DNA from: Candidatus Thorarchaeota archaeon
Lineage (GTDB): Archaea > Asgardarchaeota > Thorarchaeia > Thorarchaeales > Thorarchaeaceae
Direction of reading: 5' to 3'
Assembly (NCBI GenBank): GCA_048884785.1
Contig: JBHLQM010000004.1
Coordinates: 32,001-96,000, forward strand
DNA: 64,000 nucleotides
In this document: one piece after another, positions 1 to 64,000 of the stretch
Position numbering within the stretch: position 1 is the stretch's first letter
How the letters are laid out: each line of letters starts with the position of its first letter
The notes under the pieces: generated by a model
Seen by the model: the letters and a program-made list of their open reading frames with translations, nothing else
Database searches by the model: none
Told to the model about the DNA's origin: nothing
Made by a program: the position numbers and the translations under genes

Positions 1-542
1 TCCTCAAGAAACTTGGAGAAGATATCTGATGACTCGGTGTCTAAACCCGAGTACGGCTCATCTAGAAGATAGAGTTCAGGCTCATGGATGGTACTTCTAA
101 TAATATCAAATCTTTTCCTTAGACCTGTTGAGAGATTCTTTGTTGGCTCATCAAGCCATGTTTTAACATCAAACCTTTTTGCCAGCTCCTCTGCCCTTGT
201 ATCAACTTGGTCCTTCTCAAGGCCGTATAGCTTGCCAAAGAAATGTAGATTCTCCCGACTCGATAATTCCGGATAAAGGAGCGGTTTATCGCCAACAAGT
301 CCAATGTGTCCCCTAACTGGAACAGGATCTTCATCAGGGTCCATTCCCAATACCAGAATACTGCCACCATGGGGTTTCAAAAGAGTGGAGATGATTCGCA
401 TAAGAGTTGTCTTTCCTGCTCCATTGGCACCAAATAGGCCGTGGATACCTTTCCTTTCTATGGCGAATGATACTTTCTTCAAGGCAACCCGGTATCCATA
501 TCTTCGTGTCAGGTCTTTTGCCTCAACTGCATAATTACTCAT
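1..542 (-). CDS. ABC transporter ATP-binding protein, CcmA-like (3' end runs off the window)
   Basis: My own translation from ATG at 542 reads MSNYAVEAKDLTRRYGYRVALKKVSF...GANGAGKTT (Walker A)...LYPELSSRENLHFF...LSTGLRKR (signature)...LLDEPYSGLD (Walker B). A GGTGA RBS lies upstream. The ORF track misses it because it is truncated by the window edge. Confidence 0.9.
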   Translation of the reverse strand, partial: MSNYAVEAKDLTRRYGYRVALKKVSFAIERKGIHGLFGANGAGKTTLMRIISTLLKPHGGSILVLGMDPDEDPVPVRGHIGLVGDKPLLYPELSSRENLHFFGKLYGLEKDQVDTRAEELAKRFDVKTWLDEPTKNLSTGLRKRFDIIRSTIHEPELYLLDEPYSGLDTESSDIFSKFLE

Positions 543-602
543 GGCGGTCACCTTGTTGACGAACTTCTAGAACTCACTGATTCTCTTTTGAGTGTGACGG
601 GT

Positions 603-776
603 GGTCCCATTTAGCGGGTAAACTTTGCTGGAAGATTTGCATACGAATACATTTACCCGATACGGAATGAGGCTGGTGAGTACATGGCTACAGTTTCAGA
701 GATCCACGATGGTGCGGAGAGGGTGGAGTTTCTGAAAAGTCAAGGTGAATGGAAAAGCCCTGAGATGCATGGGACC
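603..776 (+). ncRNA. candidate structured RNA of unknown family
   Basis: Nested stems 603-610/769-776, 615-622/652-659, 685-689/738-742 and 694-707/723-737. The G-U wobbles favour the + strand. Confidence 0.5.
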
Positions 777-999
777 GGAGCCAGTTCGCCTAGAACGCCA
801 TTTCCTTGATTATTATTGTCAAGTTCTTTGTTTCAATCAAAAGCTGATAAACTCAATTTACTCAAGCCTGCGTTTGGACATTAACACATTGGTTAATCTT
901 CTATTATTCCAAACCAATTTCAATAATTTGGTAATATAATTAGAATCTCAGGCCAATACTTATTATGATATTGTGCTGTAGTTCAAGAAATGATGGAGG

Positions 1000-1920
1000 G
1001 TGTCGATGACAATCGCACTGACTTTCACAACTACTGCTGGGGACAATGATCAGGATTTACCACTTGATCAAAGAGAAGTGGAACGAATAAAGGTCACTTT
1101 CTCAGAAAATGTTGAAAAAATCAACCTAAGTAGAAAGGATATAGTACACATCGACCTGAGTCCACTAAGTTCGTGTGCTAACCTTAAAAATCTCAGTTTA
1201 GATGGAAATCTGCTTCGAGAAATTGATCTGACACCACTCAGCTCATGTACTGCTTTCGAGATTCTAAATTTGGAACACAATCTGTTTCAGACTATTGATC
1301 TCACTCCTCTCAGTTCTTGCGTTTGCATTAAGGAGCTTTTTCTTGATCGAAACAAACTCAAGAGAATCGATCTCACACCTCTAATTTCATTTAGTAATCT
1401 TCAAAAGCTTACGTTGGGTGAGAACCAGCTTCAGAACATTGATCTCTCGCCTCTACGTTCATGCACTAAACTTAATTGGATATATTTAGCAAAAAACCAG
1501 TTTGAGATTATTGATATATCTTCTCTGAGTTCATGTACTGAGTTACAGTATCTCAATCTGGGAAGTAACCAATTAGAGAGCATTGACCTTACTCCACTCA
1601 GTAATTGCACCTCTCTTCAAGATCTCGAATTAGGATACAATCAGCTTCAAAAGATAGATCTCACTCCTCTCAGTTCTTGTACAAGTCTTCAAGAGCTCTG
1701 GTTGGAAGAAAATCAACTTCAGGAGATAGATCTCACTCCTCTCAGTTCCTGTGTAGACCTTGTCTTTCTCAATTTGAAAGGGAATTCTCTTGAAAGCATT
1801 GATCTCACTCCATTAGGATTTTGCGCAAATCTTCAAGAAGTCAACTTATCTAAGAATAGACTCAAAACCGTAGATTGCTCTCCTCTTCACTCTGATGAAA
1901 TTGTAATACTTATCGACTGA
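1000..1920 (+). CDS. leucine-rich repeat protein (about 11 x 22-aa repeats)
   Basis: Repeats of consensus LxxLxLxxNxLxxIDLTPLSSCxx. GGAGG lies before the GTG start. Confidence 0.93.
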   Translation: MSMTIALTFTTTAGDNDQDLPLDQREVERIKVTFSENVEKINLSRKDIVHIDLSPLSSCANLKNLSLDGNLLREIDLTPLSSCTAFEILNLEHNLFQTIDLTPLSSCVCIKELFLDRNKLKRIDLTPLISFSNLQKLTLGENQLQNIDLSPLRSCTKLNWIYLAKNQFEIIDISSLSSCTELQYLNLGSNQLESIDLTPLSNCTSLQDLELGYNQLQKIDLTPLSSCTSLQELWLEENQLQEIDLTPLSSCVDLVFLNLKGNSLESIDLTPLGFCANLQEVNLSKNRLKTVDCSPLHSDEIVILID

Positions 1921-2298
1921 TTTGTGTTTTCTTTGAAGCTCATTCAAGGTTTTGGGTGGAGATGGGATTATTTCTCAAGTACTGAAAGGATTTGCGTGCA
2001 CGTATAGAAACATGCAAGACAACTTGATACACATCTTTTGTTAGTTAGTTCTGCAAATCACGAAACAACTTTCGATTAATCGGTCGATGGTCACTTCAAA
2101 AGAGAGGGGAATAAGTCAATTGAAGTTCAATGTTAAGCGAGCGTCATCTGTGCGCAGTACATTGACTATTGTTTTGCTATTCATGATGATTATCACGACA
2201 CAGAGTGTTCTGGCTTTTAATATGAATAATAATGTCCGGACATCTCTGCTGTTTTTACTTATTTTAGCAGAAGGTACTGGAGTTGAGATGTGTGTTCA

Positions 2299-4035
2299 CT
2301 AATGGAATATTTTTCTTCCCAGTCTAAGGAATGGTCCGCCGATTGTCAGCACGAAGGTTATGGGTATCCAGTTTATGATTTCTATCGCTGCAACCCCAAT
2401 AATCAATCCAATGCCAAAGGCCAGTATTGCACTAGTTAGGTCAGTCACAATTATCCAGGGGACATATGCTGAAATGACGTCACCAACAAGGATTCCTGCA
2501 ATCCAAAGCACCAGAGGAACTGCAATTGCTGCAATGACAAGGATCAGGATATTGAAACGGAACGAGAGCTGGATAGGTCCAGGAAAGACTTTCGATGGAT
2601 TCATCATTCTTTTTGGGTCCGTTTTGCCCTTGACACGTGCCATACCAGCATATTCATGCTTTCCATAATATGACCTGGAATGGGCTACATTCCACATTCC
2701 AATAGAATATGCTCTTCCGCCATCACGCAAGCCCAAATTGATGAAGTCCAGAGATCTATACCACCCCATTAGGAATGATATCTTCTTTCTCTCATCATCT
2801 AGAAACCATGCAAGAACCGCCACTTCTCCTTCATCTGTCACAGCACCCTCGAAAGCATATTTTTCACCCTTGAAATGCTTGTCAGCACGTTCAATGAATG
2901 AAACCATATTCTTCAAAGGCACATAGACTTCAGATGGAGCCAAGCTCGGTCCGAGACGCTTGATTCTCATTGGATAGAATCTCTCAGCCCATTCATGTTC
3001 CCCAATGTGTTCCGGTTCAACAAATCCGAAGTTATCCTTAACCACTTGTTTGAATACAGTTTCTTCGAAAGCAGTGTCGCTCTCAGACCCCTCAAATGCA
3101 CAAAGAATCACCCATTTGGAGCTGGTTTCAGGGGCCAATCCGACATCATGCAACATATCATAGAACCCGTCTGTTATGAAATGCAGATAGAAGGGATTCG
3201 TCTTGTTCATGAGATCTTGCATCGCCCATATCATCTGTTCTTTTGTCTTGAAGGAAGCCACAAGAGGACGGATTGTCTGGAGTCTCATGATTTTTAGTAC
3301 GACCTTGGTTATGACGCCTAGTGTACCATTGCTATCTACAAAGAGAGAAGTTGCATCCATCTCATGTTCGTCCACCTCTCCAACTGCCCATTGATACTCA
3401 TCTTCAGCGGGGAAGAATCTGTAATCTTCTCCGGAATAGGTTTCGATGAAAGACTGTGGCGGATTCGCTGTGCGAATGATCTCCCCATCTGGGAGCACTA
3501 CTTCTAGGTCAACAACCTGGTCTCTCACGCCGCCGTACTTAGTGCTGCCAATTCCAGTGCCTCCAGCTGCAACCCATCCTCCAACAGTGCTCGATGGAGC
3601 GCTTGAGGGATATGCCCGAACCGTCAAGCCTTCATCCTCCAGCTCCTCCAGCAATTTGCCCCAGATAATTCCAGCACCTACCTCAACAGTCATGTTGCCT
3701 AGATTGATGTTATGGATTTGATTCATCCTTGTCATTTCAATTGCCAGTCCACCCTTAGTAGGCAAGGCGCCTCCGTATCCGCTAGTGCCATGTCCTCGGG
3801 GGATGATTGGTATCTTTTCTTTCAAGCAATACTTCAGAAGATTCGATACAACCTCTGAGCTCATGGGTTGTGCTACTGCGTCAACCTCTGTTTTTAGTAG
3901 GTCATTGACCAATCCAGGAAGTGCCCCTACATCATGTGAGTAGAGCTTTCTCATATATTCCTCCGAAGAGAAGAAATCCTCACCAACTATGTCTGCAAGT
4001 TGCCTAATCTGTATCTCCCTTAGCATCTTAACCAC
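2299..4035 (-). CDS. FAD-binding oxidoreductase (VAO/PCMH, GlcD/D-LDH-like fold) with C-terminal transmembrane extension
   Basis: PRGHGTSGYGG, PSSAPSSTVGGW, GSTKYG, GTLGVITK and DPKRMMNPSK motifs, then 2-3 hydrophobic helices. Confidence 0.9.
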   Translation of the reverse strand: MVKMLREIQIRQLADIVGEDFFSSEEYMRKLYSHDVGALPGLVNDLLKTEVDAVAQPMSSEVVSNLLKYCLKEKIPIIPRGHGTSGYGGALPTKGGLAIEMTRMNQIHNINLGNMTVEVGAGIIWGKLLEELEDEGLTVRAYPSSAPSSTVGGWVAAGGTGIGSTKYGGVRDQVVDLEVVLPDGEIIRTANPPQSFIETYSGEDYRFFPAEDEYQWAVGEVDEHEMDATSLFVDSNGTLGVITKVVLKIMRLQTIRPLVASFKTKEQMIWAMQDLMNKTNPFYLHFITDGFYDMLHDVGLAPETSSKWVILCAFEGSESDTAFEETVFKQVVKDNFGFVEPEHIGEHEWAERFYPMRIKRLGPSLAPSEVYVPLKNMVSFIERADKHFKGEKYAFEGAVTDEGEVAVLAWFLDDERKKISFLMGWYRSLDFINLGLRDGGRAYSIGMWNVAHSRSYYGKHEYAGMARVKGKTDPKRMMNPSKVFPGPIQLSFRFNILILVIAAIAVPLVLWIAGILVGDVISAYVPWIIVTDLTSAILAFGIGLIIGVAAIEIINWIPITFVLTIGGPFLRLGRKIFH

Positions 4036-4038
4036 CTG

Positions 4039-5220
4039 TTAAAGTCCCAGTGCTTCCACGACAATCTGAGATAGGTCCTTGAATTCAATCTTGGAACTCA
4101 TGCTCTCGATACCATCCATGAATGACATGGTACACGATGGGCACTCGCTGGCCAAGACATCTGCTTCAACTCTCTCAGCAGCTTTAATTCTGCGTTCTGA
4201 TATACGGACTGACATGAGTGGGTTTGTTCCCTTTAGCAGTCCACCTCCACCGCAACAGTCTGCTTTATTCCTTGTGTGTTTCATCTCAATGAGTTTTAAT
4301 CCAGGAATTGCGTTGAGAACTTCTCGAGAGTCGTTGTAGATATTTTGATGACGGCCGAGTTCACATGGATCATGCCAAGCTACTGAGTGATTGAATTCTT
4401 TTTCAAACTTCAATTTTCCTTCTCTGAGCATCCGTGCTGCGAACTGGGAGAATGAAAGAAACTCTATTCCCTGTGTTGATTCTTTCCCGAGCATGTGTGG
4501 ATATTCCTCACTGAATGCTCGATGACAGCCAGGACAGTTGAACACCACTGTTTTTACCCCTAGTCTGCGAAGCTCACTTAGGTGGTGTTCTGCAAGCTCT
4601 CTGGCTTTATCCCACTCACCTCCTACGAAGTAGGGATTTCCACAGCAATACTCTTCTTGCCCAAGAATCGTGAATTCGATACCGAGGTGATCAAAGAGCT
4701 TCATTGTATTTTCACCGAGCGATGCTAGAGTGCCTTTGAAGGATATATTACATCCTGCGAAATATGCGACCTCGGCCGAAACGCCAATTCTACCTTCAGT
4801 TAGGTCGTCAACCATATCTGTCCAAAGGGTTCTATCCTCTTGATCGAGGTCCATTATGTTCCTGCTGTTCTGGATAGAAGTATCCAGGAATTTAACAATC
4901 TCTGGCCATTCGCCGAGCTGATTGATTTCATGTCGAATCTGTTGCCAGAATCTAAGCAGAGGAATATTTGTCTGACATATCTCCTGACAGGCACCACACA
5001 AAGTGCATTTGAAAATCCTATCTGCGAAATCTGGTGGAATGGACTTATTCTTCAGCAAGAGCTCCCGAAGCTGATATAGTTTGCCTCTCGGAGATTGTGA
5101 ATCCCATAATGTGTCGTTGTAAGCTGGGCATACAAAGGTGCAGAACCCGCACCTTGCACAGACAAGAGGCTCGACATCAAGAGCCTCTTTCCTCAGCTTT
5201 TCAAAGGTCTTAGTTCCCAT
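4039..5220 (-). CDS. (Fe-S)-binding protein, GlcF/HdrD family (2x4Fe-4S plus two CCG domains)
   Basis: CARCGFCTFVCP, CTLCGACQEICQ, YCCG...CPGC, HDPC...CCGG...CPSC. Confidence 0.93.
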   Translation of the reverse strand: MGTKTFEKLRKEALDVEPLVCARCGFCTFVCPAYNDTLWDSQSPRGKLYQLRELLLKNKSIPPDFADRIFKCTLCGACQEICQTNIPLLRFWQQIRHEINQLGEWPEIVKFLDTSIQNSRNIMDLDQEDRTLWTDMVDDLTEGRIGVSAEVAYFAGCNISFKGTLASLGENTMKLFDHLGIEFTILGQEEYCCGNPYFVGGEWDKARELAEHHLSELRRLGVKTVVFNCPGCHRAFSEEYPHMLGKESTQGIEFLSFSQFAARMLREGKLKFEKEFNHSVAWHDPCELGRHQNIYNDSREVLNAIPGLKLIEMKHTRNKADCCGGGGLLKGTNPLMSVRISERRIKAAERVEADVLASECPSCTMSFMDGIESMSSKIEFKDLSQIVVEALGL

Positions 5221-5233
5221 TGGTAATCTCCTC

Positions 5234-5731
5234 TTATGGCCACGGTAATCCGAGCCAATCTAGTATCGGCTCGAGAATGGATGTATTATAGACTGCAATG
5301 CCGCCCATGGCACCCATGATCATCATCAGGGCACCGCCTACGATTACTAGTATTCCATAGATTAAGAAACCTGAAGTTGTATCCCAGACTCTATCACCAA
5401 GCTTAGCTCTGATGAAAATTAGGAAAACATAGATTTGCATTGTAACTGCAGACCAAAGTATCTTAAATCTCATGTATGGATTATCAAGCAGTGCTTCCAT
5501 TGGCCAGTCCATGAATCCTGTCACTGCTCCAGCTATCAATCCGAGAAATCCGATTATACTTCCCCAGTAGATGAAGATATCAAATTCATGGAAGATCTTC
5601 GCCATTCGAGTTCCAGGTGTCCTGATTCCTTCTCTGAATACAAGCCTCATAATGAGGCTGCATATTGCCAGAACTGCTGCCGCTGTTAGTATTCCAGTGT
5701 GGAAGTGTACAAATACGGGATGTAATGCCAT
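5234..5731 (-). CDS. DUF2231-family 4-TM membrane protein (possible heme b binder)
   Basis: N-terminal LHPVFVHF motif, four TM helices and a C-terminal GAMGGIAVY. Confidence 0.75.
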   Translation of the reverse strand: MALHPVFVHFHTGILTAAAVLAICSLIMRLVFREGIRTPGTRMAKIFHEFDIFIYWGSIIGFLGLIAGAVTGFMDWPMEALLDNPYMRFKILWSAVTMQIYVFLIFIRAKLGDRVWDTTSGFLIYGILVIVGGALMMIMGAMGGIAVYNTSILEPILDWLGLPWP

Positions 5732-5741
5732 TTGATATCAC

Positions 5742-6344
5742 CTACTTTGTCCTCTTAACCATAATGACTGCAAAAGCAATCATAATGACTGCAACAATCG
5801 GATTGATGATGTACATCAACATAGTCCATGTTTCTACTGGATCAACCGTTGTTGGTGTTGTGGGTGTCGTTGGTGTAGTAAAGGTTGTAGCTGTGTTTTC
5901 TGCAACATCAACGTTCACGAGCAGATTTGCAGACAAACTACTTGCGGCGGCAATCCAGATTTCAATTGTATATGTACCCGCCGCTATTGGTGTTACGATT
6001 AGATCGAATGCAATCTCCCCTTCAGCAACATCTGTGTCGTCTGCTGAATCATCTTGCACCTCGAGTACTGAGAAAAGGAACTGATCATTATTAGACCACG
6101 AGCTGACAATCTTTAGATAATCAACTCCATTTGATCCATCGATTGTGAGCGTGAACGGAACACCTACCATTGCATCAACAGTTCCTGTTGCATTAGAAGC
6201 AAGTGTCAATACACTAGTGTTCGTATGGCAATCTGCACATTGAGCATTTTGTGCTGGATATGCCAATGCCATAGAAGCACTGGCTACAAATAGTGCCAGA
6301 AAACCTGTTACGAGAAGTACTCGTTTGGCAAGCTTTAGTTTCAT
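5742..6344 (-). CDS. exported membrane-anchored protein with a single CxxCH motif (putative c-type cytochrome, Reeler/choice-of-anchor-V-like beta domain)
   Basis: Likely start MKLKLAK at 6344 with an AGGAG RBS. Signal peptide ends ALA-YP, followed by CADCH, a Thr/Pro linker, and a C-terminal TM with a KRTK tail. Confidence 0.75.
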   Translation of the reverse strand: MKLKLAKRVLLVTGFLALFVASASMALAYPAQNAQCADCHTNTSVLTLASNATGTVDAMVGVPFTLTIDGSNGVDYLKIVSSWSNNDQFLFSVLEVQDDSADDTDVAEGEIAFDLIVTPIAAGTYTIEIWIAAASSLSANLLVNVDVAENTATTFTTPTTPTTPTTVDPVETWTMLMYIINPIVAVIMIAFAVIMVKRTK

Positions 6345-6469
6345 TTTTGGAGCTCCTGATAACTTTGGGATTCGACATAAGCTCAATAATTGAGTGATAT
6401 ATCGATGTCTGCGTTTCGTTTCGAAATCAAATTTGGGTATTTTAGGGTATCGGAATAAAACCACCGAAG

Positions 6470-8191
6470 TCACTTCAGACGTAGCAGTCTGCTAAATCCG
6501 CGTAGTAATGGTATTCCGAGCTTCAACGCTGTGGATAATGAAAGTATGCGAATGAACAAAAATCCTATGATACCACCTAAAATTCCTAGAAAGAATGCAA
6601 TGGGCAATGGAATCGAAGGTATAATTGGATTCCAAAGCAGAGTAGATAGCCATGTCCAGCCAAGAAATTGAGGACCGAATGCTTGGAGAATAACTAGAAC
6701 CGCAAATCCTGATAAAAAGCCAAAAGCTAGAGACTCCTTTGCAGCCTTCACTCTCCCCCCAAAAACCTTAGTCGGATTTACTAGATTTTCTGGGTCGATG
6801 GAGCGCTTTGCACTTTTCAATTTTCGTAGATAGGGTGTCCCGTAAAACTCGTCTGCAAAGGGTACATTCCATAAGGCCACTGCATAGGGCTTTCCTCCAT
6901 GAGTTTTTGCAAGCCTTGCCAAATCGAATGATCTGTACCAACCCAGAGTGTAGGCAATCTTCTTGCGTTCGTCATCAAGTATCCAGACCAAGAAAGATGC
7001 CGCTCCATCTCTGGATATTGTGCCTTCAATTGCTGCATTAGAATTCCTAAGAGCTTTACTTGTGTCCTCAAACATTTCAGGAATGGATTTCAATGGGAGG
7101 ATTGCCTCAGCAGGCACTAGGCTTGGTCCGAGGCTTTTGATCCTGAGAGGGTACAGACGTTCTCGCCAGTAAAACTGACTTCTATTATTGTCTAGCAGAA
7201 TTCCATTATGAGCTTCAACGATGCTTTCAATCTTCTCAACAGCATCCTCAACCTCATACACGATATCCAGTAGAGCCCCTGAGAGTATGAACTTTCCAAA
7301 CTCTGCTTTTCTGATTCGAAGAGATAGTAATTTGGATGAATAGGTATCGGTAAGATATCGAAGATGATAGGGATTCACTTTAGCAGTGATCTCAGCCGCA
7401 GCGGCAACCATGCTAGAAATATCTTCAAATGAGCACGCGAATGATCTAAACATGAGTTTTGGGATTAATCGCAGAGTGACTTTTGTGATGAATCCAAACA
7501 CACCATATGTCTCCATGAAGAGTTGATGGGGATCGATATCTTTTGTATCATCATCTTGCCCAAGTTTAGCATTTAGCCAATCCATTCCTCTTTCTGAATC
7601 CTCGGCAAGTTGGTCTTCTCCACTAAGTACAACCTTCCCAGTTCGTGCAAGCAGTCCGTTAGGAAGCACTACCTCAATCCCTACAACTTGGTCCTTAATG
7701 TTGCCATATTTGGCAGAACCGATTCCGACCCCACCACTAGCAACAAAGCCCCCAACTGTTGCAGCAGCTGCACTCGAAGGATACACCGGAAGTGTCAGTC
7801 CAACCCGTTCGAGGAACATCAGCAACTCTCGCCAAGTTATACCTGCTTCAACTGTTACAAGTAAGTTGTATTCATCAATATGCAGTATCTTTGCCATCTG
7901 AAGCATACTTATGCAAACTCCACCCTTTGTGGGCAATGTCCCTCCCCATCCTGATGTTCCGCTACCCCGTGGAACAACGGGTATCTTTTGCCCCTGCAGG
8001 TATTCGATTAGGTGCATAAGGGATTTTACTGTGACAGGTTGAATGACTAAATCGAACTGACCTGAGATTATTTGATTTGCCATGGGTGGCAGACTCGAAA
8101 TGTCCTTTGCATACAATGTTCTTGATTCAGCATCAGTGGTCACATTATCTGCACCCACAATATCCTCAATCTTCTGAACATTGATTTTCAC
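6470..8191 (-). CDS. FAD-binding oxidoreductase (VAO/PCMH) with C-terminal TM extension, paralog 2
   Basis: PRGSGTSGWGG, PSSAAAATVGG, DPENLVNPTK and a hydrophobic tail. Confidence 0.9.
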   Translation of the reverse strand: MKINVQKIEDIVGADNVTTDAESRTLYAKDISSLPPMANQIISGQFDLVIQPVTVKSLMHLIEYLQGQKIPVVPRGSGTSGWGGTLPTKGGVCISMLQMAKILHIDEYNLLVTVEAGITWRELLMFLERVGLTLPVYPSSAAAATVGGFVASGGVGIGSAKYGNIKDQVVGIEVVLPNGLLARTGKVVLSGEDQLAEDSERGMDWLNAKLGQDDDTKDIDPHQLFMETYGVFGFITKVTLRLIPKLMFRSFACSFEDISSMVAAAAEITAKVNPYHLRYLTDTYSSKLLSLRIRKAEFGKFILSGALLDIVYEVEDAVEKIESIVEAHNGILLDNNRSQFYWRERLYPLRIKSLGPSLVPAEAILPLKSIPEMFEDTSKALRNSNAAIEGTISRDGAASFLVWILDDERKKIAYTLGWYRSFDLARLAKTHGGKPYAVALWNVPFADEFYGTPYLRKLKSAKRSIDPENLVNPTKVFGGRVKAAKESLAFGFLSGFAVLVILQAFGPQFLGWTWLSTLLWNPIIPSIPLPIAFFLGILGGIIGFLFIRILSLSTALKLGIPLLRGFSRLLRLK

Positions 8192-9423
8192 GAAGGCGAA
8201 CCCCCCTTTGTTTCATCGAGTGCCTCGGCAACCAGTTCTGATATGCTTTGAACCTGTATTGAATAGTTCATTGTTTGCGTTGCTACATCAAGCGCCTGTA
8301 TGCATCTTGGGCATTCTGTTATTACACGGGATGCAGGCATAATAGAAATGTCTCGAAGCCGCATTTCAGAGATCTGCGATGAAAGTAAAGGGTCTGCAAT
8401 ATTCAGAAGTCCGTGTGTTCCACAGCACCTCGTGTCCTCCTTTGAGTGCAGCATGTCGATATTATACACTCCAGGAATCCTATCAATCACCTCTCTAGGT
8501 TCCTGTATAATCTTCAATGCTCTTGAGGAAATGCACGGATCATGATAGGTCACAGTGATATTGGGCAAATCTCTATAATTCAAAAGTTTCTCGGAATTAA
8601 GTTTCTTGATGAATTGAGAGAGTGTTAAGAGTTCGAATTCACGCTGAAGAGGTACCTTCCAAGATTGGGTGAATGTTATTGGCCAATGGTTTATGCATGA
8701 TGGACAACTAAACACAATTCTCTCAACACCAAGCTCTCTCATCATTGTCAGGTTCTTCTCTCCAAATTCTGGAGCATCATCACGGTTTCCTCCCCATATG
8801 AGGGGCGCGCCACAGCATACTTCTTTCTCACCAAGTAATGTATAATCGATACCTGCATGCTCCATTATTCTGATAACCGATTGAGTCATGCCCTGAAGTC
8901 TTGGTTTCAGGGAAGCGTTACACCCTATGAAGAATGCGGTCTTCGATGGACTCTCAATCCTATCTTTAATATCAATATCTAGGCCTTCTGCCCACAACAT
9001 CCTCGAAGGTGGTCCCATCGAGAACGGGTCTCCGTACTTGAGTACCGATTTACAGGTAAACGCTATAGAGGGTGGTACCAATCCTTCTTTCCACGCAATA
9101 CCTCTCATCAATTCCCAAAATCTATCCAATCTAAGGCTTGTTGTGCAAATTGAAGAGCAATGTTCGCAAAGAGAGCAAAGAAAGAGGTTCCTTACGTATT
9201 CTTCATCAAATCTCTTCTTGCCCTCGAGCACAAGCTTGGTAGTTTGAAGTCTTCCTCGAGGACCATATGCCTCCCAACGAAGCTGTCTGAATGTAGGACA
9301 GACCATTGTGCAATTACCACACGAAGCGCAGATGTATGGATCTGTTTCATGTCCTGTCCCTTCGAGATTTTTCAGACGACTCATCATTGGTCCTCTTCGA
9401 TTGTATCTAGCTATAAGCACCAA
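8188..9423 (-). CDS. (Fe-S)-binding CCG protein, GlcF/HdrD family, paralog 2
   Basis: CASCGNCTMVCP, CSLCEHCSSICT, CCG and HDPC motifs. The true start is probably the MMSRL Met near 9387. Confidence 0.92.
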   Translation of the reverse strand: MVLIARYNRRGPMMSRLKNLEGTGHETDPYICASCGNCTMVCPTFRQLRWEAYGPRGRLQTTKLVLEGKKRFDEEYVRNLFLCSLCEHCSSICTTSLRLDRFWELMRGIAWKEGLVPPSIAFTCKSVLKYGDPFSMGPPSRMLWAEGLDIDIKDRIESPSKTAFFIGCNASLKPRLQGMTQSVIRIMEHAGIDYTLLGEKEVCCGAPLIWGGNRDDAPEFGEKNLTMMRELGVERIVFSCPSCINHWPITFTQSWKVPLQREFELLTLSQFIKKLNSEKLLNYRDLPNITVTYHDPCISSRALKIIQEPREVIDRIPGVYNIDMLHSKEDTRCCGTHGLLNIADPLLSSQISEMRLRDISIMPASRVITECPRCIQALDVATQTMNYSIQVQSISELVAEALDETKGGSPS

Positions 9424-9441
9424 GTGTTAGTGTGGAATCTT

Positions 9442-9474
9442 TTGTCGGTGGCAGCTGCTATCTACCACCGACAA
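9442..9474. terminator. intergenic hairpin inside the redox locus
   Basis: TTGTCGGTGG (9442-9451) pairs with CCACCGACAA (9465-9474), just after the desaturase-like gene. Confidence 0.6.
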
Positions 9475-9494
9475 TCTATTTTTTTTGGTCGCAA

Positions 9495-10823
9495 TTAAGC
9501 ATAGTCTTGGGTCATTTCCTGAGCACAGGCAATTCCAGACTTGGATGCAGCTTCCATAGAGGCATAATAATGGCCGCAATTGGCATATGCGCCAGCAACA
9601 TAGAGCCCTTTAACTCCGGTGCGGTTGGTCTTGAGCCTCTGAGACATTATTCCAGGTGGTTGTGAGAGCACGGACCTCCAAATCTTCCAGCTCTTCTTCC
9701 AAGTTATCTTTTCTTCAATTCCTGGAATCAGAGTCTTTAGCTCATTCAGGATTTCACGTGTTGCCTCACTATCATCCATCTTTAGTAGATCTTCATCAAT
9801 TGACGTCACAGTAAGTAGTGATTCTCCAATCGGTGCCAAGACCCCTGAAACACGTTTCGCTTCAGCCATTATGTGGATTTTCTTTCCAGGAATAAAGCCG
9901 CCCACATTGAAGTCAAGCACACGTGAGGAAAGACCAAAGTATGCCACAATGGACGGGCGGTACGAAAACTTCCTGACTGCAGATGTGAAGTCACTCGGAA
10001 GCTTGTTCATTTCAACAAAATTCGGAAGCAGATCAATGGGGGTCGTGACAACAACTGCATCGGCATCAACAGTATAGTCTTTACCTTCTTGTTCATACTC
10101 AAGCCCCACAACTTTCCCATCGTCTATGATAACCTGCTTTACTGCACAGTTAACTTTTGGTTCAATGGCGAAATTTCGAGCCTGAAGCATTAGTGTATAT
10201 GGAACACTTCCCAATCCACCTCTTTCAGGATACATTGCTTGAAATCCATCTTCGTAGGCAAACCTCAGTTGCTCCGAGTATAGGTATTGACCAGCAGAAA
10301 CTTGGTCGGGCTTCATGAAAGTGACAGTTCTAATAAGCGGGTCATAGAAATTCTCTTGTATGGACTCTGGGATATGATCCTCTGCATACTCTGAAAATGT
10401 CATCTTATCCAACTCCAAGAAATTCTCCTGAGTTCGTTTGAGGTTTTCCTGAACCAGCCGTCCCAGTGTGACACGTTCAGTTGGTCCTACAAGCCCAAAT
10501 TTGGCAAGATCAACGACCGATTTCCGTATCATATGTTTCTCGCCAGCCTTTAGCCACACTGCTCCTTCTCCTACGACCGTCATGCGGACTCCGCTGCGCT
10601 CAAGTATCGGTATAAGAGACTTGAAACCACCTACAAAGAAGTGAAGTCCTTGGTCAAAGACATACCCCGATTCTGTAAAAGATCTGGCACGACCCCCTAC
10701 AGTCGGTTCCTTCTCAAGGATTGTACATCTGGCTTTCAGCCCTTTTAGCTCAAGTGCACAGCTAAATCCAGCGATGCCTGCTCCTACGATTACAACCCTT
10801 GGTGCCTTTCTTGTGTCGCTCAT
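9495..10823 (-). CDS. FAD-dependent oxidoreductase, amino-oxidase superfamily (HpnE / phytoene or zeta-carotene desaturase-like)
   Basis: VGAGIAG, LEKEPTVGGRARS, FDQGLHFFVG and the C-terminal LYVAGAY...ASMEAASKSG. Confidence 0.82.
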   Translation of the reverse strand: MSDTRKAPRVVIVGAGIAGFSCALELKGLKARCTILEKEPTVGGRARSFTESGYVFDQGLHFFVGGFKSLIPILERSGVRMTVVGEGAVWLKAGEKHMIRKSVVDLAKFGLVGPTERVTLGRLVQENLKRTQENFLELDKMTFSEYAEDHIPESIQENFYDPLIRTVTFMKPDQVSAGQYLYSEQLRFAYEDGFQAMYPERGGLGSVPYTLMLQARNFAIEPKVNCAVKQVIIDDGKVVGLEYEQEGKDYTVDADAVVVTTPIDLLPNFVEMNKLPSDFTSAVRKFSYRPSIVAYFGLSSRVLDFNVGGFIPGKKIHIMAEAKRVSGVLAPIGESLLTVTSIDEDLLKMDDSEATREILNELKTLIPGIEEKITWKKSWKIWRSVLSQPPGIMSQRLKTNRTGVKGLYVAGAYANCGHYYASMEAASKSGIACAQEMTQDYA

Positions 10824-10855
10824 TGATGTTTCCTCGGTTTATTTCATTACTATAT

Positions 10856-11980
10856 TCACTCGCCGACTAATGACGATTGCGCAAGGTCAAGAATCAATTC
10901 GTCGAGTTGAATTACTTCCAGATTCGTATCCCGTGCACAATAGCTGAGATTCTTGAAACAGGATATGCATGTGGTTATAATTCCATCCACTCCTATCTCA
11001 ACAGCTTCAGCCACTCTGTTCTTTCCAATTGACTCTGCAAGATCTGGGTCTATTACACTCACAAAACCCCCGCAACAATTTGAGTTCTCTCGATTGTTTG
11101 GGAGTTCTGTAAATTCAAGCCCAGGAATCGCGTTGATAATGGTTCTAGGTGGCTCATAAATACCCAACGCTCTACCAAGATGGCAAGAATCGTGGAATGT
11201 GTATGACCCCTCTTTTCCTTTAAAGGTAAGTACACCATTGTTTACCATATCTGCAAGAACTTCCACAGTATGATGGATTTTGATGTCAAAATTCTCTATC
11301 ACATGAGGATAATGTTCAGCAAGAGTCCCAAAGCATCCACCACATCCAGTAATTATGTGATCAACTCCTGCTTTCTTGAACATTGAATAGTTCTTTCTGA
11401 TGATGGATTCAAATCCCTCATCATCTCCCGCCCAGTAGTTCATGAGACCACAGCATACTTCGCTGGGAACGTATCCAACATTGACCTTGAGTTTCTGCAT
11501 CATATCTACAACCATCTCAGGTTGATCTGGATACCAGAATGAACCCATGCATCCTGAGAATATTGCCGTGTTGGATTCGGGAGGAAGCTCGAGGTCTTCA
11601 GCCCACACTGTCCTTTCATCTGCCTCAAACCCAACGAAGGGCGTTCCTTCTTTTTTCAGCCATTCGAGCACCTTCATTAGCCCCTCTGATAAGGACCCGC
11701 CTGTTCCTAGAAGATTAGCTTTTGCATCATGCCAAATTGTCGTAACCGGAACTCCAGCAGGACAAATCGCTTCACACCGCCGGCAATCCGCGCAATAGAG
11801 TCTGTTTAAGAGTTCCTGAGGCGGCTTCCTCATCTTCTCAGCATATGCCCTAAGAGCTCTGATCTTCCCTCCAGGACTATCAAGTTCAGAACCAAGTTGC
11901 TTGTACATGGGACAGAAGTCCCGACAGTAATTACATGAGCCACAATGTCTTAGTACATCGGTCTTGAGGTCTACCTTCAT
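10856..11980 (-). CDS. (Fe-S)-binding CCG protein, GlcF/HdrD family, paralog 3
   Basis: CGSCNYCRDFCP, CADCRRCEAICP, CCG...CGGC, HDSC...CCGG...CISC. Confidence 0.92.
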   Translation of the reverse strand: MKVDLKTDVLRHCGSCNYCRDFCPMYKQLGSELDSPGGKIRALRAYAEKMRKPPQELLNRLYCADCRRCEAICPAGVPVTTIWHDAKANLLGTGGSLSEGLMKVLEWLKKEGTPFVGFEADERTVWAEDLELPPESNTAIFSGCMGSFWYPDQPEMVVDMMQKLKVNVGYVPSEVCCGLMNYWAGDDEGFESIIRKNYSMFKKAGVDHIITGCGGCFGTLAEHYPHVIENFDIKIHHTVEVLADMVNNGVLTFKGKEGSYTFHDSCHLGRALGIYEPPRTIINAIPGLEFTELPNNRENSNCCGGFVSVIDPDLAESIGKNRVAEAVEIGVDGIITTCISCFKNLSYCARDTNLEVIQLDELILDLAQSSLVGE

Positions 11981-11986
11981 TTATTT

Positions 11987-13501
11987 TCACCTCGCTACAA
12001 ACTTGCCAAGCCGCCTGAAGGCAGCAGCAAGAACAAACAGAACGTTCATCCTTCCATATGATGTCATGCAGGTGGTTATTCTGTCTGGATTCATAATGTT
12101 TCTCGCGTCCAGAGACGCCTTTCTTTCCTTCATCACGGATTGTCTCTCTGGATATGCCCGTTTCATGTATATTGAATTCTGAAGACCTATGGTATAAGGT
12201 CCTCCTCCTCGTTTGATCGCCCTTTTCATCATTTTATGCAGGATTCCTTTGCTTGAAATGAATTCAAGATATTTGTCAGGATTCAGCATTGCCATAAGTT
12301 CAAGTCGCATCATGCTTGATGTACCAAGCATCCCAAACCATATAGCTGGTACCTTGTGTGTCTTCTTGGTCTTTTCATAGGCTTTCAGGAGGTCGTAGAC
12401 ATGTTCAACACTCACCCAGAGTTCCTGAAACATCAGAGTATGGCAATGCTCCTTTGGATTGAACTCACAATCAAAACGTAGGTCCCATTCCTTCGCTGAA
12501 TACTCGTTTCCGAGGAATGTCCCTCCGCTTTCAGAGACGATTTGTTCGATCTCACTGAGAGGTGCCTTGGAGCTGTTCTCTACATATGAAACCGTTAGAA
12601 CATATCTTCCCTTCTCGAGTGGATTGCTGAAGCTCTGGAAAGGTTGGTCTGCTATCTTGAGATACAGTGGTTTTTGAGTAGTTCCTGAAATACCCCTCAT
12701 GGCGTTACATACATGCTCCAGGTAGGCAAAGCCATAACTCAGGGTGTTGATTCTTGGTGCCAATGGTCGTATCCTAAGCGTTGCTTCAACGATTACGCCC
12801 AAAATACCATACGAAGCATTGTAGATATCGATATCTTCCCCCTCTATTATCGAGATGGATCCGTCAGGCAAAACAACCTTTAGTTGAATGATATTGTCCT
12901 TGAGAGTGCCATATAACGGGGTTCCGATTCCGGCCTTTCCTCCGCACCCGATCCAGCCGCCAACTACGGCTGACTTTGCACTCGAAGGATATATCCCTAG
13001 TTCAAAATTTTGCTTTGCCAATGCTTCGTCAAGAGCAGTGAATGTGACTCCTGGCTCAATAGTGACGGTTCCTTCCTTTGGATTTATTTCAAGAATCCTA
13101 TTCATCCTCTTCAAATCCAAGGAGATTCCTCCCCTTGATGGGCTTGAGGAACCCAGACAACTGGAGGCGCCTCCCCGCGGGATTACTGGAATCTTATGCG
13201 CACTGGCAATTTCTATGATTTCTCTCACATGGTCTGTTGTTTCAACTCGTACTACATAATCTGCTAGATACCTCAACTTCCATCGGTAATGGAACTGTGG
13301 AAGAGCTGCTGGATCTCCACTATAGACAATTCTCTCTAGCTCCATATCTGAGGCGTTTGTGAAACCCACAACACCAGCTAGTTTCTTGAGAATCAGCTCT
13401 TTCTCTGATACTTTGCTGGTCGGAACATCAATGAGTTGCTCTTGGGCCTGTGTTTGTTGAGTTGTACTTTCGTTTTCTTCAGCCATTTTATCACATCCCA
13501 A
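11987..13501 (-). CDS. FAD-binding oxidoreductase (VAO/PCMH), paralog 3, without the long TM tail
   Basis: PRGGASSCLG, PSSAKSAVVGGW, YGILGVIVEA and DARNIMNPDR. Confidence 0.9.
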   Translation of the reverse strand: MGCDKMAEENESTTQQTQAQEQLIDVPTSKVSEKELILKKLAGVVGFTNASDMELERIVYSGDPAALPQFHYRWKLRYLADYVVRVETTDHVREIIEIASAHKIPVIPRGGASSCLGSSSPSRGGISLDLKRMNRILEINPKEGTVTIEPGVTFTALDEALAKQNFELGIYPSSAKSAVVGGWIGCGGKAGIGTPLYGTLKDNIIQLKVVLPDGSISIIEGEDIDIYNASYGILGVIVEATLRIRPLAPRINTLSYGFAYLEHVCNAMRGISGTTQKPLYLKIADQPFQSFSNPLEKGRYVLTVSYVENSSKAPLSEIEQIVSESGGTFLGNEYSAKEWDLRFDCEFNPKEHCHTLMFQELWVSVEHVYDLLKAYEKTKKTHKVPAIWFGMLGTSSMMRLELMAMLNPDKYLEFISSKGILHKMMKRAIKRGGGPYTIGLQNSIYMKRAYPERQSVMKERKASLDARNIMNPDRITTCMTSYGRMNVLFVLAAAFRRLGKFVAR

Positions 13502-14729
13502 AGAAGATACCCAGGAACATACCCGTCATTCCCAAAATTGTCCACAAAACCACGGCAGGCAATCCAAGATTGCATGTTTTCCAGCCTGCTATATGAGTGA
13601 GAAAGGCCAACGTACCCAAAATCATACTCACTATTCCAAGCCAAATATGCCAGGAATGAATAAACAATGTCAGATTGGCTACACTGATCAGATATGCAGG
13701 ATTCATGGCGGTCCATGTTGAGGGATCTTCTTGGAAAAGCCAAATGACGTTGATGCTTGTCAGGATATAGGCTATACTGAGCATTATTCCATGCATTCGT
13801 GTGAATCGTTCTTCATCGTAATATTCCAGAGCCGTACCAATATAGGCAATAACCAACGCAGGTCCTCCAAGAAGCCAGCCATAATGCATTTGTGGTAGCG
13901 GTTCAGGTGGGAAATTGCCAACAATGTATTCTTCTTCCCAAGAAACGGATTCAACTCCATCTGTGTCAATTGCTACAATTCTAAAAACGATGTAAGTATA
14001 CAATGGAAATTCGGGAATTGTACCAACATAGTATCCATTACTTAGAGTCATCGATTGATTTGTCCATGTCGATCTATTATCAGTGCTATACTGCAGTTTG
14101 ACCTCACTGATGCCAACCTCGGAGGTTACATTTGTTCGGACTGCGACTGACTCGGTATCAAGAGGAATCAATGGTGTAGCATTGATTAACAGGATTGCAG
14201 GTCCTGCTCCTGGAGGTGGAAGAACAGTTACAGCAATTTGGATACTTATTCCATTAGGTATACCCTGCACCCCAAAAGCCTGAAGTGTATAGGACCCGGG
14301 AGAGGTTGGGGCTGTAATTGTATAATTGACTTCTACTTGGTCAGTATCGGCATCCATATCTGCCGCATCTCCATCATTAACTGTACCCTCAGATCCGAGC
14401 GAACCATAGGTGAACTCGGCATTATCCCCAACTGCTGAGGGAAACTTCAGGGTGAGAGCATTCTCTCCTGTCACACCAACGACTTGAATAACAATGCTAA
14501 AGCTTGCCTCAGTTTCTACGCTTATTGCAGTGGTGGATGCAGAAACACTCATCCCTGATGAGCTATCATGACAAGGGGATGCAGTGCATGCATCGTTTCG
14601 ACTAGGGTATGCCAAAGCTGAACCCGCAAGTAGAACCAAAACAAGAGTAATCGAAGTAATAAGAATTCCATATCGGACTTGCTTCTTCACATTTTTCACC
14701 CGGTTTATGTGGAGACTGTTTGCCAACAA
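13491..14729 (-). CDS. exported CX4CH domain + Ig-like domain + cytochrome b561-like 4-TM domain fusion
   Basis: Signal peptide ends ALA-YP, followed by CTASPCH. The N-domain is paralogous to 5742-6344. The C-terminal TMs carry MHYG, MHG and HSWHIWLG. The start codon is uncertain. Confidence 0.7.
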   Translation of the reverse strand: MLANSLHINRVKNVKKQVRYGILITSITLVLVLLAGSALAYPSRNDACTASPCHDSSSGMSVSASTTAISVETEASFSIVIQVVGVTGENALTLKFPSAVGDNAEFTYGSLGSEGTVNDGDAADMDADTDQVEVNYTITAPTSPGSYTLQAFGVQGIPNGISIQIAVTVLPPPGAGPAILLINATPLIPLDTESVAVRTNVTSEVGISEVKLQYSTDNRSTWTNQSMTLSNGYYVGTIPEFPLYTYIVFRIVAIDTDGVESVSWEEEYIVGNFPPEPLPQMHYGWLLGGPALVIAYIGTALEYYDEERFTRMHGIMLSIAYILTSINVIWLFQEDPSTWTAMNPAYLISVANLTLFIHSWHIWLGIVSMILGTLAFLTHIAGWKTCNLGLPAVVLWTILGMTGMFLGIFFGM

Positions 14730-14936
14730 GTTTCGTTTCGTGCATATGGGCTATAAATCCTTACTGTTTTGTAGAAGCGTTCTAAGCAGGCAAAACCAAT
14801 AAATTACGAATTCTTCTTTAAACTTAGATTCATGTTCCAAATAGTAACTAAGAGAATTAAGGCTACAAAGTTTCGAAAGACGAATCCAACAACAGAAAGG
14901 CTTCCAGAAACTCAGCATCTAAATCCGTCTTTTCAA

Positions 14937-16418
14937 TCAAGACACTATAATATCAGGAAACATGGAAACTGCCAGATCATTGAGATACTTCATGCTTGGA
15001 GCCTTAGCCGTTTCTTGCACCTGTCGCAGCAACATATGCATATCATCAAACCGTCCCTGTTTCCTGCGAAGCTCAGCCTTTAATAGCAGGGCACGAGCCG
15101 CAATGCCGGGGAAGTCATTCTTCTCGGCATGCTCAATCAATTTTGCCATCCAAGGACCCGACAGATCTGTGCCTTTTTTCATAGACTTATCTGTGAGCAT
15201 TTTGATCTCAATCTCTGTGAGGTTGAGGAGGCAAATACTTCCGGCAACCAGCTTTAAATCGTTCTCCAGATTCTCAAACTCATCTCTGAGGACATTGAAG
15301 GCACCATCAAGATTGCCCTTTGCTTTTTCAAGAATACCTCCAACCAGATGAAGAATCTTCATTGTTCCTGAATCCCCACACCTCGCTGCAGCATTGGATG
15401 CAGCTGCAAGCTCTGCCTCAGCCTCATCATATTTACCGAGGTTGACAAAAGCCCAAGCCAACTGGACGTGCGAAGAAGCACGGTGCCGATTTGATGAGTA
15501 GAAGCTATTTTTTGCCATTTGAAGAGCTTCTTCACCTTTACCCATTTGATTATACAAATGTGCAATAACGATGTTGTAGAATTGCGGTGGGAAACCGATT
15601 TTTTCTCCGATTGCCCTAGCATCCAATTGATAATCGATTGCAGCACTTAGTTCTCCTCGAGCTTGCATGATATGGCCCAATTGGTGTTGAACTATACCTA
15701 TCATATCTCTGTATCCTAGCTTTTCGCCAAGTTCCCGAGATGAACCAAGAAGGTCAAGCGCTTGTTCTGTGTCTGTTTCCTTCACCATATTGGCAATATC
15801 GCAAAGGAGACCTGCAACCAATATCTGGTCATCGAACTCCCTTGCTATAGTAAGTGCCTGTCTGCTTCTATCCACTGCTTGCTCAAAATTCCATTCTCTA
15901 TGATGCTTCATGGCTTCTATAGCTAGAAGACCTGCTTTGAAAAATGCCAAGTCCTTATTGTTTTCTATACTATTGGTAACTGCTTCAATTGGCTTGATGT
16001 CCACATCAAACTCAGAAAAATATCGTTCAGCTTCCATTCTCCAAGTCAAATAGAGATGGCATGTTATCCAATCATTCGGAGAAGATATCAATCCTCGTTT
16101 CAAGGATTCTTTCAAGGCATCCCATTTGACTGATTCATCTCTCATAGACCTAATTAGTAGCAGTAAAGGTGACGCCAACTCAGGCACCCTACCAGCACAC
16201 TCCAGTTTATCAACTAGGATGAAGTAGCCTGTCCGGAAGGAAAAGTAAACGGCAAAATACTCCAGCAAGGGAGGCGAGGGCTGAGCACAGACTCTGTCGC
16301 ATAATTTCTCTGTGAAATCTCCAAAGTCCTCTGACTCCTCCATGACTGACTGGAGTATGGATCTTGTTTCATCATCGACATGAGGAAAGCACATGGTTAT
16401 AGTTCCGATTGGCTTCAC
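14937..16418 (-). CDS. tetratricopeptide-repeat protein
   Basis: Helical TPR-like repeats. Likely GTG start at 16418 (VKPIGTITMCF) with a GGAGG RBS. Confidence 0.8.
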   Translation of the reverse strand: MKPIGTITMCFPHVDDETRSILQSVMEESEDFGDFTEKLCDRVCAQPSPPLLEYFAVYFSFRTGYFILVDKLECAGRVPELASPLLLLIRSMRDESVKWDALKESLKRGLISSPNDWITCHLYLTWRMEAERYFSEFDVDIKPIEAVTNSIENNKDLAFFKAGLLAIEAMKHHREWNFEQAVDRSRQALTIAREFDDQILVAGLLCDIANMVKETDTEQALDLLGSSRELGEKLGYRDMIGIVQHQLGHIMQARGELSAAIDYQLDARAIGEKIGFPPQFYNIVIAHLYNQMGKGEEALQMAKNSFYSSNRHRASSHVQLAWAFVNLGKYDEAEAELAAASNAAARCGDSGTMKILHLVGGILEKAKGNLDGAFNVLRDEFENLENDLKLVAGSICLLNLTEIEIKMLTDKSMKKGTDLSGPWMAKLIEHAEKNDFPGIAARALLLKAELRRKQGRFDDMHMLLRQVQETAKAPSMKYLNDLAVSMFPDIIVS

Positions 16419-16558
16419 GCTCAGTGCCTCCAGACAATTGAAATCGATATGAGATTGCTGAAGTTCCCAATTAACCTTTTGAAGTATTTCAGGCATCATT
16501 CAAGACTGATCGCATTATAGACCTAGCTTCGTCACAAAAGGGAGAAGCTCATGTTGGT

Positions 16559-17980
16559 TCAGATTGTTTTATGCTTGATAGAAAGACGGATTACATTGGC
16601 AAGGGCCCGAGCTGCACGTTGTGGACTAGCAAATACAGGAATACCTGCCTCCTCCAGCTGGACTTGTCCAGGAGGAATTCTTCCTACTGGAGCATTCATA
16701 ATGCTGATGACAAGTTTATCACTATTCTCTGATGAGTTTATGATTTCTCTAACAGGCATTCCTCCTCCTATACCCTCTTGAAAATTAGGAGCAAACACAG
16801 TGACTATTGTATCAAAGGTGTCATCATTCATTAGGATTTCAAATGCGCTGGCGAAGACTTTTGGTTCTGCCCATGCCTTTGCGAGTAGATCTACAGGGTT
16901 CTTAATTTCCATTTCAATTGGCATATCAAGAACAGCATCAATTTTTCGCTGAGTCTCCTGAGGTGGCATCGGAAGAATTGCACCTTTTTCCTCCAGAGTC
17001 TGAGCGACAATCAACGCCAAACCTAACGTATGCGTTATAATTCCAACCCGTTTACTTTGTGCTCTTTTTGAGGTCATCGATAGAATCTTCGCCGTGTCCA
17101 TCATATCTTGAATGCTATCTACTTCCAGGCCACCTGCTTGCTTCACGGCTGCGGAATATATCTCTGGCTGGCCTGCAAGGCTCCCTGTATGGCTTAGAGC
17201 AGCCTGACGAGAAACAGGAGTCTTTCCAACTTTAAAAACCAATACTGGCTTCTTCGGGGTAGTAAGCAGCATTTCTTGATACATTTCTCTTCCCAGTTCA
17301 GTTCCTTCAATGAACAGGCAAATCACGCTAGTTTCTGAATCATCTCGGAAAAATTGGAGCAGATCATGAAAATCAATGTTCACTCGATTGCCTACACTAA
17401 CGAATTTCGAAATTCCGAGGTTGGAATCCACTGCGCTGTATAGCATTGAGCCGCATACTCCGCCGCTCTGACTAACGATTGCGGTTCTTCCTTTCTGAAC
17501 GGGAATTGGATGAGGAAAGAATGTTGCATTAAGATTCAAATTGATGTTCCCTGCTCCAAGGCAATTGGGGCCAACAACAGCTATCTTTGCATCATCAACA
17601 ATCTGCTTAATGCGCTGTTGTTCCTTTTCTCCCTCAGGTCCAAGCTCCTTATACCCAGCTGCGAAGATTATTACCGAAGGCACATTTGCCTGTGCAGCAT
17701 CAAGCAGAGCTTGTGGTACGAATACTTCTCTCACACAGATTAACGCCAAGTCTATCTGAACTGGAATCGCAGTTATGCTAGCGTAGCATTGTGCATTTCC
17801 AATTTTAGATATTCTTGGATTGACTGGAAAGGTATTGCCTTCAAATCCCCGAAGGGCCAATAGAGCGAGGGCTCCCAGTCGCTCGGGCTTATCAGATGCT
17901 CCAACAACTGCAATGTTTCTTGGATTGAAAAGATGATGGAGTGAGTCAATTTTCCAATTCACTGATTTGTGCCTCCGCAA
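16559..17980 (-). CDS. acyl/acetate-CoA ligase (ADP-forming) alpha subunit
   Basis: IAVVGAS CoA-binding domain, GPNCLG, SQSGG, SVGNRVNI, phospho-His motif SHTGSLAG and NPVDL. There is no ATP-grasp domain. Confidence 0.88.
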   Translation of the reverse strand: MRRHKSVNWKIDSLHHLFNPRNIAVVGASDKPERLGALALLALRGFEGNTFPVNPRISKIGNAQCYASITAIPVQIDLALICVREVFVPQALLDAAQANVPSVIIFAAGYKELGPEGEKEQQRIKQIVDDAKIAVVGPNCLGAGNINLNLNATFFPHPIPVQKGRTAIVSQSGGVCGSMLYSAVDSNLGISKFVSVGNRVNIDFHDLLQFFRDDSETSVICLFIEGTELGREMYQEMLLTTPKKPVLVFKVGKTPVSRQAALSHTGSLAGQPEIYSAAVKQAGGLEVDSIQDMMDTAKILSMTSKRAQSKRVGIITHTLGLALIVAQTLEEKGAILPMPPQETQRKIDAVLDMPIEMEIKNPVDLLAKAWAEPKVFASAFEILMNDDTFDTIVTVFAPNFQEGIGGGMPVREIINSSENSDKLVISIMNAPVGRIPPGQVQLEEAGIPVFASPQRAARALANVIRLSIKHKTI

Positions 17981-18021
17981 TCACTGCAAGAAGCTAATTC
18001 TTCAATTGCTATGTTTCTCCA

Positions 18022-19110
18022 CTATCCCTTGTATTCTTTTAGAGCCTTTTGAAGCATTTTTAGTCCATGAATGAGCTCTTCTTTCTCGCCGCCATATCCT
18101 AAACGGAAATGCTCATCCATCTCAAGACCATAGCCTGGAACTACAAAGGTTCTATATTTCTGAACCAGAAGCTCGCAAAGCCTTCGTGTAGAGCCACCGG
18201 TCTTGAATCTTGGAGCCGCGACCACTCCTCCCTCAGGCTCAATCCATTCAAGCCAATCTTGGTTATTCATCCAGTCCTTCAAGATAGCATAGTTTTCAAA
18301 CATTCTCTTCCTGATAGGTTTAATCAGCTTTTCTCGTTTCTTCAGCACCTCTAATGAGATCGCCTCACCGAGTGATGAGTTGCAGATGGTCATTTGTTCC
18401 CGAACAGCTCTGATCCCTTCAACTATTGGCAAATCTGCAACTGCCCATCCTATTCGTATTCCAGGAAGACCATATACTTTAGACATACTGGTTAGACTTA
18501 TTGCATTCTTGCTTAGAGTAGCTGCTAGCGGAGGCGGTTGACCGAAAGTGAGATCGCGGTAGGTCTCGTCCACCATGAGATAGAAATCATTTGATTCCGC
18601 TATTTCTATCGCCTGTAGAAGTGTTTCTTCGTCGATTTGGGATCCGGTAGGATTGTTTGGATGAGTAAGTGTAACTAGTCGAGTGTTAGGCTTCACCATC
18701 TTTTGTAGTTCCTTCAAATCCGGCTTGAAACGGTCTTCCCACTTAAGACGCAGAAGAGAGTGGTTTCTTCCTAGAGACCTTGGAACCTCATATAAAGAGG
18801 GATAAGTTGGGTGTTCAATAATCATGTGATCGTCAGGTCCTACAAGATGTGCAATGATGCAGAAGTTTGCTTCACTTGCGCCAGTGGTCACTGCAACATT
18901 TTCTCCTGAAAGACTCTGGTACTGAGCTGCAATCAAGCTTCTCAGCTTCGGGTGACCGAGATGATATCCATACCGAAGTTCCACTTCATTCAGGTCAATG
19001 TTTAGGTCCTTGACTGAGAGATACTTGACACCACTTTCACCAATGTCATAATCAACCTCGAATTGGTATGAATCGAACCAATCTTCAAGGGGCATTCTCT
19101 TGAAAACCAT
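18022..19110 (-). CDS. PLP-dependent aminotransferase class I/II
   Basis: HPNNPTG, DETY and SMSKVYGLPGIRIGW. Confidence 0.92.
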   Translation of the reverse strand: MVFKRMPLEDWFDSYQFEVDYDIGESGVKYLSVKDLNIDLNEVELRYGYHLGHPKLRSLIAAQYQSLSGENVAVTTGASEANFCIIAHLVGPDDHMIIEHPTYPSLYEVPRSLGRNHSLLRLKWEDRFKPDLKELQKMVKPNTRLVTLTHPNNPTGSQIDEETLLQAIEIAESNDFYLMVDETYRDLTFGQPPPLAATLSKNAISLTSMSKVYGLPGIRIGWAVADLPIVEGIRAVREQMTICNSSLGEAISLEVLKKREKLIKPIRKRMFENYAILKDWMNNQDWLEWIEPEGGVVAAPRFKTGGSTRRLCELLVQKYRTFVVPGYGLEMDEHFRLGYGGEKEELIHGLKMLQKALKEYKG

Positions 19111-19162
19111 TATGAGGCCTCAAATTCTCCTCTACTGCGGACTAGGATATATAGATTGGCCC

Positions 19163-19651
19163 CTAGCCAGAAATTGAGTCAGCTGTTTTTAGGGCAGGTA
19201 CAACAATTATGCGTCTTAACAGCTCTCGCAAATATTGACTGCTTCTAGCCCTTCGTGCAATCACAGGGCTAATCTCATAGTAAAGAAATACCATGAATCG
19301 ACCTAGGTAGTTCGAAAGAAGGAAATCGTCTCTGAATAACCTTAACCGATTGATCTCAGAATTAAGTGAAGTACCATAAACTGCAGTAGCGATAAAGCAG
19401 TCGGACTCATGTTCATTACAGAGTATCTCTTCTCCAATTATCTTTGCCTTATGCTTGTCACACATGTAGACTGTTTTGTTGCATGTTATGCATTGACCAA
19501 CAGGGTTCACTCCATCATGTAGAGGAATGCCACACCTATCACAATACCTTTGCTTGAAACCATCATCTAGGCTTGCACCACACTTGTGACACTCTGCGGC
19601 ATCACTAGGATTTCCCATCCCGCAGTATCGACATTCGATAATCTCTGGCAT
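19163..19651 (-). CDS. zinc-ribbon protein with a CFI-box-CTERM domain
   Basis: Several CxxC pairs followed by CFIATAVYG...LRLFRD...LGRFMVFLYYEISP. Likely start MPEIIEC. Confidence 0.85.
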   Translation of the reverse strand: MPEIIECRYCGMGNPSDAAECHKCGASLDDGFKQRYCDRCGIPLHDGVNPVGQCITCNKTVYMCDKHKAKIIGEEILCNEHESDCFIATAVYGTSLNSEINRLRLFRDDFLLSNYLGRFMVFLYYEISPVIARRARSSQYLRELLRRIIVVPALKTADSISG

Positions 19652-19824
19652 CTTTTTCCCCCTTTTATTTGGCAATCTTTTAGGCAAATACCAGCAATTT
19701 CTAATTAGCTAATTACTAGGCTAATCATATGGTGTCCTGATTAAGGTTATTAGTTGAAAATTCTAATATTGCATATATGATTTGTCCCGGAATTCCGAAA
19801 GACAAATAGCACGCCACCACGTTT

Positions 19825-22800
19825 TTGGAATTCCTTGGGGGTGGGATGATCATGACTGAGAGAGGTACAGAGCGAGCCGCGCGCGTTGCCGATGTCATGC
19901 AGACTTTAGCACGTATCTTAGTTCTTGTAATAATAATTCCAACTGCAATTCTGTTGGCTGTTTATTACCTGCTAATGGGACTGATACCCGACAATTTGAT
20001 TCGGATGATGTTCTCCCTCACATTTGGCCTTGGCATTGCAGGTGGATTTGTTGCCCGAATGGAGCGTCCTCTTTTGGGAAGCTCGATTGTGACCCTAGCC
20101 GCCATTTTTGGTGCTGTTTCCCTAGCGATTTTTTGGAGTTCCCTCTTCAGCTCGATTGCTGTGCTTCATGTTTACTTAATCGTATTATTGGGAATACTAA
20201 GCTATCTCCATAGGGTTCATGTCATTCCGCCTTGGAGATGGATAAAGATTCGTTCGTTATTAGGAATCTCAATTAGTGCATCAGCACCTCTAGCGTCGAT
20301 TATTCTGTTTCAAGGTATGGGACTGCAAGCTCCTCACATAATTTCAATCTCCATGCTCATTCTATGGGTATACACCGCAGGTGGCCAGTATTATCTTCGA
20401 GCCCTTCGGTTGGGTCCAGCTAGTGCTTTGTTCCTATCCCTTAGCGTATCATTTCTAGTATTGCAGTATCATCTTGATACGTGTCCAGCATCAGATATTC
20501 TATTGAGCATGTCAGTAGCTTTTCTTGGTTTTGGAGGAGGTTTGTTTGTAGTTTCACAGATTCTGCGATTCATTCAGAAATCAATATCCCTGCGTACCAT
20601 ATCTTCTCGTGAAAGGAAACATCGAGAAGGCATTCTCGATAATTATCCAGAGCAGGGAGACGAGCTACCTGATGCGTTTCCGGAATGGATTATCAGGTCA
20701 AAACACGCGCAGGCAATATCTGGAATTGCGATGCTCGCCATTGCGGCAGGCATTCCGGTATACTTTCTATGGATGGCCCAATCTACAACTTGGGGAGTTG
20801 AACCCAGTTTCTTGAATTTGTTCGTGCCGCTCGCATTCTTGGCATTCCTTCTAACATTGATTCCATCACCTGTTCTTTTTCGATTAGGAGGAATCATGCA
20901 AAGGTCAACTGAGAGCAATATAGTAAAGGGAATCGGGCTTCTCATGGTATTGGATGCATCTCTCGCATCATACATTTGGACCCAATTTTGGTTTTTCTCT
21001 CTTATGCAGTCTATTACATTCTCTTTCATCCTCCTAATAACTGGGCTAACAGGTGTCTTTGAGCGAATTCGTGCACTCTGGAAAAGAGTGGGATATGAAC
21101 TCCTGTACCAAATCAAAAAACTAAGACACTGGATTTCAGGGCATCTTGTTCACACTGGAGTTGCGGTAGATTCTGTGATCACATTATTCGTTATGTCATT
21201 TCTTTATCCATTTCTATATCCGCTGCCAAATATGATTGCACCTTTGCTTCTACTTTCAGTAGTTCTATTCACTCTCATTGCTATGGCTGGAGTTGCAGCA
21301 TTACGGATGCTACCTAAGAGAATTCAATTCGCTTCCATAGGGTGGTCCATCCTACTGATTTCAGGTAGCTTGCTGACATATTGGTATCTGACTTACATTG
21401 TTAATATGGAACTAATGCCCTGCCTAGCGTACTCTTCTCTCTGGTTTATTGGCATGGCTGCTCTGCAAAAAGCAAACCTCTCCCGTCCGTTGGTTTCTAT
21501 TCCGGTTGCTTTTGGAGTTCTTGGAACACTCTATCATCTTGTTCCATTGGAGTACAATTATTCATCTATCACATATCCGTGGATCACCATTACCTCAGCA
21601 ATTCTTCTTCTTGGCCTTGTTCTCCATAAAGAGTATATCAGATTTCTCGGTGCAAGTTATAGATTACTTGCTGCCACAGGTAGAAGGATTTACAATGTAA
21701 TCTCGAGGGCTGCCCATGTTATCATTAGTGTTCTAACTCGTTTCGCCACAGCTGCTAGGCGTGTGCTTGTACGTGTAGGAGGTTTCATCTATCGCGGTGC
21801 AGTATTCATTGGACTCCAGCTTCTGAGATTCGTCCTTGCCGTATATACAATAATCATTGTCATTGCAATTGCACATTTCGGATACAATGTTGTCTTTATT
21901 ACAGGAACCTACGAGCCATGGTTTCTTTTCTCTTCTCTTTCACTAGTATTCTTCATTGCTCTATCACCTTCTCTCTATTTTAGAGAACGACACAAGACAC
22001 CTTTGCTGAAGATTGTCATTATTGGAATTGGGCTTACATTAGGCGGTTTTGTGTTTGGTCTAATTTCCTCTCTGCATTTCTGGTTGCGCATTCCTCTATC
22101 CATCGCGTCAGTTCTTGCCTTCTGGACATTAACCCGAAAAGGGTTGCCTGAAAAATCCAGGGATGTTCTTCCTGTGGCAACATGGCTTGCAGTTCTTTCC
22201 GCCATTTCCCTTATGACCTGGCTGACATCCTTTGAAGCCTCATTGGTCGTTGCATCTATAACTACGGCTTTTATCACCGGAGTTGGGTTTTTGCCTATCA
22301 GGATTCAAACCAAACTTGCACGCGTTTCAAGCCTCCTTTACCTAGTTTTGTCTGTTCCTTCGGGAGCAGCCATGGCATTCATGTATACATCGGACTACGT
22401 TCTTTCACTGCTTGTTATCGCAGCTCTTCCAGCTGCAGTACTTTATCGGCAATACTCGAGCGGTCTAGAATTCCTGGCGGGCAAGCTTGCAGCTGGATTC
22501 AGGATTCTGGCATCTGCATTATTGCATGCTTTGAGAATCATAGCACAAAGATTGTCTATTGCAGTGAGATACATATTGATCGTACTCGCGGCAAACATCA
22601 TTCCTGCTACAGGAGTCTTCAGCATTGCCATTTCATTCGTTATAATGCAGGCCCTTCCGCAGTACGTCCAAGTCTGGTTTCTTGGAGTAACAACTAGGTT
22701 GCTTGTTTTCATTCTTCTGACAATGATTCTCTGGTTGCCCGCTCTGCTCATTCGGCATCGCGACTTTCCTCTCTTGTTGTCGGGTGTATTGATAACAATA

Positions 22801-25800
22801 GCAGGCTCGATGGGTGCTCTTTCACTTAGCTTTCTTTTGCCATTGGGATTTCTAAGAGCCTTCCTGCTATCAATTGCGCTAACTTCATTCATCCTTGCAC
22901 TATCTACGCCAGGAATCGAACGAATAGGGTCTCGAAAGGCACCTTCTTCAGTATCATTTTCAGCTCTTCTCTTGTTCTGTCTTGACCTACTCTCTCTAGA
23001 CTTTCCTCTAACCCTTGGTATTCTTGCATTCAGCTTTGCAGTCCTTTCTGCACCATTCTTAAGTAGAATAAACCAGTTTCGGGTCGTCTATCCAATAGCC
23101 ACTGCATCTTCAATTGCCCTAGTATTCTACTACTTTGTACTGCCTATTACTGATCTTTGGTTGACTATTAGTTTATGTGTTGCATTCGAAGCACTACTTC
23201 TTTCAATTCCGAATGAAATTCGATCATGGCAGCTGTGGTGGTTGCTCTCCATCTCCATAGGTTATGCCATCTTCTCAATCATGAATACGGCTCCATATCT
23301 AGGAGCTTTTATCGCAATTCTCATTTCCACTGAACTGATTCACCTGACTCCTGATATAGAATACAGATTCACAGAATACGGTGAAGCATTGAGTGTCATG
23401 AGGGGTTTTCTATTAACTGCCTCAGCTGGGCTAATTCTCTCACCAATCTTATCGGTAGAGCTTGTTGCAGAAATCTGCTTGACAGTATTCCTAATTGTAT
23501 TTTCAGCTTCAATCTGGAACGGAGCATCAGCAAAATCAAGAACGATCTTCCTTGACGCCACGGGAGTATCTCTATCTCTATTATCATTCACATTCTTGTC
23601 GGCACTGCTGGAAGTACACTGGTTGCTCGTTCTCTATATTTCCATCCCGCCAATTTTTGCTGCACTTATTTATGCTTCAACATCAGGTGTCGCACAAAGT
23701 CATCATTGGACCGCACTAAAGGGCGTTGCAGTGCTTTCTATCTCATTGGCATGGTTCAGTGTATATCAAACGGTTGAATCTATTTTACTGGGACTTCCAA
23801 CTGGTCTGTTTATCGCAATCGCTTTATCCTACTGGAATCCTTGGGGCGGGAGTGTGCAAGGGAAGGGTCCAAGTCCTCTCGTGGGGGCTTTCATTTTGCT
23901 GATTGAATCAATCTGGGTATTTTATTCCGTAGTTATATTCTCACTATCTGGGAGTTTGATTCTTCTCGGTGCTTCTCTACTTCCAATTATCCTACTTGGA
24001 TTTCCATTAAGGAACATGATTAGCTGGATGCAGTTTGAATTGATCTGGGATGCAATCTCTGCCTCAATCGCTGTAAGCACCGGATCAATCCTCTCAGGGT
24101 GGGATATTGCATCGCTGACATTTCCACCAAATTTGGCTCTTCTCTTGGGCTGGAGTCTAAGTCTATACTCAATTTTTTCATTATCTGTGACTCATCTCAG
24201 CGAGAAAAGACAAAATCTTCAGACTGAAGAGAAAGTGAGTCATCTGACATGGACTCCTGCAATTCTTGGTTGGACTATTCTCGGATATGCGTACTCCGCA
24301 ATCTTTGAGTTAATCCCATCATTTCAGCTCGGGGTATCCTGGCTGTCTTTCTGCATCTCATCGCTTATTTTTGTAACATTGCATCCCAATCCCTCTTCCA
24401 ACCTTAAAATCGCAATTAACATGCTTGTTTCTACAGCACTTGCCTATTTCACATGGATTACTTTTAGCTGGGTTGACTCACTTTATTCTTTCATTTTTTC
24501 CGTTGGCGTATGGTATCTATTTGGCCTTCCAGTACTTGCAGCTCCTACCTACAGTCTATTTCGCAGAGCGTACGCTTTTATCACTACACATAGTGAAAAC
24601 ATCGCTCTAGGTCTGCCAGTTATAATTGGCTTATGGTTTGGAGCTACATTTCTTCTAGATACAACATGTCCCGCAATTCTTGGTATTGGTGTAAGAAATT
24701 GTTTTCAAGCCTTGGCAATTGGAGCGCTTACTGTTGGTGGCCTTTATCTACTAGAAGGCATGACGCTTAATGGAAATCTCTCATCGAGAGTCAAGCAGCC
24801 ATCAGTAACAATACTGGGACGAGGAGTGTTTGTGTTGCTGCTTGCCATTTACCTTCCTGAGGTTTTCGTTGCGTTTGATTTAGTTTTATACTACCTTGCA
24901 GGTTCTGCTGCAGTCTCGTTCTTTGTGATGTTTTTCCTAAATCTTATCCTTGGCTTCCGCGAGGCAATGAGGAGGTCTCTCATGATTGCTGGAGTTCTTC
25001 TGTTGCCGTCACTTATGGTGGGATTAATGATATTCAATGCATTTCCTCTCCTGGAGTCAATACTACTAGCCTCGTTTGCAAGCTTTCTGGTTGAGAGCCC
25101 CCTCTTCGAAGTCCAGATTAGACGATTCTTTGGAGCTTTGAGAAATGTAGCTACACTCGTTTCAAATGCACTAAGAAAGCTTGGTCATGCAATCAAGCAG
25201 TTTTTCCTTCGCTTTGGATATATCAACTGGATTGCTTTCTCTGCTGGATTCACTATCTGTCTTTCCTGGTTGTCATACCCATTCTTCAGCGAATTTCTCA
25301 ATATGAATCCCCTGAGTTTTGCCTATGTGATTCCTAGCATAGGGATACCAATTCTTGTGCTTGGTTTTCTTTTGCTGAGCATATCCATAATCAGACGTAC
25401 CGTTAGATCTTCATTTGGTTCTGCATCATTCATGATTGCACTTTTTGGAGCAGCAACTACAGGGACATCATGGCTGTTTGACCATGGATTTATGCTGGAA
25501 TCAACGGCAGTTGGCGTAATCCTCGTATGCCTGTCCATTCTGATTTTCATGCGAGAGCGCCATATAATGGGTAGGTGGGTTTCTGCAATTTGGAGCCCAA
25601 TCCCCCTCTCACTTGGCGTCCTTATATTCAGTTTTATTTATCCGGTTGGTTCACCTATTGAATTGCTGCCGCTTGCATTATCTGTATCAGCAATGATTGG
25701 TCTATTTCTCTTATTGCTCTCTGCTTACTCCAGATTGATGCCTAATCGAGTAAAGACTCCTCTCTGGGTCATGACAGGTGCATCGTCTGCGATTGCTACA

Positions 25801-26148
25801 TACATGGTATCTGTGGAAGCCTCATTCCCTGTATTGGCAAGCATTTACCTAGCTGTATTTGTGATGTCTTGGGTGATGTTTCCCCTCACGCATAGGCAAT
25901 ATCGACATCTATTCAATGCACCTCTATTCTTTGCGCTCACGGGCTTTGCATTTACTTTTGTTTTCGGTGAGTATTATCAAGGTCTTTTATTGGCATTGGC
26001 TTCGTTTCTTCTATTCATTGTGCTCTTTGTGAAGGAGCGAGAACCCCGAAATCCAAAACTTGCCTATCTACGTCTCTTTATGCTGATGGTACTTCTCGCT
26101 TTCATTGCAGTATTCGGGATCACAATGCTCGGGGTATTAATGACGTAG
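19825..26148 (+). CDS. giant polytopic membrane protein of unknown function
   Basis: Uninterrupted 2107-codon ORF made almost entirely of hydrophobic helices with short loops. The start may be the ATG about 8 codons in. Confidence 0.88.
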   Translation: MEFLGGGMIMTERGTERAARVADVMQTLARILVLVIIIPTAILLAVYYLLMGLIPDNLIRMMFSLTFGLGIAGGFVARMERPLLGSSIVTLAAIFGAVSLAIFWSSLFSSIAVLHVYLIVLLGILSYLHRVHVIPPWRWIKIRSLLGISISASAPLASIILFQGMGLQAPHIISISMLILWVYTAGGQYYLRALRLGPASALFLSLSVSFLVLQYHLDTCPASDILLSMSVAFLGFGGGLFVVSQILRFIQKSISLRTISSRERKHREGILDNYPEQGDELPDAFPEWIIRSKHAQAISGIAMLAIAAGIPVYFLWMAQSTTWGVEPSFLNLFVPLAFLAFLLTLIPSPVLFRLGGIMQRSTESNIVKGIGLLMVLDASLASYIWTQFWFFSLMQSITFSFILLITGLTGVFERIRALWKRVGYELLYQIKKLRHWISGHLVHTGVAVDSVITLFVMSFLYPFLYPLPNMIAPLLLLSVVLFTLIAMAGVAALRMLPKRIQFASIGWSILLISGSLLTYWYLTYIVNMELMPCLAYSSLWFIGMAALQKANLSRPLVSIPVAFGVLGTLYHLVPLEYNYSSITYPWITITSAILLLGLVLHKEYIRFLGASYRLLAATGRRIYNVISRAAHVIISVLTRFATAARRVLVRVGGFIYRGAVFIGLQLLRFVLAVYTIIIVIAIAHFGYNVVFITGTYEPWFLFSSLSLVFFIALSPSLYFRERHKTPLLKIVIIGIGLTLGGFVFGLISSLHFWLRIPLSIASVLAFWTLTRKGLPEKSRDVLPVATWLAVLSAISLMTWLTSFEASLVVASITTAFITGVGFLPIRIQTKLARVSSLLYLVLSVPSGAAMAFMYTSDYVLSLLVIAALPAAVLYRQYSSGLEFLAGKLAAGFRILASALLHALRIIAQRLSIAVRYILIVLAANIIPATGVFSIAISFVIMQALPQYVQVWFLGVTTRLLVFILLTMILWLPALLIRHRDFPLLLSGVLITIAGSMGALSLSFLLPLGFLRAFLLSIALTSFILALSTPGIERIGSRKAPSSVSFSALLLFCLDLLSLDFPLTLGILAFSFAVLSAPFLSRINQFRVVYPIATASSIALVFYYFVLPITDLWLTISLCVAFEALLLSIPNEIRSWQLWWLLSISIGYAIFSIMNTAPYLGAFIAILISTELIHLTPDIEYRFTEYGEALSVMRGFLLTASAGLILSPILSVELVAEICLTVFLIVFSASIWNGASAKSRTIFLDATGVSLSLLSFTFLSALLEVHWLLVLYISIPPIFAALIYASTSGVAQSHHWTALKGVAVLSISLAWFSVYQTVESILLGLPTGLFIAIALSYWNPWGGSVQGKGPSPLVGAFILLIESIWVFYSVVIFSLSGSLILLGASLLPIILLGFPLRNMISWMQFELIWDAISASIAVSTGSILSGWDIASLTFPPNLALLLGWSLSLYSIFSLSVTHLSEKRQNLQTEEKVSHLTWTPAILGWTILGYAYSAIFELIPSFQLGVSWLSFCISSLIFVTLHPNPSSNLKIAINMLVSTALAYFTWITFSWVDSLYSFIFSVGVWYLFGLPVLAAPTYSLFRRAYAFITTHSENIALGLPVIIGLWFGATFLLDTTCPAILGIGVRNCFQALAIGALTVGGLYLLEGMTLNGNLSSRVKQPSVTILGRGVFVLLLAIYLPEVFVAFDLVLYYLAGSAAVSFFVMFFLNLILGFREAMRRSLMIAGVLLLPSLMVGLMIFNAFPLLESILLASFASFLVESPLFEVQIRRFFGALRNVATLVSNALRKLGHAIKQFFLRFGYINWIAFSAGFTICLSWLSYPFFSEFLNMNPLSFAYVIPSIGIPILVLGFLLLSISIIRRTVRSSFGSASFMIALFGAATTGTSWLFDHGFMLESTAVGVILVCLSILIFMRERHIMGRWVSAIWSPIPLSLGVLIFSFIYPVGSPIELLPLALSVSAMIGLFLLLLSAYSRLMPNRVKTPLWVMTGASSAIATYMVSVEASFPVLASIYLAVFVMSWVMFPLTHRQYRHLFNAPLFFALTGFAFTFVFGEYYQGLLLALASFLLFIVLFVKEREPRNPKLAYLRLFMLMVLLAFIAVFGITMLGVLMT

Positions 26149-26150
26149 GA

Positions 26151-26627
26151 CTAGAATTCTTTATCGGTACAGTACCCTCTCTGAACTCTTCCGGGTACTC
26201 CCTCGAAGGTACGTCCATTGCCTGAGTGGTGTTTAGATTTTCGCCGCAGGACCCCCATGAATGGTTTGCTCATATCTAAAACATGATCGGAAGTATCAAT
26301 GGGATGTTCCAGTTCGAAAAATTGCCCGCTATATCCTCGAGCTAATTGCATTGATTCATTGTATACTGTAATTCTGCCGTTTCTCAGGAGATAGCCTTTT
26401 TCCACCTCAATCTCATCTATTTCATCATTCCAAAGAATAAGGTCTATCTGTGCAGTTTCATCAGCAACTTTGGCTTGAGCTACTCTGTAGCTCTTCCCGG
26501 ATTTCTTTGACCTTACTATTCTAGGCGTGTTTAGCTCAACTACCTTAAAACGGACTGAAATCCTGTGGCTAGTAATCTTTAGTTGGTTGATCTTTAGATT
26601 GTTTTCTACTATTTCTTCTTGAGGCAT
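26151..26627 (-). CDS. single OB-fold ssDNA-binding protein (archaeal SSB/RPA-like)
   Basis: VRFKVVE...VADETAQIDLILWND...NGRITVYNESMQL, then a basic tail. Confidence 0.82.
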   Translation of the reverse strand: MPQEEIVENNLKINQLKITSHRISVRFKVVELNTPRIVRSKKSGKSYRVAQAKVADETAQIDLILWNDEIDEIEVEKGYLLRNGRITVYNESMQLARGYSGQFFELEHPIDTSDHVLDMSKPFMGVLRRKSKHHSGNGRTFEGVPGRVQRGYCTDKEF

Positions 26628-26821
26628 TTCTAATTGACCACACTATAATATTCTTCTACTGAGGTTAAGAACACCTACTCGTTGAGAATTCAGAGTTCCG
26701 CCTATACTTTCCGACACAATTGGCTCTAGAACCTTCTCGCTCCAACTTCTGCAATTCAGTACGATTCATAAGGCACTCAGCTTAAAATACGCCAAACCTC
26801 ATACAACTGGATAGAATACGA

Positions 26822-27223
26822 ATGACAGTCCGCATATTTCTTGTTGATGATGAACCAGCGGTACCAAAACTTGTGGGCATCTACCTCAGAAGCTTTCTTG
26901 ATGATTTTGAGGTCATGAGCTCAACCAGCGGATTGAAGGCGATTGAGAAGATTTCCCTAATCGTGAGGGGTGGCTACTTAGACAGAATTCCTGATATCAC
27001 CGTCCTCGATTTTAGAATGCCAGGAATGGGTGGACTTGAAACTGCGTCAAAACTAAAGGAGTTAGGTGTTCCTAATATCTATATTCTCACAGCGTACATC
27101 AGCCCTGAACTAATAGAAGCAGCAACAACTATTGGAGTAAAGGGAATAATGAGAAAGAGTGAGGGTTTCAAAGAGATAGCTCGTCGAATTGCAGATGCGG
27201 CTAGAGCATTACAAACCTCATGA
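26822..27223 (+). CDS. stand-alone response regulator receiver domain
   Basis: LVDDE, LDFRMPGMGG (phospho-Asp), LTAY and the conserved Lys. Confidence 0.92.
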   Translation: MTVRIFLVDDEPAVPKLVGIYLRSFLDDFEVMSSTSGLKAIEKISLIVRGGYLDRIPDITVLDFRMPGMGGLETASKLKELGVPNIYILTAYISPELIEAATTIGVKGIMRKSEGFKEIARRIADAARALQTS

Positions 27224-27277
27224 TTTATCAACAAAACCCTTTTCAGAATGCAGCAATCTATTGATTTGCTTGAATAA

Positions 27278-28909
27278 GTGGAGGTATCTGATTTGGCACG
27301 CTCTCACTCTAAAATTGCATTTGCGTTATTTGCTCTATTCTTTGCTATGCTATTCATTTCTGGCTCTATGTCAACAGCGCAGGCACAGAGTTTCGGAGAT
27401 GACTGGATTGAAGATGAGGATGAAAAACTGCATATCCTCTTGACATTTGATGGTAGGTCGGCAACTACGGCAACTGAATCTAATCCTATAGTCATACCTC
27501 GAAATGAACCAATGGAACTACATCTAGAAATCAATGTGACCAATGATGTTCCACTTAATGTTAGTGGAGTGATAACTTTTTACTTCAATGATATTCCAGT
27601 GCTTCCTATTCAAATCCAGAATCCTGTTACGGAATCTGCATGGGTGCCTGTTGATCCAGTTTTAGGCATTATCCCAGTCACTTACCTATTCAATCTAAGT
27701 GATTATCTTGAAGTAGGCCCTGTTGATTTGATGACAGGGATATACCAGTCCCGATTATCTTTCAGCTTTTATGAAATAGATCCTTCTGATTCCGTGCGTT
27801 CATCAGTGTTACATACTGTTTACACAGAGTTTTATTTTATACTCCCTGTTGAGAATCCTCTACAGGTGATTACCACCGTTGCAGGTTTGATAACAACTGG
27901 CTCCACTATTGCTGCTGTAGGTGGAGTTGGTTTGAATATACAAAAGATACTCGAGGCTATCCAGACAGCTCACAAAGCTAAAAGTATTCACAAGAAAACG
28001 GGAGAAATTAGATCTCTTCCAAATCTAATGGTTATAGGTGCTCTCCCATTGCTTTTCTCTATGCTATCGAGTATGGTTTCAGTTAAGAAAAAGAAGAGAA
28101 AAGATGCTGTTGAAGATCAACCTGATAGCGTTAGTGAATATCGTCTCAGGCAAAGACTACGCGAAACAGCTCCTGAGGCCTGGCAAGTTGATAAATGTCC
28201 AAGATGCAAACGCGACTGGGACAAGAAAACAAACACCTGCAAGAAGTGCAAGATTGATGTTGATACCGGGCGGCAAGAATACGCTGAGTACCTTTCAACT
28301 AAGACTGAGAAAGCTATCAAAGTTGTAGGGAAGAAGAAATCAATTTCTATTCAAAAACTCTCAAAAGCAATCAAAACCAACGAGTATAACGCCGGAGTCA
28401 TTGGAGCTGCAATGGTGGATACTGGCGTAACAGAGATACAAAAGATTGACACGCCATTCAGGAGTTTTATTATCAATATTGGTGGTCTAATCTTTCTAAT
28501 CCTAACTTGGCAACAGCTACTTGGTGGTGCCGCAAGTAAGTTCCAGACCACACTGACATTTGTGGGTGCTGGGCTCTCTCTCGCAGTTATCATAGCTCTC
28601 TACGTAGCTAGAAAAACTCAGATCGAGAAGCTCAGAGTTGAAGTCGAGGATGGGGGTAAGCTAATGCCAACTGAGGCGGAGAGAGAGGCCAAAGATGAAA
28701 TCCCTGAAGCTGAATCGCTCCCGTCAGAGGACGAGCCGTACGAAGAAGCAACCGATGAGGAAACAGCAGACGAAGAATCTGACGATTATGCGGATGAAGA
28801 AGTATCTGAATTACAGGAGGAGATTGACGAAGAATGGTCTGAAGATTCCGATCTTGATGATGACTCAGATTCATTGCCTCCAGAGCGACTTGACAAAGAG
28901 AGGAAATAG
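27278..28909 (+). CDS. exported/membrane protein with an internal zinc ribbon and an acidic C-terminal tail
   Basis: Signal peptide ending AQA, a beta-rich domain, TM segments, CPRC...CKKC, two more TMs and a D/E-rich tail. Confidence 0.8.
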   Translation: MEVSDLARSHSKIAFALFALFFAMLFISGSMSTAQAQSFGDDWIEDEDEKLHILLTFDGRSATTATESNPIVIPRNEPMELHLEINVTNDVPLNVSGVITFYFNDIPVLPIQIQNPVTESAWVPVDPVLGIIPVTYLFNLSDYLEVGPVDLMTGIYQSRLSFSFYEIDPSDSVRSSVLHTVYTEFYFILPVENPLQVITTVAGLITTGSTIAAVGGVGLNIQKILEAIQTAHKAKSIHKKTGEIRSLPNLMVIGALPLLFSMLSSMVSVKKKKRKDAVEDQPDSVSEYRLRQRLRETAPEAWQVDKCPRCKRDWDKKTNTCKKCKIDVDTGRQEYAEYLSTKTEKAIKVVGKKKSISIQKLSKAIKTNEYNAGVIGAAMVDTGVTEIQKIDTPFRSFIINIGGLIFLILTWQQLLGGAASKFQTTLTFVGAGLSLAVIIALYVARKTQIEKLRVEVEDGGKLMPTEAEREAKDEIPEAESLPSEDEPYEEATDEETADEESDDYADEEVSELQEEIDEEWSEDSDLDDDSDSLPPERLDKERK

Positions 28910-28919
28910 ATGCCTATTG

Positions 28920-28961
28920 TGGTAGCAGGGGTAGCCTGCCCCGCTACCATCTGACTCTTTT
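28920..28961 (+). terminator. GC-rich hairpin followed by a T-tract
   Basis: TGGTAGC-AGGGG...CCCC-GCTACCA followed by CTCTTTT, 10 nt after the stop codon. Confidence 0.6.
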
Positions 28962-29131
28962 ATTCCTAATACCCCGAATCATCCCTGGGTTTCTCTGTTG
29001 GTTTACTCCCGATTATCCCGACTGCCTTACTTCGTTTGGCATTTGGCATATATGGATTCTGAATAGCAATGTCCTATATTGGTAAGAGTGATTAGGGAGG
29101 AGATTCAGCAATGGGCAAGGGATGAACTGCT

Positions 29132-30493
29132 ATGGTCAATCACATTGCCATTATAGGATGTGGTGCTGCTGGTGCGACAGCGGCAATGCAAGCCCGCAAA
29201 TTCAATCGTGATGTCAAGATTTCTATCTTCAATACTGAGAAGTATTCTCAGTACTCTCGATGCGGTCTTCCATATACAATCTCTGGTAAAGTCAAGGAGT
29301 TTGAAGATTTGGTCCTCATGGCTCCTGAAAATTGGAATGCAATCAAAGTGGAAGCGTACCTCGGATCAATAGTCACAGAGATTGAACATGAAAAACGAGT
29401 TCTAAGCTATGAAGGTACTGATGGAATAGGGAGTATAGAATATGATGCTTTGATATTTGCTACAGGAGCAGAAAATGCTGATCCACCCATCAAAGGATTA
29501 GAAAAACAACGCGTATACGGGTTGCGAACACTTGATGATGCAAAGGCACTCGCTGTTGAAGCCGAAAAGGCGAGGAATATTGTTGTTGTTGGAGGCGGTC
29601 TTGTGGGCATGGAAACCGCAGAGGCATTTCACGAACGAGGTGTGAGTGTAACGGTAATTGAATTCTTACCCAATATCCTATTGGCAATGGTGGACCCCGA
29701 TTATGCAACAATTGTTGAAGATCATTGCATTGAGCATGGTATTGAGATTCTTACAAATACAGCAGCTCAGGAAATCCTCGGAGGAGATGCCCCTGAAGCT
29801 GTTCTGGCAAAAAGCAGAGTTACAAATGAAAGTATTACAATCCCAGCCGATGCCGTTGTTGTTGCCACAGGTGTTAGGGCAAAAACTGAGCTGGCTCAGA
29901 AAATTGGAGTCAAGGTTGGCCCAACTCGAGGAATAATAGTCGATGAAAACATGATGACGAATATCGACAAGGTGTATGCATGTGGGGACTGTGCTGAGCA
30001 TGTAGATTTCATAACCCGAAAGCCCATGACTGGAGGGCTTGGTACAGTTGCAGTAAGACAAGGCCGTGTTGCTGGAATCAACGCTGCAGGAGGAGATGTT
30101 TCATTCCCTGGAATTGTTGGAGCAAAAGTAACAAAGCTTTTTGGCATGGAGATTGCAAGTACCGGACTTACTGAAGATTTAGCAAAGCGATTTGAAGTAG
30201 AAGTTGCAAAGGGTTCGATTAAGGGGGGAACAAAGCCACCATATTATGTCGGCGGTCATGAATTAAAAGTGAAGACATATTATAACAAAGAAACAGGCAA
30301 GCTCGTCGGAGGACAACTCCTCGGCGTGGAAGATGCTGCAATGAGGATTAATGTGATAACCCTTGGAATACAGCAGAATATCGATGCATTAGATCTATTT
30401 GACTTCGAAAACTGCTATGCACCGGCTATATGCGACACATGGGATCCATTGGTCCAATCGGCTGATGCCGCACGTCGAAGATTAAAGCTATAG
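29132..30493 (+). CDS. NADH oxidase / CoA-disulfide reductase family flavoprotein
   Basis: GCGAAG, single redox Cys in YSRCGLPY, GGGLVGME, ACGD and CYAP. Confidence 0.9.
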   Translation: MVNHIAIIGCGAAGATAAMQARKFNRDVKISIFNTEKYSQYSRCGLPYTISGKVKEFEDLVLMAPENWNAIKVEAYLGSIVTEIEHEKRVLSYEGTDGIGSIEYDALIFATGAENADPPIKGLEKQRVYGLRTLDDAKALAVEAEKARNIVVVGGGLVGMETAEAFHERGVSVTVIEFLPNILLAMVDPDYATIVEDHCIEHGIEILTNTAAQEILGGDAPEAVLAKSRVTNESITIPADAVVVATGVRAKTELAQKIGVKVGPTRGIIVDENMMTNIDKVYACGDCAEHVDFITRKPMTGGLGTVAVRQGRVAGINAAGGDVSFPGIVGAKVTKLFGMEIASTGLTEDLAKRFEVEVAKGSIKGGTKPPYYVGGHELKVKTYYNKETGKLVGGQLLGVEDAAMRINVITLGIQQNIDALDLFDFENCYAPAICDTWDPLVQSADAARRRLKL

Positions 30494-30520
30494 AGTTAGG
30501 GGCGATAGGTGGTTTTCCTC

Positions 30521-30979
30521 TCATGTCCCTGGGCCTGCAATGATATGTGCATTGTCTAGAGCGTATTGAAGGGAGCTAAGCTGGGTAGGCGAGCCCACGA
30601 CAATGATTACTTTCTCAATCTGACACCCTTTCTGACAATGTGTGTGAATTGCCCGTACTATCTCTTCGGCCACTTCCCAGCTAGGTATTCGTGATGTTTC
30701 AAATCCGGTTGTGAAAAAACATACTGATTTCTCAGAGAGCGAATCAGCCTTTTCTAGAGCATTTGTTACAGCATTGAACAGATTCTTTCTTCTTTGAGGA
30801 TCCCCCATTGATATGGAAGGCCAAAAGTCTCTATTTCTTGCAGAACTCGATTCTTGGATTGTGATACCCATGCCCAACCCTATCTCTATGTTCTTTGTAG
30901 CAACTGATAGGCCAATGTCTTTATCATCAAAAGGTCCCATTTGCGCCTTTACAGATATTTCCTGGAACAACCACTCCAT
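30521..30979 (-). CDS. divergent macrodomain-like protein
   Basis: The C-terminal half LFNAVTNALEKADSLSEKSVCF...IPSWEVAEEIVRAI...IEKVIIVV follows the macro-fold pattern. The NAAN and GGGV motifs are absent. Confidence 0.55.
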   Translation of the reverse strand: MEWLFQEISVKAQMGPFDDKDIGLSVATKNIEIGLGMGITIQESSSARNRDFWPSISMGDPQRRKNLFNAVTNALEKADSLSEKSVCFFTTGFETSRIPSWEVAEEIVRAIHTHCQKGCQIEKVIIVVGSPTQLSSLQYALDNAHIIAGPGT

Positions 30980-31167
30980 TTTCTGACCCCTTGTCCTATG
31001 TTACCCACCATCTATTGCATTTATTCAGCAATTAATGTCCATTCAATATGTCATCATTCCGTAAAAAAATAGCTGTAATGAGCGAAAATATCTCACATGA
31101 GGGATCGCATTCCAAACCCAGGGACTACCCTAGTCAGAGCACAATCCTTTTTGGTGGAAAGTAAGTC

Positions 31168-31761
31168 TTGCGCTTGGCGAGAAACCTGAACGATGTAACT
31201 CATGAGGAATACCTGCATCTCTGTAAGAAATATGGCACTCCAATGAAGTGTCATTTTGAGGCTAAATTCCTAGATTTTGAATGCGACCTCGTCCGATCAA
31301 GCTCCTCAAAGGGGCGACAACATGACATAACATGCTTCATTCCACGTGATGATGGGTGGGTCACTATTCAGAAGCATGCATACTCAGGGACCGGAATTTT
31401 CAGAGCACCTTCTGGGGGAGCTCATTTTGGCGAATCTCTCGAGATTGCGGCAGAGCGGGAGATGAAGGAAGAAACTGGATTGGATATTGAACTGAAGCAT
31501 TTCATGGTAGATATCTCGCTTGAAGTTAAGTGCAGCGAAGGAATTATTCCATGGAGGTCTCTAGTGTTTCTTGCGGAAGCTGTGGGCGGTGAGATGAAGG
31601 CCATTGATACCGATGAGATATCCGATGTGAGGGTGTCTCTTAGAGAGGACATGCTTGGACCAATCAATCAGCTTATGGAGAACTCAGGCTGGGGAGGTTT
31701 TGCGTACAGGGCTTTCCTTACAACTAAGTTCTTTGAAGCACTAGATGGTGAGCGAAAGTAG
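31168..31761 (+). CDS. NUDIX hydrolase
   Basis: Nudix box GGAHFGESLEIAAEREMKEETGL. Confidence 0.9.
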   Translation: MRLARNLNDVTHEEYLHLCKKYGTPMKCHFEAKFLDFECDLVRSSSSKGRQHDITCFIPRDDGWVTIQKHAYSGTGIFRAPSGGAHFGESLEIAAEREMKEETGLDIELKHFMVDISLEVKCSEGIIPWRSLVFLAEAVGGEMKAIDTDEISDVRVSLREDMLGPINQLMENSGWGGFAYRAFLTTKFFEALDGERK

Positions 31762-31780
31762 GAATACCTGTTATCCCGAT

Positions 31781-32842
31781 TTATTGATTCCATTTGCTCA
31801 GTGCTCGCTCCATGCACTCGATTGCTGCAAGGATGTGTGGTTTAGCATCTACCAGCAATTGGGATCCCATTGTCCTTTTTTCAACGGTGAATTCCTCCCC
31901 TTTCCAATTTCTCTCAACGCTAAATGGAAACAGTTCTGAGAATATCCTTAGTTTCTCAGCTGCATGCTTGTACTGATGCGATGCTTCAGCAAGATCTTCA
32001 CCGAAAGGATGTTTTTTGTACCTCCTTGACAATCGCATTAGGAATGATGAGGCCAACTCCATTCCTTCTTTAGTGCATGCAGCGACATAGGAGTTCCCAT
32101 GGTAATTGAGCTGCTTTACATCCTTCATTTTTTTGGAGTCTTCTTCTGATTTTGGCACCACACCGGATTCAAGTATTCCTGCCCACTGAGATAATGCATC
32201 AGGACCTGGTACATACCTCGCATTGATTTCATCATTCCCAAAATCGACACCTTTCGCGATTAGAACTGCACGCCTAATTGCCACTTTATCGAGGCTGTTG
32301 AGATTTGGTGTGTCAATCTTGGTTTCGAAAACCATCTTCGATAACCCTCCTGGTGCATTCAACTGGTCGAATCTAATGGGGTCTTCATCTTGACCCTGTA
32401 GACGTCTGAATGTGCTGACGATGTAATGATCCCCATCAAAACCATTTACAATCCCAAATTCCGGTACAGGTATTCCCCAAATTCCTACAGGTCTATTTGT
32501 ACGAGTTAGATTGGATTTGATATCCTCGAAATACTCACGTGCTCTAGCAATCTCATTTTCATCTTCACTTGGAGAATATGAAGGGCCTGTCCATCCAAAT
32601 GTCACCTTCCACCCAAACGACTCCAGTCCCTCCCTAAAGAGGTCAAAGGGAGCCACAGTGGGTGCTGATGGGCAGGTAGTATCAATACTAGTATTCAGGT
32701 GGAATGCGTAGCCTGTATATCCGCCTGCATAGACCAAGTCAACTTCTTCATCCATGGCGCGAAGGATGCCAACAGCAGCAGATAGGTATGATATCCATGC
32801 CGGGACATATTCACCTTTGCTATCGACTTCGAAATTATCCAT
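31781..32842 (-). CDS. hypothetical protein (BtrH-N/C39-peptidase-like fold possible)
   Basis: Long ORF with GYAF, TCPS and WGIPVPEFGIVNGFD motifs and a helical C-terminus. GGAGG RBS. Confidence 0.6.
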   Translation of the reverse strand: MDNFEVDSKGEYVPAWISYLSAAVGILRAMDEEVDLVYAGGYTGYAFHLNTSIDTTCPSAPTVAPFDLFREGLESFGWKVTFGWTGPSYSPSEDENEIARAREYFEDIKSNLTRTNRPVGIWGIPVPEFGIVNGFDGDHYIVSTFRRLQGQDEDPIRFDQLNAPGGLSKMVFETKIDTPNLNSLDKVAIRRAVLIAKGVDFGNDEINARYVPGPDALSQWAGILESGVVPKSEEDSKKMKDVKQLNYHGNSYVAACTKEGMELASSFLMRLSRRYKKHPFGEDLAEASHQYKHAAEKLRIFSELFPFSVERNWKGEEFTVEKRTMGSQLLVDAKPHILAAIECMERALSKWNQ

Positions 32843-33032
32843 TCTTCAAATCCTCCAAAAATGCTCCTGTTACATTATTGCTTGCTGTTTTAATTTATTT
32901 GACATAGGAAATAATCAGTTTGCAAATCTGATTAATACAATGGTATTTTGCATAGAAATGTATTTAGTTAAGTTGACGTTTACTCAGGGCGGCCTCATTT
33001 GATTTCCAATTGGGGCTGCGAGGTGTTCGTAA

Positions 33033-33416
33033 GTGGAAATTCCTAGTATTTTGAAATATACATTCTTATTTCATTTTATAGCCTGCTTGGTCTTTGGGGT
33101 CATATTTTTCCTGAGTCCAGAGATTTTTGTGGATTTGGTGGCGTGGCCTTTCTTAGACCCAATTGCAGGTAGGGTTTTGGGATCCATGTTTCTAGGATTT
33201 GCAGTTGCAAGTCTTTTGGGATACAGGGCCTCATCATGGGAAGAGGTGAAAATAGTAGTACTTGCGGATATTGTTTGGACTGTCTTTGGAACAATATCGA
33301 TGATTTGGATGATAGCAGTATACCCAACTGCTCCGTTCGCTGCTTGGTTTGAGCTGCTTTTGGTGGCTTTATTCATGGTGCTCTTCTTGTACTGCTACAT
33401 GAAGGTCAAAAGATAG
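33033..33416 (+). CDS. 4-TM membrane protein
   Basis: Four hydrophobic helices, a WPFLDP motif and a GAGGTG RBS. Confidence 0.78.
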   Translation: MEIPSILKYTFLFHFIACLVFGVIFFLSPEIFVDLVAWPFLDPIAGRVLGSMFLGFAVASLLGYRASSWEEVKIVVLADIVWTVFGTISMIWMIAVYPTAPFAAWFELLLVALFMVLFLYCYMKVKR

Positions 33417-33543
33417 GCAAATGCATCTAGGATTCGGATTAGGCTCAGTTTTGAGAATCTCTTTTGGCTGAGCTGTATGAGAACTTGAATAGGACTCGAA
33501 CCTATCTGGTAGTCCAGACTATTGAATTCAGAAAATTAGTTGG

Positions 33544-33567
33544 TGACTGCGGCAATCGCCGCAGTCA
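33544..33567. terminator. 10-bp perfect hairpin between convergent genes
   Basis: TGACTGCGGC-aatc-GCCGCAGTCA, just after the tfb stop codon. Confidence 0.7.
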
Positions 33568-33575
33568 TTCATATA

Positions 33576-34544
33576 CTATGGTGCCATTGTCAGCTGAAGT
33601 TTCTTTACAAGCTCCTTGTAACGGTTTCTTATAGTAACCTCAGTAACTCCAGCAGTCTTGGCGATTGCCCTTTGAGTGATTCTTTGATCAGTCAGAATCG
33701 AAGCAATGTAGATTGCAGCAGCTGCAAGTCCTCTCGGATCCCTGCCTGTCACAAGATTTCTCTCTCTCCTTGCCTTCTCCAGCAACTCTAAAGTCATAGA
33801 CTGTACCTCTGCTGGGAGTCCAAGTTCAGTTACAAATCTCGTTACGTATGTTTCAGGCCCTGGAATGGGCATCCTAAGCTTGAGTTTGGTTGCAAGCATC
33901 CTATAATGAGCGCCAATCTTCTTCTTCGAAACCGGCGATAGAACAGCTATCTCTTCAAGTGATCTTGGCGATTCTCTGAGTCTGCATGCGGCGTAAATAG
34001 ACGCAGCAACAGTTGCATCTATTGATCTGCTCTTTGCAAGTCGGCCTACAATGAGTTTCCTGTATAGCATAGCTGCTAGCTCTCTTATACCATTAGAAAG
34101 GCCTAGCTGCGAAGCTAATCTATCCATCTCAGTCATAGCCTGAGCTAGATTTCGATCCATGGAGCTGTGTACACGTGTACGTATCTGCCATTTTCGCAAC
34201 CGGAAAATTTGGGCACGCTGAGATGATGTAAAGCGTTTACCCTGTGAGTCATGGTCGCGCCAGTCAATCATGGTTGACAGACCCTTGTCATGAATTGCGA
34301 AATTGGTCGGTGCTCCAGTCCTTGAGCGTGCATCTTTCTCATCTGATGTAAATGCCCTCCATTCAGGACCCGAATCAATGCGGTGGTCACTTAGTACCAA
34401 TCCGCATGTTGCACAGATTATCTCCCCCTTCTCATTATCTCGAATGATCTCAGATCCTCCGCAATCTGAGCATGATTTTATGGTTTCATTCGAAAGGCTA
34501 TTCTTACTACTTATTTTACTTCTATTACCTAAACTAGCTACCAT
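33576..34544 (-). CDS. tfb: transcription initiation factor IIB, paralog 2
   Basis: Zn ribbon CSDC...CATC, GPEWRAF B-reader, two cyclin folds and GVTEVTIRNRYKEL. Confidence 0.96.
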   Translation of the reverse strand: MVASLGNRSKISSKNSLSNETIKSCSDCGGSEIIRDNEKGEIICATCGLVLSDHRIDSGPEWRAFTSDEKDARSRTGAPTNFAIHDKGLSTMIDWRDHDSQGKRFTSSQRAQIFRLRKWQIRTRVHSSMDRNLAQAMTEMDRLASQLGLSNGIRELAAMLYRKLIVGRLAKSRSIDATVAASIYAACRLRESPRSLEEIAVLSPVSKKKIGAHYRMLATKLKLRMPIPGPETYVTRFVTELGLPAEVQSMTLELLEKARRERNLVTGRDPRGLAAAAIYIASILTDQRITQRAIAKTAGVTEVTIRNRYKELVKKLQLTMAP

Positions 34545-34621
34545 CTTGTTTAGTTCTCTCTCCTATGTGATTGCGATCACGTGTCGCGTGCTTTTTTTCC
34601 TTGTCTTTTGTATGCGGCGTA

Positions 34622-35587
34622 TCAAGGAGCCATTGTGATGTGAAGTTTGTTCACCAGTTCCTTGTACCTGTTTCTGACCGTAACCTCAGTCACTCCAGCT
34701 GCAACTGCTATGTCTCTTTGAGTCACACGGTGGTCTGTGAGTATTGAGGCAATGTATATTGCCGCTGCAGCAAGCCCCCTCGGGTCACGACCTGTAACGA
34801 GTGTTCTATTGGCCCTTGCCTGTTCAAGTATTTCGAGCACCTTCTGTTGTACGATGCCAGGGAGCCCCAGTTGAGTGATGAATCTCGGCACATAATTTGC
34901 CGGATCCGAAATAGGCATTCTTAGCTTAAGCTTTTCAACTAGCAATCGATAGTGCTGTCCAATCTTCTTCTTACTCACGCGCGAATGCCGCGAAATCTCT
35001 TCAAGAGACCTCGGAGACGATCTCAGTCTGCAGGCTGCATATATTGCTGCTCCTACCATTGCATCAATAGACCTGCTTCTGGCAAGTCTTCGCACAATGA
35101 GTTTTCTGTACAGCAAAGCTGCAAGTTCCTTGATACTTTTGGTCAGTCCAAGCTGAGATGAAAGTCTTTCAAGCTCGGACATCGCCTGAGCAAGGTTTCT
35201 GTCCACAGAGCTATGTACGCGAGTACGAATCTGCCATTTTCTAAGACGATAGATCTCAGAACGTTTTTTGGCAGAAAACTTCTTTCCTGAAGAGTCATGG
35301 TCACGCCAGTCAATCATGGTTGATAGACCTTTGTCATGGATTGCATAATTGGTTGGTGCTCCAGCCCTGGAACGTGCGTCCTTTTCGTCTGAGGTGAATG
35401 CCCTCCATTCTGGTCCAGTGTCAATTCTATGATCACTAAGGACCAATCCGCAAGTGGCACAGATTTTCTCACCTTTCTCAATGTCCTGCACGACTTCTGA
35501 ACCGCCGCACTCAGGACATGTGAATTCTGCGGAATCTGTGCGTGCGCGTCCTTCTGAACGCCTCTTTTTATCTTGTCTGGATGACAT
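34622..35587 (-). CDS. tfb: transcription initiation factor IIB, paralog 1
   Basis: CPEC...CATC, GPEWRAF, HDKGLST and GVTEVTVRNRYKEL. Confidence 0.96.
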   Translation of the reverse strand: MSSRQDKKRRSEGRARTDSAEFTCPECGGSEVVQDIEKGEKICATCGLVLSDHRIDTGPEWRAFTSDEKDARSRAGAPTNYAIHDKGLSTMIDWRDHDSSGKKFSAKKRSEIYRLRKWQIRTRVHSSVDRNLAQAMSELERLSSQLGLTKSIKELAALLYRKLIVRRLARSRSIDAMVGAAIYAACRLRSSPRSLEEISRHSRVSKKKIGQHYRLLVEKLKLRMPISDPANYVPRFITQLGLPGIVQQKVLEILEQARANRTLVTGRDPRGLAAAAIYIASILTDHRVTQRDIAVAAGVTEVTVRNRYKELVNKLHITMAP

Positions 35588-35723
35588 CCCTCTTCACCTC
35601 ATACCTTCTGGGCTACCATTGACTGCGCCTTCTAAGAAATCATCCTTGCCGCAACAAATCCGTTTCAGAAAGTGGCGCTTTGTTATAGTATTCGCCTCGT
35701 CAGGTTCCGCTACAAGGGAAACC

Positions 35724-35744
35724 TTATATACAATAGTATATAAA
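35724..35744. promoter_or_regulatory. back-to-back TATA boxes upstream of tfb
   Basis: Perfect inverted repeat TTATATAC-aata-GTATATAA. It reads TTTATATA on the minus strand. Confidence 0.5.
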
Positions 35745-36075
35745 CATTGCGGTGGTTCCACTGAACTCGTTCTATAAGAAGCTTGTGCTATGTTGCCGTG
35801 CGGGAATTTTGTTTTAAAACTTACGAAGAGCTTGAAAAGGAAGTTTTGACTCCCTCTGTTAAGCCAAAAGTGCAGTTTTGAGGGCGTCTGGCTCAAAAAG
35901 CTCATGTACTGCCTTCCTAAAATCAAGATTTGGCAAATTCTCCTTTAATATTTGCTCGAGAATTGCTATATTCTCACTATATAGTATAGAGCATTACCTG
36001 GTTTAGGAGGCTGGTTTCTGTAAAATGCGGATTTAATATATTGATAGTCATACAAATATCTGAGGTGCATGTGAA

Positions 36076-36519
36076 TTGGAGGGATGGTTAGAGTGCCCCA
36101 TAGAATGGGCTTACTATATTCATCCAGCACGACTAGAAATGTTTCGTGTCTGGAAGATGGTTCCAATTGGAGGTATAATCCTAAGTAAGATCCCCGTGAA
36201 ACAGGCGGATGGAAGAAACTTCGTTTCCACCGAGTACATTGTTGTCGAGAAACATGGCTTGAGAGCATTAACCGGAAAGGATGAGGCTACCCTCATCCTT
36301 GCTCAACAGTCAATTCGATTCATAAAGAAAAACGAATCGTTTCCGCCGCATTGCAGGATGCTGAGAACGTATTCGAATGGTGATGCTGATCTCCTCTTTA
36401 GGCCTTCCAATTATGATGTATTTGAAATTCATATTTCCTGTACCTCATTTGGTGAGAATTTTGCCGCGTATCTGGCTTTGCTGAAAGTTAGGAATTCTGA
36501 AGGAATTTCCACTCACTAA
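36076..36519 (+). CDS. hypothetical protein
   Basis: 147-aa ORF with a GAGGTG RBS upstream and no recognisable motif. Confidence 0.65.
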   Translation: MEGWLECPIEWAYYIHPARLEMFRVWKMVPIGGIILSKIPVKQADGRNFVSTEYIVVEKHGLRALTGKDEATLILAQQSIRFIKKNESFPPHCRMLRTYSNGDADLLFRPSNYDVFEIHISCTSFGENFAAYLALLKVRNSEGISTH

Positions 36520-36585
36520 TATGGGAATACTGGATACCTAAAAATATATTAACTATTGTTATCAACCTCCCTATGAGGACTAGTT

Positions 36586-37068
36586 ATGCCCGAAGAAGAG
36601 AAGTTCACTCTTAATGAGTTTCACAAGAAAATGGGTGCCAAGACCAATGGTGGGGTCTGGGGATTTCTGGATGATTCAACTCCAACCACCGCTGGGTTTG
36701 AAGATGCATTGGAAATGGCACATACATCTCGCTACCATTGGAGACAGGTAGGCACGTTGACAAATGATGTTCGTGCTGTCTACATGATTGCTCGTGTGTA
36801 TGCACATATGGGTCATGGGGATTCTGCAATGCACTATGCCAAAATAATGCTTGGTCTTGCTAAAAAAGCAGAGAAAGAAGATGCTGCCAACTGGAAATCA
36901 TTTGACATGCCTTTTGTATATGAAGCAATGGCAAAATCATATGCAGCTGCTAGAAAGAAGGATGAATGCAAGAAATTCAGAAAAATGTCTCAGGATCTAA
37001 TCAACAATCTGACAGACAAACAGGACAAGGAAATTTGCCAAGCAGAATTGGATAAACTGAAATGCTAG
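36586..37068 (+). CDS. helical (TPR-like) hypothetical protein
   Basis: AHTSRYHW...ARVY...YEAMAKSY motif pattern. Confidence 0.75.
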   Translation: MPEEEKFTLNEFHKKMGAKTNGGVWGFLDDSTPTTAGFEDALEMAHTSRYHWRQVGTLTNDVRAVYMIARVYAHMGHGDSAMHYAKIMLGLAKKAEKEDAANWKSFDMPFVYEAMAKSYAAARKKDECKKFRKMSQDLINNLTDKQDKEICQAELDKLKC

Positions 37069-37331
37069 GAATAGGCGAATCGTTTGCCTTTCTCAGTCAC
37101 ATAGTATATTCTACCAGAAGTGTTGTCTGTGCAGTTGGCTGCTGAAGTATTACAGCTGGAGCAATGTGAATCATCTGATATGCTACAGTCACTAACCCTT
37201 AGCATACCTCTTCTAGTGAGCAGGTCCAGCATATCATCCAAGGTTTCGTGTTGGACGCCAACTGTCAAGGCAATATCCTGTTTACTCCTCATACCTGCTT
37301 CCATGATAAGTTGAACAATTCTCTTTAGCAA
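37065..37331 (-). CDS. feoC: FeoC-like winged-helix Fe-S protein
   Basis: wHTH (DIALTVGV...MLDLLTRRG) plus C...CSSC...C, at the end of the feo operon. Confidence 0.75.
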   Translation of the reverse strand: MLKRIVQLIMEAGMRSKQDIALTVGVQHETLDDMLDLLTRRGMLRVSDCSISDDSHCSSCNTSAANCTDNTSGRIYYVTEKGKRFAYS

Positions 37332-37334
37332 TAC

Positions 37335-37790
37335 TTAGCCCCCTGCATGCATCATCTTATTCTCAATAGGGATTCTTCCTGTTAGTTTGAGATATGCAGC
37401 AGCAATGAGTATCACGAAAAACAGCCAGATGGCCGGGGAGAAATCGTCCAGTGGTGACCAATTAATCCAATCATCGAAAGCTAGGAGTCTTCCAAGCGCG
37501 TTTGTGCCAATAACAATGAGATGTAGCGCAAACAAGACTGCTGCAAGACCTGATGCAACAAGTGTGTATGCATACCCCTCGAACTGTCTATCTCTCAGTG
37601 GTTTCAATCCGGTGAGATATACAGAGCCTACAATTACAAGCATTAGAGAGGAAATCATATCACTTGATCCAGGAAGAGAAAATGTGTAGCCAAAACCCAA
37701 TATGAGGTACAAGAATCCTATAATCGTATAAAGAGCCCCAAGTACTGCATTGGCGTAAAAGGGCCATTTGGACAAGCTAGTTTTACCCAA
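37335..37790 (-). CDS. membrane protein in the feo operon
   Basis: Four TM helices. It overlaps the feoB stop codon. Confidence 0.75.
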   Translation of the reverse strand: MGKTSLSKWPFYANAVLGALYTIIGFLYLILGFGYTFSLPGSSDMISSLMLVIVGSVYLTGLKPLRDRQFEGYAYTLVASGLAAVLFALHLIVIGTNALGRLLAFDDWINWSPLDDFSPAIWLFFVILIAAAYLKLTGRIPIENKMMHAGG

Positions 37791-39111
37791 TGAATATCCC
37801 CCCTATTAGAACAACAACGAAAGCGACTACGTAGGCCAAGGCAACTTGATAGAATACTGAGAATGCTGCCCATTTCCATGATCCGGTTTCCTTTCTTATG
37901 GTACCAATTGTGGCAATACATGGAGTATATAGAAGTACGAAAACCATGAGTGCCAATGCCTGCACAGGTCCTAGGAGACCTGTCAAGCCAATGGCGATTG
38001 CTGCTTCGCTCTGAGTGGAAAAAATGATTCCCAGAGATTCAACTACTACTTCTTTTGCGAGAAGGCCGAATAATAATGCAGTCACAATTTGCCACGGGAA
38101 TCCAAGTGGTGCAAATAAAGGCTCCATCGTAGTACCAAGCAATGCTACAAAGGATTCCTCCACAGGGACACCAAATCCTGTAGGTCCAACATTAGCAATG
38201 AACCATATCAATATGGCACCTGCAACCAAATAGGTCCCTGCTTTCTTCAAGAAGAGAACTCCTCTCTCCCAGGCATGAGTAAGCGTTCCATGGAATGTAG
38301 GAACCTGATACATTGGGAGCTCCATTAGAAGGGGTGATGCTTGTTCTTTAAAGAGGGTCTTTTTGAAGACAAGAGCCATAATCACGGCCATCAGAATTCC
38401 CAGCAAATACATGAGGAATACCATTGTTCCTGCAAAATCCGGGAAGAAGACTCCCGCAATCAGAACATACACGGGCAGACGAGCCGCACATGACATTAGT
38501 GGACTCACGAGTATAGTTGTTAGTCTATTGGCTTCACCATCAACTGTCCTGGCAGCCATGATTGCTGGAACGCTGCAACCAAATCCTAGTAACAGGGGAA
38601 TGAAAGACCTGCCATGTAGCCCCATCTTCATCATTATTCTATCCATGACAAACGCTGCCCTTGCAAGATATCCGCTATCTTCAAGCATCGAGATTGTCAT
38701 GTACATGAACAGAATAGGTGGCAGAAATACGATAATAAAACCAACTCCACCGATTATTCCGTCTGTTATGAGAGATGCTAGCCATGAGATTTGTATTTGG
38801 GTGGTGTAGCTTGCCAGCAATGCCAACATAGCCTCAATCATCGACATGAAGACTTTACTAGCTTCGAATGTGAAGTGGAACATCACCCAAACTACTAGGA
38901 GGAAAATTGGAAGACCCAGATATTTGTGTAGAAACACTTTATCGAGCATATCGCTAAGGGTCCATTTTCCTTGACCTGGTTGATACACTTGACATAGGAT
39001 GTCTCCGATTACCTGATACCTTTCATCAGCAAGAATCAACTGGTTATCATAGATTTCATCATCTTCGAAGTCCTCAACGACATCATTCGATGACATGTTT
39101 TTTGGAATCAT
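37783..39111 (-). CDS. feoB: ferrous iron transporter FeoB, membrane domain (split gene)
   Basis: LEDSGYLARAAF, GFGCSVPA, MSCAARLPVY and LYTPCIAT. Confidence 0.93.
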   Translation of the reverse strand: MIPKNMSSNDVVEDFEDDEIYDNQLILADERYQVIGDILCQVYQPGQGKWTLSDMLDKVFLHKYLGLPIFLLVVWVMFHFTFEASKVFMSMIEAMLALLASYTTQIQISWLASLITDGIIGGVGFIIVFLPPILFMYMTISMLEDSGYLARAAFVMDRIMMKMGLHGRSFIPLLLGFGCSVPAIMAARTVDGEANRLTTILVSPLMSCAARLPVYVLIAGVFFPDFAGTMVFLMYLLGILMAVIMALVFKKTLFKEQASPLLMELPMYQVPTFHGTLTHAWERGVLFLKKAGTYLVAGAILIWFIANVGPTGFGVPVEESFVALLGTTMEPLFAPLGFPWQIVTALLFGLLAKEVVVESLGIIFSTQSEAAIAIGLTGLLGPVQALALMVFVLLYTPCIATIGTIRKETGSWKWAAFSVFYQVALAYVVAFVVVLIGGIFIG

Positions 39112-39923
39112 TTGATTGCCTCCCTAATCCGCCTCAGCATGTCTTGGCTGCCAAGCAAACGAATTACCTCCTCATCATCTTCAAACAATTTCAGTGCTAG
39201 CCATCGAGGAGGAAAGCGGTCAATTAGCCCTTTGTTTTCTTCTAAAATGGCTACAATGGTTTTTAGCTTCGATTCAATTTCCCGACTATATTTTATCGCA
39301 GGTGGCTTAAGTTTTTCAAACTGGCCATGATGATGATGCTTGGGATGGTAATGCATATGATCACTTTGATTATTCTCTCCAGGGAGATGTCCAATTGTAA
39401 CGACTTCTCCATCTTCAACTAGATGTGTATGATTTGGAACAACATCAAGAATTGCCTCTTTTAATTCGTCCATTCCCTTCTTTTTTGTGGCGGTTGAAAT
39501 TACCATTGGGCAACAGAGGATTTCAGACAGCCGTTGTACATCAATCGTATCCCCCCTGGCTTCCACAATGTCATACATATTCAGAACAACTACAAGATTC
39601 AGCTGGAGCTCAATCAGTTGAAGCGTGAGATAGAGGTTCCTCTCGAGTTGAGACGCATTTAGGACATCAACGACAACATCTGGACGATGGTCAATCAGGT
39701 AATCTCGAGCCACTCTTTCATCATCTGAAACTGCACTAAGACTATAAACACCAGGAAGGTCAATCATTTCAAACTCATGATCCATGAAGTCAAAATATCC
39801 GATTTTCCTCTCGATGGTTTTTCCTGGCCAATTCCCTGTATGCTGCTTTAATCCAGTAAGATTATTGAAGACAACAGACTTTCCTACATTTGGATTCCCA
39901 ATCAATGCTACTTTAATTGGCAC
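39108..39923 (-). CDS. feoB: FeoB N-terminal GTPase domain (split gene)
   Basis: GNPNVGKS, GNWPGKT, DLPGVYS and NMYD, plus a His-rich insert. Confidence 0.93.
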   Translation of the reverse strand: MPIKVALIGNPNVGKSVVFNNLTGLKQHTGNWPGKTIERKIGYFDFMDHEFEMIDLPGVYSLSAVSDDERVARDYLIDHRPDVVVDVLNASQLERNLYLTLQLIELQLNLVVVLNMYDIVEARGDTIDVQRLSEILCCPMVISTATKKKGMDELKEAILDVVPNHTHLVEDGEVVTIGHLPGENNQSDHMHYHPKHHHHGQFEKLKPPAIKYSREIESKLKTIVAILEENKGLIDRFPPRWLALKLFEDDEEVIRLLGSQDMLRRIREAIK

Positions 39924-40295
39924 CTATTTCTCCACCACCTCTACGAGAAGTTTTGATGCCAATCCCTGACCCAGTGCTACTCTTGTCCCTCGCACCTGTA
40001 TTAGAATAGGCCCGCTCTTTCCTCCATGAATTACTTCGAAAACACAGCCTGATGTAATTCCCAGATCCAACAGTCTTCTTAGGATGCGCCTGCCACCAAG
40101 ATGAAAACTTCTATCGATACCGACTTCATTATCATATCCACTGCGCCGATGTTTCTCTCGGTATTCATGTTCTCCTGAAAAACGTCTTCTGTCTTGTGCG
40201 ATGCCTACGAACTTGCAAGTACGCCCTGATGGGATCTCAACCAGACTAAGGGTTTCAGTCTTTGTAGGTGAATCAGCTGTGTCGCTATGTGACAT
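39924..40295 (-). CDS. feoA: FeoA
   Basis: RRLLDLGITSG...GPILIQVRGTRVALGQGLASKLLV. Confidence 0.9.
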   Translation of the reverse strand: MSHSDTADSPTKTETLSLVEIPSGRTCKFVGIAQDRRRFSGEHEYREKHRRSGYDNEVGIDRSFHLGGRRILRRLLDLGITSGCVFEVIHGGKSGPILIQVRGTRVALGQGLASKLLVEVVEK

Positions 40296-40317
40296 TATCG
40301 ACCCTCTGAGCTGTAAA

Positions 40318-40339
40318 AATGTTAGTCAAGTCTAACATT
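40318..40339. promoter_or_regulatory. DtxR-family-like operator upstream of feoA
   Basis: Perfect palindrome AATGTTAG-tcaagt-CTAACATT, downstream (minus sense) of TTATAT at about 40354-40359. Confidence 0.7.
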
Positions 40340-40448
40340 CCACCTGTGATGACATATAAGGATATTGAATAGGTCAATGTCGTCTTAATGAAGTACTCAC
40401 CACAACGATTACATATTATCTTCACATTCAGAAAGGATGGAGAAGACC

Positions 40449-41837
40449 ATGTCCTACTACAAGACACCGCTGAAATATGGCGAGATTGTTGTCGATGAAT
40501 TCATCACCAGGGAACTTGAGAATGTTAAAGTCCTCAAAGTAGGTGATTTCCATCCTGATTTTATAGACCTTGCAGCTAAGCTACAACAAGTATTGGCCAA
40601 TCCCATTGGATCAGAGCCGTTTGATGACGTTGTGAGAGCGCGTTATGTTAAAGGTAAGCCAATCATGATTATTGTGGATGATAACACTCGTCCAAATATC
40701 CATACACGTGCCTTACTACCTCTCATTTCCAAACGAATCTTGAGTCTGGGTGTTCCAAAATCAGACATTAGAATTATTATTGCGACTGGCTCTCACAAAT
40801 TGCCTACTCCTGAGCAAATCCAGAATCGTATACTGGGCTCAAAACTCTACACAGAGTGGAAGGATAATATCCTGATTCATGATTGTGACAGTGGCAACAA
40901 ACAGATTGGATCCACATCCAGAGGGACTCCCATCATGATTGATGAGAGAGTGCTGCAGGCATGTTTGCTCATTCCTCTATCAGACAGCGAGTATCATTAT
41001 TTTGCTGGACAGGCGGGCACAGTCAAATTGTTCTGTCCTGGTGTTGCAGGTCGGGAAACTATTCGTATTAATCACCCAAGAATGTTTGACTTGCAAAAGG
41101 GATTTGTTGATGGATGCAGATTGGGAAATTGCACCGGTAATCCTGTTATTGAGGATATGATTGAAATTGCATCAAAAGTAGGTGAGGGGCTTCCCATGTT
41201 TTGTATCGACACAATAATCCATCATGGAGAAATTGTATATGTTCAAGCCGGTGATCTAATTGATTGTCACAAAGCCGCTGCCGAGCCTCTTCGGAAGCTC
41301 CGAGTTGTTGATATCGACCATCCTGGTGATATCGTATTTGTATCAGTCGGAGAACTCGGTCTCAATCTCTATCAAGCTGGGAAGGGAATTCATGCAGCTT
41401 GGAATGCGGTCCGTCACGATAGAAAGGGGTGGATTGTCCTCCTTGCTCCTTGTCAGGACGGGATAGGTAGTCCAGCGTATGCTGAAGCGATGTATGCCGC
41501 AAAAGACCTAGAAGTCCGTGACGCACTTCGGTATGTAATAGAAACCTATGGATCGGAAAAGACCTTCAAGATTGGCAATCAAAAGCCACCAGATCTTTTC
41601 AGAATACTATTGGATGTTGCAGAAGGTAATATCAAAGTCGTAACGCAGCTTGATCCAGATGAATTGAAGAATGTATATCGAATGGAAGCATGCAACCCAA
41701 ATTCACCCGAAGATGGTCAGAGAGTACTGCGCGAAATCATGAATCGATTCGTTCGAGAATCTGGTATTAGCAATCCTAGAGTATATGTTCTAGATGATTC
41801 TGGGCTTCTTGTCAATGTAAAGAATCAAATTAACTAG
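40449..41837 (+). CDS. lactate racemase (LarA) family nickel-pincer enzyme
   Basis: DDNTRP, ATGSH, HYFAGQAG..K and NLYQAGK motifs. The start is either 40437 or 40449. Confidence 0.85.
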   Translation: MSYYKTPLKYGEIVVDEFITRELENVKVLKVGDFHPDFIDLAAKLQQVLANPIGSEPFDDVVRARYVKGKPIMIIVDDNTRPNIHTRALLPLISKRILSLGVPKSDIRIIIATGSHKLPTPEQIQNRILGSKLYTEWKDNILIHDCDSGNKQIGSTSRGTPIMIDERVLQACLLIPLSDSEYHYFAGQAGTVKLFCPGVAGRETIRINHPRMFDLQKGFVDGCRLGNCTGNPVIEDMIEIASKVGEGLPMFCIDTIIHHGEIVYVQAGDLIDCHKAAAEPLRKLRVVDIDHPGDIVFVSVGELGLNLYQAGKGIHAAWNAVRHDRKGWIVLLAPCQDGIGSPAYAEAMYAAKDLEVRDALRYVIETYGSEKTFKIGNQKPPDLFRILLDVAEGNIKVVTQLDPDELKNVYRMEACNPNSPEDGQRVLREIMNRFVRESGISNPRVYVLDDSGLLVNVKNQIN

Positions 41838-41858
41838 TGACCAGTCCACCTGGTCACT
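41836..41858. terminator. hairpin after the larA-like gene
   Basis: AGTGACCAG-tccac-CTGGTCACT followed by T-rich sequence. Confidence 0.6.
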
Positions 41859-41937
41859 CATCTTTGCTTTTAGCCAAACTCTCTTGGAAAATGCTACAGA
41901 TCGTAACGAGTTCAATGGATTCAACAGTATGAAACTG

Positions 41938-42327
41938 TTACTCCTTCCAAAGCGATTCGATGCCTATTCTTGCCTCTTCAATCGAGAGTCTATCATCTGT
42001 CAGCAATTCCTTCAAAAGAGCCAGAAATCCATCATCCAGAATGTAGTCCTTTTCAGCTATGAGATCCACAACTGCATCATGATTCCATTCTGCATCCCTG
42101 TCTTTGGTTGAGTGGATTGTCACGATACTGTCATTTCCAGTCCTACCAAACATAATTCGAATACTTCCGTACTCGAGTTCAGTGACCTCACCGCCTGTGA
42201 CACCGCAGGCATAGCTCTGCATTGCCGATATGAATGATGTGAAGAGACCTTGGTGCATCTCAAGTGCATCAAAGCCAACTGAGGCCAGAGGAATACTGGC
42301 TTCATCGAAGACGATTATTCCTTTCAT
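41938..42327 (-). CDS. small longin/roadblock-like domain protein
   Basis: Beta-beta-alpha-beta-beta-beta-alpha pattern: IIVFDEASIPL...LFTSFISAMQSY...VTELEYGSIRIMF. Confidence 0.6.
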   Translation of the reverse strand: MKGIIVFDEASIPLASVGFDALEMHQGLFTSFISAMQSYACGVTGGEVTELEYGSIRIMFGRTGNDSIVTIHSTKDRDAEWNHDAVVDLIAEKDYILDDGFLALLKELLTDDRLSIEEARIGIESLWKE

Positions 42328-42413
42328 ATCTCAAGCAACTCAACCATGAATGGCACAATTGATTACATTATCACATAAAGAGATGTCTGGTAGGTGCAGT
42401 AAACTGGTTTGAA

Positions 42414-42440
42414 GGAGACATCCTTCGAAAGCATGTCTCC
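42414..42440. terminator. hairpin downstream of cysS
   Basis: GGAGACAT...ATGTCTCC. Confidence 0.5.
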
Positions 42441-42469
42441 AATTCATTTTTTATCGTGGTTTGGTCTGG

Positions 42470-43906
42470 CTAACTCATTTTCCACGTGGGGCCATCCTTG
42501 GTGTCTGAAACATCGATACCCATTTCGCCAAGTCTGTTTCGAATTAGGTCTGCAGTAGTCCAATCCTTGGCCTTCCGTGCACTCTCCCTGAGCTCTAGAA
42601 GAAGCTCGATGGTTCCCTTCAGCTTCTCAGCTGACTCACTTGAGTCTGCCGTTGAGCCTGTTGCTTCAAGATTGATGCCAATTATTCCAGTCAGCTCAAT
42701 TAGGATTGCAAGTGCCTCTCGAAGGACTGCAGCATTTCCGATATTTGGTGTCAAGGAGTTTGCAGTTTTTATGAAAGTGAAGATCTCGGCCATTGCACCA
42801 GATGTATTGAAGTCATCATCCATCTCCTTTTCGAATCCCTGTTGAAGGGCTAGAATGGCATCTTTCATCTGGGTATCTCCTTTGGATCTTCTTCCACTTG
42901 TCCTTTCCAGAATCATGATTCTGCCACGAAGGGTATCTGCTGCATTCTTAATCCTTTCAAGACTCTGTATCGCCTGATTAAGGGCAGTCTTATTGTAGTC
43001 CAAGGGCTGTCGGTAGTTTCCTGAAACTAGATAGAGTCTCACCGCTTGATGGTCGTAATTATCGAGAACCTCTCTTGCCGTGAAGAAGTTGCCTTCAGAT
43101 TTAGACATCTTTTCTGAATCCATGGTCAGGAAACCATTATGTAGCCAATACTTGATTGGAGTCTCAATATTATATGCCGCTGCTGACTGAGCTATTTCAT
43201 TCTCATGGTGCGGAAATATAAGATCTTGACCTCCACCATGAATGTCGAAGGGCAATCCGAGATAATACTTCCCCATGACGGAGCATTCTGCATGCCATCC
43301 GGGTCTGCCCTTGCCCCATGGAGATTCCCAAGAAGGCTCACCCGGTTTCTCAGCCTTCCAGAGTGCAAAATCTCTAGGGTCCTGTTTTCGGTCATCGACT
43401 TCAACTCTGGCTCCGGCATCTAGTTCGTCTGATGATACTCTCGAAAGAACACCATAGTGCTCCCATTCGCTAATATCAAAATAGACATCGCCGTCAACAA
43501 CATAGCCCTTTCCATTTTTGATGATGTTTTCAACCATTTCAATGATATCTTCAATATGCTCAGTTGCACGAGGATTCACTGTTGCAGGTTTAAGATTGAG
43601 CTGCTTTGCTATAGCCAAGTATTCTGCAATGAATTGACTCGCCAGATCGCTAACAGCAATACCTAGTTCATTGGCACGGTTTATCATTTTATCATCAATA
43701 TCAGTGAAGTTGGTGACATAGAACACTCGGTAGCCTTTATACTCAAGATATCTCCGTATTGTGTCAAATATAGAGAACGACCTAGCATTTCCAATGTGAG
43801 GGTAATCATAGACTGTTGGACCACATACATACATTCTGACATTATTTCCATCCAACGGCTTGAAATCCTCTTTTTTCCGGGACAGGGTGTTGTATACTTT
43901 TAGCAT
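42470..43906 (-). CDS. cysS: cysteine--tRNA ligase
   Basis: MYVCGPTVY, HIGN, PGWHAEC, HGGGQDLIFPHHENE and KMSKS. Start at MLKVYNTL. Confidence 0.98.
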   Translation of the reverse strand: MLKVYNTLSRKKEDFKPLDGNNVRMYVCGPTVYDYPHIGNARSFSIFDTIRRYLEYKGYRVFYVTNFTDIDDKMINRANELGIAVSDLASQFIAEYLAIAKQLNLKPATVNPRATEHIEDIIEMVENIIKNGKGYVVDGDVYFDISEWEHYGVLSRVSSDELDAGARVEVDDRKQDPRDFALWKAEKPGEPSWESPWGKGRPGWHAECSVMGKYYLGLPFDIHGGGQDLIFPHHENEIAQSAAAYNIETPIKYWLHNGFLTMDSEKMSKSEGNFFTAREVLDNYDHQAVRLYLVSGNYRQPLDYNKTALNQAIQSLERIKNAADTLRGRIMILERTSGRRSKGDTQMKDAILALQQGFEKEMDDDFNTSGAMAEIFTFIKTANSLTPNIGNAAVLREALAILIELTGIIGINLEATGSTADSSESAEKLKGTIELLLELRESARKAKDWTTADLIRNRLGEMGIDVSDTKDGPTWKMS

Positions 43907-44080
43907 TAGCACTACCCTCGCGAAGATTGAAGCATCCTCATAAAAAGGAGCCTGCAATTATTGCCCACATTTTCTACATATCTGTGGTGGAATCTGCAAC
44001 TTGCGAATGGATGCATTCTAAAAAGGAGACCTCAAACTCATAAGTAGGTATAGTTTAATGAAAGAGGGGTTGCGAGGAGA

Positions 44081-44827
44081 GTGACCATGAAAAAGGAGGA
44101 AGTCATAACTAAGGCAGAAGAGCTTTGTACTCTTTGCGAGGAAAAGGCTGCAGAAACCTTGGTGAAAGAAGCACTTTCAGGATCCCCAGATGACCCTAAT
44201 CTACAAACAGAACTTGCCATTATACAGTCCCGACTTGGCTATGATGGCAAAGCAGAAACTCTACTGAGGAGAGTAATCCGAAGCAATCCTAATCTGGAAA
44301 GAGCAGTATCAGCTTTAGGAAATCTTCTGAACAACTCTCTGAGAACAGATGAAGCAGCATCTCTGTATCGCACGTTTCTACAAAGTAATCCTCATGGGCA
44401 TGTTGTACTTGATGATCTTTGCCGCCTGCTAATCGATGATGGTGACGAAAAAGAGGCTCTTAGGCTGGCTCGAAAACATGCAATTGACTATCCATCTGAA
44501 CCACAAGCCTATGATGCATTGAGATATGTTCTCGATCGCCTTGAAGATGACCTAGCTGATGAAGTTGCCGAGAATCCATCAAGCTCTAGTCATCTCAGAG
44601 ACTTCGCGTCGAATATTATTGAGCAATATTCAGTTCTCAAGAAAATGGAAGCGCAGGCTTTGGAACCAGGAGTTGATTTTGAGGATTTTATTCAGGATAT
44701 ACACGAGGATTTGATACGAATATATGGCGAGATGGATGACATTGCTTCAAGAAACGAAAGAAACGAAAGCCCCTTGCCTAGAGAGGTTATTAATGCAATC
44801 AATGAAGCGCTGGCTTCGAGAGAATAA
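44081..44827 (+). CDS. TPR-containing protein
   Basis: Tandem TPR-like helices (ALSGSPDDP, VIRSNPN, FLQSNPH). Confidence 0.78.
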   Translation: MTMKKEEVITKAEELCTLCEEKAAETLVKEALSGSPDDPNLQTELAIIQSRLGYDGKAETLLRRVIRSNPNLERAVSALGNLLNNSLRTDEAASLYRTFLQSNPHGHVVLDDLCRLLIDDGDEKEALRLARKHAIDYPSEPQAYDALRYVLDRLEDDLADEVAENPSSSSHLRDFASNIIEQYSVLKKMEAQALEPGVDFEDFIQDIHEDLIRIYGEMDDIASRNERNESPLPREVINAINEALASRE

Positions 44828-44843
44828 CAAGCAAAGAAGATGC

Positions 44844-45140
44844 CTATTGCCACTGGTATCCAATAGAATCGAATTCTTGCGGGAATTCTACCTTTGTCAA
44901 GTAAATGATGTCTTGTTGTGATTCCTTTCCGAGCCAAATGTGAATATTCGAGCCTTCCAATTCTTGCAGCATTCTTATCCTCTGGTTTGAATCTAGCCCC
45001 ATTACCTTTAGCAAACTCGATTGGCTTACCATTCTATCCAAATTCTTCATTGCTACAGCAAGCATTCTCTCTTTGCTTCCTGACTCTAAACCCAGTATCT
45101 CCTCGTCGCGAAGAACTGCCTTTATTCGCATATCTGGCAC
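44844..45140 (-). CDS. small hypothetical protein
   Basis: 98-aa ORF with normal composition. Confidence 0.6.
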   Translation of the reverse strand: MPDMRIKAVLRDEEILGLESGSKERMLAVAMKNLDRMVSQSSLLKVMGLDSNQRIRMLQELEGSNIHIWLGKESQQDIIYLTKVEFPQEFDSIGYQWQ

Positions 45141-45335
45141 CGTTTGGCTGAATTCCCTTAATCAAAATAAGGATGTGCATTTCATAGATTTCTGAGCGGT
45201 GCATGCTTCAACACAAGTTGTGAGGTCATTTTTCATCATTAGGAATAACTAAGCCATGACTCAGGACCGTAGCAAATGGTGCGCCTCCACAAATAAGAAG
45301 AGCCATTATAAGATCAGATGGTGACAGCAATCGGA

Positions 45336-45704
45336 TTAGCAATCACAATCTCCAATGCGAACGACAATTTCCTTTGATTCTTCAACAATATCTCCGAATG
45401 CTTGGTAGAAGTAACGAGCAGCCTCCTCCAATCCCTTCACGCCCTCTGAGGTGAGATGGTAGATTATTTGATTTCCTTCCTTCTCACCATGAATAAGCCG
45501 TCGTTCTTTCAAATCTTTCAGTGCTGGGTAAATTGTCCCTGGTGTTGGTCTATTTCCTCCTCTTCTTTTCCAGATTCTATCTGCTATTTGCTGACCATTC
45601 AGTTTTTCGTTTCGCAGCTCCCACATGATTTGGAAGGTGAGAAATCCTCTCATATCGCAGCAATCGGGAGGACAGCATTCCGGTTCATTGGGAACTTCAT
45701 TCAT
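45336..45704 (-). CDS. PadR-family transcriptional regulator with Cys-rich termini
   Basis: PTPGTIYPALKDL...YHLTSEG. N-terminal CCPPDCC and C-terminal CDC. Confidence 0.9.
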   Translation of the reverse strand: MNEVPNEPECCPPDCCDMRGFLTFQIMWELRNEKLNGQQIADRIWKRRGGNRPTPGTIYPALKDLKERRLIHGEKEGNQIIYHLTSEGVKGLEEAARYFYQAFGDIVEESKEIVVRIGDCDC

Positions 45705-45747
45705 ATCATAGCTTTCAGGTCAATACACTTAAATGTATCTGATATAC

Positions 45748-45767
45748 AATATTGGATGACCAATATT
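45748..45767. promoter_or_regulatory. candidate PadR operator
   Basis: Perfect palindrome AATATTGG-atga-CCAATATT, with an adjacent TGTAT-N5-ATACA at 45734-45748. Confidence 0.55.
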
Positions 45768-46030
45768 ATTAAGGCAAATTGAAGAGGCTCAGTAAATGCC
45801 AAAGAAATACAAGAAGAACAAGGTTGCGAAAAAAGGGATTCATGAGACCTGCATGAAAGTCACTGATGCAGACTGCACTTCAGGATTATATAATGAAAAT
45901 GAATACTTCAAACCATTCATTGTCTGAATGGGTTTTCTACAAATTGCCTGTTCTTGATTTCCTAATCCAATGATTGCAACTGAATGATTCATTAGGATTC
46001 ATTTACATATGAAAGAGCTGGGTATATGGC

Positions 46031-46516
46031 GTGAAAACTGCGGCAAATATAGTAGGAACGCATCTTTTTCAACAGTATAGTTCAATGTGTTCCATGCTGC
46101 GAAAGGCTATCGCAAGCATTCCTGATGAGAACTTCCACATTTGTGAGGGCAAATGGTACTACTCACTAACATTATACCACATAATTGAAACCATTGATTT
46201 TTACTCGAGGGCAACTCCTGAGGGCATGAAATGGGGTTCAAGAGGCGGCTTTGATTGGAAGCTCGCCGAAGATGTCAAAACTGATGTCTTAGGAAAACTT
46301 AGCAAAGAAATGATCAACGTCTATCTTGATGACATGGAATCGAGATTGAACAATCTATTCAAGCAAACCGAAAATCTGTTTGATAGAGATGAGTTCGATT
46401 GGTTTGATAGTGCTTTTCAAAAGCTGGTATATCTATTGCGGCACTCTCAGCATCATATCGGAGAGCTTGCATTTGCGATTAGAAAACTGGGTATGGAACC
46501 CCTAAGATGGAAATGA
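46031..46516 (+). CDS. DinB family protein
   Basis: LYHII near the N-terminus and RHSQHHIGEL near the C-terminus. Confidence 0.85.
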   Translation: MKTAANIVGTHLFQQYSSMCSMLRKAIASIPDENFHICEGKWYYSLTLYHIIETIDFYSRATPEGMKWGSRGGFDWKLAEDVKTDVLGKLSKEMINVYLDDMESRLNNLFKQTENLFDRDEFDWFDSAFQKLVYLLRHSQHHIGELAFAIRKLGMEPLRWK

Positions 46517-46517
46517 A

Positions 46518-46985
46518 TTGAAGGAGGTGAATCGGATTAAAGCAACTCAAATCGCCACAATCCGAAAACCCAATCCTAGTACAACCTACATAGAATTCAA
46601 GGAGAAGTATTGGCCTGGAGTGCTTCAACTTGATAAATTCTCACACATTATTGTACTGTGGTGGATTCATGAAAGAGACAGTAAAGAAAACAGAATGAAC
46701 CTTCGCGATTATCCCCCTGTCGAAGGTGCTGAATTATCTGGAGTTTTCGCAAGTCGGTCCCCGGCTCGTCCAACACCGATTGGCTTATCCATAGTAAGAA
46801 TAAAGCGAGTTGATGAAGATGAACTTAGGATTCTTATTGACCAAATTGATGCCATTGAGGGCACGCCTGTTATTGACATAAAACCGTACATGCCTTTCTC
46901 GGACAAAGTTGATAATTCAAGAGTCCCCAAGTGGTTTCTTCAGAACCAATCACGATATACTGAAAGACCATTTGAAGAAGGCTGA
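46518..46985 (+). CDS. TrmO/TsaA-family SAM-binding methyltransferase
   Basis: GVFASRSPARPTPIGLS and DAIEGTPVIDIKPY. Confidence 0.9.
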   Translation: MKEVNRIKATQIATIRKPNPSTTYIEFKEKYWPGVLQLDKFSHIIVLWWIHERDSKENRMNLRDYPPVEGAELSGVFASRSPARPTPIGLSIVRIKRVDEDELRILIDQIDAIEGTPVIDIKPYMPFSDKVDNSRVPKWFLQNQSRYTERPFEEG

Positions 46986-46991
46986 GGGATA

Positions 46992-47879
46992 TTATGAAAA
47001 TCCGAATTCGTGTTTCTTGCCAGCTATCGCCGATATCATAACCAATCCAGCTAGGCCGCTAAATATGACTGCGGCAAAAATCTCGATAAACAGTATATCT
47101 GGCTTTGAAACATAGATTACTTTTTCAGATCCACCGCTTCTCAATCGAGGATTGTGTGCGTTGTCTGTTGCATTGGGATTTGGTGAAACATAAACTGTAG
47201 CAGAGGAGCTGGCTGTGTTATATCCCAAATCCCAAACAGTCAGCGTACAAGTATAGGTTCCTGCTTTTAGATTGTATATTATTAGATAGAATCGGCAAAT
47301 TTCCTCTTCCCAAGGTCCCTCTTCAAGTAGTATTCCGTTCATTTCTATTGTATAATGCGAAGGATTTGCATCGCGTGCAATCCAAGTGATATTGTGTCCT
47401 AAAGTTCCTTCAACAAATTCAAGGTCTTCAGCTGGATCGATCACTGGGACCTGAGAATCCTCTACATGTATGTAGATATCTGCTGTGAGTCTATCATAGT
47501 ATAGATCCCATACCGTTATTCTGAGGAAATATACTCCAATGTCAAGCACATGTGTATCTTGTACTATAGCAGTATTGGGTTCTGATCCTGTTCCTATCAC
47601 AAAATTCTCTTCATCACTAACACGCCACTCATACCCAACCTCTCCGACAAGGATACTAACAGTTAACTCGAATCTATCGCCCAGTTCGATTGTTTGATTC
47701 GCGGGTTGCTCCATCCAACTTGGCATGTCTGGAGCCGGTGTTTGAGGGGAGAATGCCTCCTTGAAAGTATGGTTCTGGTATTTCATTTCTGTACCTGCTA
47801 TTGGTAATCCGAATCCAATGAGGATTAAACTGACTAGCAATGTTGTCATGGACAAAGCATTCATTCTCTCAATTCTCAA
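46992..47879 (-). CDS. exported surface protein with Ig-like domains and a C-terminal TM anchor
   Basis: Signal peptide, two beta-sandwich repeats (G.Y...ITVWD) and a C-terminal TM. Confidence 0.8.
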   Translation of the reverse strand: MRIERMNALSMTTLLVSLILIGFGLPIAGTEMKYQNHTFKEAFSPQTPAPDMPSWMEQPANQTIELGDRFELTVSILVGEVGYEWRVSDEENFVIGTGSEPNTAIVQDTHVLDIGVYFLRITVWDLYYDRLTADIYIHVEDSQVPVIDPAEDLEFVEGTLGHNITWIARDANPSHYTIEMNGILLEEGPWEEEICRFYLIIYNLKAGTYTCTLTVWDLGYNTASSSATVYVSPNPNATDNAHNPRLRSGGSEKVIYVSKPDILFIEIFAAVIFSGLAGLVMISAIAGKKHEFGFS

Positions 47880-48059
47880 TAGTCCTCACCTAACGCCCAT
47901 TTCCATAGTTTCCATGAACAATATGCTTTCCAGCAAATAGGCATAATCCTGCTACACTAAACTCTCAACGATACTTAAAGAGCTTGAAGAAAGCAGCTTT
48001 CTTTGCCTAAATTGGTTGATTTATCTGGATGGTCCGAGATTGATGTTTCTGAATAAAAC

Positions 48060-48830
48060 GTGATTGCTGAATGGAATTCTTCAGATAGGCAAAGTATAGC
48101 GGCCATGTTTGAAGTACACAAGAGGGGAAGGGCAATGATTTTCTCATGGCTGGAGCTAGGCTTAGGTAAGATATTGGTCGATAAACAGCCAAATCCCTCT
48201 GTAGGCGCACTCTTTTTTCCTCCACTATGTTTCATTGCAGGGGATAGCGACTCAGAATGCGCTATAGACCTAATTTGGGAAATTCCGCCACAAAATATCA
48301 TGATTCCACCTGATGATGCTTGGGCTTTTCTTATTCAAAAGGAATGGGGCGACCAAACTCATATCCAGCATCGTACAAGAATGAGTCCAAAACTTCTCAG
48401 CATAGAACATATTCGCCGTCTGAGACATGCACTTCCATCTGGTTTTGGACTATATGAAATTAAACTTCAAACAATGCTAGATTCGGATTCATTTTTTTGG
48501 GAAGGGATGCTTCCATTTTTTGGGTCGTTTGAAAACTTCATTCAAAATGGGTTTGGGTATTGCATTAAGAGCGAGAGAAAAGTGGTAAGTGTTGCATATA
48601 CAGCATTTCCCTATACACACGATTTTGAGGTTCAGGTGACGACCCTGAATAGTCCCAAGTACAGAAGGAAAGGACTTGCGACAATAGTGAGTTCGGCATT
48701 AATTGAAGATGGTCTTTCCAAAGGTGTGACTCCCCAATGGGATGCAGCAAATTCAGCTTCAGTCCAATTGGCGTTGAAGTTGGGCTATAGCGACCCAGAT
48801 CCCTATGATGTCTATTATCGTCTGGAATAA
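48060..48830 (+). CDS. GNAT family acetyltransferase
   Basis: YRRKGLAT and PQWDAANSASVQLALKLGY. Confidence 0.9.
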   Translation: MIAEWNSSDRQSIAAMFEVHKRGRAMIFSWLELGLGKILVDKQPNPSVGALFFPPLCFIAGDSDSECAIDLIWEIPPQNIMIPPDDAWAFLIQKEWGDQTHIQHRTRMSPKLLSIEHIRRLRHALPSGFGLYEIKLQTMLDSDSFFWEGMLPFFGSFENFIQNGFGYCIKSERKVVSVAYTAFPYTHDFEVQVTTLNSPKYRRKGLATIVSSALIEDGLSKGVTPQWDAANSASVQLALKLGYSDPDPYDVYYRLE

Positions 48831-48908
48831 CCCAGATTCGATGAATACCCTCCGCCTGCAATTGTATATAATGAAGCCACCAAGTTGGCACTAATGAAAA
48901 ACCTAATA

Positions 48909-48956
48909 TATCTCATGAATGAGATAGGTATATAGATATATCTTGACAATGAGATA
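48909..48956. promoter_or_regulatory. tandem palindromic operators upstream of the aspartic protease
   Basis: TATCTCA-tgaa-TGAGATA (48909-48926) and TATCTTG-acaa-TGAGATA (48939-48956). Confidence 0.7.
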
Positions 48957-48968
48957 GGAGCTATAGAA

Positions 48969-49841
48969 ATGAGTATCCCATTTGAAATAGGGAAGGGATC
49001 TGGTCATCCTCATATCCCTGTACTTGTTAATGGAAAAGGCCCATTCACATTCACTCTTGATACGGGCGCCGTACTGACTTCAATAACGCCTAAACTTGCG
49101 GCTGAGTTAGGCATTGAAATATATGAACGTGAAAAGGCGATGGCATCAGGAGTTGGTGGCGGTAGAATTGATGTCAAGTTTGCCACAGTTGACTCTATCC
49201 AGGTAGGCTCTGAAGTACATGGAAAGGACGAGGTACTTGTAATCGACTTCGATTCAGTCCTAGGGTGTTTCACTCCGGGAGTTCTAGGCCATTCCTTTCT
49301 AAAGAATTACCTTGTTCATGTCAACTACAAAACAAAGACTATGAATTTAATAAAATCAAAAGAAGGCAATCCCTCAAACTATAATGGTCTGCCTTGGATT
49401 GATTTTGAATATATAGCTGGTACCCATCTCATTACTGTTCCAGTATATATTAACAACGAAGGTCCAGTTCATCTCGTAGTTGACACAGGTTCTTCTGGAA
49501 CTGTTATAACTCCAAAGACGGCTGAGAAACTTGGCTTCACCAGAGAGAATAAGACTGCTGATGTTCAAGTCAAATCCCCCATTTCTGAGGGATGTTCCAG
49601 CGGATGTCAGGGCGTTGGTGGATTTGCACCTGGGTATGCAGTCCAAGCAAACGCGATTACCGCCGGCTCAAGGACTCAAGTAAACACAACACTTGCGGTA
49701 ATTGACCTCAATATAGTGAGTTCTTGTGGATCAACTGTCCATGATGGCATAATCGGCTATCCGTTTCTGAAGGATCTTGAGCTGTACATTGACTATCCGA
49801 ACAAAAGAATCGCCTTTGTCGATGAAATGAGTAACAACTAG
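48969..49841 (+). CDS. two-domain retropepsin-like (clan AA) aspartic protease
   Basis: LDTGA...GVLGHSFL and VDTGS...GIIGYPFL. Confidence 0.9.
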   Translation: MSIPFEIGKGSGHPHIPVLVNGKGPFTFTLDTGAVLTSITPKLAAELGIEIYEREKAMASGVGGGRIDVKFATVDSIQVGSEVHGKDEVLVIDFDSVLGCFTPGVLGHSFLKNYLVHVNYKTKTMNLIKSKEGNPSNYNGLPWIDFEYIAGTHLITVPVYINNEGPVHLVVDTGSSGTVITPKTAEKLGFTRENKTADVQVKSPISEGCSSGCQGVGGFAPGYAVQANAITAGSRTQVNTTLAVIDLNIVSSCGSTVHDGIIGYPFLKDLELYIDYPNKRIAFVDEMSNN

Positions 49842-49872
49842 ATTTCAACGTGGAGATGGCGAATCATTTAAT

Positions 49873-49890
49873 TGCCTCGTGAATGAGATA
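49873..49890. promoter_or_regulatory. third copy of the operator, upstream of the wHTH regulator
   Basis: TGCCTCG-tgaa-TGAGATA(GG). Confidence 0.6.
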
Positions 49891-49946
49891 GGTTTGCCAA
49901 TGTGAGGTGATTCGTCATTTCTTCCTCGAATAGCCATACCGGGCGA

Positions 49947-50621
49947 TTGAACAAGAAACTAAATCAGATTGAGGATTTCGTACAAATCATTAATCTCGAA
50001 TCTTGCCTTAGGATATACTCCTATCTTATGTTGTTTGGGAAGACAACTCCTGCTGAGCTGAGAGATGTAACACAGCAAAGCAAAGCGACAATGTTTCGAA
50101 ACTTGTCCATGCTATACGATGCAGGACTTGTGAAGAAACAGGAAGTGAAATCTGTGGAGGACAAGAGATACAGTCTTCACTATTACATCTCCAAAGATCT
50201 CATCGAGGCCGCAAAGAATCTGTACACAAAAGAGCTTCATGCGTTTGCAGATGCAATTGGCAAATCTGATCTGATTAGAGCATGGCTTTCTGCTATCGAG
50301 GCTCTACCTTTTCTAATGAATCAACATACTTCACAGATGATAATGCTCCTTGCACAGAAACCGAAGCTCAAACCAAAAGTGGAACGTACCGTAGTATCAA
50401 AGTTTCTAGTTTTCAGATTAGCAGACGCAGAAAGGATTGGTGAATTCCAAACCAAACTTCACCAACTAGTTACTGAATTTGATTCTAAGCATTCAATGAA
50501 AGATAGGGATTGGAAAAAGCCATTGCTTAGACCTGTGGCACTTGCAATTGGGATTGTATCGCTAAACCCTGATTCTCTCCCCACAGAGGATGCGACGATG
50601 ATTGAGATTGAGAAATGCTAG
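49947..50621 (+). CDS. ArsR/TrmB-like winged-helix transcriptional regulator
   Basis: TPAELRDVTQQSKATMFRNLSMLYDAGLV. Confidence 0.82.
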   Translation: MNKKLNQIEDFVQIINLESCLRIYSYLMLFGKTTPAELRDVTQQSKATMFRNLSMLYDAGLVKKQEVKSVEDKRYSLHYYISKDLIEAAKNLYTKELHAFADAIGKSDLIRAWLSAIEALPFLMNQHTSQMIMLLAQKPKLKPKVERTVVSKFLVFRLADAERIGEFQTKLHQLVTEFDSKHSMKDRDWKKPLLRPVALAIGIVSLNPDSLPTEDATMIEIEKC

Positions 50622-50634
50622 CTCATAGAAATTG

Positions 50635-52674
50635 CTACTTGAATTCAAGATTAATTCTGTTCATTATTGAACGACTTGACTGGCCAATCATTAATTCAAA
50701 AGTACCAGGTTCAATAACCCATTCATGCCTGTTTGCGTCATAATATGCTAGATCTTGAGCTTTAATCTCGACCAAAGCAACCCCTTTTTCACCCGGATTT
50801 AAGCTGGTTTTTGCAAACCCGACAAGTTCCTTCGGAGGTCTATCTACAGATGCTTCAAGATCGTTGGAATATACCTGGACAATCTCACTTCCAGGTCTTT
50901 CTCCAGTGTTTTCAATCTCCACTTCTATTGCTATACTATCCTTTGAGCCCACCATGATTTCCTTACTTGCATTTGCACTTTCGTATTGAAAATCAGTGTA
51001 ACTCATCCCGTAGCCAAAGGGATATAGAGGTTCAATATTCTTCTCGTCGAACCAGCGATAGCCAACATAGATTCCTTCGTCATAGTATACTTTTTTCTCA
51101 TCATCTCCAGGATATGTTCTCCTGGAACCAGAACTATGCGCAGGGGAATCAGCAAGTTTCATCGGAAAGGTGATTGGTAGTTTGCCTGATGGATTCGAGT
51201 CCCCAAATAGCACATTGGCAATCGCACGCCCTCCTTCCATTCCAGAGTACCAGGGTACTACAATTGCAGGAACCTTCTCTGACCAATCAGTCATCGCTAT
51301 AGGGCTGCCTGCAATAATAACAACTATTGTATTTGAGTTCGCTTCTGCTGTCTGTTTGATTAATTCAATTTGGTCTTTGGGCAGATCTAATCCAAGACGA
51401 TCGTATGTTTCAGAGTCCATTCCCTTGTCATGATTCAATCCAACAAATAGAATGGCAACATCTGCATCTGATACATCTGCAGCTTCCCTTACTTTATCTC
51501 CCATCTTCTCCCTAATACCTTGAAGGGGGGTTTTTTCGTATGGCGGTACCACTGCCGAAGAGCCTCCATAGAGCAGTCTTCCGAATTTCTTCTTTAGGTT
51601 TGGACCAAGTAGTGCAATGGAATCAAGCTCATCGAGATGGAGAGGAAGAATGTTTCTCTCGTTCTTCAGAAGGACAGTCCCTTGTTCTCCAATTCTTCTT
51701 GACAACTCCTGATGCTCCGCAGTGTTTAGTGCTCCTGAAGGTAGATCTTTTAGATCTTCAAAAGCCCCGCATAGATACATTCCTCTCAAATACCTACGAA
51801 CTAAATCATTCAGTGTTTCCTCTGTGAATTTTCCTTCTCTGAATGCTTCATGAAGGGATTTCATCTTATATCGCGAAGGAACTGGCATTTCAAGTGAGAG
51901 CCCTGCATTAATGCACCCGTCAGTAGTTTCAATTGGGCGGGATGCAAACCAGTCAGAAATAACAAAACCTCTGTATCCCCATCTCTTCATTAGTATATTA
52001 CGAAGAAGATACCTATTTTCACATCCATAAACGCCATTCACTTTGTTATAGCAAGCCATGACCGCCCACGGATCGGCTTCCTTTACAACCTCGCGAAATG
52101 CTCTCAGATAGATTTCATGAAGGGGTCTCTCGCGCACTTCCGAGCTTACAAATCTCCTGTCAATTTCCTGATTGTTAGCCGCAAAGTGTTTTATGCAGGC
52201 CCCAATGCCTTGACCCTGAACTCCGTTAACAAATGGAATGGCGAGCTCTTTTGTTAGGAAGGGATCTTCGCTGAAATATTCAAATGTTCTTCCGCAGAGA
52301 GGCGTCCTATCAATGTTAATTCCTGGGGCAAGAAGCATATGTCTGCCAATGGCTCGTACTTCAGATGCCATCGCTGCACCAGCTCTATGCGCAAGTGATC
52401 TGTCCCATGTTGATGCCAGAGCAATTGTTGCGGGAAATCTTGTGCATTTCCTAAAACCGCCAGAAAGCCTAGAAATCCCTAATGGACCATCTGTCATCTT
52501 AAATGCAGGAATACCAACGCGTTTGATGGGTTTGGTTGAATAGAGCCTTAGATATCCGGGACTTGTCAAGAGTTGGAATTTCTCTTTGAGTGTAAGCTTC
52601 GATAAAAGTTCGCTTGCTTTCAATTCAGCCTCTTTGGTGCTAGATGCCATGCATTGCCATAAGATGCTACGCAT
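50635..52674 (-). CDS. glycoside hydrolase family 3 beta-glucosidase
   Basis: TDGPLG, GRTFEYFSEDP, KHFAAN, nucleophile motif SDW, PSGKLPITF and a C-terminal Fn3-like domain. Likely start MASSTKE. Confidence 0.95.
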   Translation of the reverse strand: MRSILWQCMASSTKEAELKASELLSKLTLKEKFQLLTSPGYLRLYSTKPIKRVGIPAFKMTDGPLGISRLSGGFRKCTRFPATIALASTWDRSLAHRAGAAMASEVRAIGRHMLLAPGINIDRTPLCGRTFEYFSEDPFLTKELAIPFVNGVQGQGIGACIKHFAANNQEIDRRFVSSEVRERPLHEIYLRAFREVVKEADPWAVMACYNKVNGVYGCENRYLLRNILMKRWGYRGFVISDWFASRPIETTDGCINAGLSLEMPVPSRYKMKSLHEAFREGKFTEETLNDLVRRYLRGMYLCGAFEDLKDLPSGALNTAEHQELSRRIGEQGTVLLKNERNILPLHLDELDSIALLGPNLKKKFGRLLYGGSSAVVPPYEKTPLQGIREKMGDKVREAADVSDADVAILFVGLNHDKGMDSETYDRLGLDLPKDQIELIKQTAEANSNTIVVIIAGSPIAMTDWSEKVPAIVVPWYSGMEGGRAIANVLFGDSNPSGKLPITFPMKLADSPAHSSGSRRTYPGDDEKKVYYDEGIYVGYRWFDEKNIEPLYPFGYGMSYTDFQYESANASKEIMVGSKDSIAIEVEIENTGERPGSEIVQVYSNDLEASVDRPPKELVGFAKTSLNPGEKGVALVEIKAQDLAYYDANRHEWVIEPGTFELMIGQSSRSIMNRINLEFK

Positions 52675-52805
52675 GATATCAATGTTTGGAGCTCCAAAAC
52701 CTAGTATCTAGTATTTTGGTGGTCTTATTGGCTTTTTGCCAGATGAAGCGTCGCTTTAGGTGGCTAGTAGTGCAAAGAACCGATAAAGGGTGAAATAATC
52801 TGGAC

Positions 52806-53003
52806 TCAAAGAAGTCCCAATGAACCAAGTACCAAGAACACAATGAGCGATACTGGTTCAAATATGAGGTATAGAATATTCAATGGTCCTTCTAATCCAC
52901 CAGGCGAAATAGGGATTATATTTTGCCAACGCAAAATGGACCAGATAACACCAATTATCAAGTATGCCAGCACAACTATTCCAAGTTTCTTTGCAATACC
53001 CAT
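52806..53003 (-). CDS. small 2-TM membrane protein
   Basis: MGIAKKLGIVV start preceded by AGGAGA, with two hydrophobic segments. Confidence 0.65.
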   Translation of the reverse strand: MGIAKKLGIVVLAYLIIGVIWSILRWQNIIPISPGGLEGPLNILYLIFEPVSLIVFLVLGSLGLL

Positions 53004-53143
53004 TTTGGATAATCTCCTTCTCTCTAGTGCATTAGATTTGAAAATAAACTCTGTTCGTGTGTTACATTTTCTGATTTGAATTCCTATTTCGCCATTGTTA
53101 TTTAGTTTAAAAAAAGTCACAGATACAAGGAAATGATTTCAAT

Positions 53144-54109
53144 ATGGCCGAAATAGAGCTTCGTTCTCTGGGCAAGAGTGACCTGAAAGTAACACCAATT
53201 GGTTTGGGTGCAATGCAGTTCTCCGGCGGTAGAGGTATGTTCCGATATTTTCTCTCTGCACTTCCTCAGGCAACAGTAAATAATGTTGTTGAGGCCGCTC
53301 TGAATTCAGGAATAAACTGGATTGATACTGCTGAAATCTATGGCAACGGGGCATCAGAAAAGTCTGTTTCGGAAGCGCTCAGGGTTATCGGAAAGCCTAC
53401 TGGTGATGTGCTGATCACCACGAAGTGGTTCCCGCTGTTTAAGACTGCAGGATCTATTCCAAAATCCGCTTCAAAGAGTTCCAGACGTCTTGAGCCTTAT
53501 CCAATTGACCTTTATCTTGTCCATCAACCTTATTCTCTCTCTTCAGTTAGAAACCAGATGGACGGGATGGCGAACCTTGTAGATGAAGGAATAGTGAGGG
53601 CAATAGGTGTGAGCAATTTCTCCCGTGACAAGATGATTGAAGCTGCGGAAACATTGGAGAGTAGAGGTATTCCTCTTGCTGTCAATCAAGTTCGATGGAG
53701 TCTTATTGATCGAAGCATTGAGAAAAACGGTGTTCTCGAAGCCGCAAAGGATCTGGGTGTGACTGTTATTGCATATACTCCCCTTGGGATGGGCCTATTG
53801 ACTGGGAATCTTCATCGGAATCCAGAAGTAATGAACACCATGCCAAGATTCAGAAGAGCTATGCTGAAACGGAATCTGGAAAGGACCCGTTCCTTGATCG
53901 AAGCAATTGAAGCAATAGCCAATGAAGTCAATGCAACTCCTGCTCAGGTTTCCCTAAGTTGGGGAACCAACTTCCATGGTCCTTCAATCGTTGCCATTCC
54001 TGGTGCCAGTAAACCCAATCAAGCCATACAGAATGCAGGTTCAATGAGGGTTCACTTATCCCGTGAGCAGATGGAAGTGCTAAATGATGCAAGTCTTGGT
54101 TTGAACTAG
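53144..54109 (+). CDS. aldo/keto reductase
   Basis: IGLGAM, DTAEIYG, TKW, DLYLVH, IGVSNF and IPGA. Confidence 0.95.
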   Translation: MAEIELRSLGKSDLKVTPIGLGAMQFSGGRGMFRYFLSALPQATVNNVVEAALNSGINWIDTAEIYGNGASEKSVSEALRVIGKPTGDVLITTKWFPLFKTAGSIPKSASKSSRRLEPYPIDLYLVHQPYSLSSVRNQMDGMANLVDEGIVRAIGVSNFSRDKMIEAAETLESRGIPLAVNQVRWSLIDRSIEKNGVLEAAKDLGVTVIAYTPLGMGLLTGNLHRNPEVMNTMPRFRRAMLKRNLERTRSLIEAIEAIANEVNATPAQVSLSWGTNFHGPSIVAIPGASKPNQAIQNAGSMRVHLSREQMEVLNDASLGLN

Positions 54110-54144
54110 TGACTAGAATTGGAATTCCGATTAATTAACTAGAA

Positions 54145-55074
54145 TTGCTAATAAATAGAGTTTGGCGTATTCATATTGGATATAATGAGGAACTTGGAAT
54201 GACAAGGATTAGCCTTGAATATAGCAGTCGGAAAGGCACTATTTCAATGCCTCTTGATACTGCCTCAGATACCGTCAAACTTGGACGGAAAAAAATTTCA
54301 TCAATAATTCTTGACCCATTAAGTGATTGCAATAATCTAAGGCGAATTTGGCTTAACGATAATCATCTGACTTCACTTGACTTATCTCCTCTGAGCCATT
54401 GTGCCAATCTCGAGATTCTCAGTATCAGTGGGAATATTTTAGAAAGCATTGATCTAACACCCTTAAAACATTGCAAGAAGCTCGAGGAGCTCTATCTTCA
54501 AAAGAATAATCTCGAGTCAATTGAATTGGGTCCTCTGAAAGCAGCTCAAGATCTCCGCATCCTCTATCTCGATAGGAACCGAATAAAACGAATGCAGCTT
54601 GACCCCCTTGGCGAATGCAGAGCTCTTCAGGAGATTAGAGTCTGGAGAAATTTAATGCCTTCATTGGACATTTCGGTGCTTTTCTTCCTCCCTGAATTCA
54701 GGACACTTCATATCGAAGAAGACAAGATTTTGACAATGGATGTTCTTTTGAAGTATGTTTCAGAGCAAATGACGACAAATCTATTCATAAAAGACGCTCT
54801 TGAGCACAGAAGGATTGAGTGGCTCGATTACACAGCACTGTCTATCCGAAATGGATGGGCAGGGGTACGTTCTCGCCTCTTGGATTTGATTAGTAGAGTT
54901 CCCATGCAGTATGGTACCGCCCTAATCAGAGGGTTCTTTGAATCCACGGGAATTAATGATGTTCCAGCTGAAAATATTCCATTGCGAGAAGTCCTACTTT
55001 CCATTACTGATGACATCGAATCCAGTGATGCGCTGACATTAATTAGGCAGAAGCTGGAAAAACTGGATGCATAA
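54145..55074 (+). CDS. leucine-rich repeat protein with a C-terminal helical domain
   Basis: Same 22-aa LRR type (LDLSPLSHC, IDLTPLKHC). Likely start MTRISL near 54199. Confidence 0.88.
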   Translation: MLINRVWRIHIGYNEELGMTRISLEYSSRKGTISMPLDTASDTVKLGRKKISSIILDPLSDCNNLRRIWLNDNHLTSLDLSPLSHCANLEILSISGNILESIDLTPLKHCKKLEELYLQKNNLESIELGPLKAAQDLRILYLDRNRIKRMQLDPLGECRALQEIRVWRNLMPSLDISVLFFLPEFRTLHIEEDKILTMDVLLKYVSEQMTTNLFIKDALEHRRIEWLDYTALSIRNGWAGVRSRLLDLISRVPMQYGTALIRGFFESTGINDVPAENIPLREVLLSITDDIESSDALTLIRQKLEKLDA

Positions 55075-55109
55075 TCTTTCCAGACTGGCTTTATCGTTAT
55101 TTAAGAAAT

Positions 55110-55562
55110 TCATGCCACCTTTTCGAATACCAATTCAAACGATAGGGAACCGTCCGGTTCAAAATCTGCGAATCTCAACTTATCTTCATCCGTGATTTCA
55201 TAGGATATGAAACCCTTTTCGGGGCTTTTTGCCAGAACAAATACACACTTTCTCTCGGTTAATTCAGTTAAGAGGAATTTCAAAGGTTCATCCTTTTCTT
55301 CTGAAGCTACAAACTCCTTGTTAAAATGGCGAAGGAAGAATTGAACAGTGTCTGCAACCTCCACCAGTGCCATAATTTCGTAGATGTAAATCTCATCGCC
55401 CCTAATCCACCTGAACATACCAGTCATATTGCTGCGGGTTTCAATGGTCCATAGTTCTTCCACATAACTATTGCCGAGAGTGCCCCTCCATGTCCCGCTG
55501 AGAAACTGGAGGTCTTTTACTCTTGCGCCAACAAGTGGATTGGTTTTGTGTTTCATATTCAC
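55110..55562 (-). CDS. DUF6265-like beta-barrel protein
   Basis: LQFLSGTWRG...VEELW...MTGMFR...YE...LRHF. Confidence 0.75.
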   Translation of the reverse strand: MNMKHKTNPLVGARVKDLQFLSGTWRGTLGNSYVEELWTIETRSNMTGMFRWIRGDEIYIYEIMALVEVADTVQFFLRHFNKEFVASEEKDEPLKFLLTELTERKCVFVLAKSPEKGFISYEITDEDKLRFADFEPDGSLSFELVFEKVA

Positions 55563-55852
55563 ATTTCAGCGTTGGCGCAATTATATGGATTTGGTTGAAC
55601 GCTGGGGTCAAAGGAACTAGCTGAATCTATGATATTTTTGGCATTCAGTTAACAAAATGCACATCCATTTAGGAAGTCGTCCTTTTTGTTTCCCAATCTT
55701 CTAACAGGAATAAATATTCAGTTTTGATGTAACTACACTGCTCCAAATGGCGAAGCAAAGGCGACAGAATTCATTCTTTAATGGATTGTTGACTTGTTAA
55801 TCTAAGGCGAGGATTTGAAATAAGCTCAATCTCTGTTTCCGAAATTGTGGGG

Positions 55853-55880
55853 GAGGGGGGTGACTCCCCCTCTTTTTTTT
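55853..55880 (+). terminator. intrinsic-terminator-like hairpin with T8
   Basis: GAGGGGGG-tga-CTCCCCCTC-TTTTTTTT. Confidence 0.65.
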
Positions 55881-55916
55881 CTAGCAACCAAGGCAAAGAT
55901 ATGCTAGAAATGCTGA

Positions 55917-57143
55917 TTATAGAATCTCTCTCAACCAGTCAAAGATAACTATGTGAAGAAGGTTTAGATTATCTATTTGACAATGAGCTGCTCCTCCTTC
56001 CTCCTTTGTCAGAATCCTCAACTGCTTTTTCGGATTTGGTAGAAGCTCAAAGCATTTTTCCGTTTGCTTCAAAGTGATTTTTGCCTCTGATTCCCCGGCC
56101 ATACACAAAGTTGGGCAGGATATCTTTTTCGGGTTAGCACGGGCAAATCGCAAAAATCCCAATCCTTTGGCAAGACGTTTCAGGGTCTGGGCAATTCTGA
56201 CTCCAAATCTCCAAGCGATTTGTTCAAACACAATTTTACCAATCGGGTCACCTTTTCCGTGGCCGGACTGCTGTGCGAGTGCTGAGCTGAAAATGTTTGT
56301 TGTCGCTGGATTGGCTATTAGAGCTTTGATACGGGATTCATATTGTGCCCCTCTCAATACTATGTGCCCTCCCCAGCTAAATCCAAATAGAGCTAAATGG
56401 TTTTCATTAACTTCATTGCGATTCAGGGCATAGTCAACAACTGCCATAATTGGAATTTCAGACCTAGCTTCCAGAAAGAGACCTTGGTATGGATTCATCC
56501 CCTGACCCGGAAGGTCCACTGCTATTATGTTGTATCCCTTCTCTAATGCTGCAGGACCAATCATGAAATAGCAGTCTTCTGCGAATGTTTCAATTCCTCC
56601 AACTACTATCATTGTATGTTGTTCTTCTGTGCTTTTAGCAGATTTGCAGAAATAACCTGCCAGTGTCGTTCCCTGATATGGAACTTGAATAATTTCAATC
56701 GGAGGGTCAAATAATGATGCTGCATTCTCAAAGCAAGTTCTCATTTTGCTTGCGATATCATGAAAGAATGGACTTTGCGGATCCATGATGAATAACGCTG
56801 CACGATTATATGTGCATGCACGAAGAAAACCCGTCCGAGCTTCTTCTTGGTATCCCCTATGCAAATCATCAATAGCTTCTGCCTCTACTTCCTCTGCAAA
56901 TGTCATCCATGCTTTTTGCCAAGTCGAAAAATCCCCATCAGTTATTTGAGAAGCTACTTCGAAACACTCTCTTCGTAAACTGCCTTCAGTTGCCTCACGG
57001 CCTATAATCCATGAAAAATAATAGTCCATATCCCTATGGTTAAAGAATAGTTTTTGATCACTACGCTCAGCAATCGACGTTCGGGATTCATCCATGAAAT
57101 CATGCCGCCCGCCGTGAATCAAAACGATTTCGGATATAATCAT
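55917..57143 (-). CDS. alpha/beta hydrolase (FrsA / dihydroxypseudooxynicotine-hydrolase-like)
   Basis: DLPGQG, nucleophile motif GFSWGG and AAHCQ. Likely start MDESR. Confidence 0.88.
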   Translation of the reverse strand: MIISEIVLIHGGRHDFMDESRTSIAERSDQKLFFNHRDMDYYFSWIIGREATEGSLRRECFEVASQITDGDFSTWQKAWMTFAEEVEAEAIDDLHRGYQEEARTGFLRACTYNRAALFIMDPQSPFFHDIASKMRTCFENAASLFDPPIEIIQVPYQGTTLAGYFCKSAKSTEEQHTMIVVGGIETFAEDCYFMIGPAALEKGYNIIAVDLPGQGMNPYQGLFLEARSEIPIMAVVDYALNRNEVNENHLALFGFSWGGHIVLRGAQYESRIKALIANPATTNIFSSALAQQSGHGKGDPIGKIVFEQIAWRFGVRIAQTLKRLAKGLGFLRFARANPKKISCPTLCMAGESEAKITLKQTEKCFELLPNPKKQLRILTKEEGGAAHCQIDNLNLLHIVIFDWLREIL

Positions 57144-57223
57144 GACGCCGTTTTTGTTGCCAATTTGCTATTTACTTACATGAGCTCCCAAGGGTTATTG
57201 GCTCTGAATCTATCATTCTCTTT

Positions 57224-58132
57224 TCAAGTCAAATAGAACATACCATCTGCTGTGGTCCTGACTCTACCAGATACAAGCACATCGGTTTTTTGCTTCTTTC
57301 TTACTAGCTGAACTTTGAGTTGACTGGGTCTATTCATCTCATAGCCTTGTTCAATTACGATTACTTCCCCACCTCTGTGTGACGTAATGACATCATGCTG
57401 TTCGAGGTAGGCACCTAGCGGGCCTGCTGCGCTTCCTGTTGCAGGATCCTCAATTACACCTGCAGAGGGAGCAAACATCCTGGCATGTACATTTGAATCG
57501 GTATTCACTGTTTCAGTGGTAAAGATCAGCACATCCTGCGAAATCGCTCCTTCAAGGGCTTTAAGTATTGATGAGGGGTTTGGAGATGCCTTCTGAACTG
57601 ATGCCAGAGATTTCAATGGGATTATCAGAAACGCATTCCCTGTTGAAACAAAGCTAATTGGATAGTCTTCATCAATTGATTTCTCTGGAAGGCTAATTGC
57701 CTTCATTATAGCTCGTGGATTTTCCAATTCTCCAAGAAACTCCGGAGGTTTTTGCTTCATGCTGATTGTGTCCTTGCCTAGGAATTCAACACTAATTGGT
57801 CCAATCCCGAGTTCCAAGCGAAAATGATCGGTCTTTGAGTCGACAATCTTCTGCCGACGCAATACATAGGCGGTTCCTAGTGTTGGATGACCCGCAAATG
57901 GAATTTCAAGACCTGGTGTAAAGATGCGAACTTTGGAGATACAATCCTTCCTTTTTGTTTGAAAAACGAAGGTGGTTTCTGAGTAATTCATCTCTCTAGT
58001 AATACCCTGCATTTCTTCATCTGTCAGCTTCAGATTTGCCTCAGCATTCCAGAATGTAGCTAATTGGTTACCTCCAAAATCATATCTCTTATCAACAAAG
58101 ACCGAAGTTTGTACAAAGGGTATTTTTCTCAT
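57224..58132 (-). CDS. PhzF family isomerase
   Basis: GGNQLA, EMNYSETTF, RIFTP..EIPFAGHPTLG and EDPATGSA. Confidence 0.95.
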   Translation of the reverse strand: MRKIPFVQTSVFVDKRYDFGGNQLATFWNAEANLKLTDEEMQGITREMNYSETTFVFQTKRKDCISKVRIFTPGLEIPFAGHPTLGTAYVLRRQKIVDSKTDHFRLELGIGPISVEFLGKDTISMKQKPPEFLGELENPRAIMKAISLPEKSIDEDYPISFVSTGNAFLIIPLKSLASVQKASPNPSSILKALEGAISQDVLIFTTETVNTDSNVHARMFAPSAGVIEDPATGSAAGPLGAYLEQHDVITSHRGGEVIVIEQGYEMNRPSQLKVQLVRKKQKTDVLVSGRVRTTADGMFYLT

Positions 58133-58179
58133 TTAAAATCGCCTAGCATTCTACAAAGCTAACCTTCTACATAAATTTA

Positions 58180-58231
58180 GGTGCAAAGGCAGATTCTCGT
58201 CCGAATTGGTGCAAAGGCAGATTCTCGTCCG
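58180..58231 (+). repeat. perfect 24-bp tandem direct repeat
   Basis: GGTGCAAAGGCAGATTCTCGTCCG at 58180-58203 and 58208-58231. Confidence 0.95.
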
Positions 58232-58386
58232 CTTTGCTGAAATCAGAATCCTATCAGAATTGTGGTCAAGCGCAGGATGCACGAACTACACTTGAAGAGG
58301 CATTGAATATCACTGATTCCCTTGGGGTTGAAACGCTGAGAAATAAAATCACACATCGAATCAAGGAATTAGATCAACTTCTTTGA
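58231..58386 (+). pseudogene. orphan 3' remnant of a TPR gene
   Basis: Reads ALLKSESYQNCGQAQDARTTLEEALNITDSLGVETLRNKITHRIKELDQLL* and resembles the C-terminus of the 14937-16418 protein. There is no ATG start. Confidence 0.6.
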
Positions 58387-58455
58387 AAGATGAATCACCC
58401 TCTGACCAAGCAATGAAGTGCTTTGCAATTCCAAATGTAATTCTCCTGGGCTATT

Positions 58456-59289
58456 CTACTCAGCCAAAGACCAAACATAGCCCTTCTTCTCTTTTGAGAA
58501 CTTCTTCTTCACTTGATTCTCACTCTCCAAAGCACTGAGGGTTCGGGGAGCACGGTCCCTACACTCACCTGATTCTTTCGTAGCCTCAGCAATAATCTCC
58601 GTTGTCGTTGCTTCACCCAAGCTTCTCAATATCCTAATTATTCTCGTTCTGGAATCCGGATCATCAAAAGTTGTGTTTCTTGCAGCAATTATGAGAATGA
58701 ATCCAAGAGCGACTTCTGCCATGATAGCTACTGCCACACCGACAGTCGATATCCAAACAAAGGTAGGAGCAAGAAAACCAGTGATGCTTTCTAGGAGATA
58801 CCCAAATGAAGCTCCTGCCCCTAGGATAATGCCGACATATCCATTTAGATAGCCAGATTTGAACACCAAATAGCCAATTAAAATAAGATGAACTGCATAG
58901 AATGCTATGCCAACAAGCAACACCTGATAGAACAGTGATATTTCTGCAAACATCAATACAATTCCTGCGATAAAAAGCAAAGCCTCTATTATTCGCAATC
59001 TTAGCGCAAGCAGTGATACGTTTTTGTCTACATTCGTTAGTACGTTGTTTAGCGGAAAAGCAACAACCAAACTAATGAATGACAGCGGAACAAGAGCGCA
59101 AAGCATCAAAATGAAGAAAAGTAGGTTGGCTTTAACACTCTGAATTGCCACTACCATTGATTCCGTTGGAAAATAGAACATCGTACCCAATGCCAAGAAA
59201 GCAAAAGTTCCTAGTATAATTCTGAGCAGAGTGAGAACTCCACCATTCCTAGCACATTGTATTCGCTCTAATGATAATCCTTCACTCAA
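58456..59289 (-). CDS. DUF4386-like membrane protein fused to a C-terminal winged helix
   Basis: About 6 TMs including LIGYLVFKSGY, then RIIRILRSLGEATTTEII...LSALESENQVKK...GYVWSL. Confidence 0.72.
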   Translation of the reverse strand: MSEGLSLERIQCARNGGVLTLLRIILGTFAFLALGTMFYFPTESMVVAIQSVKANLLFFILMLCALVPLSFISLVVAFPLNNVLTNVDKNVSLLALRLRIIEALLFIAGIVLMFAEISLFYQVLLVGIAFYAVHLILIGYLVFKSGYLNGYVGIILGAGASFGYLLESITGFLAPTFVWISTVGVAVAIMAEVALGFILIIAARNTTFDDPDSRTRIIRILRSLGEATTTEIIAEATKESGECRDRAPRTLSALESENQVKKKFSKEKKGYVWSLAE

Positions 59290-59342
59290 GCGATTTCCAC
59301 CTGCCTTTCTTACCTACACTCTACTTGAGAAATATATACTTC

Positions 59343-59356
59343 GGTTTCATGAAACC
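59343..59356. promoter_or_regulatory. 14-bp perfect palindrome in a divergent promoter region
   Basis: GGTTTCATGAAACC, flanked by TATA-like AATATATA and TTAATATAT. Confidence 0.5.
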
Positions 59357-59514
59357 ATGGAGTTAATATATGGGATGCCAAGACGTTTTTTGGTCAATGT
59401 GCTACAACACTTTGATTCCTCTCAAATGCGAGGATTTCATTTGTTCTTGATTTCACGAAGGCAAAAATAGAACGCGAAATCTCAAGAATCCAAAGAAGAT
59501 CGTGCAAGCGGGAT

Positions 59515-60042
59515 TTGATCTTGAATGAGAGTACGTTAGACAAGAATACGGAATGTGGAACCATGATTATAGAATATTATCACGCATCGAAGTATGGCAA
59601 TGGCGTACGAGTCGCTGAGGAATTTAGTAGATTTATGGCCGCAAAAGGTGTTACTGTGAATATTCATCATGTCAAAAAAGCAAAGCCAAAAGAGATTCCC
59701 CCTGCTGACTTGTATGTATTCAGTTCTCCTGGCCGGTTTGGTAAACCGATTGGAGATATACGTGGCTTTTTGGGGAAAGCTCAATTCAACCCCGGAACGA
59801 GATGTGCCGTCGTTACAACTGAGATGGCGCCGCAGCCAGATAAGAAGACAGGCAAAGTGTCAACGGAGGAAGGAGATTGTCAGAAGGTTCTTCCAATAAT
59901 GAGAGAGATTCTGCAGGCCAAAGGGCTCAATAAGGTAGCAGAGCAGAGAGTCTATGTGCTTGGGATAAAGGGGCCTCTTGAAGAGGGTTGGCAGAAGAAG
60001 GTGGATGCCTTTGCTGAATCAATACCACTAGTTGCCATGTAG
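59515..60042 (+). CDS. flavodoxin-like protein
   Basis: ASKYGNG FMN loop, FSSPGRFG and GPLEEGW. Likely start MIIEY. Confidence 0.85.
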   Translation: MILNESTLDKNTECGTMIIEYYHASKYGNGVRVAEEFSRFMAAKGVTVNIHHVKKAKPKEIPPADLYVFSSPGRFGKPIGDIRGFLGKAQFNPGTRCAVVTTEMAPQPDKKTGKVSTEEGDCQKVLPIMREILQAKGLNKVAEQRVYVLGIKGPLEEGWQKKVDAFAESIPLVAM

Positions 60043-60080
60043 ATGTTTGGTCTATTTCATTCTACATGGGCGATATAAGC

Positions 60081-60590
60081 TTAGATCGCCCGATTTCTAT
60101 GCCGACACCAGTCACCATTGATAGCACTAAGATGTCCATTATGATGGTTCAAGTGTGCAAACATCTCTGTAATAACATCGATAATGCGCATACCCTGATG
60201 ATATTGAGAAAAACACGATTCATCTAATCTGCGATTCATCTCTTCGTCTGAGGCATTCTTAATCCAAGAGAGGAAATCACTCTCGGATGAGTTGAAATAG
60301 GCTTCAATCTCTTGGATTGGCGTTCCTTTCCATTCTCCTGTGTCGCTTGAGTCGCCCCTATAGGCGTAGAAGAAGTCAGGATTCTTGGGAGAACTTCCTC
60401 GAATCAGCATGTTCAAATTAAAATCATAAACTGCTGCCTGATGGGCAAGAATCCATCCTACGGCTGACATGCCTGAGGAAGGTCGAAAAGACAAATCCAG
60501 ACATCCATTATCCTTCAAGTCTTGGAATGCCCTCTCGCGCATGATTCTGGTCGATTTGGCCATACTTATAACAAATTCAGCTACGTTCAT
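60081..60590 (-). CDS. DinB family protein
   Basis: WILAH and HLNHHNGHL. Confidence 0.85.
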   Translation of the reverse strand: MNVAEFVISMAKSTRIMRERAFQDLKDNGCLDLSFRPSSGMSAVGWILAHQAAVYDFNLNMLIRGSSPKNPDFFYAYRGDSSDTGEWKGTPIQEIEAYFNSSESDFLSWIKNASDEEMNRRLDESCFSQYHQGMRIIDVITEMFAHLNHHNGHLSAINGDWCRHRNRAI

Positions 60591-60628
60591 TTTTCCAACT
60601 TAGTGAATGGACTGCCTCGATTTATACG

Positions 60629-61384
60629 TTGATAATAAAGCATAAACCATCTGAGCCTACTTGCCGCACGTGTGATTCTTGTAATCAAATCGTGGTGGTG
60701 GACAATATGCCAATTGATGCAGTCTTTTTGCTGAAGAAGATCGTGGCTTTGGTCATCTCGCTTCTTCTCTTGAATGTAGTGCTCATCCTCCTGTTTCCTG
60801 AAGTCTATCTGGCATCAAACTTCTCGATAACTCTTTTATTGACCAATCTATTCCTTGGAGCGGACATCGCCATCCGACCTTTCATGTATCAAGAGGGCAA
60901 AAGAGATCGATATCAAACCCGTTTCCTGCTCCTCTTTCTCTTGGCGTGCCCTGTTCTAATTGCATTTCCATATCTTGAATATTCATTCATTCAAAGTACA
61001 TTTCTTTCTCCAGTTGCAACCAATGTATTTTGGATAATGGGCACATTGCTGATTCTGCTTGGAGGAACTACACTTGTAGCAAGTCGTATTATTCTTGGAA
61101 CCTATGGCACATTGAAAATAGGAATCGACGAGGATCACAAATTAATAACTAGAGGTCCTTTCCATTACATCAGACATCCAATTTACGCTGGAACGTTAAT
61201 TCTGTTATTTGGGTACACTGTTTCTTTTAGTAGTATTATCAGTCTGGCCATTATGCTACTCATTGTCATCCCGCTTGGTAGAGGAAGAATGGCTTTGGAG
61301 GAAAAGCTACTGATTCAGGAATTTGGAGATGAATATCTAGAGTATATGAAACGTACAAAGCGAATAATCCCCTTTCTGTATTGA
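60629..61384 (+). CDS. isoprenylcysteine carboxyl methyltransferase / PEMT family membrane protein
   Basis: HKLITRGPFHYIRHPIY and EEKLL..EFGDEY.EY..RT.RIIPFLY. Likely start MPIDA. Confidence 0.9.
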   Translation: MIIKHKPSEPTCRTCDSCNQIVVVDNMPIDAVFLLKKIVALVISLLLLNVVLILLFPEVYLASNFSITLLLTNLFLGADIAIRPFMYQEGKRDRYQTRFLLLFLLACPVLIAFPYLEYSFIQSTFLSPVATNVFWIMGTLLILLGGTTLVASRIILGTYGTLKIGIDEDHKLITRGPFHYIRHPIYAGTLILLFGYTVSFSSIISLAIMLLIVIPLGRGRMALEEKLLIQEFGDEYLEYMKRTKRIIPFLY

Positions 61385-61494
61385 TTTCTATGTTCTTGCT
61401 CCCGAATTCGCCTATATCCTGTTAGAGATGTTTCAAATGAGAAGAATTACGCTGCCAAGCGGCAATCTTCCTGCGGCTACTATCGCAAAGTGAC

Positions 61495-62310
61495 TCAGCT
61501 TTTGAAAAAAACTGTCTGAATACTAGACACAAGCAACTCTCTTTCATCGCTCCACAGTTCTGCAACTTGATCGAAATATCCACGATAGAACCGCTGCCCT
61601 CTTGCTGCGGCCAAGAGTGGGCGACATGCCTGACGGTCAAGGCTTGAAGAATCTGCATGAAAGTGGATGGTAGTTGATACTGTGCCTGCTATCCCGAGAT
61701 TGCTGCGCAGAATAAAGACTCGAGGGAAGAACACATCGCTTATCGCCGCCAGCGAGAGAAAATCAAGAGGCCGTTCCGGTTCGTCACGCACCCAGAGTAT
61801 TGTTTCTGAGTCTTCTGCCAATTCACCTGATAGATTCAATTCACCGCGTATGAATTTGAAGTCGTAGCGCTGTATCCACTTTGGTTCTGGAGGAGCAAGC
61901 CAAGATTCAACTTCTTCAGGTTTGGGTGATACGGGCGCCCGTGCTTCGGACATCATCCAAGTATCTTGTCGGGTTGCGAGAACCGCTGTGGATGTTGCAG
62001 CTACTTGTGATCCTTGAATGATTTCTGCAATCCAGTGTTGGTTTGAACGATTTGTACGCATGTTGCGAACTTTTAGCTCAAATGGAGTATAGGCGATTGG
62101 TCCAGCGAAGTTCACTGTCATTGAAACTGGATCGCCCTGACGCTCTTTGTGGTTCATTATGCCATTGAGAATGACTGCAACAATGATACCACCGAAGGGA
62201 CCTACCATATTGGCGTAGGACTCAGGGATACACCCCTGATATGTGTAAGGTGATTTCATTGCAAGTTCGATTGCCTTATCGAAAAGGTGTGTTTCTTCTT
62301 CGCCGAGCAT
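61495..62310 (-). CDS. acyl-CoA thioesterase (double hot-dog, TesB-like)
   Basis: NMVGPFGG, DVFFPR, GTVSTTIHFH and GYFDQ. Confidence 0.88.
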   Translation of the reverse strand: MLGEEETHLFDKAIELAMKSPYTYQGCIPESYANMVGPFGGIIVAVILNGIMNHKERQGDPVSMTVNFAGPIAYTPFELKVRNMRTNRSNQHWIAEIIQGSQVAATSTAVLATRQDTWMMSEARAPVSPKPEEVESWLAPPEPKWIQRYDFKFIRGELNLSGELAEDSETILWVRDEPERPLDFLSLAAISDVFFPRVFILRSNLGIAGTVSTTIHFHADSSSLDRQACRPLLAAARGQRFYRGYFDQVAELWSDERELLVSSIQTVFFKS

Positions 62311-62316
62311 GGTCTT

Positions 62317-62799
62317 CTACCTCTCCATTTCATTCAGAGGAAAGCTCTCAAGCATTTCTCTCATGAATTCCTTTGTTTCCTTGTGAAGAATACGTTTGAA
62401 TAGCTCTTCTCTGACTACAAATTCAACGCGATCAATTTCATCATCATTGGGTATGAGGTCATCTCCTTTTCCAAGATATTCAACCAGAAACATTGTGCAT
62501 TCTTGCCCATCAAATCCAGTCCTATCTCTGATGCTTGGTGGGAAATCAAAGCAAACCTTGTTTTCGTATTCCTTGATAATCATGAATTGGTCTGATCCCG
62601 TTTCTTCTCGGAGCTCTCTAGCAATTGCCTGATGGTTCGATTCATCGACCTCCAAAACCCCACCTCCTGGAATGTTCCATTCAAGTGGAATGTTCTCTGG
62701 TCCACCTGGCATATCCATCAACTTCACCTTGCCCACAACTAGGAATTTGTGTCCTCTATAGACAATAGCCCCAACTGCTTTTCTAATCATGGTTATCAA
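62317..62799 (-). CDS. NUDIX hydrolase
   Basis: PGGGVLEVDESNHQAIARELREETGS. Confidence 0.9.
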   Translation of the reverse strand: MITMIRKAVGAIVYRGHKFLVVGKVKLMDMPGGPENIPLEWNIPGGGVLEVDESNHQAIARELREETGSDQFMIIKEYENKVCFDFPPSIRDRTGFDGQECTMFLVEYLGKGDDLIPNDDEIDRVEFVVREELFKRILHKETKEFMREMLESFPLNEMER

Positions 62800-62889
62800 A
62801 TCGGCAGTATCTAATTATTCACTCTCCTAATGAGAGTCAAGGATTTAATCTCTCTCCCCCAGCTTGATTTCACGGCGATTCTTCTTGAT

Positions 62890-64000
62890 TCATTTTTCTG
62901 AGCGTTTCACCACCGATGCAGCGATACCTAGTATGCAGTAAAGCACCATTATTATCACTGGTATAATTTCATCTAGGATGGTTGCATTATAGAAGGCAAC
63001 AGCTCTTGATGCTTCCACGTAGTATGTTAGAGGGAAGATATAGGGGATCCAAGAAATGAAAGATGGCAGTTGACTTAGGGGGAATAGGATTCCCGATAGG
63101 AACATTTGTGGAAGGATGAATACAAGCATAAGCTGTATGACCTGAAGTTCATTCTTCATCCGATACGAAATCGCAATTGCGAGAGTGACTGACCCCATGG
63201 CTAGCAGGATAACCAATGGGACCAATGTTAGGATGGATGAGAATAGCTGCGGAGAAATATAAAGCACAACACTGCTAATTACCGTGGTCTGAACGAGGAG
63301 TACTCCAATGAATGCAATTGAATATCCTAGGATGATTTCAAGGTCTGTTAATGGAGTACATTGCATCCTCTCAAGCGTACCTTGCTGTCTCTCTCGCAAG
63401 AAGAATATTCCAGGTATAAGAAAACCAAAGAATACCCCCATAAAACCAATAATCGCTGGTCCCATGATCTCAATCATTGACATTCCCTCCTCTCCATAGA
63501 CGTAGGTGATGTCAATGCTGACCTCATTCTCTCTTCCAAAGAACTGTGATATTGCATCAGAGAGGGCTCCACTAATGGTTGCCAAAGCTGATGCCGCCTC
63601 TGCAGTCCGAATGCCATTTACCATCAGCTCAATAGGTCGATCCTCTCCACTAAGCGTGGCTTGCGTGAAACCCGCACCTATGTATACTCCTGCAACCGCA
63701 GATAGGCTGTTGACTGACTCAATGACTGCCTCTCTCGTATCACAAGAGATGATTGACAAGTTCCCACTATCTGTCAGGATTCCATCAAAGAGTGCTCCTA
63801 TAGTAGTGGTGAATCCAATATCCTCATTCACTAGAGAAAGATTGAATGATAAATCAAATGGACTTGGAGGAAGGGGGTTGTCAAATGTAACGTTTCCTCC
63901 AACTTCAATTCCTCCTTTGCGTCCTATGAGTTCGCTAGCGGCTTGTGTTGTTGCGTTTCCTATCACCGCCATTATATAATTCGCTTCCAATTCACTTGTA
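62890..64000 (-). CDS. ABC-2 type transporter permease (5' end outside the window)
   Basis: RERQQGTLER...TP, FLSGILFPL..LP and PLTY. Confidence 0.9.
   Translation of the reverse strand, partial: TSELEANYIMAVIGNATTQAASELIGRKGGIEVGGNVTFDNPLPPSPFDLSFNLSLVNEDIGFTTTIGALFDGILTDSGNLSIISCDTREAVIESVNSLSAVAGVYIGAGFTQATLSGEDRPIELMVNGIRTAEAASALATISGALSDAISQFFGRENEVSIDITYVYGEEGMSMIEIMGPAIIGFMGVFFGFLIPGIFFLRERQQGTLERMQCTPLTDLEIILGYSIAFIGVLLVQTTVISSVVLYISPQLFSSILTLVPLVILLAMGSVTLAIAISYRMKNELQVIQLMLVFILPQMFLSGILFPLSQLPSFISWIPYIFPLTYYVEASRAVAFYNATILDEIIPVIIMVLYCILGIAASVVKRSEK

Follow-up and report, generated by a model that had tools for sequence, protein, structure and literature searches.

Several membrane complexes combine a cytoplasmic HdrD-type CCG iron-sulfur protein with a heme b subunit to form a transmembrane redox complex. 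These include TmcABCD, HmcABCDEF, and DsrMKJOP of sulfate reducers and HdrDE of Methanosarcina, and the Tmc, Hmc, and Dsr complexes add a periplasmic c-type cytochrome. In Listeria, a locus for flavin-based extracellular electron transfer encodes DmkA/DmkB, EetA/B, and PplA, with flavin carried on the surface protein. In EtfD, electrons pass from CCG clusters through two [4Fe-4S] clusters and a bis-His heme b in the membrane to menaquinone (PMC13083937). HdrD/GlcD pairs have been predicted in Bathyarchaeia, Methanomethylicia, and Korarchaeia, and the archaeal HdrD/GlcD unit was proposed to link the oxidation of lactate with heterodisulfide reduction (PMC10667645). EtfD, HdrDE, the Tmc/Hmc/Dsr complexes, and these predicted pairs are the closest known systems to a ten-gene block found in the window, the whole 64,000-nucleotide stretch of Thorarchaeota DNA that was analyzed. 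The block probably carries electrons between the inside of the cell and its surface, and no paper describes this block of Thor-type Asgard archaea.

The ten-gene block and its flavin and iron-sulfur proteins

Open reading frames and domain searches place ten genes, co-oriented on the minus strand, at positions 2299-14729 of the window. They encode three GlcD/LDHD-like FAD proteins, three HdrD/GlcF-type CCG proteins, one phytoene-desaturase-like flavoprotein, two homologous exported CXnCH proteins of Ig fold (P0001 and P0002), and a DUF2231-like protein with four transmembrane (TM) helices (P0003). The transcription order is P0001, FAD-3, CCG-3, the desaturase-like gene, a hairpin, CCG-2, FAD-2, a gap, P0002, P0003, CCG-1, and FAD-1. 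The initial annotation had given this co-oriented order with its hairpin and gap, and the sequence, translations, and domain searches bear it out throughout.

13491..14690, minus strand: P0001, with signal peptide, CX4CH, two Ig-like domains, and a C-terminal 4-TM His-rich domain; the real start is the GTG at 14690
11987..13501, minus strand: FAD-3, VAO/PCMH-type, GlcD/LDHD fold, without a TM tail (Pfam FAD_binding_4 3.7e-37 plus FAD-oxidase_C)
10856..11980, minus strand: CCG-3, HdrD/GlcF-type Fe-S protein (Pfam CCG 1.9e-32; cysteine map)
9495..10823, minus strand: amine-oxidase-superfamily flavoprotein of the PDS/HpnE type (Pfam Amino_oxidase 9e-38)
9442..9474, minus strand: hairpin 3' of the desaturase-like gene, a perfect 10-bp inverted repeat read from the sequence
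8188..9423, minus strand: CCG-2, HdrD/GlcF-type Fe-S protein (Pfam CCG 8.4e-31; cysteine map)
6470..8191, minus strand: FAD-2, GlcD/LDHD fold, C-terminal TM tail (Pfam, translation, hydropathy)
6464..6478, minus strand: stem resembling a terminator, with a T-run after it, where FAD-2 ends and the gap of about 125 nt opens
5742..6344, minus strand: P0002, with signal peptide, CADCH, one Ig-like domain, Thr/Pro linker, and C-terminal TM anchor
5234..5731, minus strand: P0003, 4-TM DUF2231-like protein with invariant H4, H9, H11, and H48 (alignment A2)
4039..5220, minus strand: CCG-1, HdrD/GlcF-type Fe-S protein (Pfam CCG 6.3e-36)
2299..4035, minus strand: FAD-1, GlcD/LDHD fold, C-terminal TM tail (Pfam, translation, hydropathy)
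3..551, minus strand: ccmA (3' end outside the window), the first of the ccmABCE genes that lie downstream of the block in relatives

Signal peptides are absent from the FAD and CCG proteins. The flavoprotein profile (A4) matches LDHD over its full length (2.4e-59), and the metal and catalytic residues (HxGDGNxH and GEHG; His/His/Glu-His) are replaced in all four FAD paralogue groups. Judged from their sequences, the FAD proteins have a remodeled active site without the catalytic residues for 2-hydroxyacids. The C-terminal tails of FAD-1 and FAD-2, seen in translation and hydropathy, were missed in the initial annotation. The cysteine map of each CCG protein holds two CX2CX2CX3C motifs and two full C...CCG...CXXC motifs, and all 18 Cys residues of CCG-1 are invariant in alignment A3. 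The closest solved relative of CCG-1 is EtfD (PDB 9ojn, 1.4e-30). Matches to TmcB, HmcF, and DsrK range from 3.8e-31 to 2.8e-16, every one under the family cut-off, and that of CCG-1 to TmcB (3.8e-31) extends over the full length. The earlier remark that CCG/FAD proteins are not usually paired with exported cytochromes had overlooked the TmcABCD, HmcABCDEF, and DsrMKJOP complexes.

The best-conserved genes of the block are those encoding the desaturase-like protein and CCG-3, the latter showing 75-89% identity across Thorarchaeota. The desaturase-like gene is present in single copy in the genome, and its product matches HpnE (5e-34, under the HpnE cut-off) and, as the best PDB match, plant phytoene desaturase (5mog, 1.4e-14). 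A word-seeded search gave 64 relatives at E<=1e-20, all at least 71% identical; those with names were all Asgard and mostly Thorarchaeota.

Exported CXnCH proteins, membrane subunits, and heme supply

P0001 and P0002 are homologous in their N-terminal regions (BLASTP 7e-10) and carry the motifs CTASPCH (CX4CH) and CADCH, respectively, in both proteins exactly 7 residues past the predicted signal cleavage site. The C, C, and H residues are invariant among 25 P0001 orthologues (alignment A1) with a Cys spacing of 2 to 5 residues, and C-Xn-CH with n = 2, 4, or 5 is kept in 26 of 26 P0002 orthologues. P0001 and P0002 are probable surface heme proteins. The orthologue alignment contains no invariant Met or His as a distal ligand in the ectodomain. 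In more distant relatives the motif is CXCH or only one CH. Note that variable CX2-5CH spacing, CXCH, and a lone CH are unusual for substrates of the Ccm system. An N-domain of the same kind also heads a 1330-aa Ig/PKD surface protein.

The AF2 model of P0001 (pLDDT 78) gave fold matches to Ig/FN3 and to a generic four-helix bundle. The invariant His residues of its membrane domain lie at the outer ends (H282 on TM1, H358 and H361 on TM3) and at the inner ends (H313 on TM2, H379 on TM3) of the helices, and only H282, H313, and H361 among them are kept in the wider P0001 family. In P0003, three of the invariant His residues are on one side of the membrane and one is on the opposite side. With three His residues kept in the wider P0001 family and the 3:1 arrangement in P0003, two bis-His hemes per subunit are not assured. 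The P0003 model (pLDDT 87) weakly resembles STEAP, NOX5, CcsBA, and CcmC in fold; the fold matches of the membrane domains are to generic four-helix bundles only (Z 11-12, within helical-protein noise). P0003 itself, labeled DUF2231 in the initial annotation, scores 15.2 bits against a Pfam threshold of 26.4 for that family; 14 of 24 P0003 orthologues match it at E<=0.01. The "b561-like" label is not supported: the domain has four helices rather than six, Pfam b561 gave E=7.5 on a paralogue, and the fold matches are to generic four-helix bundles.

The genome encodes a Ccm system and, beside it in the same island, a heptaheme cytochrome (7xCxxCH) with a signal peptide and C-terminal anchor. HemB is absent from all 40 near-complete family genomes and AhbA/B were not found in this genome, and thus heme would have to be imported.

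Conservation of the block and its linkage to ccm genes

All 14 complete Thorarchaeota loci have the same ten-gene order and no partial locus departs from it, and thus the block is not a chance arrangement. A lack of synteny in related genomes, which the initial annotation had named as evidence against its conduit, was not observed: the heme-type proteins are strictly syntenic with the FAD/CCG pairs in every related locus. In 17 loci, ccmABCE is directly downstream of the block and co-directional with it. Moreover, full-length P0001 and CcmE were compared across the 40 family genomes with a completeness of at least 90%; the two agree in 38, with 16 genomes having both and 22 having neither.

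Five other loci were examined, one on a GC-52% metagenome contig and four from other Asgard families (about 30-35% identity). The triad [(C)CH-Ig-4TM, FAD, CCG] was found in all five, with the CCG gene undetected in one, and ccm genes are near the triad in three. The roughly 15-20 kb fetched around each of the five gave no match to the desaturase-like protein, and the stretches fetched for the three loci with ccm gave none to the heptaheme cytochrome of this genome. At least nine relatives have a fourth FAD+CCG pair, headed by a 136-aa protein that is a copy of the P0001 membrane domain standing alone, and pairs headed by such a domain are also found on contigs C11 and C95 of this genome. Contrary to the initial annotation, the modules are not strictly triplicated: many relatives have a fourth in-line module, and contig C11 of this genome has more.

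A proposed electron path, its alternatives, and described systems

On balance, we lean to the view that the block is a modular membrane-bound system transferring electrons from cytoplasmic metabolism to the cell surface. In each module a cytoplasmic VAO/PCMH-type flavoprotein of GlcD/LDHD fold, with its remodeled active site, would oxidize a presumed substrate and reduce an HdrD/GlcF-type subunit predicted to have a pair of [4Fe-4S] ferredoxin sites as well as two complete CCG sites. The FAD/CCG pair would attach to the membrane either through the flavoprotein TM tail plus the DUF2231-like 4-TM protein or through the His-rich 4-TM domain of P0001. The membrane subunit, which probably carries heme b, would pass electrons to a single covalent heme on the N-terminal CXnCH arm of the Ig-fold ectodomain (fused in P0001, a separate anchored protein in P0002). 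With the neighboring Ccm system and anchored heptaheme cytochrome, reducing equivalents would thereby reach the cell surface. A conduit of this kind had been proposed in the initial annotation. Synteny, the downstream and co-occurring ccmABCE, the anchored heptaheme cytochrome, and the triad in other Asgard lineages speak for it, whereas its b561 component is not supported. A prenylated lipid carrier in the membrane may serve as an intermediate, as suggested by a MenA-like prenyltransferase and the EtfD precedent (PMC13083937).

Such a carrier could instead be the end point, the modules being substrate:lipid-carrier oxidoreductases of the kind of EtfD, GlcDEF, GlpABC, and the archaeal type-E succinate dehydrogenase that deliver electrons to a prenylated quinone-like pool, with the CXnCH proteins and multiheme cytochrome forming a separate pool-reoxidizing branch rather than a direct protein wire. 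We consider this unlikely. Consistent with it, the MenA-like prenyltransferase scores above the TIGR00751 cut-off and adjoins a polyprenyl synthase within the paralogous FAD/CCG cluster on C11; its gene is found in 36 of 40 family genomes, and in at least seven it is on one contig with the island or with the ccm genes of the island (about 4-40 kb away in the five cases measured). Moreover, heme b adjoins the menaquinone site in EtfD, and the clade of the desaturase-like protein acts on isoprenoids and uses quinones. However, no quinone head-group pathway was found in this MAG (91% complete), MqnA/D and MqnC being absent and MenB matches falling under the cut-off. Nearly all genomes of the family carry the MenA-like gene, whereas the island has a patchy distribution, and the fusion of a CXnCH ectodomain to four TM helices across Asgard lineages argues for a direct link. 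The same prenyl genes on C11, the strong conservation of the PDS/HpnE-like enzyme and CCG-3, and flavoproteins that lack 2-hydroxyacid residues and in two cases have membrane tails would also fit a biosynthetic block, in which the desaturase-like protein and flavin/Fe-S pairs modify a lipid or cofactor of the isoprenoid type, with the heme proteins serving only as acceptors of the released electrons. That is the least probable of the readings weighed here, as the five other triad loci show no desaturase-like match in the DNA fetched, and energy metabolism is the better fit for three or four paralogous dehydrogenase modules accompanied by Ccm and a heptaheme cytochrome.

Inward flow is improbable. 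As in HdrDE and DsrMK, electrons from the surface or the flavoproteins would be used at the complete CCG sites to reduce a disulfide in the cytoplasm. Each of the three proteins has both CCG motifs complete, like HdrB/HdrD, HdrB matches are present, and an HdrD/GlcD unit has been discussed (PMC10667645). However, the quinone-linked GlpC, GlcF, and TfrB also have complete CCG motifs and score equally well or better, and nothing in this analysis indicates the direction of flow. Use of the CoM-S-S-CoB heterodisulfide is not known in Thorarchaeota. It is distinctly improbable that the CXnCH/CH Ig proteins are not cytochromes but surface proteins that bear metals or disulfides, with the four TM helices as mere anchors and the ccm link due solely to the neighboring multiheme cytochrome. 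The variable or reduced motif (CX2-5CH, CXCH, single CH), the lack of HemB in the family and of a conserved distal ligand, and the occurrence of the N-domain on the Ig/PKD surface protein are consistent with that interpretation. Against it stand the C, C, and H residues, which are invariant and always equally far from the cleavage site in the 25 P0001 and 26 P0002 orthologues, the three triad loci with ccm genes and no heptaheme cytochrome match in the stretch fetched, and the P0001/CcmE agreement in 38 of 40 genomes.

Each of the closest described systems shares some features with the block and differs from it in others. The Listeria locus likewise places a dedicated MenA-like prenyltransferase and polyprenyl synthase beside small membrane proteins and an electron-exporting surface redox protein, but there is no homology save the prenyl enzymes, which here are on another contig (C11), and the Listeria cofactor is flavin, not heme. 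Compared with the Tmc, Hmc, Dsr, and HdrDE complexes, the membrane subunit is not of the NarI/DsrM type, a GlcD-like flavoprotein is an integral partner, and the host is an Asgard archaeon with no heme synthesis detected; moreover, the candidate outer cytochrome is a single-motif Ig-fold protein, not the cytochrome c3 or DsrJ of Tmc, Hmc, and Dsr. EtfD of mycobacteria (9ojn) takes electrons from a flavoprotein and has two [4Fe-4S] sites and two CCG domains wired to a bis-His heme b, which lies in a small membrane domain made of helices (PMC13083937); a similar layout is predicted for the block. In contrast to the block, EtfD is one polypeptide with five TM helices, whereas the membrane part here is a separate gene or an ectodomain fusion; its first CCG domain holds a linear [3Fe-4S] cluster, whereas both CCG motifs are complete here; and it has no exported cytochrome and takes electrons from ETF, whereas the donor here is GlcD-like. 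The predicted HdrD/GlcD pairs and bacterial GlcDEF, LDHD, and LctD likewise have an FAD_binding_4/FAD-oxidase_C gene beside an Fer4+CCG gene, but in the block HxGDGNxH and GEHG are replaced, two flavoproteins are TM-tailed, and every module is accompanied by a His-rich 4-TM protein and an exported CXnCH protein.

Gene content and conservation of the island

Every long ORF between window positions 2299 and 14729 lies on the minus strand (the window is C4:32001-96000 of a 3.6-Mb Thorarchaeota MAG, 91% complete). Pfam and NCBIfam searches identified three FAD_binding_4/FAD-oxidase_C proteins (FAD-1, FAD-2, and FAD-3), three proteins that each carry a 4Fe-4S dicluster domain and two CCG domains (CCG-1, CCG-2, and CCG-3), and a single amine-oxidase-superfamily flavoprotein having HpnE and phytoene desaturase as its nearest relatives (the desaturase-like protein). 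The three remaining proteins, P0001, P0002, and P0003, matched no Pfam family significantly. The gene order is P0001, FAD-3, CCG-3, desaturase-like, CCG-2, FAD-2, P0002, P0003, CCG-1, and FAD-1. The domain searches, the translations, and the sequence itself thus agree with the initial annotation in genes, order, hairpin, and gap. The noncoding features and the gene that follows FAD-1 are as follows.

Features within and beside the ten-gene block
9442-9474, hairpin with a perfect 10-bp stem, 3' of the desaturase-like gene
3' of FAD-2, terminator-like stem followed by a gap of about 125 nt
1000-1920, plus strand, leucine-rich-repeat gene between FAD-1 and ccmA, on the strand opposite to the block

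Beyond the leucine-rich-repeat gene comes ccmA, followed on the contig upstream of the window (C4:14001-34000) by ccmB, ccmC, ccmE, an FMN reductase gene, ccmF, and genes encoding proteins of 734 and 460 residues. The 734-residue protein has a signal peptide and a C-terminal hydrophobic stretch with a basic tail and belongs to no Pfam family, and the 460-residue protein has a signal peptide, seven CxxCH motifs, and a C-terminal anchor. Just upstream of P0001 (14937-17980, minus strand) are encoded a TPR-repeat protein and an ADP-forming acyl-CoA synthetase-like protein (CoA_binding plus Succ_CoA_lig); the related loci as fetched reach about 1 kb upstream of P0001.

A scan for the P0003 family using one genome per prokaryote species gave 31 loci, nearly all from named Thorarchaeota. 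The supposition that the putative heme proteins travel with the FAD/CCG pairs was borne out, in that every related locus of sufficient length contains the identical ten genes in the identical order. In 17 loci ccmABCE follows FAD-1 in the same direction, and in about nine of these a fourth module (a 136-residue membrane protein, a flavoprotein, and a CCG protein) precedes ccmABCE. The position of the FMN reductase gene between ccmE and ccmF is also kept in relatives. The leucine-rich-repeat gene was found at none of the related loci, where either ccmA or the fourth module comes directly after FAD-1. The 136-residue paralogue P0238 corresponds to the P0001 membrane domain on its own (35-37% identity), and therefore the modules fall into two types.

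Module types
Type A, CCG protein plus a flavoprotein with a transmembrane tail, once preceded by P0002 and P0003
Type B, His-rich four-TM domain, either free or fused to a CXnCH ectodomain, plus a flavoprotein and a CCG protein

Three short contigs (C95, C92, and C102) carry a second, diverged part-copy of the island at 60-88% identity. Its block genes encode P0002-like and DUF2231-like proteins, CCG-1, FAD-1, a 136-residue four-TM protein, FAD-4, and CCG-4, and it further contains ccmABCE, an FMN reductase gene, a gene for a cytochrome with six CxxCH motifs, and ccmF. This copy could be a paralogue of the island or stem from a second strain binned together with the first (the estimated contamination of the MAG is 5.4%).

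Full-length P0001 is confined to part of one Thorarchaeota family (five genera, about 37 genomes). Among the 40 genomes of this family that are at least 90% complete, 16 encode both P0001 and CcmE, one only P0001, one only CcmE, and 22 neither. As the genomes are interrelated this co-occurrence is not a statistical test, but it does show that, to judge from gene content, the block and Ccm have been gained and lost together. When on one contig, the P0001 and CcmE genes share a strand and are separated by 14-27 kb.

A search of 1.84 billion proteins with a CXnCH-Ig profile returned 298 cluster representatives of about 200 to over 1200 residues, and in matches that cover the profile start the domain is N-terminal. 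A common distant form, of about 295 residues, joins a single Ig domain to a P0001-type four-TM domain that keeps H282, H313, and H361. On a metagenome contig of 52% GC this form is followed by genes for a flavoprotein, a CCG protein, and a CcmF-like protein and by ccmA and ccmB. At four loci from three other Asgard families (GC 29-33%) the order of (C)CH-Ig-4TM protein, flavoprotein, and CCG protein recurs, the CCG gene being undetected at one locus. The ccm genes are a few kb away at two of these four loci, or at three of five when the metagenome contig is counted. The strongest support for joint action of the membrane/ectodomain protein with the flavoprotein, the CCG protein, and Ccm comes from this independent recurrence. 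In the distant P0001 relatives of other Asgard families (loci L043-L047; proteins P0351-P0442) CXCH, HxxCH, or a lone CH replaces CXXCH.

Properties of the encoded proteins

P0001 and P0002 are exported proteins having a CXXCH or tolerated CXnCH motif that is invariant in their orthologues, and the same genome encodes a maturation system (CcmA, B, C, E, and F) adjacent to their genes, as expected for c-type cytochromes. P0001 consists of a signal peptide, the sequence CTASPCH, two beta-sandwich domains, and four C-terminal helices, whereas P0002 has a signal peptide, CADCH, a single beta-sandwich domain, a Thr/Pro linker, and a C-terminal anchor. Their N-terminal 135 residues are homologous (BLASTP, 7e-10). 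C48, C53, and H54 are invariant in 25 of 25 P0001 orthologues, the cysteines being separated by two to five residues, and all 26 P0002 orthologues keep C-Xn-CH (n = 2, 4, or 5), with the first cysteine exactly seven residues past the predicted cleavage site. The ectodomain contains no invariant distal ligand. Matches of the N-domain to the NCBIfam family "choice-of-anchor V" (E of 0.0018 and 0.035) fall below the cut-off.

The P0001 membrane domain keeps H282, H313, H358, H361, and H379 (25 orthologues). The structural model puts H282 and H358/H361 where helices 1 and 3 end on the outer side and H313 and H379 where helices 2 and 3 end on the inner side, an arrangement that could hold hemes near each membrane face. 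The label of b561-like given to this domain in the initial annotation found no support: the model has four helices versus six with four conserved histidines on helices 2-5, Pfam b561 matched the paralogue P0238 only at E = 7.5 and P0001 not at all, and ascorbate-bound b561 ranked low for P0003. DUF420 was also rejected, as the Atlas value of 0.81 was accompanied by a noise-level Pfam match (E = 0.62) to a paralogue.

P0003 is a four-helix membrane protein of 165 residues in whose orthologues H4, H9, H11, and H48 are kept. It scores 15.2 bits against DUF2231 (PF09990; gathering threshold, 26.4), 14 of 24 orthologues match that family at E ≤ 0.01 (best, 3.2e-07), and comparison with the DUF2231 clusters of the Atlas gave 0.85 for features and a TM of 0.68 for structure. 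Its model weakly resembles STEAP, NOX5, and CcsBA in Foldseek (E 0.3-0.5) and Cytochrom_C_asm clusters in the Atlas (TM 0.64-0.66), but all of these likenesses to heme domains are within the helical-bundle background. For both membrane models, Foldseek and VIA searches retrieved nothing beyond generic four-helix bundles and the Cox3 C-terminal bundle (Z 10-12), and therefore no fold is assigned to the membrane domains. A "fused versus split" relation holds between P0001 and P0238; the same relation between the P0001 membrane domain and P0003 was ruled out by hhalign, which found no similarity between this domain and the DUF2231-like family (probability 0.2).

The flavoproteins have the FAD_binding_4 plus FAD-oxidase_C fold of GlcD/LDHD-type 2-hydroxyacid dehydrogenases (VAO/PCMH). 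A profile of 22 flavoproteins from four paralogue groups (A4) matches D-lactate dehydrogenase (LDHD) over its full length (residues 9-474, 2.4e-59) and additionally matches LctD and glycolate oxidase. In all 22 sequences, however, HxGDGNxH, which carries two metal-binding histidines, is replaced by EGAxxDxGxVA, and GEHGxG is replaced by GGRPY-IG. No invariant His or Glu occurs at the metal-binding His/His/Glu and catalytic His positions of the 2-hydroxyacid dehydrogenases in these sequences, and of the signature residues only the Arg of the W..R motif is retained. Because both signature stretches are replaced, these are not ordinary 2-hydroxyacid dehydrogenases; the alignment indicates a remodelled active site. 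At their C-termini, FAD-1 and FAD-2 carry a hydrophobic tail made up of two or three helices.

The three CCG proteins each contain two CX2CX2CX3C motifs and two complete C...CCG...CXXC motifs, as do HdrD/GlcF/GlpC-type proteins, and all 18 cysteines of CCG-1 are invariant over 15 orthologues. The best NCBIfam matches (TfrB, LdhH, TmcB, GlpC, GlcF, HmcF, and DsrK) are all under their curated cut-offs and thus no named orthologue can be assigned. The nearest solved structure is mycobacterial EtfD (9ojn, 1.4e-30). A complex prediction for CCG-1 with P0003 scored 0.00, was run with no controls, and counts neither way.

The desaturase-like protein has one copy in the genome. A word-seeded search gave 64 matches at E ≤ 1e-20, all at least 71% identical, of which the named ones are all Asgard and mostly Thorarchaeota. 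Assignment as protoporphyrinogen oxidase was rejected (38.7 bits versus a cut-off of 97.85, N-terminal part only).

Heme supply and a possible prenylated carrier

HemB (porphobilinogen synthase) was found in none of the 40 family genomes of at least 90% completeness and AhbA/B was not found in this genome, so heme must be imported or the proteins use something else. CcmE is nevertheless encoded in 17 of the 40, which suggests that members of the family are heme auxotrophs that would still mature c-type cytochromes. Ccm systems normally require two cysteines, and hence covalent heme on the CXCH, HxxCH, or lone-CH forms would be unusual. Assignment as heme proteins is not secure for the CXnCH-Ig family as a whole.

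The main alternative to direct electron transfer from the Fe-S proteins to the outer hemes is that a prenylated carrier could lie between them. By analogy, the CCG/Fe-S chain of EtfD terminates at a heme b beside menaquinone (PMC13083937), and such a carrier could therefore sit before the outer hemes. A MenA-like gene is present in 36 of the 40 family genomes and in at least seven genomes shares a contig with the island or its ccm genes (about 4-40 kb apart in the five measured). However, no MqnA/D, MqnC, or true MenB was found in this genome. One MenA-like gene belongs to a paralogous cluster on contig C11.

Genes of the paralogous cluster (C11:21001-40500)
GlcD-like flavoprotein fused to a NuoB-like (Oxidored_q6) domain
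1330-residue Ig/PKD surface protein that starts with a CXXCH-Ig domain
CCG protein
Two PNPOx-like proteins
MenA-like prenyltransferase (105 bits versus the TIGR00751 cut-off of 102)
Polyprenyl synthase
Further FAD-1-like gene
Type B module

Implications and relation to known systems

In the usual models, Asgard archaea are fermenters or acetogens that pass their electrons to partners as H2 or formate, and syntrophy models of the origin of eukaryotes build on this view. The conserved island, which co-occurs patchily with Ccm, appears from its gene content to link cytoplasmic flavin/Fe-S dehydrogenases to putative surface heme proteins. The island would provide an additional, cytochrome-based path by which electrons are exported or taken up, and would establish the CXnCH-Ig ectodomain and its four-TM partner as two uncharacterised protein families; it also raises the question of the heme source of a lineage that lacks HemB. 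Returning to direct transfer, a tentative and broader reading, which we consider rather doubtful, is that some Asgard archaea of Thor type and Loki type that lack heme synthesis keep a dedicated electron-export device. This would be a new kind of cytochrome in which a (C)XnCH arm on an Ig fold caps a four-helix, His-rich membrane domain. Flavin/Fe-S dehydrogenases would feed this cytochrome directly and an archaeal Ccm system would mature it, as may also be the case for the single-cysteine forms. If true, these supposedly fermentative, syntrophic relatives of eukaryotes would be able to transfer electrons directly to the outside of the cell or to other species.

In the literature on DUF2231, on Thorarchaeota and Asgard cytochromes, and on Asgard GlcD plus HdrD we did not find the system described, and a transporter census (PMC7997004) mentions heme-handling proteins alone, in the proteomes of Asgard lineages other than Thor. 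In working principle the island seems most like EtfD, HdrDE, and the Tmc/Hmc/Dsr complexes, plus a predicted archaeal HdrD/GlcD pair (PMC10667645). It belongs to none of these, because its membrane subunits and outer domain are uncharacterised, its flavoprotein sites are remodelled, and equivalog cut-offs are not reached. TmcABCD, HmcABCDEF, and DsrMKJOP have a NarI/DsrM-type membrane cytochrome b and a multiheme periplasmic cytochrome, whereas the membrane proteins of the island have no Pfam or NCBIfam match and its outer proteins carry a single motif. The resemblance to these three complexes is one of working principle rather than of membership.
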